A DNA stretch of 64,000 nt. Source: Coraliomargarita sp. GTDB taxonomy: Bacteria > Verrucomicrobiota > Verrucomicrobiia > Opitutales > Coraliomargaritaceae. Location: positions 2,752,001-2,816,000 of the forward strand of contig OZ244160.1 of NCBI GenBank assembly GCA_965216325.1, in the 5' to 3' direction. The notes below the pieces were generated by a model. The model was not told the DNA's origin, did not search any database, and worked only from the letters and a program-made list of their open reading frames with translations. The first letter of the stretch is position 1. Each line of letters starts with the position of its first letter. The translations under genes were made by a program, and so were the position numbers. Positions 1-64,000 of this stretch are shown here, in pieces.

Positions 1-1197
<1,197 letters not shown>

Positions 1198-1392
1198 ATG
1201 GGTGCTTTCAGAGGTAAAAATGCTGAACCATATGCGTGGTGACTTGAGGGGAAAGCAAAACTGGCAGCAGGAGTGATTTTTCTGTCAAAAAGTGAATAAT
1301 TAGTGAAATGCGTTGTCAGCGCTTGCTGACGTAAGTATCTGCGGTTCTATTTCAGGTCCCTAATTTCAGATTAACTAACCGATACCTCGCGA

Positions 1393-3186
1393 ATGAAGAT
1401 ATACGCTAAGCTCCTGCTGCTTCAGGCTGTTTTGATTGTCTTGTTTTGTGCTCTGGCAGTCTATGTTGGCAAGCGCGGAGAACGTGAAGTGCTGCAAGCT
1501 AAGGAGGAGCTGACTCAGCGTGAAGGGGAGGTGTTCGACCAGATCATGCGCTTGGAGAATGCCAGTCTCCAAACCTTTGCCTTGGACTATTCATGGTGGC
1601 AGGACCTGATCGATTGGATTGAGGAACCGAATCGGGGGATGGAGTTTATCTTAGATCAGTTTGAAGCGGCTCCTGCAACCTATGGGGTTGAAATGATTGC
1701 AGTCTATGACGCGATGGGGTTTCGGCTGACTGATATTTTAGATGCTGAGTTGGCATCTTTGCCGGAGAATAATGCTTTGCCTAAGCTATTGGGGCGGGAG
1801 ATTCGTATGCGTGCTCAGGATGCATTGTTTGAGCACGGCTTTGTGAAGACAGCTTCGGGGGTTTTAGAACTCTACATTGTTCCAGTGCAGCCACAAGAGG
1901 ATCGAGATCGAACTGGTCAACATTTTGGATATCTTGCAGCAGGGCGCTATTGGCGGGAGTCGTTGCTGACTGAGCTGGAAAGCCTTACGGGTGCATCGAT
2001 TGAGATGGTCGAGGCCTCGGTTTTGCCAACAGGTGTGAGCAAGGAGAATTGGACGGGAGAGATTTATTTCAGTCGCGCGTTGAATACGATGGATGGTGAG
2101 TCTTTGTATTACTTAGACATTACCAAACCCTTACCTGTTGCTGACCGTATCCTTAATAAGCAGGTCGAAGCTTTTTGGATAATTCTCAATGCGGCGGGCA
2201 TTGCGATTTTGTTGTTGATTGGGTTTGTGCTGCATGCGGTGTCCCGGCCGCTGAAGTTGCTGTCGGATTCCTTGGAGACGGGACGGTCTGAACGCGTTGA
2301 AGAGTTGTTGTCGACGACTTCTGAATTTAAGCACCTTGCTGAGCTGGTGATTGAAAACCAAGATCAGAAGAAGCGCTTACGTAAGGAGATCACCAGTCAC
2401 GAGCGAACTGAAGATGAGCTCAAGCGCTCGCGCGACTTAGCGGAGAGTGCGAACCGTGCGAAGGCTCGTTTTTTGACGAATATGAGTCATGAAACGCGCA
2501 CGCCTTTGCACCGCATTTCGGGATACGCCTCATTGATGGATGGCACTGAGTTGTCGGATGAGCAGCGGGATTCGCTGGCGCACATTCGGGAGGATTGTAA
2601 TCGCTTGGTGTGTATGCTTTCGGACTTGATTGAGCTTTCTGGCGTCGAGTCGGAGGAGCTGCGTTTGGACAAATCCGTGTTCCCGCTGGAGACGTTGACG
2701 GAAGAACTTTCTGCTGCGGCTATCAGTTTGTGTGCTGGGCGTCCGATCCAAGTGTTGACGGATATCTCGAGTAAGTGTCCGAATAGTCTCTACACAGACT
2801 ATGAACGATTGAGACTAGTATTGCTTAAGCTGATCGACAATGCGGCGAAGTTTACTCAAAAGGGCACAGTCATGTTTGCCGTGTATTGTGTGCACGAGAA
2901 TAGGGATTTGGTCTTTGAGGTTCGCGATACCGGGCTGGGGATTCCACGTGAGGCCACTCGGCAGATCTTTGATGCCTTCTATCAGTTGGATGATTCTGAT
3001 TCGCGCAAGCATCAGGGAGGGGGGCTCGGTCTGGCCATAGCTCGCCAGATTACAGACTTGCTGGGCGGTGAAATTGAGGTCGATAGCGTCGAGGGCGAGG
3101 GCTCTATTTTTCGCATCTATCTGTCGCTTAAGTCCGTTGCGGTTGCGGATGGAAAGTCTGCTAGCCGCTTGGCGGGGTCTGCGTAA
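1393..3186 (+). CDS. Membrane sensor histidine kinase with CHASE4-like periplasmic domain
   Basis: Two TM segments, DYSWWQD (CHASE4-like), H-box SHETRTPL, N-box DNAAKFT, G-boxes DTGLGI and GGGLGL. Confidence 0.88.
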   Translation: MKIYAKLLLLQAVLIVLFCALAVYVGKRGEREVLQAKEELTQREGEVFDQIMRLENASLQTFALDYSWWQDLIDWIEEPNRGMEFILDQFEAAPATYGVEMIAVYDAMGFRLTDILDAELASLPENNALPKLLGREIRMRAQDALFEHGFVKTASGVLELYIVPVQPQEDRDRTGQHFGYLAAGRYWRESLLTELESLTGASIEMVEASVLPTGVSKENWTGEIYFSRALNTMDGESLYYLDITKPLPVADRILNKQVEAFWIILNAAGIAILLLIGFVLHAVSRPLKLLSDSLETGRSERVEELLSTTSEFKHLAELVIENQDQKKRLRKEITSHERTEDELKRSRDLAESANRAKARFLTNMSHETRTPLHRISGYASLMDGTELSDEQRDSLAHIREDCNRLVCMLSDLIELSGVESEELRLDKSVFPLETLTEELSAAAISLCAGRPIQVLTDISSKCPNSLYTDYERLRLVLLKLIDNAAKFTQKGTVMFAVYCVHENRDLVFEVRDTGLGIPREATRQIFDAFYQLDDSDSRKHQGGGLGLAIARQITDLLGGEIEVDSVEGEGSIFRIYLSLKSVAVADGKSASRLAGSA

Positions 3187-3272
3187 TACACCAGAATGTA
3201 CGATTCTCGCTAATGGGAATCCTTGACTGTGAGGCGCTTCTGTATCATGCACTGCGGCTCCATTTTTAAGTC

Positions 3273-4547
<1,275 letters not shown>

Positions 4548-4552
4548 CGGCC

Positions 4553-4780
4553 ATGAAGTTTATCCGCATTGCTCATAAGAAACCCGAGTGCATTGGCTGT
4601 ATGCTCTGTGCTGAGGTCGCGCCGAATTATTTTGAGATGGATGAAGGCGGCGAAGCGCAGCTGATTCGCGTGACTCGTGAAGACAGCAGCTTTCAATATG
4701 GCGAGGGCTTCGAAGAGGACCGTCAAATTTTGGAAGAGGCCGAGGAAGGCTGCCCGGTGAACATTATCCGTATTGGCTAA
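4553..4780 (+). CDS. Ferredoxin
   Basis: CIGCMLC and GCPVNII motifs; 75 aa; 5 nt after the U32 gene. Confidence 0.88.
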   Translation: MKFIRIAHKKPECIGCMLCAEVAPNYFEMDEGGEAQLIRVTREDSSFQYGEGFEEDRQILEEAEEGCPVNIIRIG

Positions 4781-4782
4781 GT

Positions 4783-5037
4783 ATGCCGGAAAAGAACATC
4801 TACATCCAAGCCCTAGAAGCGGAACAGTCAGGCGACTGGAAGCACGCGCATGAGTTAGTGCAGGATTTGGTTACCGCGGAGGCTGCGTGGGTGCATGCTT
4901 ATCTGCATCGCGTTGAAGGTGATGAGTGGAATGCCGAATATTGGTATAACCGTGCGGTGCGTCCAGTCTGCAACTCAAGTTTGGCCGCTGAGTGGGACGC
5001 GCTCTATCAGGAACTCAAAGCTATCGGTGACGCCTAG
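4783..5037 (+). CDS. Conserved hypothetical protein
   Basis: AHELVQD...AWVHAYLHRVEGDEWNAEYWY resembles a conserved small helical family; operonic spacing of 2 nt. Confidence 0.75.
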   Translation: MPEKNIYIQALEAEQSGDWKHAHELVQDLVTAEAAWVHAYLHRVEGDEWNAEYWYNRAVRPVCNSSLAAEWDALYQELKAIGDA

Positions 5038-5052
5038 TTTGGGTTCTGGCAT

Positions 5053-5135
5053 CTGGAGGGCAATGCTCTGAGATTGCCGATTCGTATTGTAGGCTCCTCG
5101 CACATTAGTGGCAACGGCGCAGCGTTGCCCTCCAG
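5053..5135. repeat. REPIN-like inverted REP doublet (TGGAG-headed)
   Basis: CTGGAGGGCAATGCTCTGAGATTGCC (5053-5078) and inverted GGCAACGGCGCAGCGTTGCCCTCCAG (5110-5135); a related copy lies at 19131-19155. Confidence 0.7.
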
Positions 5136-5295
5136 TTGATACCGCTTTACAAAAATTCTCAGCCTTTATTGAGAGCTGAGAGTTGTTCTGGCAAGGCGGG
5201 TGCCTCCAGTTGGGGCGAGCCCCTGCTGGAGGCGAGCAACGCAGCCAGCTTAATTCTCCAGCCTCGTCATTCAGATGCGCGCTCTTGAAGCGGTA

Positions 5296-6390
5296 TTACT
5301 CGGAGCCAGCAGGCAGTTTGATCGTAAAGGTCGTGCCCTTGCTGCTGGTTGTGAATGCGATGCTGCCACGATGCGCATCGACAATGGATTGCACGATCGC
5401 TGTGCCTAAGCCTGTCCCGCCGCTCTTGCCATAGGTGACGAAGGGTTCGAAGAACTTGGTCTGAATTTCCTCTGGGATGCCGGGACCGCTGTCGCGCACA
5501 ACGAGGTGCACGCGCTCACCGACTTCTTCTGCTGAGACGATGACTTCCCCGGAAAGCTCGGTCTGGTGAATGGCTTCGATGGCGTTGGAAACCAGGTTCT
5601 GGAGGACGCGCAGTAACTTCGTGGCATTACCGTAAAGTGTCACGTTGTTGTGCTGCATGTCTACCGACACGGACTCATCGTCGAAGAACAGGCCGTTCAA
5701 TTCTTTGAAGGTGTTAAACAACTGCTCGATACGAATGTGCGCGCGCTCGATTTCCTCCTCGCCGCGAGCGAAGGCTGCGAGATCGTTGGCCATGTCGACC
5801 ATACGGCGTGTTTGAGCAGCGATCATCCCGCAGACTTTGACGGTTTGTGGGTTGTCTCCGTGGAGCTGTTTAATGAGATCCGTTCCGAGGCTAATGGTGG
5901 ACACCGGATTTTTGAAGTCGTGTAGCAGGGAGGATACCATGGTGCCGACCAGCGTCAGCTTTTCGGTGCGCATCACATCCTCCATGTAGTGGGACGTCGT
6001 GCTCTTGAGGTGATGGATCACACTTTCGAGCACCTTGCGCACGGGCTCGGCATCTTCGATAATCTTGACGACGGTTGCCTTCGGCACGCAACCGAGCACG
6101 GCGTCCGGACCGGCGATTGCACGCAGCGCACGGCGCTCTTCAGTGAATACGCCAACTTCGCCGAAGAGTGCACCTTCGCGACATTGGCTGACATTCTGTA
6201 GGCTGCCGTCCCGCTTTACCTTGGAAAACACGACACTGCCTTCGAGTAGCACATAGAGTGCGTCTGGATAACTGTTTTCCTCAAAGATGGTTGCGCCTTC
6301 ACGCGGACTGAGAATCTCGATCTCGGCGAGAATACTGTCTCGGCGTTCTGGCGAGATGCTGCGGATAAATGCGTGTTCGCTTAGCTTCAT
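5296..6390 (-). CDS. Cyclic-nucleotide-binding domain histidine kinase (soluble)
   Basis: cNMP domain (IFEE...LYVLLEGSV...FGEVG...RR), H-box LHDFKNP, NLVSNA, DSGPGI, GTGLG. Confidence 0.88.
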   Translation of the reverse strand: MKLSEHAFIRSISPERRDSILAEIEILSPREGATIFEENSYPDALYVLLEGSVVFSKVKRDGSLQNVSQCREGALFGEVGVFTEERRALRAIAGPDAVLGCVPKATVVKIIEDAEPVRKVLESVIHHLKSTTSHYMEDVMRTEKLTLVGTMVSSLLHDFKNPVSTISLGTDLIKQLHGDNPQTVKVCGMIAAQTRRMVDMANDLAAFARGEEEIERAHIRIEQLFNTFKELNGLFFDDESVSVDMQHNNVTLYGNATKLLRVLQNLVSNAIEAIHQTELSGEVIVSAEEVGERVHLVVRDSGPGIPEEIQTKFFEPFVTYGKSGGTGLGTAIVQSIVDAHRGSIAFTTSSKGTTFTIKLPAGSE

Positions 6391-6570
6391 GGGGATTCTT
6401 CAGTTTCCGCGGGGGGCGTCTGTTCTGCGGAATTGCGTAGTGTAAAAATCAATACACTAGAGGCAATTGCTAGCGCGAGTAGCACTAGACCCAGAAAGAT
6501 TCCTTTAGGTTCCAATCGGCTCATGAATAAAATATCCGAGCAGTTGATGGGGAAAATACCCCTTTGGCAA

Positions 6571-7791
6571 TTATGAAAGCCGAGTTCGGTAGTCCTCGTA
6601 GCCGAATTTGCGAATAGTTTGCAATCCAGCTTTTTTGCTGTGTGTGCAAATGGCAGGCAGCGGCACGCCGTTGAAGGTCGTGGTCTTGACCATCGTGTAG
6701 TGTGACATGTCGAGAAAGACGAGTCGCTGTCCGACTTGTAGTGGCTTGGGAAAGGAGTAGTCGCCGACCATATCGCCCGCTAGGCAGGACATGCCGCCGA
6801 TGCGATAGTTATGTGGATGCTCGTTGGCTTCGCCAGCACCGAGAATATTCGGGCGGTAGGGCATCTCCAAGACGTCAGGCATGTGGCAAGTTGCCGACGA
6901 GTCCGTGATCACCAGCTGTTTGCCGCCGGCTTCCAAGATGTCGAGCACGGTTACCACGAGCACACCCGTATGCAGGGCAACGGCTTCGCCCGGCTCGAGA
7001 TAGACCTCCAAATCGTAGCGCTCGCGGAAGCGACGCAGCACTCGGATCAGTCGCTCGATGTCATAGCCGGGGCGGGTGATGTGGTGCCCGCCGCCAAAGT
7101 TTAGCCACTTCAGGCCGCCAATCAAATCGCCGAACTTGTGTTCAAAGGCGTCGGCGGTGTGCTCCAGAGCGTCGGCATCTTGCTCGCAGAGTGCATGAAA
7201 GTGCAGGCCATCGAGCTGGTTGAGCAAATCCTTTGGCAGGTTTTTAAGCGCCGCGTCGAGTGCTGCCCGCGTGGTGCCCAGACGTGAGCAGGGCGAGCAG
7301 GGGTCGTAAAGTTCGGTTTCGACTTCCGAATACTCCGGATTGACCCGCAGGCCGAGTTCAGGACGTGGATGCCCGTCGAGTGCGTTGAGTCCGGCTGCTA
7401 GCTGCTGCGCGGAATTAAACACCAGCGTGTGGGCTAAGCGACTGAGCGTTTGCAGCTCGCTGGCTTTGTAAGCCGGCGAGTAGACGTGGACTTCCTTGCC
7501 GAAGTGTTCGTGAGCGAGGAGTGCCTCGTGAAGGCCACTGGAGGTGGTGCCCGCCAAATACTGGGCAATCAGCGGGAAGGTGCTGTGGCAGGCGAAGCCT
7601 TTGAGTGCCAAAAGTATACGTGAGCCGGACGCTTCGGCCACGGATTGCAGCAGATGGCAGTTTTCCTCCAGCCGGTTGAGTTGAACCACGTAAGCCGGTG
7701 AGGGTGCTTGTTCTGCGGGGATGCTTTGCAGTGCCGCGAGACGTTCGGGAGTGAGCGGAGGTGTCGGATCTTGAGCCATCTGAGATTGCAA
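6571..7791 (-). CDS. nspC: Carboxynorspermidine decarboxylase
   Basis: LLALKGF PLP lysine, YDPCSPCSRLG, GLHFHALCEQ, NFGGGHHITR, EPGEA, HMPDVLEMPY, YTMVKTTTFNG. The start may be the ATG at 7779. Confidence 0.92.
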   Translation of the reverse strand: MQSQMAQDPTPPLTPERLAALQSIPAEQAPSPAYVVQLNRLEENCHLLQSVAEASGSRILLALKGFACHSTFPLIAQYLAGTTSSGLHEALLAHEHFGKEVHVYSPAYKASELQTLSRLAHTLVFNSAQQLAAGLNALDGHPRPELGLRVNPEYSEVETELYDPCSPCSRLGTTRAALDAALKNLPKDLLNQLDGLHFHALCEQDADALEHTADAFEHKFGDLIGGLKWLNFGGGHHITRPGYDIERLIRVLRRFRERYDLEVYLEPGEAVALHTGVLVVTVLDILEAGGKQLVITDSSATCHMPDVLEMPYRPNILGAGEANEHPHNYRIGGMSCLAGDMVGDYSFPKPLQVGQRLVFLDMSHYTMVKTTTFNGVPLPAICTHSKKAGLQTIRKFGYEDYRTRLS

Positions 7792-7842
7792 AATGTGAAG
7801 CTGCAGTCACTGTGCGAGCCGAAAAATACGCGTGGCGAATGC

Positions 7843-7952
7843 CTCTTAATCGTAATCCTACTCTTAATCTTAATCGATTAAGTGCAACTGTCCGACAGCT
7901 GAGATTAGGATTACCCTTTGGTGAACTCAGGGCGGGAGAGTACGATTAAGAG
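7843..7952. repeat. Palindrome built from TAATCN hexamer repeats
   Basis: 12-bp perfect IR CTCTTAATCGTA/TACGATTAAGAG with tandem hexamer arms; a related element lies at 22901-22988. Confidence 0.75.
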
Positions 7953-8062
7953 CAAGAACTGGGGAGGTTTTACCTGAAAATCTCTATTTTGAGTCCTTGA
8001 CAGCGGGGAGGGCAGAGGTTTTTCTCCTCCGCTTTTTCAGAACTTTCCAAGGAGATAATACG

Positions 8063-8197
8063 ATGCAACCAACATTTCGACCTTCCAAACTTCGCCGTGC
8101 TCGCAAATTCGGCTATCGCGCCCGTAAAGCTACAGTAGGTGGCCGCAAGGTTATTGCTGCTCGCCGCGCTAAGGGTCGTCGCCGTCTGGCTGCTTAA
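8063..8197 (+). CDS. rpmH: 50S ribosomal protein L34
   Basis: [50 protein letters not shown] upstream of ATG 8063. Confidence 0.97.
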
Positions 8198-8223
8198 TTG
8201 CTGCCGCGCTTGATTTCGGGGCC

Positions 8224-8570
<347 letters not shown>

Positions 8571-8574
<4 letters not shown>

Positions 8575-8870
8575 GCCAGCAGCCCACAGCATCGATTCCG
8601 GCGCGGCTCGCCGCACTTATTGTGCGTGGCTACCAACTCGTTCTTTCTCCGCTCAAACAACTTTTGTTCGGCACCAGTTGTGGCTGCCGATTTCAACCGA
8701 CTTGCTCCTGCTACACGCGCACGGCGCTCCTTCGATACGGTTTGATCCGTGGTTCGTGGCTCAGCCTCAAGCGTATTTTGCGCTGCCACCCATGGCATCC
8801 GGGAGGATTTGATCCGGTTCCAGACTTGAAAAGCAGTCCGCAAGACGACATGCACCTTCCTTCACTTTAA
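8571..8870 (+). CDS. yidD: Membrane protein insertion efficiency factor
   Basis: CRFQPTCSCY...RILRCHPWHPGGFDPVP. Confidence 0.95.
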
Positions 8871-8876
8871 TTCTAG

Positions 8877-10709
8877 ATGGATAAGAAAAATACGATCCTA
8901 GGTATCATCTGCATCGCAGGCGGCCTCTATTTTATGTTCACACAGCAGTCACAGCTGTCTGAGCAACAACGCCAGCAGGCCCTTGAGCAAGCCAACCAAG
9001 AAGTCGCGGCACTTGAGGCGGGTGAGTCCAGCACCACGCCGGCCGACGCAGCCATTGCTCCTGTCGACGCGACTGCGGAAGGCGATGCGATGCTCGACCT
9101 GATCGCTCAGGATGTCGCGGAAACTCCAGAGATTGTCGAAACTCCAGAGCTTCCGGAGGCGGAAGCCCAGATCGTCACACTGGCCAACGATTTTATCGAA
9201 GTCGATTTCACCACCAGTGGTGGTGCGATTCGCGAAGTGGCATTTTTGCAAACCAAGCGTGGCGAGCGAGACGACTACATTTTCAATGAAGATGGCTTTC
9301 TTCCGGCGCTAAGCCTGAGTATCGCCAAAGCGACCGGTGAGACGATCGAGTTCAACCGCAACTTCGTCGTCGAGTCACAGAGCGATGATGCGATCACTTT
9401 TGCATTCAATGCCGGCAACGGCCTGACGATTCGCCGTAGCTACGAGCTCGCTCCGAGCGGCAGTGACGCGGAGGCATATGTGATCAAGCACACCACCAGC
9501 TTTGCGAATAGCTCCGATGCACCCAAAGCAATTTCCAATGTTTACCTGAACCTGGGCACGTCGCGTCCGATCAATGAAAAGGCGCTGCCAAGCTACCTGA
9601 ACGTCGGTTACTTCAATGGTGACAAGTCCAAGTTCATCGCGATCAACAAGCTCACCGGTAGCGGTGGCTTTCTTGGCATCGGTGCTCGTGAGCCACGCCA
9701 GCGCATTGAGAAAGACAACGTCAACGCGCAGTGGACTTCGGTGAAGAATCAGTTCTTCGCAGCAGTGCTTTCCTCCGATGCCGTTGCCAGTGATGTTTTG
9801 ATCGATCAAGTGCCTACCGCTCCCAAGGGTGATGGCGAAAAAGCACGCGCGGGTATTACCGGTAGTGCTGGCTATGAGTTTGGCACCATTGCCCCAGGCA
9901 CTGCGCAAACGATCGATTTTGAATACTATATTGGTCCTAAGGAGTTCAAACGTCTCAAGGACTTAGGTAATCATCAGGACGAAGTCATGCAATTTGGCTT
10001 CCTCCACTTCATTAGTAAGGCGCTGCTGTCTTTCATGTATTTGATTCACAGCTTTGTGCCGAGCTGGGGCTGGTCCATCATCATCATGACCATCTGCATC
10101 AAGGGTGTGTTCTGGCCGCTCACCGCGCAGGCGAGTAAGTCGCAGAAGCGCATGGCGAAGATCCAGGGCCCGATGGCGGAGCTCAAGGAAAAGTATGCCG
10201 ACAACCCGCAGAAGATGCAACAGGAGACGCTCAAGCTCTTCCGTGAGCACCGTGTGAATCCAGTTGCGGGCTGCTTGCCGCTATTCATTCAGATGCCGAT
10301 TTTCCTCGGCCTGTTCTACATGCTGCGCACTGCATCTGAGTTGCGCCATGAGCCGTTCCTATGGGTTAAGGACCTCTCCATGCCGGACACAATGTTCGAG
10401 ATCGCGGGTTTCCCGGTCAACATTCTGCCGATAATTATGGGTGTCACCATGTTCCTGCAAATGAGCATGATGCCGGTGTCGCCAACCGCAGACCCGGCAC
10501 AGCAGAAGATCTTCAAGTTCCTGCCGTTCGTGTTCCTGATCTTCCTCTACAATTTCTCTTCCGGTCTGGTGCTTTACTGGACGATGCAGAACATCCTCAC
10601 GATCGTTCAGCAGAAGATTACCAATGCGATGCCAGACGAGCCGCTTCAGCCTACTGCCGCAATACCTGCCGCAACTGGCAAGGGCGCCAAGGCGAAGAAA
10701 AAGAAGTAA
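8877..10709 (+). CDS. yidC: Membrane protein insertase YidC
   Basis: MDKK N-terminal TM, periplasmic domain, YIGPKE, WGWSII, VNPVAGCLPLFIQMPIF, WVKDLSMPD, SGLVLYW. Confidence 0.97.
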   Translation: MDKKNTILGIICIAGGLYFMFTQQSQLSEQQRQQALEQANQEVAALEAGESSTTPADAAIAPVDATAEGDAMLDLIAQDVAETPEIVETPELPEAEAQIVTLANDFIEVDFTTSGGAIREVAFLQTKRGERDDYIFNEDGFLPALSLSIAKATGETIEFNRNFVVESQSDDAITFAFNAGNGLTIRRSYELAPSGSDAEAYVIKHTTSFANSSDAPKAISNVYLNLGTSRPINEKALPSYLNVGYFNGDKSKFIAINKLTGSGGFLGIGAREPRQRIEKDNVNAQWTSVKNQFFAAVLSSDAVASDVLIDQVPTAPKGDGEKARAGITGSAGYEFGTIAPGTAQTIDFEYYIGPKEFKRLKDLGNHQDEVMQFGFLHFISKALLSFMYLIHSFVPSWGWSIIIMTICIKGVFWPLTAQASKSQKRMAKIQGPMAELKEKYADNPQKMQQETLKLFREHRVNPVAGCLPLFIQMPIFLGLFYMLRTASELRHEPFLWVKDLSMPDTMFEIAGFPVNILPIIMGVTMFLQMSMMPVSPTADPAQQKIFKFLPFVFLIFLYNFSSGLVLYWTMQNILTIVQQKITNAMPDEPLQPTAAIPAATGKGAKAKKKK

Positions 10710-10731
10710 GCCGGAAGCAGGTTTTAATTAA

Positions 10732-10785
10732 GAAAGCAGGAAATGAGGAACGCACTTCGGTGTCGTCCTTGTTTCCTGCTTTTTT
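10732..10785 (+). terminator. Hairpin/terminator after yidC (repeat family also at 37568-37618)
   Basis: GAAAGCAGGAAA...TTTCCTGCTTTTTT inverted repeat followed by a T-run. Confidence 0.65.
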
Positions 10786-10802
10786 GTGGGTAGGGCGCGC
10801 CT

Positions 10803-10868
10803 TTAGCCGATGCCATAGCCAACAGCTATTGCAAATATGCTGATTATTGCTACGGAGATTTTATTCAT
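10803..10868 (-). pseudogene. Truncated third integron cassette (21-aa stub)
   Basis: ATG overlaps the attC core (GTTCTATG); encodes MNKISVAIISIFAIAVGYGIG*, a signal-peptide-like start with no attC downstream. Confidence 0.55.
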
Positions 10869-10928
10869 AGAACGTAGAGTCGTAGACGCTCGTGTGTGGC
10901 AACACACGAGTTGTCTATCGCGACTGGT
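10867..10928 (-). other. attC site of cassette 2 (completed by 12835-12839 once the intron is removed)
   Basis: Reconstructed minus strand AGCTAAC-CAGTCGCGATAGACAACTCGTGTGTTGCCACACACGAGCGTCTACGACTCTAC-GTTCTAT: 67 bp imperfect palindrome with AAC...GTT cores. Confidence 0.88.
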
Positions 10929-12834
10929 GTGTGCCGAGCATGCGCTCGATGTAAAAGTGGTTAAAGTCCGCTATAGTAAGAACCTAATCATAAAATGAAA
11001 GAACTATTACCAGATGCCAAGGGCGTTGTCGTGAGGCAGGGTCTGAAGGAAGGCTATGGGAAAGCTGCGAGCTGATGAACAAAAACTGCATAGAAGGCCG
11101 ACGTGGTCTGGTGAGCTGGCACCACACAGCGAAACCGCTAGGTTCAGCCACGCAGGTAAATGCAGCAGTTGTGCAGCGGAGCATCGAGTGCTTACCTCGG
11201 GAGGCCTCAGCGAGTGGCATGGGTTGGCTTAAAGGTGTCAATCAAGCCCATGCACCTGAGTCAGTAATGACACAGGCGGCACTGGTTGAGGAGTCAGCAG
11301 CGAGCATAGTAGTCATGGAACCGCGAGCCATGAGTAGGTCGATAGGCCGAAGAGCATGGAGGTCTCGAACGTGATGAAGGCTCAAACCGTATATGGGCAG
11401 TCCGACCCGCAGGCAGGTTCACCTCTCACTGGCACAGACCCGTGTCGAGAGTTGGGCGATGTTTGTGCAGGGAAGCATGGGGCTGCCGAGCAAGAACTAC
11501 TGGAGTTGATGCTGGACCGCGCTAATCTGAACGCAGCTTGGCGGCGTGTGCGCAGCAACGGTGGAGCTTCTGGCATCGACGGTATGTCGATCGAGGACTT
11601 TCTGCCGTTTGCGCGCGAGCACTGGTCGCGGATCGAGACTCAACTGAAAGAGGGAACCTACCAGCCAGCCGCGGTGCGCCGCGTCTGGATACCGAAGGAC
11701 AATGGGGAGAAGCGCCCACTGGGCATCCCCACGGTGTTGGATCGTGTGATCCAGCAAGCCATCGCTCAGGTAATTGCGCCGATCTTTGAGGCACAGTTCA
11801 GTGAGCACAGCTTCGGCTTTCGTCCAGAACGCCGAGCTCATGACGCAGTCAAGTCGATCCAAAGCGCAGCCGCCAAAGGTCACGTGTACGCGGTCGATTG
11901 TGACCTGAAGTCATTCTTCGACACGGTCGATCATCGTGAATTGATGCAGCGTCTAGCGCGCCGGATCAAAGACGGGCGCGTGTTGCGCCTGATCTACCGC
12001 TACCTGAAAGCAGGCATCCGCTTGCCCGATGGCAACACCGAGGCAACCGCCGAGGGGGTGCCACAGGGGGGACCGCTCAGTCCGCTACTGGCCAATATCA
12101 TGCTCGATGACCTCGACCATGAACTCGAACAACGCGGGCACCGTTTCGCACGCTACGCCGACGATTTTGTTATCGTCGTCCAAAGCAAGCGAGCGGCTGA
12201 GCGCGTGATGCACAGCATCAGTGGCTTCATCGAAGCGAAGCTCAAACTGATCGTGAATCGCGAGAAAACGAAGGCGGGTCGGCTGACACAGTGCAGCTTC
12301 CTCGGATTCGTGATCTCGCCCAAGCGTATCCGCTGCTTGGATACCAAACTGCACACGTTCAAGAAGACCATCCGTCAAATCACCTGTCGCAGTTGGGGCA
12401 TCTCCATGGAGGAACGCCTCGAACGTCTACGACTGTATGTGAATGGCTGGCTGGGTTACTTCGCTATCGGTGTGCCGTTCAAGGATATCCGCAGCATGGA
12501 TCAATGGCTACGAAGGCGTGTGCGCTTGTGCTACTGGAAACAGTGGCGTTTACCGCGCACGCGCTACCGCAAGCTACGCGCGCTTGGGATCAACCCGAAG
12601 ACGATTAAGCAGGCTAGTCGTTGTCGAAAAGGCTACTGGCGCTGCAGCAAACTGCGAGTGGTCAGTATCGCGATGAACAACCAATGGCTCGCCGAACAAG
12701 GCTGCCCCTCAATCAAAGAACAGTGGCTCAAACTCTGCTATCCAAACGGATAGCCCTAACGGAACCGCCGTGCTACGGAGCCGTATGGCCGGTGGTGTGG
12801 GGGCGGGAGTCAGTGATGGCTCCCGCTACCCGAT
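10929..12834 (+). mobile_element. Group IIC(-attC) intron
   Basis: 5' GTGTG; IIC-like DI motif (CAAGGGCG...TCTGAAGGAAG); DV AACCGCCG with CGC triad; DVI ending CCCGAT; removal restores TGGT|TAGCT in the attC inverse core. Confidence 0.92.
11356..12753 (+). CDS. ltrA: Group II intron reverse transcriptase/maturase (no endonuclease domain)
   Basis: GASGIDG, RPLGIPTVLDRVIQQA, FGFRP, DLKSFFD, GVPQGGPLSPLLANI, RYADD, FLGF, X domain GWLGYF. The true start may be downstream of 11356. Confidence 0.96.
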   Translation: MEVSNVMKAQTVYGQSDPQAGSPLTGTDPCRELGDVCAGKHGAAEQELLELMLDRANLNAAWRRVRSNGGASGIDGMSIEDFLPFAREHWSRIETQLKEGTYQPAAVRRVWIPKDNGEKRPLGIPTVLDRVIQQAIAQVIAPIFEAQFSEHSFGFRPERRAHDAVKSIQSAAAKGHVYAVDCDLKSFFDTVDHRELMQRLARRIKDGRVLRLIYRYLKAGIRLPDGNTEATAEGVPQGGPLSPLLANIMLDDLDHELEQRGHRFARYADDFVIVVQSKRAAERVMHSISGFIEAKLKLIVNREKTKAGRLTQCSFLGFVISPKRIRCLDTKLHTFKKTIRQITCRSWGISMEERLERLRLYVNGWLGYFAIGVPFKDIRSMDQWLRRRVRLCYWKQWRLPRTRYRKLRALGINPKTIKQASRCRKGYWRCSKLRVVSIAMNNQWLAEQGCPSIKEQWLKLCYPNG

Positions 12835-13176
12835 TAGCTTTTCAAGTGTTATTGAGGTTCGAAAGTGGTCTTTGGTGAAGTAATCAACATTAAGTATTCC
12901 CTCTTTTTCGTTTCCTTCAAATTTTACTTTGTAGCACCCGTCGATTTTTGAGCATGGCATGTGCTCTAGGACATCAATTTGCCATCCTCTTGCATTAAAT
13001 TCTTTTTTGAGAAACCTCTGAACGCTTCCATGATGTAAATCATACCAGCCTGGCCCTTTGAATTTCTTTTTAAATTTTAGGAAATCCCACCAGTTAAACC
13101 AGCCGATCAAAGGGCCCAATGAGAAGATGAGAAACCACCTTTGTTCTTCATCTGCGTTTAGGTGCCTGAACTTCAT
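12826..13176 (-). CDS. Integron cassette 2 hypothetical protein
   Basis: AT-rich ORF; begins GTTAGCT-AAAAGA-ATG, and this core is complementary to its own inverse core AGCTAAC; the present stop lies inside the intron. Confidence 0.75.
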   Translation of the reverse strand: MKFRHLNADEEQRWFLIFSLGPLIGWFNWWDFLKFKKKFKGPGWYDLHHGSVQRFLKKEFNARGWQIDVLEHMPCSKIDGCYKVKFEGNEKEGILNVDYFTKDHFRTSITLEKLIG

Positions 13177-13182
13177 TCTTTT

Positions 13183-13248
13183 AGCTAACGTGGAGGATGA
13201 GCGACTAGTGAGCGCAGCACACTAGTTGCTCACTCCGTCTTGATCTGT
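13183..13248 (-). other. attC site of cassette 1
   Basis: Minus strand ACAGATC-AAGAC-GGAGTGAGCAACTAGTGTGCTGCGCTCACTAGTCGCTCATCCTCCAC-GTTAGCT: 66 bp palindrome with the same layout as attC2; the inverse core ends ATC instead of AAC. Confidence 0.85.
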
Positions 13249-13710
13249 CTTGCGAAAAAGTGGAAGAATGATCGGCAAGCTCGCTATGGCTAGTAGAAGG
13301 ATCAAAAACAGTTCGATTACCCAGAATTTGACGTATGTATAGGATCCGTAGAAGTCAGATGATTTCTCACCAGTCGTCCATTTTGAGAACCCAAAGGTAT
13401 ATTCTCTTTGCTTTCCTTCTTTCGGATTCTCTTTGGCTGCTTGAAGGTCGAAATCTGTTTTGCTTTTGAAGTTAAGGCTTAGTCGAGGCAACTCCATGTC
13501 GACATTTTTAATCTGGTGCCGATAGCCAAAAAGTAGGGAATCTGGATCACCGCTATACTGCACATACCTCTGGGCTTCAGTCATTCCTTTTTCAACTTTC
13601 GGGATCGAGGTCAGCGAAAAGGAATGATCTTCAGCATGGACATGCAGAAATAAAATGAGTGCCATGATCGACAAGATCAGGGTAATTAAAACCGTGGAGG
13701 CGTGTTTCAT
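13222..13710 (-). CDS. Integron cassette 1 hypothetical membrane/exported protein
   Basis: ATG 13710 lies 6 nt after the core GATCTGT; N-terminal and C-terminal hydrophobic helices; stop falls inside attC1. Confidence 0.78.
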   Translation of the reverse strand: MKHASTVLITLILSIMALILFLHVHAEDHSFSLTSIPKVEKGMTEAQRYVQYSGDPDSLLFGYRHQIKNVDMELPRLSLNFKSKTDFDLQAAKENPKEGKQREYTFGFSKWTTGEKSSDFYGSYTYVKFWVIELFLILLLAIASLPIILPLFRKTDQDGVSN

Positions 13711-13716
13711 TTTTTT

Positions 13717-13760
13717 ACAGATCAGTGTTAAGGGATGCACTCAGTGCATGGTTATCAAGT
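13717..13760 (-). other. Putative attI site
   Basis: Minus strand TCCCTTA-ACACT-GATCTGT resembles attI1 CCCTAAA-ACAAA-GTTRRRY; located between intI and the first cassette. Confidence 0.65.
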
Positions 13761-14108
13761 TTGGGCCGTTTGGCTGAGTGTCGAGTTTTTGAGGTTTTGT
13801 TTGCTTTGGGCGCTTTGCGGGTCGCTTGAATCCTGTATTTGTAGAGTTCTAATGTTTTTAAGCTAAGTGAGGTTGCGTGTGGGCTTCAAGTTCTGATTCC
13901 GGAAAATGATGCACTCAAATGGACTAACGATGTCTGAGTGCATGTTATCACTTTTTACTGCTTTGAGTTGTCGGAGTCTTAACTTGATGCAGGAGAGCTG
14001 CTTAGGTCTGTTTTTAAACGTTTTTTGTGTGTTTTGTTCCCGGCTAATCGTGAACCTAACGCATTTAGTGACTTGATTGTGGTGAAAATAAGTGCACTAT
14101 TTGTGTGT

Positions 14109-15437
14109 ATGAAAACGATCCATTTTCCGAGGTGGGCAGAGGTGCTGGATAGCTGTGATCTTGATGGTCCGAAGCGCGAATCGTATAAGGTGACGATTCG
14201 CTGGTATTTAAGTTGGTGTGCTAAGCGGCATGTAGGTTGTTTGGTTGAATCGGCGCGTGCGTTTGTGGGGTGGGCGATTCAGGAGAAGGACCCGAAGGAT
14301 TGGGTGATTGATCGTTGGAAAGAGGGGATACGCTGGTTTTTTGTCGCAGCGAAGGCGCAGGCTGCTCCAGGGGGCGGAGCGAGTGAGGGGAAGATTGAGG
14401 GTGCGGAGCCGGAGGCTCCTGCGCTACCTAAACTGGAGCGCCGTGATTTGGAAGGGGAAGAGCGGATTGAGGCGGCGAATGACGATGAAAGGCGGATTCT
14501 TTCGGTAATGCGTCGCTTGGGGCGTGCTTTGAGGACTGAGCGGAATTATCTGGGTTGGTATCGTGATTTCGCTCGGCGATCGGGGTTGGCGGATGGTTTT
14601 GCGATATCGGCGGCGCAGATTAAGGAATATTTGGATTATTTGGCGATGGAGCGTGCGGTGTCGTCCTCGACGCAGAAGCAGGCGCTCAATGCTTTGGTCT
14701 TCATTGCGCGGGAGGTGTTTGAGTTGGAGTTGGGCGATATCGGTGACTTTGTCCGGGCGAAGAATCGGAAGCGTATCCCGGTGGTCATGAGTAAGGACGA
14801 GACACGAGTATTCTTTAAAAAATTAAAAGGTGAGCGGCTGTTGATGGCTCAGTTGCAGTATGCGGCTGGTTTACGTGTTTCGGAACTGTGCCGTTTGCGC
14901 ATTCAGGATTTGGATTTGGACAGGCATCAGGTGGTTGTGCGCAGTGGTAAGGGTCGAAAGGATCGGGTCGCTCCGCTCTCTGTGAAGTTGATTGAGGCCT
15001 TAACGGGGCATTTGGAGACGGTGCATGCGCTTTTTGAGGAGGACTTGAAGCGTTTGGATCTTGCTGGGGTGTATTTGCCAGAGGCCTTGGCGCGCCGTCA
15101 TTCTAATGCGGGACATGATTGGCGCTGGCAGTGGCTGTGGCCAAGTCGTGAGGTCTCTGAAGATCCACGGGAATCTGGCGCTCGGCGTCGGCACCATGTT
15201 TTGTCGAATTCCTACCAGCGCAGTGTTGCGTCGGCGGGACGGGCTGCTGGTTTGACCAAGCGTATTACCAGTCACACCTTGCGGCACAGTTTCGCCACGC
15301 ACTTGTTGGAGGATGGTGTGGATATTCGCACGGTGCAGGACTTGCTCGGACATAAGAGTGTCGAGACGACCCAGATTTATTTGCACGTGATGCAGAAGCC
15401 GGGGGCTGGAGTGCGCAGCCCGCTGGATACCCTTTGA
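14109..15437 (+). CDS. intI: Integron integrase with N-terminal extension
   Basis: [35 protein letters not shown] catalytic set plus the integron-specific insert [11 protein letters not shown]...WQWLWPS...DPR...RRHH; divergent from the cassettes. Confidence 0.95.
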
Positions 15438-15745
15438 GTCGAGATTGAGCTGGTTTGGGTGCGAGGTTCTGTTCGTTAATTGGCTAATCTTGCTGGATTC
15501 TTGGTTTGAGTGGTAAGTTTTATGCATTGGCCGGGATGGCTCTTTTTGATCAGGGAGTCGGGCTTTGGTTTGGTGACGTCTCTGTTGCTCTAGTTTGAGT
15601 GATTATGCTGCTTTGTCGTTGGAGGCTATCTCGCTGATGCTGTGTGGCTTGTTGCCTGGTTTTAATGGATTGCTCTGCGTGTATGAATAAAATCGATTTC
15701 AGGCATTAAGAATCTGTTGGGGCGAAAACGGTTAGAGACTTGGAC

Positions 15746-15762
15746 TTGGCATGGCTGTGGCT
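15746..15762 (+). promoter_or_regulatory. Putative sigma54 -24/-12 promoter
   Basis: TTGGCATG-GCTG-TGGCT (GG-N10-GC), about 60 nt before the transporter ATG; a matching motif precedes nirA. Confidence 0.6.
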
Positions 15763-15820
15763 AGAAGGGGATTGTTTTTTGCTAATCCCTCTTCGGAGGA
15801 ACCCAACCCAACCAACACAT

Positions 15821-17296
<1,476 letters not shown>

Positions 17297-17343
17297 GTTA
17301 AAATTTTTTATGCGAGTTATCTTCTTCGTGTAAAGTTGTTGGG

Positions 17344-17378
17344 ACCGCGCTCTGCGTTTACGTGGGGCGCGGTTTTTT
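17344..17378 (+). terminator. Rho-independent terminator after the transporter
   Basis: ACCGCGCTCTGCG-TTTA-CGTGGGGCGCGGT followed by TTTTT. Confidence 0.7.
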
Positions 17379-17523
17379 GTGTGGAAATGAAAGTGGCTGG
17401 AGGCACCACCCCGTCTCGCATTGCGCCTTCGACGGGCTCAGGGCTGGCGAGCCACCCCTCCTCGTCAAGATGACATGGGAGGAGTTGCCAGCGGTGAGTA
17501 ATCACTAAGCTAGCACTCCAGCC

Positions 17524-18678
17524 ATGAAGAATACGAAATCACTCACTCCCACATCAGATAAACAGACTGAAGCGAAAGCGGATGTCCTCAAGCTTGGAAT
17601 CGACGTGCACAAGCGGCAATACGTTGTCGTGGCTCAGTTTGATAATCAGTCTCCGAAGACTCCACAGCGGTTTAGTCCTGAGGCATTTTTGGTTTGGATC
17701 AGCAAGCAGCGTGCCTACGCACAGCGTATTGTGACATGCTACGAAGCGGGCTGTTTCGGTTACGTGTTGCATCGGAGGTTGGAATCGATGGGCATCGAGA
17801 ACTTGGTCGTGCGTCCGCGTAACTGGGATGAGTATGGCTCGAAGGTGAAGACCGATGCCCGTGATGCGACCGAGCTTTGCAGCCATCTTGATCGTTATCT
17901 GGCGGGCAATGAGCGTGCTTTAAGTGTGGTTCGAGTTCCGAGCGAAGAACAGGAGCGTTCACGTAGTTTGAGCCGACAGCGCGACACCTTATCCAAAGAG
18001 CTCAAGCGCTTGCAGAACGTAGGAACCAGCAATGCCCGCTATTACGGTTATGAACTGAAAACAACTTGGTGGAAGCAGAACAACTTCAAGGAGTTGCTGC
18101 GTGAGTTGCCTGAGTATCTACTGGAGATCTTGCGCCCATTTCAGGCGATCTTAGCGAGCATCGATAAACAGTTCCGTGAAGTCACCGCACGCGAAGAGCG
18201 CAGAGCAAACCGCAAACTACCCGTTGGTCTGGGAGCACTCACAGCCTCGATTCTGGACAATGAGTTTCGTGACTACAGTCGCTTCAAAAACCGTGGCCAA
18301 GTCGCGAGCTATACGGGGCTGTGCCCGAGTGAATCTTCCAGTGGCGGCTCGCGCAAACAGGGTAGTATTAATAAACATGGCAATCCTCGTGTACGCCATA
18401 CTCTGATCGAGGCGATTTGGCGCTTTCTTCAGCACCAACCCGATTACGATCCGATCAAAGACTGGAGGAAGCGTATGTGCAATGAGCCCTTTAGTGCAGC
18501 TAAGAAAAAGAAAATGACTGTAGCTATCGCACGTCGATTTGCCGTGGACTGGTGGCGAATCAATACAGGGCAAATAGAGCCTGAAGCAGTCGGCTTGAAG
18601 GTGGACTATCCGAGCGCCTATGCAACGCGTGCTTTGCGTGAAGGCCGGATCGTCAAAATCCATGCGAAAGGAGCTTAA
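17524..18678 (+). CDS. IS110-family DEDD recombinase/transposase
   Basis: GIDVH, YEAG, KTDARDA (DEDD) and YTGLCPSESSSGG (catalytic Ser region), GSINKHGN. Confidence 0.95.
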   Translation: MKNTKSLTPTSDKQTEAKADVLKLGIDVHKRQYVVVAQFDNQSPKTPQRFSPEAFLVWISKQRAYAQRIVTCYEAGCFGYVLHRRLESMGIENLVVRPRNWDEYGSKVKTDARDATELCSHLDRYLAGNERALSVVRVPSEEQERSRSLSRQRDTLSKELKRLQNVGTSNARYYGYELKTTWWKQNNFKELLRELPEYLLEILRPFQAILASIDKQFREVTAREERRANRKLPVGLGALTASILDNEFRDYSRFKNRGQVASYTGLCPSESSSGGSRKQGSINKHGNPRVRHTLIEAIWRFLQHQPDYDPIKDWRKRMCNEPFSAAKKKKMTVAIARRFAVDWWRINTGQIEPEAVGLKVDYPSAYATRALREGRIVKIHAKGA

Positions 18679-18699
18679 CAACTGATTTTTATGTAATTT

Positions 18700-18880
18700 G
18701 GAACGTTGGCTTGCGCGGCTCCCCTCCTGGTTCTTTGAAGAACCGATACCAAGATTGCGCGGCCTTTGTTCCTCTTGCCGATTGAATAGATCAACTTGCA
18801 CTGCTGAGAACAGGCACGTGCGGATAGCAGGTTATGCCCGGCAGTTTGCCGAATGCATCAACAGAGGAAACGTTTCAAAT
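18700..18880 (+). ncRNA. Putative bridge/seek RNA of IS element 1 (boundaries approximate)
   Basis: CTCCCCTCCT (18719-18728) is the reverse complement of the target AGGAGGGGAG; CAAG (18750-18753) matches the left flank; ATAGCAG (18824-18830) matches the IS end. Confidence 0.8.
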
Positions 18881-19078
18881 GAATGATCTTAAAATGGGGG
18901 CTCATTGCCGCCCCCAAGCCCCCGCTAGGGGAACAGAATCGAAAGTAGATATATCCATGCATTAACAAAATTACGAAACCGCTTGACGATATCTCCCATA
19001 GCAGGAGGGGAGTTTTGGGCTCTGCGTTTACGTGGGGGTGTCCTTGCGCTGCATTGAGTTGTCTGGCTTTGCGGGCCT

Positions 19079-19155
19079 GTGCGGAGCCGGAGGCTCCTGC
19101 GCTACCTCTTGGTTGGGGGGGGGGGCGGGTGGCAATGGCGGAGCATTGCCCTCCA
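19079..19155. repeat. REP cluster (GTAG-type and TGGAG-type) with a G11 run
   Basis: 19079-19107 is identical to 14401-14429; 19131-19155 is related to 5110-5135. Confidence 0.7.
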
Positions 19156-19204
19156 TTTCTAATTTGAAGTTTTCCTCCTGTTGCATCGTTGGGATTTTTG
19201 GTTC

Positions 19205-20953
19205 ATGAGTTCGTCTATGCATATTCAAAATCGGTTTTCAGTGCGTTATGGCCAAGCCTCAGAGGCGGGTGTCAAAGAGCGTAATGAGGACTGTTTGGGA
19301 ATTACGATTCCGGAGGGTGATATGCTCGGCACGAAGGGCATCGTGGTGGTTTTGGCCGATGGGGTCTCGGCTGCGGAGGCTGGTGGCGAGGCTGCGGAGA
19401 TGTGCGTGCGCAGTTTTATTAATGACTACTATAGCACGCCAGAAACCTGGCAGGTGAAGACTGCCGGGCACCGTGTGTTGGTGGCGATTAATCGCTGGCT
19501 CTTCAGTAAGGGGCAGGCCTTTTCGGAGGCGCATAAGGGCTATGTCTGTGCGATGAGTGCGATGGTGCTCAAGTCGCGCTCGGCGCATATTTTTCACGTA
19601 GGTGATGCGCGGATTTATCGTTTGCGCGATGGGCAGTTGGAGCAGTTGACGGATGATCACCGCACCTGGGTGTCGGAAAAGACCAGCTATTTGGCGCGCG
19701 CGATGGGCTTGGGCACGAGTCTGGATGTGGACTATCGCAAGGTGCCGATTCAGCCGGGGGATCATTTGTTGCTCTGCACGGATGGGGTGCATGAGCATGT
19801 GCCGGAGAAGGAGCTGCGGCGCTTTGTGGATTTTGCCGCGGAGGATTTGGATGGCGCGTGTGCGAAGATTGTGGCGCAGGCTTTGGCTGAAGGCAGCACG
19901 GATAATGTGAGTTGTCAGCTCTTGGCGGTCGATTCGCTGGCGGACGTAAAGGCGAATCAGGTATATGAGGAGCTGGGGCGTTTGCCGTTTCCGCCGCCTT
20001 TGGAGGTCGGTATGGTCTTGGATGGCTATGCGGTGGAGCGTGTGCTGGATGAGAGTGCTCGTTCGCAGCTGTATCTGGTGAGGGACGTGGAGAGTGGTGA
20101 GCGCGCGGTGATGAAGACTCCGGCGGAGCGCTTCAGTGATGATGCGGCCTACATTGAGCGCTTTCTGATGGAGGAATGGGTCGGGCGGCGCATTTCAAAT
20201 TCACGCTTGGTGAAGGTGGTGGAGAAGCGCCGTGTGCCACAGTTTTTGTTCTATTTGATGGAGCATGTCGAGGGGCGCACCTTAGCGAAGTGGATCGAGG
20301 AGAATCCGCAGCCGGAGATGGGTGCGGTGATTCATTTGATCGAGCAGGTGATTGGTGGGGTGCGTGCTCTGCATCGCAAGGAGACGCTGCATCAGGATTT
20401 GAAGCCGGATAATATTATCCTCGATTGCAATGAGCAGGTGAAAATTATTGATTACGGTTCGGCTTATGTGGCGGGGATCAATGAGGCGGAGGTTCCCTTC
20501 GAGCGCCGGGTGGATTTGGGCACGCGTTGCTATTCGGCGCCCGAGTATGTGCTCAATCGCCGACCGACGACGCGCTCGGATTTGTTTTCGATTGGTGTGA
20601 TTGCCTATCAGTTGTTTACGGGCAGTAAGGGGCATCCCTATGGTGAGGCTTGGACGCGTGCGCAGACGGTGGGGGACTTTTCGAAGCTCAAGTATGTGTC
20701 GGCACTGCAGCACAACCCCATGGTGCCGGGCTGGATCGACGGGGCTTTGCGCAAGGCGGTCAGCGTGTCGCCTGAGGGGCGCTATCCGGTGCTGTCGGAG
20801 TTTTTGGCGGATCTGCAGGCGCCGAATCCGGAGTTTTTGAGTGTGGAAGATGGGCCGCTGATTCGTCGCAACCCGCTGCTGTTTTGGCGCGGGCTTGTGG
20901 TCGTACAGGCGGTCATCATTCTGATTTTAGCGATCCTGGTCGGCGCAGATTGA
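19205..20953 (+). CDS. Bifunctional PP2C phosphatase / Ser-Thr kinase
   Basis: NED, ADGVS, HVGDAR, LCTDGV, GSTDN (PP2C); [24 protein letters not shown] (kinase); C-terminal TM. Start is 19205 or 19217. Confidence 0.92.
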
Positions 20954-21084
20954 GCTGAGGCAGTTGTGTAAGTGTTTTTGAATCAGGTGCCTTTGCGGAC
21001 TTTGTGGGACGCTGCTTGTCCATGAGCGAAATCGATGGATTCGATTAAAACACGGATTTGCATTAATTTGGACATCTGCGCGGA

Positions 21085-21101
21085 TTGGCATGACATGGGC
21101 T
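21085..21101 (+). promoter_or_regulatory. Putative sigma54 -24/-12 promoter
   Basis: TTGGCATG-ACAT-GGGCT (GG-N10-GC), about 30 nt before the nirA ATG. Confidence 0.55.
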
Positions 21102-21130
21102 GAAGTTATGGCCAATTGCAGGCAGATGTT

Positions 21131-22873
21131 ATGAGCACCGCTTTTTCTTCAGATCAAAAACAATACCTAGAGGGTTTCTTCGCCGGAGTGAACCAGCGCG
21201 GCGGCATGCCCTTTCTCGGGCAGAACGCGTCCGGGCAGTTTACCAATAGCCCCGCGGAAGCCGTCGAGGAGACGGTTTATGGCACGCCGATTGAGGACCT
21301 CTGCAAGGAGGAGCTGATCAAACACGAGCAGAACGGGCTGGATGTGTGGGACACGATGGTGGCCAATGCGGAGCAGGATGTATTTCCCGCCGCGGACGAT
21401 ATGTTCCGCTATAAGTTTCACGGCTTGTTTCATGTAAAGCCGGCACAGGATTCGTTTATGCTACGTTGCCGTATCGCCGGTGGTGCGTTGAAGTCGCATC
21501 AGCTCGTCGGTTTGGCTGAGATCGCAGACGATTGGGGGGGCGGCTACGCCGATCTGACCACTCGAAATAATTTTCAGGTCCGTGAGATTCTGCCGCGTAA
21601 CACCGTGAGTGTGTTGACGAAGTTGGTCGATCTTGGGCTGACTGCGCGTGGTTCGGGTGCCGACAATCTGCGCAATATTACCGCGAGCCCAACAAGTGGC
21701 TTCGACCCGCAGGAAGTTTTGGATGTGATGCCGTATGCCAAGGCGATGCACCACTACATCATGCACAATCGCGACCTCTACGGTCTGCCGCGTAAGTTTA
21801 ACATCGCCTTCGACAGCGGCGGTCGTGTCTCATCCTGTGCGGATACCAATGACATCGGTTTCTTTGCTGTGCGTGTGGGCGAAGGGCAGGGCGTTGAGCC
21901 GGGAATCTATTTCCGTGTGCAGCTCTGTGGGATTACCGGCCACAAGCAGTTTGCGTCGGATTGCGGTTTGTTGATCAAGCCGGATCAGGCGGTGGCTGTG
22001 GCTGCGGCAATGGTGCGTGTCTTTATCGAGAATGGTGACCGCACCAACCGCAAGAAGGCGCGTCTGAAGTATTTGGTCGATGACTGGGGCGTTGAAAAGT
22101 ATCTTGAAGAGACGCAGAAGAAGCTCGCGTTTGATCTGGGGCGTCTGCCGCTGGAGGCGTGCGAGCTGGCTACTGCGCCCGTGAAGCATGGCCACGTGGG
22201 GGTCTACAATGAGAAGACCGAAGGTTTGAATTACATTGGCGTGGTGATTCCGGTGGGGCGTATGCTGCCGGATCAAATGAAGGCGATCGCGAAGCTTGCG
22301 GATCGATACGGTCGCGGTGAAGTGCGCCTGACCGCTTGGCAGAATCTGTTGATCCCGGGGATCCAGGATGCCGACCTTGAGGCGGTGAAGGCGGCGATTC
22401 TCGAAATTGGGTTTAACTATAGCTCGACCACGATATCAGGTGGTTTGATTGCGTGCACGGGTAATGTTGGTTGCAAGTTCGCATCTGCCGATACCAAGGG
22501 ACATGCTCTGAAGCTTGCGAAGTATCTTGAGGAAGTCATCGAGTTGGATCAGCCGATCAACATTCACGTGACCGGATGCCATCACTCCTGTGCCCAGCAT
22601 TACATTGGTGATATTGGCCTGATCTCCTGCAAGGTGAAGATCGACGGTGAAAGCCACGAAGGCTACAGCGTGGTGCTCGGTGGCGGTTGTGATGATGCGC
22701 AGGCGATCGCCCACGAAGTCTTTCCCGGCACCGCCTTTGAGGATCTGAAGCCACTGATTCTGAATGTGCTCCGCACCTATCAGGAGAAGCGGGAAAATCA
22801 GGAAACCTTCTGGCAGTTTACCCGACGTCATACTGCGGACGAATTGAAAGCGCTCTTCGCGGTTGCTGCTTAA
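21131..22873 (+). CDS. nirA: Siroheme [4Fe-4S] nitrite reductase, NirA type
   Basis: [37 protein letters not shown] and GCHHSC ligands; nitrate cluster context. Confidence 0.9.
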
Positions 22874-22900
22874 CCAGAGACTTCAGTCGATGAACCGATC

Positions 22901-22988
22901 TCTTAGTCATAATCCTAATCTTAATCGTAATCTCCTACGTATGCTTGGCACTGAGAGATTAAGACTAGGATAACGATTACGATTAAGA
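22901..22988. repeat. Palindrome built from TAATCN hexamer repeats (second copy)
   Basis: TCTTAG TCATAA TCCTAA TCTTAA TCGTAA TCTC ... GAGA TTAAGA CTAGGA TAACGA TTACGA TTAAGA. Confidence 0.75.
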
Positions 22989-23000
22989 CTTTTTGGATAT

Positions 23001-24587
<1,587 letters not shown>

Positions 24588-24760
24588 CGATAACGAATCG
24601 TCAGTATGTGCTTATGAGAGATTTAAACTCAGACAATAGATTCACCATACACAACGAAAGTGCCTTCGCACTTCCGCTACACGTAAAGGCTGTAGAGGAA
24701 CTGCGAAGCAGTTTCTTCTGCGGTGGGCAGAGCTAACAGTGCAATATTCAGTTTACGATC

Positions 24761-26968
24761 ATGTCTCCAATTGAATTCATCAAAGGCCAATTACGTTTAC
24801 GCGCCCGTGATGGTGTTTTGACCGAGCGTCTTGTTCAGGAACCTGCAGCCTATGGCTTAGGTCGCGTGCCTTCGTCAACCAAGCCGGATGCAACGGTGGA
24901 CAGTGTCTGCGGTTTTTGCGCGACCGGCTGCTCGTTGAAGGTGCACCTGAATGATGGGCAGGCGGTGAATCTCTCGGCCAATACCAAGTACCCGGTGAAT
25001 CTGGGCATGGCTTGCCCGAAGGGCTGGGAGGCTTTGACACCCTTGACTGCTTCGGATCGCGCGACCACGCCGATGCTCAAAGGTGCGGACGGTCAGTTAC
25101 ACCCAGTGAGCTGGGATGAAGCGATGGATGCCTTCGTTGGTAAGTTTAAGGACATCCAATCGCTGAATGGTCCCGAGTCGGTAGCGTTTATTAGCACTGG
25201 CCAGATTGTGGCTGAAGAGATGGCCTTCCTTGGTTCGCTGGCGAAATTCGGCATGGGTGTCGTGCATGGTGATGGCAATACCCGTCAATGCATGGCAACT
25301 GCGGTGGTTTCCTATAAGCAGTCCTTTGGCTACGATGCGCCACCGTATACCTATCAGGATTTTGAAGAGTCGGATGTGTTGTTCTTTGTCGGGGCTAACC
25401 CATGTATCGCACACCCGATTATGTGGCAGCGCGTGATGCGCAATCAGCGTAACCCGGAGATCATTGTGGTCGATCCGCGTAAGACGGAAACGGCGATGGC
25501 GGCGACGCGTCACTTGCCAATTAAGCCGAAATCCGACCTTGTTTTGTTCTATGGATTGGCCGCGCGCGTGGTGGAACTTGGTTTGATTGATCAGGCTTTC
25601 ATTGATGCCCACACCAACGAGTTTGAAGCCTTCAAGTTGTTTCTGCGTGACTACGATTTGGAGCGTGCTGCGGAAGAGAGCGGCATCGATCTGAAGGAGC
25701 TCGACGAGATCGCGCACCTGATCGGCTCGGGCAAGCGTGTGTCCTTCTGGTGGACGATGGGCGTCAACCAGAGTTACGAAGGCGTGCGTCTGGCGCAGTC
25801 GATGATCAACCTTGCCTTGATGACCGGTAATATCGGTAAGCCGGGCACGGGGGCGAATTCGATTACGGGGCAGTGCAATGCGATGGGCTCGCGCTTGTTT
25901 AGTAATACGACTGGTCTGCTAGGCGGACGTGATTTTACTTCGGCGGCCGATCGTCACGAAGTGGCCGAGTTGCTGGATATTCCGGTCGAGGTGATTCCAG
26001 ATCAGAACAGTCTTTCATACTATGAGATCATCGACGCGATTGATCGCGGCGAGATTAAGGGGCTCTGGATGATCGCGACCAACACCGCGCACTCCTGGAT
26101 CAATCAGAAGCGTTTCCGCAAGATTCGTGAGAAGTTGGATTTCCTCGTGGTGCAGGACATGTATCACACCACAGACTCCGCGCAAATCGCCGACCTTGTG
26201 CTACCAGCGGCAGGCTGGGGCGAGAAGGACGGTGTCTTCATTAATTCGGAGCGTCGTATTGGCCGCACGCGCAAGGTGCGCAAGGCACCGGGGGAAGCGC
26301 TTTCCGACTTCAATATCTTCCGCCTGATCGCGCACCATTGGGGCTGCGCCGATCTATTCAAGCAGTGGGATACTCCTGAGAATGTGTTCAAGTTGCTCAC
26401 TCGCGTGAGCAAGGGCATGCCATGCGATATCTCAGGTATTGAAGGCTATGACCACTTGGATCGTGAAGGAGGCATTCAATGGCCCTATCCGGATACGGTG
26501 AATGGACCTGTCGAGAAGCAGCGCCGCCTGTTTGAGGACGGTAAGTTCTTCCATGCCGATGGGCGTGCCAAGTTCCTCTTCGAAGCACCGCGCCCGATGC
26601 CGGAGCCGCCGAACGAGGACTATCCCTACATTCTTTTGACCGGCCGTGGCACTTCTTCGCAGTGGCACACACAGACCCGCACCGGCAAGTCTGATGTGTT
26701 GCGCAAACTGTATCCAGAAAACCCTTACGTAGAGATCAATCCGCAGGACGCCGAGCGCTTGGAAATTCGTCCGAACCACAAGGTGCGCGTGCGCTCCCGT
26801 CGTGGGGAAGTCGAAGTGACTGCCGTGCTACTCTCCAGTGTGCAACCGGGCCAACTGTTTATGTCGATGCACTACGATGTAACGAACCACTTAACTGCGG
26901 ACGCCTTTGATCCATATTCCAAGCAGCCTTCGTTCAAGGCCTGCGCAGTTACAATTGAGGCCGTCTAG
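24761..26968 (+). CDS. nasA: Molybdopterin nitrate reductase catalytic subunit (NasA/NarB-like, cytoplasmic)
   Basis: CGFCATGC...[36 protein letters not shown]...QWHTQTRTG; no Tat signal. Confidence 0.9.
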
Positions 26969-27009
26969 GCCGCTGTTTTCGAACTCAACTTTTCAAAGAA
27001 AGGACTCAC

Positions 27010-28746
27010 ATGTCAGCACCATACATTCCAGATAACGCTCCGTTTTCGGAGGATCAACGTTCATGGCTCAATGGCTTTTTGGCCGGGCTCTATTCAAACG
27101 CACCGGGCGAGGGCGGCGCAGCTACTGCGGTCGCGGCCACTCCGGTAACTGTGTTGTTTGGCTCTCAAACCGGCACTTCCGAGGCCCTGGCGAAGAAGGC
27201 GGGCAAGCAATTGAAGGCGGCGAACTGTGATCCGAAGATCGTCGATATGGGAGACTTCTCTGTCGAGGATATGAGGGACTGTCAAAACGTGTTGATCGTC
27301 ACCAGCACCTACGGTGAGGGTGAGCCACCTGACAATGCCGCGAGCTTGCATGGTGCCTTGATGGCTGAAGGAGCGCCTAGCATGGCGGGTGTGAACTACT
27401 CTGTGCTTGGTCTGGGTGATTCGAACTATCCGGACTTCTGTCAGTGCAGTAAGGAATTTGATGCGCGCTTGGAAGCGCTTGGCGCAAGCCGTGTCGCACC
27501 GATGGTCGAGTGCGATGGTGATCCGGATGATTTGTTCCCTAGCTGGTTGGAGTCGGTTCAATCGGTTCTTGGTGAAGCTGGTGCGGCGCCTGCGGTCCTT
27601 GAAGACGATGCCGACGAAGAAGCAGGATCTGCTTTTGATAAGAAGAATCCATTTCCAGCAAAGCTGTTGAAGACTGAAAACCTCAATAAGGAGGGTTCTT
27701 CCAAGGCGACGCACCATGTGGAAATTTCGCTTGATGGCTCCGGCTTGGATTATGAGGTCGGTGATGCCCTGGGTGTGTATCCAGAAAACAAGGTTGCGTC
27801 GATTTTTGAAATCACCGGTGCGGCTGGGCTACTGCCGAGTGAAGAAGTGACCTTGCCCGATGGTAGCACGGTGAACCTGATGGAGGCGCTGCGTTTCCAC
27901 TATGACATTTGCGGTTTGCCAGAAGCATTCCTGAAGGCCTGCGCACGCCTGACCAAGAATGAAGAGTTGCAGGCAATCGTCGCGGATGAGACCCAGATCA
28001 AAGCATACAGCAATGGCCGCGGAGTTGTGGATCCGATTGTTGACTTTGAGGTGAAATTTCCGACTGCGGAGTATTTTGTCGCGAGCTTGAAGCCGCTGCA
28101 GCCACGACTTTACTCCATCTCATCCAGTCCGAAGGCACATCCGGGGGAGGTGCATTTGACGGTGGGGAAGGTGAGCTATGAGACGCATGGTCGCCAGCGT
28201 GGGGGTGTGTGCTCTACCTTCCTTGCTGAGCATACGACCGTGTCTCCGGTGAAGGTTTACTTGCACGCTAACAAGGCGTTCCGTTTGACCGAGAACAATG
28301 ATGCGCCGGCTATCATGATTGGTCCGGGCACGGGTATCGCGCCGTTCCGCGCCTTCCTCGAAGAGCGTGAAGCGCGTGGTGCGCAGGGCAAGAACTGGTT
28401 GCTGTTTGGTGACCAGCACATGGCGACGGATTTTCTTTACGAAGAACAGATCACTGCGTGGATGAAGAGCGGTTTGCTGACCCGCTTCGATACCGCGTTC
28501 TCGCGTGACCAGGCGGAGAAGATCTATGTGCAGGATCGTATTCGTGAGCATGCTGACGAGTTCTACGCATGGCTGGAAGAGGGGGGGCACATCTACATCT
28601 GTGGTGATGCCTCGCGCATGGCTAAGGATGTGGACAAGGCGATCCACAAGGCGGTCGAACTCGCCGGTGGAAAGTCCGAAGAGGATGCGAAGGCCTACGT
28701 GGAAGCGCTGAAGAAGGAAAAACGCTACCTGCGCGACGTCTACTAA
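27010..28746 (+). CDS. CysJ-like diflavin (FMN/FAD) NADPH reductase
   Basis: FGSQTGT, TSTYGEGEPP, LGLGDS, RLYSISSS, GPGTGIAPFR, CGDASRMAKDV, C-terminal RDVY. Confidence 0.92.
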   Translation: MSAPYIPDNAPFSEDQRSWLNGFLAGLYSNAPGEGGAATAVAATPVTVLFGSQTGTSEALAKKAGKQLKAANCDPKIVDMGDFSVEDMRDCQNVLIVTSTYGEGEPPDNAASLHGALMAEGAPSMAGVNYSVLGLGDSNYPDFCQCSKEFDARLEALGASRVAPMVECDGDPDDLFPSWLESVQSVLGEAGAAPAVLEDDADEEAGSAFDKKNPFPAKLLKTENLNKEGSSKATHHVEISLDGSGLDYEVGDALGVYPENKVASIFEITGAAGLLPSEEVTLPDGSTVNLMEALRFHYDICGLPEAFLKACARLTKNEELQAIVADETQIKAYSNGRGVVDPIVDFEVKFPTAEYFVASLKPLQPRLYSISSSPKAHPGEVHLTVGKVSYETHGRQRGGVCSTFLAEHTTVSPVKVYLHANKAFRLTENNDAPAIMIGPGTGIAPFRAFLEEREARGAQGKNWLLFGDQHMATDFLYEEQITAWMKSGLLTRFDTAFSRDQAEKIYVQDRIREHADEFYAWLEEGGHIYICGDASRMAKDVDKAIHKAVELAGGKSEEDAKAYVEALKKEKRYLRDVY

Positions 28747-28778
28747 GTGTAGCACAGCTGCATTTAGTGAATTGTTGT

Positions 28779-28963
28779 TGGAGAGACACCGTCCTCGGTG
28801 TCCAGTTAGGCTTAGTTCTGGACGACGGGGACGCCGTCCCTCCATTTTTCTGATATCGAATAACTAGAGCGAGTTGTCTCGACTGGATTCTGTGCGGACG
28901 GCTGTCTCGGCCCTTCGATAGACTTAGGGCGGCGAGCATGTCAAATGCGCGAGACAGCCCTAC
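28779..28963. repeat. REP cluster (TGGAG doublet 28779-28844; GTAG-type palindrome 28900-28963)
   Basis: TGGAGAGACACCGTCCTCGGTGTCC...GGACGACGGGGACGCCGTCCCTCCA; GGCTGTCTCG...CGAGACAGCCCTAC. Confidence 0.7.
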
Positions 28964-29017
28964 CTTTGACGAGAATCCTGCTTGCCTTTTGTTGCGTGGA
29001 CTGGACTGTGCGGCGCT

Positions 29018-29314
29018 ATGAAGAAAACATTTCAGTTCGCGCATCCGAAGATTAAGCCTGAGCGCATGGTGGAAGCCATCAAGGGTGAGGTGACCAAGTA
29101 TCTCAGACGGGAGCGGAAGAAGACTTTGCCGGATGGCATCGATTTCTGGGATTTTGACTGCAAGTTCGGTCCGGACGCTCAATCGGCGGTCGAGGTGCAT
29201 GTTGCCGAGTTGCCGAAGCGTATTGATGCGGCATCGGCGGAAGGCTTGGCTGAGTGCTACATCGAGATTTTGGCGAAGCCAGCCAAGCGCACAAAGAAGC
29301 CAGCGGAAGTGTAG
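29018..29314 (+). CDS. Conserved hypothetical protein (DUF6172-like)
   Basis: MKKTF...KYLRRERKKTLPDGIDFWDFDCKFG...YIEILAKP. Confidence 0.8.
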   Translation: MKKTFQFAHPKIKPERMVEAIKGEVTKYLRRERKKTLPDGIDFWDFDCKFGPDAQSAVEVHVAELPKRIDAASAEGLAECYIEILAKPAKRTKKPAEV

Positions 29315-29430
29315 AAGTGGCCTTGTCCACAGGGGCGATGCGTCGCGAGTCGAGCGAGCATTGTCAGGCGATTATTTGTAGATGACATGGGCGTTTATCA
29401 GGAGCACGGAAGTGCTATGATGATAAACTT

Positions 29431-30519
29431 ATGCAAAACCCCACATCATCTACACGGACAACTAAGAACGCACTGGGCACAGTAATCAAGCTTGGCATTG
29501 ACGTGCATGCGAGCACCTACGTGGTGGTCATGAAGATCGATAGCAGCGCCCCTTCACGCGCGAAGCGCATGAAGCCTGATATCTTCCTTCGATGGATTAA
29601 GCAGCTGAGCACTCAGTGCGAGCAGTTGCAAAGTTGCTACGAGGCCGGTCCTTTTGGTTACAGCCTGCACCGCAAGCTCAAGGCGATGGGCGTGAACAAC
29701 CACGTAATCCGCCCGATCAACTGGGACACTCATGGTAAGAAGGTAAAGACCGACGCGCGTGATGCGTTGCAAATGGTCTTGAGTCTGGACGGCTATCTGC
29801 GGGGCAATGACCGCAGCTTCAGTGTCGTGCGTGTGCCCAGCGAGCAAGAAGAGCGTCACCGCAGCCTAACCCGGCAGCGTGAAAGCTTCGTCAAAGAACG
29901 TGGCCGTGCGGCCAAGCGTGGTAAGAGTCTGGGACTGTATTACGATCAACCCTTACCCAGCGGCTGGTGGAAGCCGCGCAAATGGATGCAGCTACTCGAA
30001 CAGCTCGACGATTTTTTGATCAGCCTGCTGGAGCCACTGCGGTTAAACTGCCTGCACTTTAGCGAGCTAATCAGCAACATCGAAGAACGTATCGAAGCGC
30101 TCGAGCCGGAACGGGTGCTGCCTAAAGGCATGGGGGTGGTCCTCTATGAACAGATCGAACGTGAGGTCTGCAACTGGAAGCGATTCAACAACCGCAAGGC
30201 GGTCAGTTCCTTTACCGGACTGTGCCCAAGCGAAGACACTAGTGCAAATCGGCGTTTCCAGGGCTCGATCAACAAACACGGCAGTCCCCGCCTGCGGCAT
30301 ATGCTACAAGAGTGCGCCTGGTTATTGATCCGGTGGAATCCCGGCTACAGTGGGGTGCGTAAATGGCAGGCCAAGCTCAGCGACGAGACCACCAGTAAGG
30401 CGACCCGCAAGAAAATTGCCGTGGCCATCGCCCGGCAGTTCGCCGTGGACTGGTGGCGCATACGCACTGGCCAATGCAGTCTCGAAGACTTCGGACTGAT
30501 AAGCAGACAAAACCCATAA
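29431..30519 (+). CDS. IS110-family DEDD recombinase/transposase
   Basis: GIDVH, YEAG, KTDARDA, FTGLCPSEDTS, GSINKHGS; a divergent homolog of 17524-18678. Confidence 0.95.
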   Translation: MQNPTSSTRTTKNALGTVIKLGIDVHASTYVVVMKIDSSAPSRAKRMKPDIFLRWIKQLSTQCEQLQSCYEAGPFGYSLHRKLKAMGVNNHVIRPINWDTHGKKVKTDARDALQMVLSLDGYLRGNDRSFSVVRVPSEQEERHRSLTRQRESFVKERGRAAKRGKSLGLYYDQPLPSGWWKPRKWMQLLEQLDDFLISLLEPLRLNCLHFSELISNIEERIEALEPERVLPKGMGVVLYEQIEREVCNWKRFNNRKAVSSFTGLCPSEDTSANRRFQGSINKHGSPRLRHMLQECAWLLIRWNPGYSGVRKWQAKLSDETTSKATRKKIAVAIARQFAVDWWRIRTGQCSLEDFGLISRQNP

Positions 30520-30579
30520 GTCCGAACCAACGCTAAAGGCCTTCACCCTCTGATTTTAACGTTCTTTTGCAGTTTTCCT

Positions 30580-30770
30580 TTGTGCGGAGTGAGTCTGACC
30601 AAGCCCCTGTTGCCAACACAACGATTTTGTAGAATAGGCCACTTCGCCACCAAGCTTTTGAATGACCCAATGGATAGGTCATAGTGTGCTCTTCTGAGAA
30701 ACACTCAGAAACACGGATAGCAGGTTATCCCGGATCATCGAAACTCCGAGGCCATGCGCGGTGGACGCTC
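30580..30770 (+). ncRNA. Putative bridge/seek RNA of IS element 2 (boundaries approximate)
   Basis: AAGCCCCT (30601-30608) is the reverse complement of the target AGGGGCTT; TTTGTAG (30626-30632) equals the left flank; CGGATAGCAGGTTAT (30714-30728) is shared with element 1. Confidence 0.82.
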
Positions 30771-30855
30771 AAAGACGATTGCAATCAAAACAAACCACTT
30801 ATCTTATGTAAAAACACTCACACGCTTCTACACTCTTGACAGAAACGAACATAGC

Positions 30856-30930
30856 AGGGGCTTCGCTTGCGGAGCCCGCTTCTGGAAGGAGGATTCTCTG
30901 TGTGACGGGCTTCGCAAGCAAAGCTCCTGC
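30856..30930. repeat. GTAG-type REPIN interrupted by IS element 2
   Basis: (GT)AGGGGCTTCGCTTGCGGAGCCCG and inverted partner CGGGCTTCGCAAGCAAAGCTCCTGC. Confidence 0.78.
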
Positions 30931-30990
30931 GTTTTCTAGTCAAATTAGGGCTCGTATCCCGTGTCCTGATTGGCGTATCCCATTGGGCAC

Positions 30991-32031
30991 ATGAAATTTT
31001 CCCAAGTCGCAATTGAATCCATCGCTTATGCGTTGCCGGACGAGGTGTGGACCTCGGCGGACGTGGAGGCGAAATTGGCGTCTGTTTACGAGCGTCTTCG
31101 TTTGCCCGAAGGTCGTCTGGAGTTGATGACCGGCATCAAGGAACGTCGCTTCTGGCCTGCGGGCACCCCAGCGTCGGTGGCATCGGCTAAGGCAGGCGAG
31201 GCAGTGCTGGCGAAATCGTCCTTCAAGCGCGAGCAGATGGACTTGTTGATTCATTCTGCGGTCTGCCGTGACCGCTTAGAGCCGGCGACGGCTTCATATG
31301 TGCACGGCTTGCTTGGCCTTTCGGGAGGCACGCAGATCTTTGATGTGTCGAATGCCTGCCTTGGTTTTTTGAATGCGATGGTGATTGCGGCGAGCATGAT
31401 CGAGAGCGGTCAAATCGAGCGCGCGCTGATTTGCTCAGGCGAGAATGGTCGTCCATTAGTGGAGAATACGCTGCAGCAATTGCAGAATCCGGAGCTGACC
31501 CGTAAGACGATCAAGCCGTATTTCGCCAATCTGACCATTGGTGGTGGTGCCGTTGCGGCGGTCTTGTGTCGCAAGGACTTGGCTCCTGTATCCAGCCCGC
31601 AACTACATGCGGCAGTGGTGGAGACGGATACCTCGCACAATGAGTTGTGCCAAGGGGACTCCGCTGGGGATGCCTTGGAGATGTTGACCGACTCGGAAGA
31701 ATTGCTGGTCGCGGGTATTGGTGTGGCCACCCGCGCATGGGCCCGCTTCACCGAAGCGACTGGTTGGACCGCTGAAACGCCGGACCGTGTGATTACACAT
31801 CAGGTTGGTAAGGCGCACACGCGTGAGTTGTTCAATGCATTGAATTTAGATCTGGAAAAAGACTACGCGACTTTCGAGACGCTGGGGAATGTGGGCTCGG
31901 TTTCCTGCCCGATTACCTTGGCACGTGCGATCGAAGATGGTGCCTATGGGCCAGGACAGAAGGCTGCCTTGCTGGGCATCGGCAGTGGTTTGAGTAGTTT
32001 GATGCTTGCCGTGGAGTGGCCTGAGTCATGA
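30991..32031 (+). CDS. oleA: OleA-like thiolase-fold acyl condensing enzyme (KAS III family)
   Basis: RLELMTGIKERRFW, VCRDRLEPATA, FDVSNACLGF, LTIGGGA, HQVG, LGNVG, GIGSGL. Confidence 0.8.
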   Translation: MKFSQVAIESIAYALPDEVWTSADVEAKLASVYERLRLPEGRLELMTGIKERRFWPAGTPASVASAKAGEAVLAKSSFKREQMDLLIHSAVCRDRLEPATASYVHGLLGLSGGTQIFDVSNACLGFLNAMVIAASMIESGQIERALICSGENGRPLVENTLQQLQNPELTRKTIKPYFANLTIGGGAVAAVLCRKDLAPVSSPQLHAAVVETDTSHNELCQGDSAGDALEMLTDSEELLVAGIGVATRAWARFTEATGWTAETPDRVITHQVGKAHTRELFNALNLDLEKDYATFETLGNVGSVSCPITLARAIEDGAYGPGQKAALLGIGSGLSSLMLAVEWPES

Positions 32032-32936
32032 GCCGCGCAGCCGAATTACCAACCGATGTGCGGATGGAGTATCCGTATGATGGCCACCAATTTGAACAGC
32101 CGGGTGTGAACGGTGGCGAGCCTGTGCAGATGCACTATCTCGACGAAGGCACTGGCCCCGTCGTGATCATGTTGCACGGGAATCCGACTTGGTCGTTTTA
32201 TTACCGCGGTCTGGTCAACAAGCTAAGTTCGGCGGGTTTTCGCTGTATTGTGCCGGATCACATCGGCTGTGGGCTTTCGGATAAGCCACAGGACTACGAA
32301 TATACTTTGAAGCGCCGCATCGATGATGTGGAGCGCTTGATGGATCATTTGGGCATCGAACGCTTTAGTCTGATTGTGCACGACTGGGGCGGGGCGATTG
32401 GTTGCGGTTTGGCTGGGCGTCGTCCGGATGCGCTTGAAAAGCTTGTCCTGCTGAACACCGCCGCTTATCTGTCGAAGCGGATTCCATGGCGCATCGCCTC
32501 GATTAAGGTGCCGGTGATTGGTGAATTTGTAATTCGCGCACTGAATGGCTTTGCGGGCCCAGCTGCTCTGATGTCGGTTAAGACGCCGCTGGCGCCTGCG
32601 GTGAGGCGCGGCCTGTTGTGGCCGTATGGCAATTGGAAGGACCGTGTCGCGGTCTGGAATTTTGTGAAGGATATTCCGCTCACGCAGGGGCATCGTAGCT
32701 ATGAGACGCTTGCCACTGTTGAGAAAGGTCTGGAACTGCTGAAAAAGAAGCCGATTCAGATTGTCTGGGGCGGTAAAGACTTCTGCTTCAACATGCATTT
32801 CTTCCGCCGCTGGAAGGAGTTTTTCCCCGAAGCCGACTGCCAGTTGTTTGAGCAGCATGGTCATTACATTCTTGAAGATGGCCGAAATGAGGTGGAAGAG
32901 CTGATTTCTCAGCATTTATCGGGTCACCAAGCATGA
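32028..32936 (+). CDS. oleB: OleB-like alpha/beta hydrolase (haloalkane dehalogenase family; beta-lactone decarboxylase)
   Basis: HGNPTWSFYYR, PDHIGCGLSDKP, VHDWGG, WGGKDFCF, GHYILED; overlaps the oleA stop. Confidence 0.8.
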   Translation: MSRAAELPTDVRMEYPYDGHQFEQPGVNGGEPVQMHYLDEGTGPVVIMLHGNPTWSFYYRGLVNKLSSAGFRCIVPDHIGCGLSDKPQDYEYTLKRRIDDVERLMDHLGIERFSLIVHDWGGAIGCGLAGRRPDALEKLVLLNTAAYLSKRIPWRIASIKVPVIGEFVIRALNGFAGPAALMSVKTPLAPAVRRGLLWPYGNWKDRVAVWNFVKDIPLTQGHRSYETLATVEKGLELLKKKPIQIVWGGKDFCFNMHFFRRWKEFFPEADCQLFEQHGHYILEDGRNEVEELISQHLSGHQA

Positions 32937-33080
32937 TTGAGCGATTTACTTACGCAGTTAGTGTGTAAATCCTTCGTTATGAATCTGTAAATCAGTTCTT
33001 TGGTTTACTAGTAGGATATTTCTGGGGTTGATCTTGTGGATTTTTTGTTCATATCTGCGAGCCCTTAGAAAACATTCCTA

Positions 33081-49263: not shown

Positions 49264-51009
49264 ATGGCACTTGCTCGTATTCAAGCTTCCATCGTAAAGA
49301 ACTTACTCGATGCTGGCCACATTTCGGACTCGCAGTATAACATAATTATCGAGACCGATGAAGAGTTGTCGGGCGAAGCGGTCGAGAAGCTCCTGATTGA
49401 GGATTATAAGATCAATCACTATCAGCTCCTGATTGCTAAGAGCCGGGCTTTTGGTCTCTCGCCGATTAATGTTCGTAAGTGTCTGGTCACTGAGATGACC
49501 TTTGCAAAGCTTGATCAAGATTTTTGCCAAGAGAATAAGGTCTTGCCGCTTGGTTTTGCGGGTGAGCATATTATCGTTGCCTTAAGTAATCCGTTCGATC
49601 TGGAAGTAACGGCTCGTATTCAGGATGTTTCCGGAATGCAGGTATCTGCTTTACTTGGGTTAGAGGGGGATATTGATAACGCACTCGAGACTAAGGAAGA
49701 TCATCAGGCTGTCGGCTTTGGTGATGTTGTTGAAGCTCTCGACATGGACTACGAGAACGAAGAGGAGTTGGAGGACGACTTTAGTGATGAAGAGTCGGCG
49801 CCGATTATCCAACTTGCGAATCGTATCATTGAGGAAGCTTATTTTTCTGGAGGTAGTGATATTCACATTGAGCCGTTTGAAAAGGAGACACGTGTTCGTG
49901 TGCGTGTGGATGGTGTGCTTCAGAATAAGATTACGATTCCACCTGCTGCGAGTGGAGCCTTGCTTGCTCGTTTAAAGGTGATGGCTGAGCTTGACATTGC
50001 AGAGAAGCGTTTACCTCAAGACGGACGTATTGTTTTTAAGCAGTATAACAAGAAGGGGATCGACGTTGACCTGCGTGTTGCTACGGCGCCACTCAATCAC
50101 GGTGAAGGTGTGGTCATGCGTATTCTGGATAAGCAGAAGAGCACACTGCCACTTCCAGCGCTAGGCTTCTCTGAGGATAACCTTAAGATCTACCGTGAGC
50201 TTATCCAGCGACCATATGGGATGATCTTGCACTGTGGTCCTACGGGTTCAGGTAAGTCGATGACGCTTTATTCAGCGCTCAACGAAATTAATACCGCCGA
50301 TATTTGTATCCGCACTGCGGAGGATCCGATTGAGTATACCTTGCCAGGATTGCTGCAAATGCAGATGCAGCGTAAGATCGGGCTCACCTTTGCTACAGCG
50401 CTGCGTGCCTTCCTGCGTCAAGATCCTGATGTTATTCTTGTCGGGGAAATTCGTGATAAGGAAACGGCGGGTATTGCAGTTGAGGCTGCGCTGACAGGTC
50501 ACATGCTGTTCAGCACGTTGCACACGAATGACGCGCCAACAACCATCTCACGTTTGACCGAGATGGGGATTGAGCCATTCATGATTTCGGCCTCCTTGGT
50601 TTGTGTGTGTGCCCAGCGTCTGATGCGTCGAGTCTGCAAGTCGTGTAAGAAGACTTACGTTCAGGAGGGCAATGAAGCGGACATTATTCAGCGTGCGATT
50701 CAGTGGTCGGGTAAGGTGCCACATATCGGTGGTGATGGCTGTCCTGTTTGCGGTGGCTCAGGGTATAAGGGCCGTGTTGGTATTCACGAACTAATGGCTA
50801 CGAGCGAAGACTTGGTGAAAGCTATCAACGACGAAGTTGAAGCGGCAGTCATTAAGCGAGTTGCGATGCAGAATGGAATGAAAACCTTGCACCAAGACAG
50901 TATGCTCAAGGTTAAGGAAGGCCTGACTACAATGGAAGAGGCGCTTGCTTGTGTGCCGCCTGATATGGAGGACTTTGCCTCAGAAGTGACTACCGAGGCC
51001 GCGAAGTAG
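49264..51009 (+). CDS. pilB: PilB/GspE family secretion ATPase
   Basis: [55 protein letters not shown], tetracysteine motif. Confidence 0.92.
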
Positions 51010-51366
51010 CTAATCAGTCTCTAAGTTGGCAATGAGGGCGCCAAGAAAGACCAGTTCGGTCTCGCCAGTGTTGCGGATTGCCTGGGTCTCGCCATCACGA
51101 GTAATTTGCAGTGTTCCTGGAGTAAACGGATGCTCGACGCCATTGTCGACGACAACTCCGATTCCTGATAGGCAGTAATAGAAGTCTTCTTCTCTGTGGT
51201 GTGAATGGTCGCCAACGGATGCACCGGGCTCGAGGCGAACGATGCCGATACTTTTGATCGCGCTCCCCGGAAAAAGGTCGACCAACTTGTGTGCATGGAC
51301 GGTGCCAGTTCCGCCACGGACAGATTCTGCCACATCAGGGATAACTTCGTGTAAGTGCTTAATCAT
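51010..51366 (-). CDS. Cupin domain protein
   Basis: LEPGASVGDHSHHREEDFYY...G...AIRNTGETELVF. Confidence 0.85.
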   Translation of the reverse strand: MIKHLHEVIPDVAESVRGGTGTVHAHKLVDLFPGSAIKSIGIVRLEPGASVGDHSHHREEDFYYCLSGIGVVVDNGVEHPFTPGTLQITRDGETQAIRNTGETELVFLGALIANLETD

Positions 51367-51475
51367 GATAGACAGGTTAGTCAGGTCTGAACGCGCAGTC
51401 ATTAAAAAAGAGCTCTGACTTATAGAATGGTTCTCAGACTCGACTTTGGGAGGAACGTTAGCACAGTCTGTGTTT

Positions 51476-52162
51476 ATGGGATTACTAAAGCGCTTACGTG
51501 ATCATATGGAAGCGAAGCTTGGGGGGCGCTATGCCGCGACTTTGTTTAGCATTATTGTGGCACTCGTGTGTTATCCCTTAACGGCTGGTTCAACGCTCGC
51601 AGATATTGTGTTGGATGTTTGGCTGTTTGGCTCCCTCGGTCTGCTCATTGTTGCGTTACGGCCTGAGCGTATCTCGAAGTTTAGTGGAATTGTGTTTGGC
51701 GGAGGCACCTTGCTGTTGCCTGCGGTCAGTCTGATGAGTTCAGCGTTTGGCTGGAATGCGAACCTGCTTTATTTGTTTCTTCTGCCGTGTGCGACAGTGT
51801 TTTTCTTCTATTGCGCGTGGTTGATTCTGAAATCTCTCTTTGATGAGAAAGAGGTCACTGCCGATATGCTTTGTGGGGCTGTGATTGCTTATTTGCTGCT
51901 AGGGATCGGATGGGCCGGCCTTTACGCCTTTATCATGATTGTTGATCCGGGAGCTTTCAGTATTAGCTTTGTTGACGGAGACCATGGCACAGGCGGTACA
52001 TTACTCTACTACAGTTTCGTTACTTTAACGACTCTTGGCTATGGTGACATACTGCCGCTTTCAGAACTTGCCCGCACGGCTGCATTTCTCGAGGCGGTCG
52101 CAGGTGTGATGTTTGCGTCGATATTTGTCGCGGCCTTGGTTGGTAATTGGAAGAAGAGCTAG
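51476..52162 (+). CDS. Potassium channel family protein
   Basis: YYSFVTLTTLGYGDI selectivity filter; multiple TM helices. Confidence 0.9.
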   Translation: MGLLKRLRDHMEAKLGGRYAATLFSIIVALVCYPLTAGSTLADIVLDVWLFGSLGLLIVALRPERISKFSGIVFGGGTLLLPAVSLMSSAFGWNANLLYLFLLPCATVFFFYCAWLILKSLFDEKEVTADMLCGAVIAYLLLGIGWAGLYAFIMIVDPGAFSISFVDGDHGTGGTLLYYSFVTLTTLGYGDILPLSELARTAAFLEAVAGVMFASIFVAALVGNWKKS

Positions 52163-52173
52163 CTTTTCGTGCA

Positions 52174-52206
52174 CAAAAAATGGGAGCCGTTGCCGACTCC
52201 CATTTT
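52174..52206. terminator. Bidirectional terminator
   Basis: AAAAAATGGGAG...CTCCCATTTT between convergent genes. Confidence 0.75.
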
Positions 52207-52227
52207 GAAAAGAATATGAACTACGGG

Positions 52228-53337
52228 TTAGTGGTGGTGCGCGAGTTCGTAGATGCGGCCAGCTTCACGTGTCAGAGCGACCCATTCATCCCAGGTTTCC
52301 TTGAGTGATGCTTTGAGGGCTTTGACTTCCTTTTGTAGCTTAGCGCGTTGGTCGTCGCTGGCTTGCTTGAGTTCACGGACCTTAGCCATCAGTAGCGCTG
52401 CTTTTTCGTCGAAGAGGGCAGAGAGCTCTTCAACCTTGATCTTGAATTCAGCTGCAAGCTCGTCGACTTCTTCGTTCAGGTGTTCGATGAGAACTTTCTT
52501 GTCTTTCTGAACAAGGGACTTCTGCACGGTTACAGTGTTGATGGTGCGTAGCTTAGTTACGAGGCCGAGTTTGGAGGCGAGCCAGATTGTCCACTTGGAT
52601 GGGTCGAAATGATACCAGCGAATACCATTGCGGTAGTCGGCTGCGAAGGCGTGGTGGTAGTTGTGGTAACCTTCACCGAAAGTGAGCACCGCCATGATGG
52701 CGTTGTCGACCGCACTGAGTTCACGTGCGTAGGTCTTGGCGCCAAATGTGTGGCAGAGTGAGTTGATGAACCATGTGCAGTGGTGGATGAGCGCAAGACG
52801 AACTAGAAAACCGTAGAAGAACGACGCGAGTGCACTGCCAAAGAGTGCCCATCCGAGGAAGAAGACAGCTGCATTCACGCCAACTGTAATTGGCAGGTAG
52901 TATTTGTCCTGAAAGACCACACGTGGGTTTTTCAGGAGATCTCCAACGAGCGACTTGTCAAAAGTGCGGTCATAGTCGAAGAGCCAGAGCACGTGTGCAT
53001 ACCAGAAGCCCTTCTTAATGGAGTAGGGGTCCTTTTCGGTGTCCACGTGATTGTGGTGAATACGGTGGCCGTGTGACCACATGAGTGCGGACATCTCAAA
53101 CGCGAGGGCCGAGCCGAGTAGCACACACCATTCGAAGAAGGGTTTGGCGACATATGCTTTGTGCGCGAACAGACGGTGATAGCCGACTGTGATGGTCATA
53201 CCACCGATGATGTAGGTGATGATGCCAAATGCGAGTGCACCCCAAGAGAACACGCCGATCGCGGCTGGAAGCAGCGCAAGCAGAAGTGCGTGATAAATGA
53301 CTACAAAGAGGAACGTGTCCCAGTGTTTGATTTTCAT
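52228..53337 (-). CDS. Acyl-CoA (delta-9-like) fatty acid desaturase
   Basis: His boxes HRLFAH, HRIHH, HNYHH; INSLCH; C-terminal coiled coil. Confidence 0.92.
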   Translation of the reverse strand: MKIKHWDTFLFVVIYHALLLALLPAAIGVFSWGALAFGIITYIIGGMTITVGYHRLFAHKAYVAKPFFEWCVLLGSALAFEMSALMWSHGHRIHHNHVDTEKDPYSIKKGFWYAHVLWLFDYDRTFDKSLVGDLLKNPRVVFQDKYYLPITVGVNAAVFFLGWALFGSALASFFYGFLVRLALIHHCTWFINSLCHTFGAKTYARELSAVDNAIMAVLTFGEGYHNYHHAFAADYRNGIRWYHFDPSKWTIWLASKLGLVTKLRTINTVTVQKSLVQKDKKVLIEHLNEEVDELAAEFKIKVEELSALFDEKAALLMAKVRELKQASDDQRAKLQKEVKALKASLKETWDEWVALTREAGRIYELAHHH

Positions 53338-53722
53338 GATATAAATTGGCGATTGGTTATATGGCACCGGTCTCAGCGTTGGACGCTTGGTGCGCAGATG
53401 GCTGGCGAAGTTCCGAGAACTTTTGTCGCGTGAGCAAAACGACGGGGCCAGCAGAGGGTGTCCTTTAGTCGTCTTTCAGCACGATTCTGTCAAGGTGATT
53501 CCATTAGGCCGGCTACTGTGTACCTTAACTCAGTTTGAGATGTTGGGGATTTTTCGATAAATAAATCTTATGTGTTGACACCTCAGTATAAGTTAATGTG
53601 TTCGTCGTGCTGTCGGAGCTATCAGAAATACTGATAACACGCTTGCCAAGGGAGCTAACCTGCCTACAAGTGCCTCCTTCACACATTTTCACCTCACACT
53701 GAAAACTAAAAAGAATACATAA

Positions 53723-54748
<1,026 letters not shown>

Positions 54749-54878
54749 TCCGGACCTCGGTAACAACTGATTGATTTTCAGGCCGCCGCGGCAGGAATCC
54801 CATCCGGATCTCTGATCGCGGCGGCCTTTTTCTTAATCATTCATCAATCCTACATTTTCAAATTATCCATTTAATCTA

Positions 54879-56072
54879 ATGGCTACAAAAACCATCAAAG
54901 ACGTAAACCTCGCAGGTAAGCGCGTGCTCGTGCGCTGCGATTTCAATGTGCCTCTCAAAAACGGTGTGATCTCTGACGATTCCCGTATTGTTGCAGCACT
55001 TCCAACCATCCAGCACCTCGTCGAGCAGGGCGCTAAGGTTATCCTTTGCAGTCACCTTGGTCGCCCAAAGGGTGAAAAGAAGGCTGAGTTCAGTCTTTCT
55101 CCAGTAGCCGAAGACCTCGCTGCGAAGCTCGGCAAGCCAGTGACGTTCGTCGAAGACTGCATCGGTGGCGAAGTTGAAGCCGAAGTCGCCAAGCTCGGCG
55201 ACGGCGAGATCGCACTGCTCGAAAACGTCCGCTTCTACAAGGGGGAGACTGACAACGATCCTGAGTTCGCAGCATCCCTTGCAAAGCTTGCAGACGCATT
55301 CGTGAATGACGCATTCGGCACTGCACACCGCGCACACGCTTCCACAGCTGGCGTTGCTGCACACCTTTCTCCAAATGTTTGCGGTTTCCTTATCGAGAAG
55401 GAGCTCGCATACCTCGGCGACAAGACTGCAAACCCTGAGCGTCCATTCACCGTGATCCTCGGTGGTGCGAAGGTTTCCGATAAGATCAAGGTGATCGATG
55501 CACTTCTTGAGAAGGCAGACACCATCATCATTGGTGGTGCAATGGCTTACACCTTTGCACTAGCACAAGGCCGCAAGGTCGGTGAGTCCCTGAGCGAGCC
55601 TGATTTCATTGACACTGCAAAGTCCGCTTTGGCGAAGGCAGAAGAGAAGGGTGTTAAGTTCCTCCTTCCTGTCGACAACCTCGCAGTTAAGGACCTCGAC
55701 TTCGGTGCTGGCACTGTTGGCGAAACTCAATTCTTTGAAGGCAATATCGAAGACGGCTGGGAAGGTGTCGATATCGGTCCTAAGAGCATCGAGCTCTTCA
55801 AGGCTGAAGTGGCAGCTGCCAAGACGGTTCTTTGGAACGGCCCAATGGGTATCTTCGAAATCGACGCCTGCAACAAGGGCACTTTCGCAGTTGCGGAAAC
55901 CATCGCTGAATCCGACGGCATCTCCATCATCGGTGGTGGTGACTCCGTCAAGGCGATTAAGATGTCCGGCTACAGCGACAAGGTAACCTTCATGAGCACC
56001 GGTGGTGGCGCGTCCCTCGAGTTCCTCGAAGGCAAAGAGCTTCCAGGCGTCACTGCTCTCGACCAAGCCTAG
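54879..56072 (+). CDS. pgk: Phosphoglycerate kinase
   Basis: DFNVP, SHLGRP, NDAFGTAHRAH, GGAKVSDK, STGGGASLE. Confidence 0.99.
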   Translation: MATKTIKDVNLAGKRVLVRCDFNVPLKNGVISDDSRIVAALPTIQHLVEQGAKVILCSHLGRPKGEKKAEFSLSPVAEDLAAKLGKPVTFVEDCIGGEVEAEVAKLGDGEIALLENVRFYKGETDNDPEFAASLAKLADAFVNDAFGTAHRAHASTAGVAAHLSPNVCGFLIEKELAYLGDKTANPERPFTVILGGAKVSDKIKVIDALLEKADTIIIGGAMAYTFALAQGRKVGESLSEPDFIDTAKSALAKAEEKGVKFLLPVDNLAVKDLDFGAGTVGETQFFEGNIEDGWEGVDIGPKSIELFKAEVAAAKTVLWNGPMGIFEIDACNKGTFAVAETIAESDGISIIGGGDSVKAIKMSGYSDKVTFMSTGGGASLEFLEGKELPGVTALDQA

Positions 56073-56115
56073 TCATTTATAAATTCTAACTGATAAATCC
56101 AAAATCCAAAAAATT

Positions 56116-56883
56116 ATGTCACGCAAATATCTTATCGCAGGTAACTGGAAGATGAACCTCGTCTCTGCCGAAGGTGCAGAGCTCGCAAAGGGCATCGTTG
56201 CTAACGTAGGTGGTAACACTTCGGTCGACATCTGTGTCAGCCCGACATTCACCACACTTGACGCAGTTTCCAAGGAAATCGCTGACTCCAGCGTTTCGCT
56301 CGGTGCACAAAACATGCACTTCGAAGCTTCCGGTGCTTACACCGGTGAAATCTCGGCAGACATGCTGAAGGCACTCGCTGTTGAGTATGTCATTCTCGGT
56401 CACTCCGAGCGCCGCGAATACTTCGGTGAAACCGACGAAATCGTCAACAAGAAGACTGTTGCTGCACTCGCTGCGGGCCTCAAGCCAATCGTCTGTGTGG
56501 GTGAAACACTCGAAGAGCGCGAAGCTGAGAAGACTATCGACGTCATCAAGACTCAGATCGAAGGTGGCCTTGCGGGCATCGAAGCATCTGCTGCAGACGC
56601 ACTCGTCATCGCTTACGAACCAGTTTGGGCGATCGGCACCGGTAAGACTGCAACTCCGGAGATGGCTGAAGAAGTGCACGCGGAAATCCGCTGCATGCTT
56701 GCAGGCAAGCTTGGTGAAGAAGCTGCTGAAAAGGTCCGCATCCTTTACGGTGGTTCCATGAAGCCAGAAAACGCAGACGATCTGCTTGCTCAGAAGAACA
56801 TCGACGGTGGTCTCATCGGTGGTGCGTCTCTCAAGGCAGATTCCTTCGCTAGCCTCGTCGAGAGCGCTGCGAAGCTTGCGTAA
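56116..56883 (+). CDS. tpiA: Triosephosphate isomerase
   Basis: AGNWKMN, GHSERR, AYEPVWAIGTG, YGGS. Confidence 0.99.
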   Translation: MSRKYLIAGNWKMNLVSAEGAELAKGIVANVGGNTSVDICVSPTFTTLDAVSKEIADSSVSLGAQNMHFEASGAYTGEISADMLKALAVEYVILGHSERREYFGETDEIVNKKTVAALAAGLKPIVCVGETLEEREAEKTIDVIKTQIEGGLAGIEASAADALVIAYEPVWAIGTGKTATPEMAEEVHAEIRCMLAGKLGEEAAEKVRILYGGSMKPENADDLLAQKNIDGGLIGGASLKADSFASLVESAAKLA

Positions 56884-56904
56884 GCACGATTCGCTTTACA
56901 CGAC

Positions 56905-56936
56905 AAAGCCGGAAGGGAGACCTTCCGGCTTTTTTG
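56905..56936. terminator. Terminator after tpiA
   Basis: AAAGCCGGAAGG-GAGA-CCTTCCGGCTTTTTT. Confidence 0.85.
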
Positions 56937-56942
56937 TGTCTG

Positions 56943-57779
56943 TTAACGATCGAGCTGACGGATCAGAGCGATGAAATCATCGTCGCCGTGCCCTGCCGAT
57001 TCAGTATTCGCCAAGCAATCGATCACGCAGTCGAGTAGGGGGCGCTGATTGTCGCCATTCTGCTTGCGGGCCAGGCGCATATCCTTGTGCAGGTTTTTGA
57101 CGGAGAATTGCGGGGCAAAATCTTCGTTGCGCAATTTGGCCTCTTTCATTTCAGAAAGCCCGGACCATGAGACGTTCATCTTCATCACTTCGAAGAACTG
57201 TTCGTCACTGATGCCTGCTGCGCGGCTCATGCTAATACTCTCACAAAGTGCTTGGCTAATGCCGGCGATCTGTAGGTTCATCGCCAGTTTCACCGCGCAT
57301 GCTTGATTCGGACTTCCGAGATGAAAGCGCTTGGCGGAGATGACTTCCAAGCTTGGCTTAATCGACTCAATGACAGCCTTTTCTCCGCCGAGGAAGAAGA
57401 CCGTCTTGCGTTCTTCGGCTGCAGGCTTGCTGCCGGTGAAGGGGGCTTCGACGTAGGAGGCTCCGCTGCGCTCGACCATCTGCGAAAACTCTGTAGCGCT
57501 GGCGCCGTCGATTGTTGAAGACTGCATGATGGTGTGGGCAGTGCTTAGGTGTGGCAGCAGTTGCTCCAGCACGCCGCGCACAGAATTGGCATCGTAGACG
57601 CAAATATGCAAAACGGAGGCCTTATGGGCGCAATCCTCCAAGCTTGTCTGTGGTAGAGGCAGTCCTGTCTTCGGAGAACGACTCCAGCAGGCAGTCAGCT
57701 GACCGGCGGCATGATAGTGCTTTGCCCAGATTGAACCGATAATTCCGAGACCTAATACGGCAACAGATGGCGTCTGCAT
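56943..57779 (-). CDS. NAD(P)-dependent beta-hydroxyacid dehydrogenase family protein
   Basis: [29 protein letters not shown]; start at MQTPS. Confidence 0.9.
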
Positions 57780-57876
57780 GGTAGTAAACGTAGTGGTGGT
57801 GCGTGCGCCACCCGCAGTGGATCGCGGTTCGTTTGTTTGAGGGCCTCGCAAGCAAAGCTTCGAGGCGGTTGAGCGC

Positions 57877-58443
57877 TTACCAAGTGCTGAGCACTTCGTC
57901 GGCAATCTGACGAGCTAGGCCGCGAGCGAGGCGTGGCATCGCTTCGCGCTCACCTTGGCGGTAGGAATCAACGTTTTGTGGATTGATGTTGGCTACATCC
58001 ACATAAGGATTTCTGACGTATGAGTTGGTGTTCTCGATGAGTGTGCGCCCTTGAAAGTAGTAATCGCCGCTGCGTTGGTTAAATAGAGCAATTTCTGATT
58101 CTAGGCGGATGTCAAAGTCACTCGCACGCTCGGAATCTTCGGTGTTACGTGCTGCGGAGTTGCGGGTATATTCAGTGAGATTCACGGTTAGCACCGCATC
58201 CGCATCAGCTGCCTTGGTCACGAGTTTTACGCGCCCGTCACGGATGAAGGTTTCACGCAATTGAGAGCTCACGATCGGCTGTGCCTGCGGTGCAAAGCTA
58301 TCGTTGCTGGCTGGTTGAATGTAGAGCGTCTCGAACGGGATTTCTCCTGAGGAGCCCAGCTTGTAGGAGGCGCATCCGCTAAAGAAGGTGAGTGCTACGG
58401 CAACAAGTCCGAGAGTGCTTAGGGATTTGAAAAAGGCAGACAT
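57877..58443 (-). CDS. lptE: LptE-like LPS assembly lipoprotein
   Basis: Lipobox FSGC, YKLG, ADAVL, C-terminal LARQIAD...W; next to bamD. Confidence 0.75.
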
Positions 58444-58469
58444 GGTTTAAAAGGAGCTCGTTACAGGGT

Positions 58470-59504
58470 TTAGTCTACGAACAGGATCTTCTTAAAGAAG
58501 CTGCCGCCGGTGGTTGGGCGCATGCCTGCTTCGATGTCCTGAATTCGGGCTTGTGCTTCAACTGCAGCATCGGATTCGGGAGCGATGGTGATCGCCTCGT
58601 TGTAAAATACTAGTGCCGCTGTATTATTGTTGCGGTGGTAGTAGTAGAAGTCGCCGAGTGTTAGGCGAGAGCTAGCCAGAAGGTTTTCCATCTTGCGCAT
58701 GTTTGCTTCCACTTCGCCCACGGAGCTGCTCTCGGGGAACAGGACCAGGAAGTCTTCGTAGTAGCTGATTGCTTGGCGTGTCGAGCCTTGGTCATATTCT
58801 TCACCCTTGACCAAATTCGCGTAGGTCTTTGCCAGATTGTAGTAGGCATCGGGGGCGAGCATGTTTTGTGGATAGTAATTGATCAGGCGATCAAGTGCAT
58901 CGATCGCAACATCACCATTGTTGGTCTTTTCCGCGGTAAACGCGATGTTCATTAATGCCAGCGGTGCATAGTCCCCATAGGGGGCGTTCTGTACGATTTG
59001 TTCAAACTGGTCGATGGCTTCGCTGTATTGCTTGAAGCCGGGGATGACTCCGAATATGCGCCCACGTGCACCTTCCATCAATGCGGTTGCGCACTCAAAT
59101 TGGGCAGATATTACGCGATCGAAACCAGTATAAGTCGGATGTTTATCGATGACTTCTTGGTGGAAGTTGAAGGCTTTGACCCAGCGGCCTTTGGTCATAA
59201 ATACGCGACCGCGTAAATAGAGTGCATCGGCAGCAGCGCTAGAGGTCGGATACTTTTTGATAATCTTCTTAAAGGTGCTGTCGGCACTGCCGATCCGCCC
59301 GCGTTCGAATTTGCTGCGTCCGCTTTCGAGCAGTTGCTGTGCTTCAGACTGTTCGGTTTCAGTGGCAGCTTGAATCGCTTCAGGCTCTTTGTCGCCTCTG
59401 CTAAACCAGTCGGTAGGAATGATCGAGAGCGCGTTTACCTGAGTGGCTATCAGCAGTGTGGTTAGGAATAGGAAAGGTGACGAACGCATAATAGTTAGTG
59501 CCAT
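58470..59504 (-). CDS. bamD: BamD-like TPR outer membrane assembly protein
   Basis: TPR repeats, [10 protein letters not shown]...FL...FP, LGDFYY. The start may be 59489. Confidence 0.8.
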
Positions 59505-60493
59505 TTGATAAGAGTGGAACCCCAGGTCAAGCCTGCGCCAAAGGCGACGAGTAGAATCAAGCTACCACTTTGCACGCGACCGGCGCGGAAGGCTTCGTCG
59601 AGTGCAATCGGGATCGATGCAGCAGAAGTGTTGCCAAAACGGTCCAAGTTGTTGTGGAACTTCTCGTCGGGTATTTTCAGGCGCTTTGCCAGGCTGCTGA
59701 TGATACGCATATTCGCCTGATGCGGGATCACAAGATCGAGGTCTTGGGAGGTTCGCCCGTGACGCTCCAGAATATCAGTGCTGGACTGGCCCATCACGCG
59801 AACTGCGAGCTTGAAGATTTCCTTGCCGTTCATCTTGAGGAAGTGCTGACGTTCGTTGACACTTTCGAGGCTGGCAGGCAAGGCTGAGCCGCCGCCTGGT
59901 TGGTAAAGTAAATCGGGGTTCGAGCCATCCGCACCACAGATGGAGCCGAGAATGCCTGTGTCTGGCTGGTCTGATGTGCCGAGCACCACTGCGCCGGCAC
60001 CATCACCGAAGAGCACGCAGGTTGTGCGGTCTTCAAAGTCCAAGATGCTGCTCATCTTTTCGGCGCCGATCACGAGTGCTTTGCTGGCTGCACCTGACTT
60101 GAGCATGCCTGTGGCGACGTTCAGTGCATAGACGAAGCCGGAGCAGGCTGCTTGTATGTCGAGTGATGTGACGTTGGGCAGTCCGAGCTTGCTTTGCACC
60201 AAGCAAGCGGTGGAGGGGGTCGGCATGTCGGGTGTCATTGTTGCTACGAGGACTAGGTCAATCTCGCTGCCGTCGACGCCAGCAGCTTCTAGAGCTCGTT
60301 TGCCTGCTGCTGCCGCGATGTCCGACGTGTGTTCATTCTCGCCTGCAAAGTGGCGCTCGCCGATGCCGCTACGGGTGCGAATCCATTCGTCGGAAGTATC
60401 GACGATCTTTGCCATGTCGTCGTTGGTGACGACTCTTTCAGGTGCGTAGGAGCCAGTGCCGAGTATTACGACAGATTTCGATGCAGTAGTCAT
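59495..60493 (-). CDS. fabH: Beta-ketoacyl-ACP synthase III
   Basis: [34 protein letters not shown]. Confidence 0.97.
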
Positions 60494-60523
60494 TGAATGG
60501 AGCTGTTATCTCCGGAAGCTGGT

Positions 60524-61594
60524 TTATTTTTCAGACTGCTCAAGCTCAGATTTCTCAATCAGCTGATTCGCTTGATCAATCTCGTGACTGATCGCGTCGA
60601 TCATATCGTGCGTGACAAGCTCTCGGGCGATACGCACTGCATTGGCGATCGCAACGTAATTAGACGAGCCATGAGACTTGAGAATGTTGCCGCGCAGTCC
60701 AAGGAGTGGCGCGCCGGCATGCTGGTCCGGGCCCAGTCGGGTGCGCATGTCGCGGAAGGCCGATTTCGATAATGCGGCACCGACCATGCGCTTTGGATTA
60801 CGCACAAGTTCTTCCTTCAGTGTGCTGCCGATAAAGGAAAATAGGGACTCGCTGGCCTTGAGGACGATGTTACCGACGAAGCCATCGCACACCACGACAT
60901 CGACGTCGCCGTCAAAGAGTTGAAAGCCTTCGATCGGGCCCGTATAGTTGATGACGCCGTTGATCGCCTGCATGCGTGCATGTGTGGCGTTGATGAGGCT
61001 GTTGCCTTTGCCCTCTTCGGTGCCGATTGTCAGCAGGCCTACGCGGGGATTGGAGATGTCGAGCGCTGCTTTGGCGTAGTTTGCGCCGAGCACGGCATTG
61101 TGAGCCAGATTCTCTGGGGTGGATTCCGGGTTCGCACCGACGTCGATTAGGACGAAGGGCTTTTTCTTGCTCGGAACGATGATTCCCAGTGCCGGGCGGT
61201 CAACTCCGGGGAGTGGACGTAGGCGAAGCGTTCCGCCCGCCATGAGGGCGCCGGTGTTGCCGCAGCTGACAACAGCGTCTGCCTTGCCATCCTTGAGGAG
61301 GCCGATGGCTTGCACCATTGATGAGTTCTTTTTGCGCTTTAGAGCCTGAATCGGCTTTTCATCCATGCCGATGACTTGATCCGCGTGGTGAATTTGGATC
61401 TTCTCGGGATCAATGCTAAGCTTGCGCACCTTGAGCAAGCGTTTGAGTAAGCGCTCTTTGCCTACGAGGATGAGGTTACAATCGAGACCAAGTTCTTCGA
61501 TGGCATAAAAAAGCCCACGGATAAACTCGGTGGGCCCTTTGTCGCCTCCCATGGTGTCGACTGCAATGGTGCAGTTGACTGCGCTAGCGCCCAT
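60524..61594 (-). CDS. plsX: Phosphate acyltransferase PlsX
   Basis: AVDTMGGD, SCGNTGA, DVGAN, GTEEGKG, CDGFVGN, KSHGSS. Confidence 0.97.
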   Translation of the reverse strand: MGASAVNCTIAVDTMGGDKGPTEFIRGLFYAIEELGLDCNLILVGKERLLKRLLKVRKLSIDPEKIQIHHADQVIGMDEKPIQALKRKKNSSMVQAIGLLKDGKADAVVSCGNTGALMAGGTLRLRPLPGVDRPALGIIVPSKKKPFVLIDVGANPESTPENLAHNAVLGANYAKAALDISNPRVGLLTIGTEEGKGNSLINATHARMQAINGVINYTGPIEGFQLFDGDVDVVVCDGFVGNIVLKASESLFSFIGSTLKEELVRNPKRMVGAALSKSAFRDMRTRLGPDQHAGAPLLGLRGNILKSHGSSNYVAIANAVRIARELVTHDMIDAISHEIDQANQLIEKSELEQSEK

Positions 61595-61631
61595 AGTCGG
61601 TTGTGATGTTAAATGATTGTGCAGTAGGTGC

Positions 61632-61811
<180 letters not shown>

Positions 61812-61944
61812 GGTAAATGTCTGGTTGAATTAATAAATTGTGTGCTGCGAACGAGGTTCTGCAAAAGAGCGGGGATTAAAGAGGCAAATTTGGCCCCGTC
61901 AAGTATTCTTATTGAGATAAATTGGCCTTTTCTGATGCTGTGCT

Positions 61945-62601
61945 CTACGCGAGTTTGAGCACGTCGGCAACCAGTTGATTGATGCCTCCTTCGGCCTCGA
62001 CGATGTTTTCTGCCAGCATGTAGGCTGGGGTTGTGACCACTTTGTTGGTGGTGTCGACTACGGTTTGGCCGACGGGGCAGTCGATATGTTGGGCGCCTTT
62101 GGCTGTCAGCGCAGCTGCAGTGTCCGCGTCGTTGCCGATAGTAACTTGCACGCCCTTATCGCCGAGTGCTGCGGCTGCGAGTGCCGGAGCGATACACATG
62201 AAGCCTAATGCTTTGCTGGTTGAGTGTGCTTGTTGAATAAGTTCCACTGCAGATTCAATGGCAGTGTAATCTGCGCCTTCAAAAGCAAGGTTGCACAGGT
62301 TCTTTGCCGCTCCAAAACCGCCGACAAAGATGATTGCGTCGAAATCGTCGACCTTGAGTTCTTCGAGTGCGGTGATCGGGCCACGTGATATGCGGGCTGC
62401 TTCAGCGAGCACGTTGCGAGTCTCGCCTTCGGCAGGGGCACCGGCAGCGTGGTTGATGACATGCGCTTGTTCGATGTCGGGAGCTGCACAGGTGATTTTC
62501 GCGCCCGCGCGTGTCAACGCGAGTAGGGTGAGCACCGCTTCGTGAATTTCGGCGCCATCATAGACGCCGCAGCCGGATAGAATAACAGCAACTTTTTTCA
62601 T
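61945..62601 (-). CDS. elbB: ElbB/ES1 family (DJ-1 superfamily) glyoxalase
   Basis: LSGCGVYDGAEIHEAV, GGFGAAKNL, CIAP, TTPAYM. Confidence 0.93.
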   Translation of the reverse strand: MKKVAVILSGCGVYDGAEIHEAVLTLLALTRAGAKITCAAPDIEQAHVINHAAGAPAEGETRNVLAEAARISRGPITALEELKVDDFDAIIFVGGFGAAKNLCNLAFEGADYTAIESAVELIQQAHSTSKALGFMCIAPALAAAALGDKGVQVTIGNDADTAAALTAKGAQHIDCPVGQTVVDTTNKVVTTPAYMLAENIVEAEGGINQLVADVLKLA

Positions 62602-62651
62602 GCTCTCTTAGTTAGCTGTTTTGTGCGCTTTGCCAAGTTCCTGATTGGAAA

Positions 62652-63662
62652 TTAGGCGAGTGTAAGCAGTACTAATATCGCTAGGCCGATGCGATACCAG
62701 GCAAACAGTGCCAGACCATGTTTGCTTAGGTAGGCAACCAGCCATTTGATCGCCAGTGCCGCCGCCACGAAGGCGACTAGGCAACCGACCAGAACCGGGC
62801 CTACGGAAAGGCCTTGGATCATTTCCGGTCCATCTTTTAGCATGGTGTATCCGGATGCGGCGCTGAGTGTGATGAGTCCTAGAAGGAAGCTGAACTCTGC
62901 GGCATGTGCAGGTGAGAGGCCCGCCATGTAGCCGCCCACGATAGTTGCCATCGAGCGGCTGGTCCCGGGCCACATGGCGAGGCATTGGATGCATCCGATC
63001 ATAAAGGCTTTGTGTAGTGGTAGGGTATAGATTGTGGGCCCGTCATAGGGGGGGATTGCACCTTGTTTACCTTTATGACGCCAGCGTTCGACGATGAGCA
63101 TGACGACTGCACCCACCACGAGTGCGCCAACCACCGCATGAATGTTATCGCCCAGGAACTCTTCGATCAAGTCGTTGAGCAGGAGGCCGATAACGGCTGC
63201 AGGCAGGAACGCGACGAGTAGGTTGAGTGCGAGTTGTCGTCCTTTCGGGTCAATGCCGACGATACCCATTATTATATGTAAGATACTCTCCCAGTAGAGC
63301 CAGACTACTGCGATGATCGCTCCGGCTTGAATCACGATTACGTAATCGTAAGCGGCTTCACCGATTGTGTAGGGGCGCGGAGTGCCGTCATCGCCCGTAA
63401 TCATAATTACTTGCCCGTCTTTTGTTGTGGCGGGAGTGTCGCCGTCGAGGCCCAGCACTGCATTGGTAAGGATTAGATGCCCGGTTGAAGAAACTGGCAG
63501 GTATTCGGTGATGCCTTCGACGAGTCCTAATACAATGGCATCTGAGTAGCTGAGTGCACGCGCTTGTTCTGCCTGTGCCGCTTCGGGTGTTTCGTTCGCT
63601 GAGGTAAGCAGTAGTAGTGTGCCGGCAAGCCAGCAAAAGAGAATGTTAATGGTCCGAAGCAT
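62652..63662 (-). CDS. uppP: Undecaprenyl-diphosphatase (BacA)
   Basis: GLVEGITEYLPVSSTGHL, IQAGAI, PGTSRS, AAEFSFLL, FAWYR. Confidence 0.95.
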   Translation of the reverse strand: MLRTINILFCWLAGTLLLLTSANETPEAAQAEQARALSYSDAIVLGLVEGITEYLPVSSTGHLILTNAVLGLDGDTPATTKDGQVIMITGDDGTPRPYTIGEAAYDYVIVIQAGAIIAVVWLYWESILHIIMGIVGIDPKGRQLALNLLVAFLPAAVIGLLLNDLIEEFLGDNIHAVVGALVVGAVVMLIVERWRHKGKQGAIPPYDGPTIYTLPLHKAFMIGCIQCLAMWPGTSRSMATIVGGYMAGLSPAHAAEFSFLLGLITLSAASGYTMLKDGPEMIQGLSVGPVLVGCLVAFVAAALAIKWLVAYLSKHGLALFAWYRIGLAILVLLTLA

Positions 63663-63874
63663 AAGGGCGGTTAGCTATAGCTGCATCGTGAGAGATGTGA
63701 AGGGCAAAAGCTCTGTTCTGGATCACAAAGTCGCGCGCGGGCGAGTCTGTTCGTCTTCGGGAATATGTTAAAAACCATTGAATGGCTTACTACGAAATCG
63801 ACCGTATATGATGAGTGTGGTATTTTTGCTTGTGGTTAGTTTCGGAAGTCATTGCTTTCCCTAGCGTCACAGTC

Positions 63875-64000
63875 ATGCACGATATCGAAACACTTACCCA
63901 GGCCGTCACGAGCGGTGAATCTCTCAGTCTCGAATCCGCGAGCGGCGCAGCTCAAGCCTTGGCAAGTCCAGAGGTTGCGGCTGTATCGAAGAAAGCCTTT
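63875..64000 (+). CDS. Start of a CDS, possibly anthranilate phosphoribosyltransferase (partial)
   Basis: MHDIETLTQAVTSGESLSLESASGAAQALAS...KKAF resembles the TrpD N-terminal helical domain; only 42 codons are visible. Confidence 0.4.
   Translation, partial: MHDIETLTQAVTSGESLSLESASGAAQALASPEVAAVSKKAF

Follow-up and report, generated by a model that had tools for sequence, protein, structure and literature searches.

Two IS1111 elements of a Coraliomargarita genome carry predicted two-loop bridge RNAs whose guides differ with their REP-like targets

The closest described systems belong to two sets of RNA-guided insertion sequences. Siddiquee et al. (2024, PMC11187229) describe the IS1111 elements ISEc11, ISPa11, ISKpn4 and ISPst6 as having a DEDD recombinase with a PF02371 C-terminal domain, a long non-coding region downstream of the gene and subterminal inverted repeats. 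In their seekRNAs, the segment complementary to the top strand lies 5' of the segment complementary to the bottom strand, the reverse of IS110, with both sharing the bases around the point of insertion. The same paper reports the formation of a circle-junction promoter, the natural redirection pairs ISEc11/ISXne4 and ISEc21/ISMch6, and more than 1000 unique insertions of ISPa11 at a defined target. In the bridge RNA of IS621 and ISCro4 (Durrant et al. 2024, PMC11208160; 8wt6, 9t56), a target-binding loop is followed by a donor-binding loop, and in each loop one strand reads the bottom strand (left) and one the top strand (right), with the core dinucleotide included. A further likeness is offered by IS110-family elements that target REPs, such as ISPpu9 of Pseudomonas putida, described in PMC12288879 as having many copies in repetitive extragenic palindromic (REP) sequences and a small RNA gene downstream of its transposase gene.

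The window analysed here is a 64,000-nt stretch of a Coraliomargarita sp. genome (GCA_965216325.1 OZ244160.1:2752001-2816000), and every feature given below lies on its + strand. Two elements were delimited, el1 (17470..19004, 1535 bp, from the base after the left AG through the right AG inclusive) and el2 (29382..30857, 1476 bp). They are very probably IS1111 insertion sequences, each made up of a recombinase gene and, in its 3' end, a predicted bridge RNA (seekRNA) of ∼180 nt with two internal loops. The termini are identical in both: preceded by AG, the left end begins ATGACATGGG, and the right end closes with CATAGC followed by AG, as the first-pass annotation had read them. Its figure of about 330 nt of non-coding DNA after the recombinase also held, since the non-coding DNA downstream of the gene measured 326 nt (el1) and 338 nt (el2), as opposed to 54 and 49 nt on the shorter 5' side. 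Five nucleotides inside each end, el1 has a 7-bp subterminal inverted repeat (ATGGGAG at 17475..17481, with its partner CTCCCAT at 18993-18999); that of el2, likewise 5 nt in, is imperfect (ATGnnCGTTTnT, 9/12). IS1111 subterminal inverted repeats range from 7 to 17 bp, according to PMC11208160.

The el1 recombinase (17524..18678, 384 aa) has a DEDD (RuvC-like) N-terminal domain and a Transposase_20 domain containing GLCPSESSSG, and that of el2 (29431..30519, 362 aa) is 46% identical to it and contains GLCPSEDTSA. Both are longer than the 330-350 aa given as typical for IS1111 (PMC11187229). The el1 sequence fits the GL-P----S(T)G motif of IS1111 elements, whereas el2 has Ser-Ala for Ser/Thr-Gly, a pair for which Thr-Ala is occasionally found in that group (PMC11187229). 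PF01548 and PF02371 scored above the Pfam cut-offs in both proteins, PF01548 only just in el2 (29.2 vs 29). NCBIfam NF033542, 'IS110 family RNA-guided transposase' (cut-off 140 bits), gave 168.6 bits (E 2e-49) for el1 and 137.8 bits (E 4.7e-40), ∼2 bits under the cut-off, for el2. With the long 3' non-coding end and the subterminal repeats, these matches bear out the earlier IS1111-like assignment, and by sequence el1 and el2 are IS110-family elements of the IS1111 group. Their likeness to the named IS1111 elements is one of description; el1 and el2 themselves have the same termini and donor guide despite an identity of only 46%.

A single-sequence search of the PDB with the recombinase returned no match. 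A profile of 21 relatives, searched against all PDB sequences, placed ISCro4 (9t56, E 4e-6) and IS621 (8wt6, E 1.7e-4) as the top two, a similarity that is detectable by profile only (E 1e-4 to 1e-6) and lies in the C-terminal domain. D27, E74, D111, D114 and S273 (el1 numbering), invariant in 21/21 sequences, align with the corresponding D, E, D, D and Ser positions of IS621/ISCro4, in GIDV, CxEA, KTDxxDA and ESG of ISCro4; going by the literature on the family, they would be the catalytic residues. The closest relatives, up to 82% identical, come from records titled Coraliomargaritaceae, Puniceicoccaceae and Opitutales, in keeping with the verrucomicrobial lineage first proposed.

el2 is present in nine genomic copies, and its contigs reached ∼9-fold depth in DNA runs X3 and X5. 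Because eight of these copies agree at every one of their 1476 bp and the last departs from them at one base, el2 looks recently active; el1, a single genomic copy, gives no such sign. It could be argued that the elements are inactive relics and their guide-target match a fossil of past activity. The single copy of el1 counts for this, as do degenerate relatives (L030 with an in-frame stop, L047 and L049 interrupted) and the absence of empty-site or circle-junction contigs from four DNA runs, although contigs cannot show rare forms. However, the near-identity of the el2 copies and the intact open reading frames of both elements, with the invariant catalytic residues kept, make this reading improbable.

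We then compared the 3' ends with the insertion sites. The predicted RNAs span ∼176 nt in el1 (18697..18872; target loop then donor loop, from alignment and folds) and ∼184 nt in el2 (30582..30765, from the fold and homology to the clade alignment), with approximate ends. In el1, the outer stem of the target loop (helix 1; 5' arm 18708..18718, 3' arm 18755-18764) encloses a putative right-target guide, guide A (CTCCCCTCCT, 18719..18728), a short hairpin GGTTC-TTTGAA-GAACC (helix 2; 18729..18744), and a putative left-target guide, guide B (ACCAAG and the next A, 18748..18754). Guide A is the exact reverse complement, 10/10, of the core AG plus the right flank GAGGGGAG, read at the junction (19005..19012). 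Guide B (ACCAAG, 18748-18753) has only CAAG in common with the left flank GTCAAG, that is 4 nt including the 2-nt core, and the A after it is also the base with which the left end begins. The left flank, TCGTCA and core AG (17462..17469), lies within a REP-like palindrome, CCCCTCCTCGTCAAGGAGGGG; since the target is palindromic, guide A also equals part of this flank.

The single-sequence fold of el2 gives the same layout, with an outer stem (5' arm 30584..30597, 3' arm 30635-30647), guide A (CCAAGCCCCT, 30599..30608), a short hairpin GTTG-CCAACA-CAAC (30609..30622) and guide B (TTTGTAG, 30626..30632). Within guide A, AAGCCCCT is the reverse complement of AG plus GGGCTT, and against AGGGGCTTCG the guide matched at 9/10 positions, 8 of them contiguous; the right target, defined from the nine copies and from uninterrupted sites, is a REP-like hairpin GGGCTTCGCTTGCGGAGCCC (30858..30877). 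Guide B equals, at 7/7, the left flank TTTGT and core AG (29375..29381; read at the junction and compared across copies). In both loops, then, the right flank is matched as reverse complement over 8-10 nt and the left flank in the same sense over 4-7 nt. The guide matches first reported for el1 were reproduced, the left 4 nt including the core. Those for el2 (9/10 right, 7 nt left) stand at the window copy, but the 7-nt left match does not recur at the eight other copies, where it measured 6, 6, 4, 4, 4, 4, 4 and 2 nt; position 9 of the right guide is mismatched at 9/9 copies. Guide B is low in information, with a median match of 4 nt including the 2-nt core, and in el1 adds only 2 bases beyond it. 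When the 3' ends were shuffled (2000 each), 4 shuffles of el1 and 52 of el2 reached the observed length of the right match, and 0 and 2 shuffles, respectively, did so for both guides jointly. Cross-pairing each 3' end with the target of the other element lowered the right match to 7 (vs 10 and 8) and the left to 5 (vs 7).

Elsewhere in the genome, the nine el2 copies share the consensus xGTAG/GGGCTTYG on a REP-like hairpin, in one orientation relative to the site; the right flank is GGGCTT in 9/9, and the left is GTAG in 8/9 and GAAG in 1/9. Uninterrupted el2-type sites, GTAGGGGCTT, number 34, each with a single AG, and el1-type sites comprise 8 uninterrupted CCCCTCCTCGTCAAGGAGGGGA and 18 CAAGGAGGGGAG, the latter with a single AG. 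Insertion is site- and orientation-specific without target duplication. Occupied sites have AG at either junction and empty sites have it a single time, which agrees with the AG core proposed earlier. From these comparisons, el1 appears programmed for the REP-like palindrome CCCCTCCTCGTCA-AG-GAGGGG, and el2 for xGTAG-GGGCTTTGC, which lies at the base of a different REP-like hairpin. Both targets are thus palindromic REP-like repeats, reminiscent of ISPpu9, although host and repeats differ from those of that element.

Such targets, together with the identity of the el1 guide to the left arm of its palindrome, would suit recombinases that recognize REP-like hairpins by protein alone or by DNA structure, the complementarity of the 3' ends being incidental or a captured or mimicked piece of REP. 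We regard this as highly improbable, given that matching guides occupy the same structural position in relatives with non-palindromic, unrelated targets (L062, L080, L084 and L032), that the guides sit in internal loops of a covarying RNA structure, and that permuting guides among targets never reached the observed match (0/10,000 for each guide).

For guide A, the permutation covered 60 insertions with at least 10 nt of flank and 26 distinct guide windows. Their longest matches to the right flank gave a sum of 177, vs a permuted mean of 123.5 (sd 6.8), and for the 11 guides outside the common GACCCC type it was 80 vs 41.9 (sd 5.2), again with 0/10,000 permutations reaching it and with a dominant diagonal. 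Examples of guide A and its flank are CTCCTCCT with AGGAGGAG (L020), CTGACTCCT with AGGAGTCAG (L032), GCCAAACT with AGTTTGGC (L062), ACGCGGCCT with AGGCCGCGT (L080) and CACCCATCCT with AGGATGGGTG (L084). For guide B, 56 insertions with 25 distinct guides gave a sum of 104 against the left flank, vs 79.6 (sd 4.1). The longest guide A match in 26 representative insertions was at least 8 nt in 11, 6-7 nt in 9 and at most 5 nt in 6; among these six poorest, L028 and L024 were essentially unmatched and L037 was an alignment failure scored 0. Several guide A misses consist of one G more or less in a G-run, which may be assembly error or real. Covariation between guides and targets across homologs, which the first-pass annotation had proposed looking for, was therefore found for each guide, and its claim that the guides differ and track their targets agrees with the nine el2 copies, the empty sites and the insertions of relatives.

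Folding of the 3' ends reproduced the outer stem and guide layout in the single-sequence folds of el1 and el2. Single-sequence folds were no stabler than shuffles, whether of whole 3' ends (z = -2.08 for el1, +0.86 for el2) or of the trimmed RNAs (z = -1.12 and -0.41), and an Rfam search of the 3' ends gave no matches at E up to 1; the stretch was listed in none of the RNA runs. In the consensus fold of 35 relatives, 25/30 consensus pairs showed compensatory changes, and 91.9% of cells were paired, vs 39-49% with partners slid by 1-3 columns; 0/500 shuffles reached any of the measures. Compensatory changes were seen at 8/9 pairs of helix 1 and 4/4 pairs of helix 2. One consensus pair is G-U in 23/35 sequences, consistent with an RNA of + strand sense. 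The single loop first described, with stem, guide A, hairpin, GAT, guide B and stem, stands in both folds and in the consensus, but a second, donor loop had been missed.

In el1, this second loop is closed by a stem (helix 3; 5' arm GTTCCTCT, 18768..18775; 3' arm AGAGGAA(A)C, 18863-18871; consensus fold). Its 5' strand (...ATAGATCAACTT, 18776..18797), a putative right-donor guide, is partly complementary to the core and left end, AG-ATGAC, and is followed by an inner hairpin (helix 4; 18798..18821) and by a putative left-donor guide GGATAGCAGG (18822..18831), in which ATAGCAG repeats the right terminus of the element. The el1 5' strand reads AGATCAACT, perfect for AGTTGATCT and matched at 6/9 against AG-ATGACAT. 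Its el2 counterpart, GGATAGGTCATAGT (30672..30685), contains GTCAT, the reverse complement of left-end bases 1-5 (ATGAC), with the core positions mismatched; by alignment, el2 carries the same left-donor guide GGATAGCAGG at 30715..30724, again a repeat of the right terminus. In 64/87 loci, ATAGCAG is found twice, once internally and once as the right terminus, and the two change together in three relatives, to ATATTAG in L059 and L074 and to ATAGGAG in L075; L038, with internal ATAGCAG and terminal ATAGAAG, is a counterexample. We therefore predict that the 3' ends encode a two-loop bridge/seekRNA in which the donor loop copies the right end.

Alternatively, only the first loop might be a functional seekRNA, of 70-100 nt, with the protein recognizing the ends through the subterminal inverted repeats and the ATAGCAG loop serving as a processing, folding or regulatory element. 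An 82-nt ISEc11 seekRNA carrying the target matches is reported to suffice for transposition (PMC11187229), in this clade the fit between the left end and the donor-loop 5' strand is poor, and the repeats required are present 5 nt inside the ends of both elements. Against it, the internal 7-mer covaries with the right terminus in the three relatives above, and the donor-loop stems are among the best-supported helices, helix 3 with 97.1% and helix 4 with 98.4% of cells paired and 5/7 compensatory pairs in each. Durrant et al. (PMC11208160) also predict both loops in IS1111 elements. We consider the one-loop arrangement rather unlikely and retain the two-loop RNA.

IS621/ISCro4 have their RNA in the left end and a CT core, whereas in el1 and el2 the predicted RNA is placed 3' of the gene, in the right end, the guides follow each other in the opposite order within the loop, and the core is AG. 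Of the two target guides, the right one is long, at 8-12 nt, and the left one short, at 4-7 nt; for IS621, RTG pairing is described as 4 bp, extended to 7 (PMC11208160). This layout had been presented as a mirror of IS621 and the two elements as a natural reprogramming pair and a candidate new programmable recombinase. The interpretation is supported, but its novelty was overstated, as publications of 2024 (Siddiquee et al., PMC11187229; Durrant et al.) already covered this kind of element, its reversed guide order and pairs with natural retargeting. el1 and el2 differ from the described IS1111 elements in host phylum, Verrucomicrobiota by the record titles of relatives, and we read them as new verrucomicrobial representatives of the known RNA-guided IS1111 kind. 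It is reasonable to regard them as candidate programmable recombinases.

From IS621, ISEc11 and ISPa11, we infer that the RNA is made and bound by the recombinase, as well as the pairing geometry and a circular form with its own promoter. On excision, the element would close into a circle that brings right end, AG and left end together. Each element has an outward-facing or similarly placed -35-like box 16 nt before its right end (in el1, facing outward, TTGACG at 18983..18988; in el2, TTGACA at 30836..30841), possibly one half of a circle-junction promoter, and the junction would probably create TTGAC(A/G), 17 bp and TGACAT. The recombinase-RNA complex would then act on this junction and on a genomic site that matches, with recombination at the AG core and no target duplication. 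The donor-loop 5' strand would contact the left end weakly, and guide B would probably also read the first base of the incoming left end. The base after the guide B core equals that first base in 38/39 distinct RNAs (A/A in 29, T/T in 9, G/A in 1), and its position is handshake-like.

Two IS1111-type elements, el1 (17470-19004, 1535 bp) and el2 (29382-30857, 1476 bp), were delimited by reading their ends from the sequence. AG precedes both, and both terminate in ...CATAGCAG, so that the termini are common to the two. Each has one long ORF (el1, 17524-18678, 384 aa; el2, 29431-30519, 362 aa), with 54 nt and 49 nt of non-coding DNA on its 5' side and 326 nt and 338 nt on its 3' side, respectively. 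Inverted repeats lie 5 nt inside each end, ATGGGAG/CTCCCAT in el1 and the imperfect ATGnnCGTTTnT in el2; passages of Siddiquee et al. (2024, PMC11187229) and Durrant et al. (2024, PMC11208160) give such subterminal repeats and a downstream non-coding region as the anatomy of the IS1111 group. The two proteins, which are 46% identical, both contain the Pfam domains DEDD_Tnp_IS110 and Transposase_20; against NCBIfam NF033542 ("IS110 family RNA-guided transposase", cut-off 140), el1 scored 168.6 bits and el2 scored 137.8 bits, 2 bits under the cut-off. A PDB search with the el1 recombinase as a single sequence gave no match at E up to 0.01, and a profile of 21 relatives was therefore needed. Searched against 177,635 distinct PDB sequences, this profile placed ISCro4 first (9t56, E 4e-6) and IS621 second (8wt6, E 1.7e-4), and D27, E74, D111, D114 and S273 were invariant in 21/21 sequences. 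Judged by domain content and conserved residues, the el1 and el2 proteins are members of the IS110 family.

The first-pass annotation had proposed that an RNA encoded in each 3' end carries guides matching the insertion site of its own element, and on re-reading the sequence we found its guide and target strings in place. Guide A, the right-target guide, of el1 (CTCCCCTCCT) is the exact reverse complement of AG+GAGGGGAG (10/10), and that of el2 (CCAAGCCCCT) matches AG+GGGCTTCG at 9/10 positions, 8 of them contiguous. Guide B, the left-target guide, follows a short hairpin and then GAT: in the ACCAAG of el1, CAAG equals the left flank plus core, and the TTTGTAG of el2, at the same place, matches the left flank plus core 7/7 at the window copy. 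When each 3' end was shuffled 2000 times, 4 shuffles for el1 and 52 for el2 gave a right-flank match as long as that observed, and 0 and 2, respectively, gave both guide matches. In cross-pairing, each 3' end matched the target of the other element less well than its own.

The genome, a single contig of 3.06 Mb, holds one copy of el1 and nine of el2; eight of the nine have the same sequence throughout their 1476 bp, and the remaining copy has one base changed. GGGCTT stands directly to the right of el2 in 9/9 copies and continues as the hairpin GGGCTTTGCTTGCGAAGCCC in most. To the left, GTAG is found in 8/9 copies and GAAG in 1/9, the flanks diverge further out, and the guide B match runs to 7, 6, 6, 4, 4, 4, 4, 4 and 2 nt over the nine copies. 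Uninterrupted el2-type sites (GTAGGGGCTT) occur 34 times, and el1-type sites (CAAGGAGGGGAG) 18 times, of which 8 contain the complete palindrome CCCCTCCTCGTCAAGGAGGGGA; every such site has a single AG. A reading in which the flanking GGGCTTTGC... or ...GTAG is part of the element is ruled out by the 34 empty sites and the variable sequence beyond; with a single AG in the empty sites and variable outer flanks, the flanks are therefore target. Both targets are REP-like palindromes, and insertion adds no duplication beyond the AG carried by the element itself. Neither element was found at the other's abundant empty sites in this genome.

Contigs of four DNA sequencing runs (X2-X5) were placed on window 17000-31200. 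Each el1 junction is bridged by contigs, and long contigs span the whole of el1 in X3 and X5. In the same two runs, contig depth over el2 (29380-30863) was ~3500, compared with ~390 for the surrounding DNA, an about nine-fold excess that agrees with nine copies; contigs break at the el2 ends, and the loose ends show the flanks of other el2 copies. No empty-site or circle-junction contig appeared in X2-X5 over this interval, a result that is uninformative on mobility because contigs cannot show rare forms. Two contig "joints" connect 19155/19156 with 30856; their sides are 24 nt long, and they resemble links made by the assembly graph across repeats. Among the sequencing runs listed for this stretch, none was of RNA.

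Two families of REP-like palindromes were seen in the genome: GGGCTT(T/C)GCTTGCG(A/G)AGCCC, with 27 regex matches in the whole genome, occupied sites counted, and CCCCTCCTCGTCAAGGAGGGG, which often sits within a larger composite repeat including ...GCTCCTCCCCTGCGAAG. Examples lie at window 30858-30877 and at 17455-17469 with 19005-19012. Separately, the only two copies in the genome of an exact 18-nt direct repeat, CTCTGCGTTTACGTGGGG, are at 17350-17367 and 19020-19037. The first copy is 102 nt before the el1 left end, within an apparent terminator hairpin followed by a T-run, and the second is 15 nt past the right end; the pair brackets the REP-like unit together with el1.

Covariation of guide and target across homologs, which had been suggested as a check on the proposal, was then measured. 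Scanning one genome per species gave 260 stretches encoding relatives, of which 77 loci were kept, nearly all from Verrucomicrobiota-titled records (including Coraliomargaritaceae, Puniceicoccaceae and Opitutales) and up to 82% identical; with the ten of the genome itself they make 87 loci. Their 3' ends comprise 43 distinct sequences, which align well (MAFFT). Because MAFFT set el2 and three relatives (L080, L083, L084) off by one column, guide A was scored by taking a 15-nt window at its position and finding the longest substring that this window has in common with the reverse-complemented core and right flank. Sixty insertions with a flank of at least 10 nt provided 26 distinct guide windows, one insertion each. 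Their summed match was 177, compared with 123.5 (sd 6.8) for permuted targets, and 0/10,000 permutations reached 177; the guide-by-target matrix was diagonal. For the 11 guides outside the common GACCCC type, the sum was 80 versus 41.9 (sd 5.2), again with 0/10,000. The match was at least 8 nt in 11 representatives, 6-7 nt in 9 and at most 5 nt in 6, the last including one alignment failure scored 0 (L037). Several misses amount to a one-G difference within a G-run.

Guide B was tested on 56 insertions with 25 distinct guides by summing suffix matches, left ends being sought with a regular expression widened to the TTAAC, ATAAC and ATACC types; three loci in which the left end was not found (L036, L084, L085) were left out. 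The sum was 104, versus 79.6 (sd 4.1) for permuted targets (0/10,000). The match is short, with a median of 4 nt, core included. The original observation is confirmed and its interpretation supported; on the grounds of anatomy, replication within the genome and covariation, el1 and el2 are very probably RNA-guided.

A consensus fold was computed with RNAalifold on 35 of the 43 distinct 3'-end sequences, shortened by 25 nt, after dropping near-duplicates (L006, L042, L058, L064, L082), misaligned sequences (L022, L037) and one with an internal duplication (L085). It has five helices and 30 pairs, with compensatory changes in 25/30. In this structure 91.9% of cells are paired, compared with 39-49% after displacing the 3' partners by 1-3 columns, and 0/500 shuffles reached any of five structure measures; these counts are somewhat biased in favor of the structure, which was predicted from the alignment on which they were made. 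In the first part of the RNA, a stem surrounds an internal loop with guide A, the short hairpin and guide B. A stem of the CTCCTCT/AGAGGAG type forms the second part and encloses a loop with the invariant GGATAGCAGG as its 3' strand. As modeled, this two-part architecture corresponds to the plan of bridge RNAs, with a target loop and a donor loop. One consensus pair is G-U in 23/35 sequences, which fits transcription from the + strand; reading the RNA from the minus strand is ruled out, since the frequent G-U pairs would turn into C-A. Single-sequence folding of el1 and el2 reproduced the first loop described in the first-pass annotation, but stability did not exceed that of shuffles (z = -2.08 and +0.86 for the whole 3' ends of el1 and el2, -1.12 and -0.41 for the trimmed RNAs). 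An Rfam 15 scan of window 17000-31500 at E up to 1 returned no matching family.

On the donor side, ATAGCAG is present twice in 64/87 loci, 115-229 nt apart, one copy lying within the 3' end and the other forming the right terminus; the remaining 23/87 are truncated, degenerate or variant. The internal 7-mer and the right terminus change together in three relatives (ATATTAG in L059 and L074, ATAGGAG in L075), with L038 as a counterexample (internal ATAGCAG, terminal ATAGAAG). The 3'-end alignment was searched for a right-donor guide with clean complementarity to AG plus left end, and only partial matches were found: in the 5' strand of the donor loop, GTCAT of el2 matches ATGAC, GTCAAC of L024 matches G-TTGAC, and AGATCAACT of el1 matches AG plus left end at 6/9 positions. 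The same alignment gives hints that left-end types covary with this strand, which we infer to be a putative weak right-donor guide.

The base after the guide B core (window 18754 and 30633) is the first left-end base in 38/39 distinct RNAs (A/A 29, T/T 9, G/A 1), an agreement that rests on at most two or three independent changes. It suggests that, once the strands have been exchanged, the guide B strand also reads the first base of the incoming left end, a one-base "handshake". An outward-facing TTGAC(A/G) box (window 18983-18988 and 30836-30841) lies 16 nt before the right end, at exactly this distance in 23/38 distinct right ends and displaced from it by 1-3 nt in most others. In a circle, the box would be 17 bp from left-end bases 2-7 (TGACAT; TAACAT or TACCAT in relatives), making it a candidate -35 of a circle-junction promoter formed with those bases. 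A passage of PMC11187229 describes a junction promoter for ISEc11 and ISEc21, with which this arrangement agrees.

A joint reading for this verrucomicrobial clade, which we consider rather unlikely as a whole, combines a three-contact RNA, a protein-captured right donor end and el1/el2 orthogonality. The RNA may give only three strong contacts, namely the long right-target guide, the short left-target guide with its 1-nt handshake, and the left-donor guide; the right donor end would be captured mainly by protein through the subterminal repeat; and orthogonality is possibly enforced by flank-dependent excision. If true, donor recognition would be a hybrid of RNA and protein, distinct from IS621, and el1 and el2, residing in one cell with the same termini and the same donor guide but with recombinases only 46% identical, would be a natural test of what enforces orthogonality.

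The mirror layout and the natural reprogramming pair put forward in the first-pass annotation are instances of published rules rather than novelties. According to passages of Siddiquee et al. (2024, PMC11187229), IS1111 elements encode a seekRNA downstream of the gene, in which the top-strand match comes first (5') and the bottom-strand match second, opposite to the order in IS110; relatives are naturally redirected (ISEc11/ISXne4, 72% identity; ISEc21/ISMch6); and a short seekRNA form of 70-100 nt suffices for ISEc11. Passages of Durrant et al. (2024, PMC11208160) give the definitions of the left and right guides for target and donor, each of which includes the core; for 93% of IS1111 elements, a bridge RNA is predicted there to lie in the right end. 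el1 and el2 are additions to this already known kind of element. They contribute a verrucomicrobial clade with an AG core, a long right-target and short left-target guide, recombinases somewhat longer than the 330-350 aa quoted for IS1111 in PMC11187229, the Ser-Ala variant of the el2 serine motif, and two co-resident systems with donor ends, and not targets, in common. For annotation, a predicted structured guide RNA accounts for the ~330 nt of "non-coding" DNA that follows each recombinase, and the two REP-like repeat families are explained as its predicted landing sites. Since the kind is known, no new question is opened and the value lies in the data set: roughly 25 distinct guide sets with natural targets, a clear two-loop consensus, covarying donor-guide variants, and two co-resident systems with the same donor ends and different target loops. 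Data of this sort are useful for working out how long the guides are, what mismatches are tolerated and where the handshake positions lie in IS1111-type recombinases, a group that has received less study than IS621, and the clade offers further orthologues to try as programmable recombinases.

Several relatives showed individual peculiarities. Four are degenerate: the L030 recombinase frame holds a stop codon; the RNA region of L047 and L049 ends within the target loop and is followed by unrelated DNA; and L035 is without guide A and the hairpin. The right flanks of L012, L017, L030, L033, L061 and L076 read AGGGTCAG or AGGTCAG where the guide predicts AGGGGTCAG, one or two Gs fewer, which may reflect homopolymer assembly error, bulge tolerance or a shifted crossover. 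Next to relatives' insertions, the common target AAAG|GGGTCA(G) forms short arrays, tandem or clustered (e.g., caaagggtcaaagggtcaaagggtcaaaggggtca), to the left of the elements in L050 (about 1840-1850) and L051 (about 1745-1860) and in the right flanks of L042 and L048. Lastly, L020, from a record titled as a Coraliomargarita sp. MAG and 70% identical to el1, occupies a homologous REP-like site with the left flank CCACCCCTCCTCGTCAAG common to both; its right flank is GAGGAGGAG versus GAGGGGAG in el1, and its guide A, CTCCTCCT versus CTCCCCTCCT, is changed in the matching way.

Follow-up and report, generated by a model that had tools for sequence, protein, structure and literature searches.

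Two insertion sequences in a Coraliomargarita genome, each a member of the IS110 family, very probably encode a two-module bridge RNA whose donor-binding multiloop, marked by a 15-nt segment common to both, reads the right end-AG-left end (RE-AG-LE) junction. This reading is drawn from the matches of the RNA to element ends and target flanks and from their covariation in relatives. The window, i.e., the whole stretch of DNA that was analysed, comprises 64,000 nt of the forward strand of contig OZ244160.1 (Coraliomargarita sp., GCA_965216325.1; positions 2,752,001-2,816,000). Coordinates below are window positions, and all features of the two elements lie on the + strand. In the genome sequence used for genome counts, window positions 40001-48000 were masked as N. 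The window also holds a group II intron (11025-11190, +; Rfam group II intron D1-D4-3, 126.6 bits) and a complete rRNA operon (16S, two tRNAs, 23S, 5S; 39922-45159, +).

Two elements share a 15-mer and their ends

The 15-mer CGGATAGCAGGTTAT occurs exactly on the + strand at 18821-18835 in element 1 and at 30714-30728 in element 2, and no further match appeared in the window when up to two mismatches were allowed; 100 shuffles gave a mean of 0.05 matches and reached two in 1/100. No longer exact string is shared by the 3' non-coding regions of the two elements (326 and 338 nt), where the runner-up has 9 nt, and the longest common string in 300 shuffles of these regions had a mean of 8.1 nt and a maximum of 12 nt. 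The bases behind the 15-mer are GCCCGG in element 1 and CCCGG in element 2. The ATAGCAG within it recurs at 18998-19004 and 30851-30857, where it represents the right end ATAGC (the left-donor half) together with the right copy of the AG core. An earlier note on this DNA had described the segment, with the (G)CCCGG behind it, as invariant within otherwise diverged regions, and had taken ATAGCAG for the right end plus core. The exact scan and the shuffles agree with the former, the second copies at both right ends bear out the latter, and the observation of the 15-mer is thereby confirmed.

The boundaries of the elements were obtained from empty sites. For element 1, one paralogue of its site reads CCACCCCTCCTCGCCA-AG-GAGGGGAG (that is, ..CCTCGCCA-AG-GAGGGGAG); for element 2, five empty sites read cGT-AG-GGGCTTCGC or ..cGT-AG-GGGCTTCGCTTGCGGAGCCC, one of them being ..cGC-AG-GGG... 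These sites establish that the core is AG, that element 1 spans 17470-19002 (1533 bp) and that element 2 spans 29382-30855 (1474 bp), with the left core copies at 17468-17469 and 29380-29381, respectively. The ends assumed in the earlier note were thus right, the left end being ATGACATGGG, which begins with ATGAC (17470-17474 in element 1, the right-donor half), and the right end CATAGC. The circle junction of both elements would read ..CATAGC-AG-ATGACATGGG... Element 1 is present as a single copy in the genome. Element 2 is one of nine genome copies, all full length and 100% identical in a genome search, which all start with ATGACATGGG after (G/A)(T/A)AG and end with CATAGC followed by AG-GGGCTT. 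One element 2 copy of the same genome (L112, C1:2070325-2070440, - strand) has A in place of C in the 3' strand of the inner hairpin described below (38.6 versus 45.9 bits), and its left flank is AAG, not TAG. Two further genome AGATGACATGG sites were considered as solo ends and were judged by eye to be chance matches in coding sequence. Among the sequencing runs listed as containing the element, none was of RNA. In Logan contigs of four runs, the sequencing depth inside the element was ~9-10 times that of the flanks; no right end-left end joins were found among the contigs of these runs, which cannot reveal rare circles.

Element 2 targets a palindromic repeat, GGGGCTT(C/T)GCTTGCG(G/A)AGCCC, found at 30858-30880 of the window and at ~34 further genome sites. 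GTAGGGGCTT is unoccupied at 34 genome sites, and GGGCGTCGCAAGCAACGCCC, a second repeat, often follows some tens of bases further downstream. The insertion site of element 1 lies within a ~100-nt repeated unit, and CAAGGAGGGGAG was found 18 times. TGCGTTTACGTGGG occurs just twice genome-wide, at 17353-17366 (~115 nt left of element 1) and at 19023-19036 (~20 nt right of it), and the ~100-nt unit may itself be an insertion flanked by TGCGTTTACGTGGG as a direct repeat.

The transposases and the layout place both elements in the IS110 family

The transposase genes encode proteins of 384 aa (element 1, 17524-18678) and 362 aa (element 2, 29431-30519), which are 46% identical (161/353) and both match PF01548 (DEDD transposase) and PF02371 in Pfam. 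The NCBIfam model NF033542 ("IS110 family RNA-guided transposase") scored 168.6 bits for element 1 and 137.8 bits for element 2, the latter just under the cut-off of 140. A PDB search by single sequence returned no match. A profile of 14 family members matched the transposases of ISCro4 (9t56, E 3.8e-6) and IS621 (8wt6, E 3e-4); this alignment spans the C-terminal domain and places the Ser-Gly of the GLxPxxxxSG motif against ISCro4 and IS621. D27, E74, D111, D114 and S273 are invariant among the 14 relatives. Both proteins thus have the N-terminal DEDD RuvC-like domain and the C-terminal Tnp domain with the catalytic Ser that define IS110-family recombinases. The GLxPxxxxS(G/A) motif is present, and the lengths of 384 and 362 aa lie above the 330-350 aa quoted for IS1111 transposases. 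A plasmid search yielded no named close IS, its best matches being at most 34% identical.

The non-coding ends measure 54 nt (left) and 324 nt (right) in element 1 and 49 and 336 nt in element 2, so that a long non-coding region lies downstream of the transposase and the right end exceeds the left, as in the IS1111 group. Subterminal inverted repeats, which are 7-17 bp in that group, were found in both elements: in element 1, ATGGGAG (17475-17481) is partnered by CTCCCAT (18993-18999) over 7 bp, and in element 2 the repeat is imperfect (9/12 by eye). In relatives the two arms change in step, e.g., ATGAGGG/CCCTCAT. Both elements are therefore assigned to the IS110 family, and by layout, with the RNA gene downstream of the transposase, they are IS1111-like.

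The 15-mer lies unpaired in a multiloop of a conserved RNA fold

Related loci were collected by a scan of one genome per species, in which 260 were found and 77 kept. They are mostly from Verrucomicrobiota, the closest being Puniceicoccaceae/Coraliomargaritaceae assemblies. GGATAGCAGG lies within 450 nt past the stop codon in 51 of the 77 loci and GGATA-NN-AG within 1000 nt in 67; the remaining 10 are cut contigs, disrupted copies, or one locus with CAGATAGCAGG (L022). In eight loci (L073-L075, L078-L080, L086, L092) an additional conserved segment separates the stop codon from the RNA, which starts ~350-380 nt downstream.

An alignment of 50 distinct RNA regions (A3), from which the near-identical L052, L053, L054, L068, L074 and L092 had been removed beforehand, was folded with RNAalifold. 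The consensus contains 25 predicted pairs, 21 of them with compensatory changes. Its first part, the target module, is an internal loop that is closed by one stem and holds an inner hairpin. The multiloop that follows, closed by a second stem (TTCCTCT/AGAGGAA in element 1), holds another inner hairpin (P4), whose consensus pairs show compensatory changes, and a further hairpin after the 15-mer, the latter recognized by eye. GGATAGCAGG is unpaired between the two multiloop hairpins, and CGGATA..AG is nearly invariant across the 50 relatives. P4 was located at 18798-18821 in element 1 and at 30684-30714 in element 2, in keeping with the claim of the earlier note that an inner hairpin precedes the 15-mer in both. 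From conservation, namely alignment A3, the consensus fold and the single-sequence fold, the element 1 bridge RNA gene was placed at 18697-18876; that of element 2, with ends likewise inferred, was placed at 30578-30771. A G+C-rich hairpin, GGGGGC..GCCCCC, lies downstream of the element 1 RNA at 18896-18918; it is kept in L022 and is not followed by a T run.

The single-sequence fold of element 1 agrees with the consensus, and that of element 2 puts GGAUA into a local hairpin of 5 bp. This hairpin is not conserved, as its middle pairs can form in 3 and 12 of the 50 sequences, with no double change. The earlier note had named a segment fully paired in a structural stem as the finding that would speak against a donor-binding loop; the A3 consensus shows the opposite. 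Rfam 15 returned no family at the gathering threshold, nor at E up to 10 over 17300-19200, which shows only that the RNA is covered by no curated model. A covariance model of the RNA (R1), searched against 151 genomes of the phylum, matched in six, all with the same GGATAGCAGG, and thus added no new dinucleotide classes.

The upstream loop matches the target of each element on both strands

In element 1, the target loop carries CTCCCCTCCT (right-target guide, 18719-18728), the reverse complement of AG+GAGGGGAG, and CCA+AG (left-target guide, CCAAG at 18749-18753), followed by AT up to 18755. The left flank is GTCAAG at the occupied site and GCCAAG at the empty paralogue. In element 2, the corresponding strands are AAGCCCCT (30601-30608), the reverse complement of AG+GGGCTT, and TTTGT+AG (TTTGTAG at 30626-30632), which equals the commonest left flank and is followed by A (30633); these guides were checked against the nine insertions and the five empty sites. 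The strands of the loop thus match both target strands around the core, with the top-strand match 5' of the bottom-strand match, as in the IS1111 group.

The guides follow the flanks in relatives as well. For the right-target guide, GCCAAACT is found for AG|TTTGGC and CCCCGGCT for AG|CCGGGG; for the left-target guide, GTTAG is found for ..TTGTTAG| and GGTAG for ..AAGGTAG|. The counts of guide/flank identity exceed all of 10,000 shuffles. The suggestion of the earlier note that the RNA is bispecific is therefore upheld on the target side, where the guides match each element's own target and covary with its flanks.

Both strands of the donor module covary with the element ends

The 15-mer carries ATAGC+AG and one further G, equal to the first target base past the core, at 18824-18831 in element 1 and at 30717-30724 in element 2. 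ATAGCAG reads in the sense of the right end plus core and can therefore pair with the bottom strand, like the left-donor guide of IS621 (PMC11208160, in the passages cited). In the genome set, right ends were found independently of the RNA, via CTTGAC-N-CAT. In 42 of 43 loci, RNA and right end agree in all five nucleotides before the core (10,000 shuffles: mean 29.9, maximum 36), and these nucleotides fall into the classes ATAGC (most loci), ATATT (L069, L083, L084) and ATAGG (L085, L087, L088, L091, L097). The exception, L048, has the right end CATAGAAG and ATAGCAG in its RNA. The right end of L052, left out of the alignment as a near-duplicate, is mutated.

Metagenomes were scanned with the pattern CGGATA-ND-AG, 92-122 nt, CTTGAC, 8-12 nt, CATA-ND-AG, in which agreement of the two dinucleotides was not required; as neither side may have C at its second variable base, the pattern is blind to loci with GC on one side only. 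At least 116 stretches were found, of which 108, with 103 distinct sequences, were parsed among the matches listed. Among these, RNA and right end have the same dinucleotide in 100 of 103 loci (shuffles: mean 36.4, maximum 49), distributed over GA (58), AG (9), TA (9), TT (7), CA (6), TG (5), GG (5) and CG (1). Together with the genome set, nine dinucleotide classes are represented among the matches listed. Two of the three misfits listed (L141, L169) each differ by one change within the TA class, and the third (L161) is AT-rich and probably a chance match. A detectable transposase relative (25-50% identical) was present in 46 of the 108 loci listed, upstream and on the same strand in all 46; most of the other loci listed have <700 nt of DNA upstream. 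Only 13 of 100 loci listed reached E 0.01 with a narrow covariance model, which marks the metagenome loci as distant kin. A pattern scan of viral contigs gave 111 matches, none of them a relative. Since kin are not independent, the counts represent roughly ten co-change events rather than a hundred; for both TT and GG, two dissimilar RNA contexts were seen (by eye, among the matches listed), giving about ten independent co-changes. ATA and AG never vary, so the information resides in two left-donor and three to five right-donor positions only.

The 5' strand of the module consists of the five bases just 5' of P4. In element 2 these are GTCAT (30678-30682), complementary to the left end ATGAC at 5/5 positions, as the earlier note had claimed. 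Its weaker ATCAACT of element 1 was also found, at 18790-18796, of which ATCAA (18790-18794) is complementary at 3/5. Where the left end could be parsed (39 loci), the three central bases of this right-donor guide and left-end bases 2-4 form 113 of 117 Watson-Crick pairs (shuffles: mean 84.8, maximum 101). The pairings observed were TCA/TGA, ATA/TAA (2/3), TTT/AAA and GTA/TAC; in the last of these, the RNA segment was noted first and the left end AG|ATACC (L072, L089, L093) was read afterwards. Three loci (L090, L121, L176) show one mismatch each. By eye, distant relatives fit as well, with AGCAT/ATGCT (L114, L145, L157), AGGAT/ATCCT (L125) and AGTG/CACT (the L113 group). A complement of the core behind the right-donor guide, known from IS621, was considered as a family feature and rejected: CT is present in element 1 and is not conserved in relatives. 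In a metagenome contig (L115), the right end CATAAG-AG directly abuts the left end ACCATGATG.. upstream of its transposase; a distant relative is present there either as a head-to-tail tandem or as a circle junction captured by the assembly.

The strands of the donor loop thus match the RE-core-LE junction, as expected of a bridge RNA (ATAGC-AG on one side, GTCAT or ATCAA on the other). With ATAGCAG unpaired and covarying with the right end, and the 5' segment covarying with the left end, the proposal of the earlier note that this is a donor-binding loop reading the circle junction is supported by comparative sequence.

Alternative explanations of the 15-mer

The 15-mer might instead be a conserved protein-binding or folding motif that resembles the right end by descent or by accident, with the transposase reading the ends through the subterminal repeats. 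The near-invariance of CGGATA..AG would fit such a motif, as would the subterminal repeats themselves, which change in step; and end recognition has been left to the protein, with a short RNA being enough for ISEc11 (PMC11187229, in the passages cited). However, the segment varies at two bases only, and these change together with the right end, across nine classes, in the metagenome loci (100/103, among the matches listed) and in the genome loci (42/43), which a pure protein or folding motif does not predict, and the 5' strand co-changes with the left end too. We consider this explanation highly unlikely.

Less likely still is a pseudo right end acting at the DNA level, in which the internal ATAGCAG would serve alternative excision, like the extra end boxes of ISPpu9, and would not be an RNA guide. 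Any DNA that encodes a left-donor guide must have the sequence of the right end plus core, and ISPpu9 makes several circles from alternative ends (PMC12288879, in the passages cited). Nevertheless, the nine element 2 copies are all full length; the genome contains 10 internal sites and 10 true right ends, and no element ends at an internal site; and the internal site has neither the subterminal repeat (CGGAT, not CCCAT) nor a flank matching the target guide. A chance match between two diverged non-coding regions, with nothing beyond the shortness of the motif in its favour, is refuted by the shuffle counts and by the retention of the segment at the homologous place in 67/77 related loci, and its probability is negligible.

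Handshake-like bases follow the guides that would pair with the bottom strand

Beyond the guides proper, further RNA bases match the DNA. The base past the left-donor core equals the first flank base past the core in 73 of 103 metagenome loci among the matches listed (shuffles: mean 31.3, maximum 48). Sorted by RNA base, the agreement among these matches is 20/20 for C, 42/48 for G, 5/12 for A and 6/23 for T, and twelve of the T misfits listed face a top-strand C, i.e., a would-be G-U pair with the bottom strand. The next RNA base gave no signal (20/103 among the matches listed). On the target side, the two bases past the left-target core equal left-end bases 1 and 2, as does the AT of element 1, in 37/39 and 35/39 genome loci; the shuffle maxima were 34 and 35, and for the second base the observed value was reached in 1/10,000. 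The pairs seen were AT, TT, TG, AA, AC and GC. By eye, distant kin show AC for ACACT, ACGCT and ACCAG and GC for GCCAG, with L114 and, in part, L125 as misfits. In the 33 loci with both flanks, these handshake-like bases fit the non-cognate partner in 31 and 31, and the cognate one in 1, 2 and 0.

Such a pattern is the signature of the handshake guides of IS621, extra bases that match the non-cognate partner but in that element extend the top-strand guides (PMC11208158, PMC13626964, in the passages cited). We tentatively suggest, at slightly below an even chance, that the clade with a 3' RNA would carry its handshake nucleotides on the bottom-strand-pairing guides, as a mirror image of IS621. 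If these bases are functional, the bottom strand (in the sense of the transposase) would be exchanged first, which amounts to the IS621 reaction with the polarity of the sites flipped relative to the genes; such a flip would account, too, for the guides being in reverse order and for the RNA lying at the other end. Main-text passages of the literature that name both "handshake" and "IS1111" describe handshake guides for IS621 only, and the mirrored positions are the one detail here that is possibly new.

A proposed mechanism, a candidate promoter and the two elements compared

The preferred reading, a two-module bridge RNA with a donor-reading multiloop, suggests the following mechanism. Each element has a short left end, a gene for a DEDD/Ser transposase and, in the long right end, a predicted gene of ~180 nt for the bridge (seek) RNA, which would be produced and bound by the transposase. 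In the 5' module, an internal loop would read the target, its 5' strand complementing the top strand of the core and right flank and its 3' strand equalling the left flank plus core. In the 3' module, a three-way multiloop would read the donor, i.e., the RE-AG-LE junction of the excised circle. The transposase-RNA complex would grip this junction via ATAGC-AG and GTCAT and the target via the upstream loop, the RNA pairing with DNA during recombination, and the strands would be exchanged at AG. The 15-mer would then be invariant between the elements because they share the same ends, and the rest of each RNA would have diverged with its target.

A candidate junction promoter can be composed on both junctions from TTGAC(G/A) (TTGACG at 18983-18988 in element 1, TTGACA at 30836-30841 in element 2; putative -35), a spacer of 17 nt and TGACAT (17471-17476 in element 1). 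TGACAT agrees with TATAAT at 3/6 positions, and the -10 is weak. A promoter scan, whose -10 rule the candidate would itself fail, found no sigma-70-like promoter inside either linear element.

The earlier note had also raised cross-mobilisation of the two elements, and this may occur. The ends are common to both, the left-donor guides are identical, and the common left end is matched better by the element 2 RNA than by the RNA of element 1 itself. Against this, the subterminal repeats differ, the proteins have diverged to the identity given above, and each element occupies a site that its own RNA targets.

Comparison with known systems

Elements 1 and 2 are two new elements of a known kind of RNA-guided transposition, that of bridge RNAs and seekRNAs, and are otherwise ordinary insertion sequences targeting repeated palindromes of a Verrucomicrobiota genome. 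As far as the passages cited describe it, IS621, of the IS110 group, resembles them in having one RNA with target- and donor-binding modules, a 2-nt core, a circle-junction donor and a DEDD + Ser recombinase (PMC11208160, PMC11208158), and extra handshake bases that fit the non-cognate partner (PMC11208158). In contrast to what these passages report for IS621, the RNA here lies 3' of the transposase, the guide order within each loop is reversed, with the top-strand guide 5', the donor module is a multiloop rather than an internal loop, and the core is AG rather than CT. Moreover, there is here no conserved core complement at the right-donor guide, and it is the bottom-strand guides, not the top-strand ones, that are followed by handshake-like bases. 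Similarity to the IS621 protein is weak, being detected by the profile and not by a single sequence.

ISPpu9 and ISPpu10 resemble the elements in the AG dinucleotide at both junctions and in their insertion into extragenic palindromic repeats, but they belong to the IS110 group, with the RNA upstream and without subterminal repeats (PMC12288879, in the passages cited).

The closest likeness in layout is to the IS1111 group (ISEc11, ISPa11, ISKpn4), which has the downstream non-coding region, the long right and short left ends, the subterminal inverted repeats and the top-strand target match 5' of the bottom-strand match, whereas its quoted transposase length is below that of the proteins described here (330-350 versus 362-384 aa; PMC11187229, in the passages cited). 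Donor-matching nucleotides in a multiloop have been noted for IS1111-type RNAs (Durrant 2024, PMC11208160), and in the passages cited of PMC11208160 and PMC11187229 the donor loop of these elements is a prediction. For ISEc11, a short target-only seekRNA suffices for transposition, and the role of the long RNA is left unexplained in the passages cited (PMC11187229); thus, the donor loop may not be essential in every IS1111-type element. Programmable recombinases are built on bridge and seek RNAs, and the donor half of elements with a downstream RNA had until now been predicted only and, in that one study, found dispensable for ISEc11. Reprogramming would involve five bases and the core on one strand and three to five bases on the other, together with one to two handshake bases. 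With ~ten independent co-changes of guide and end over some 150 elements (the metagenome part among the matches listed), the comparative data presented here provide strong natural evidence that, in a large clade of such elements, the donor half reads the element ends.
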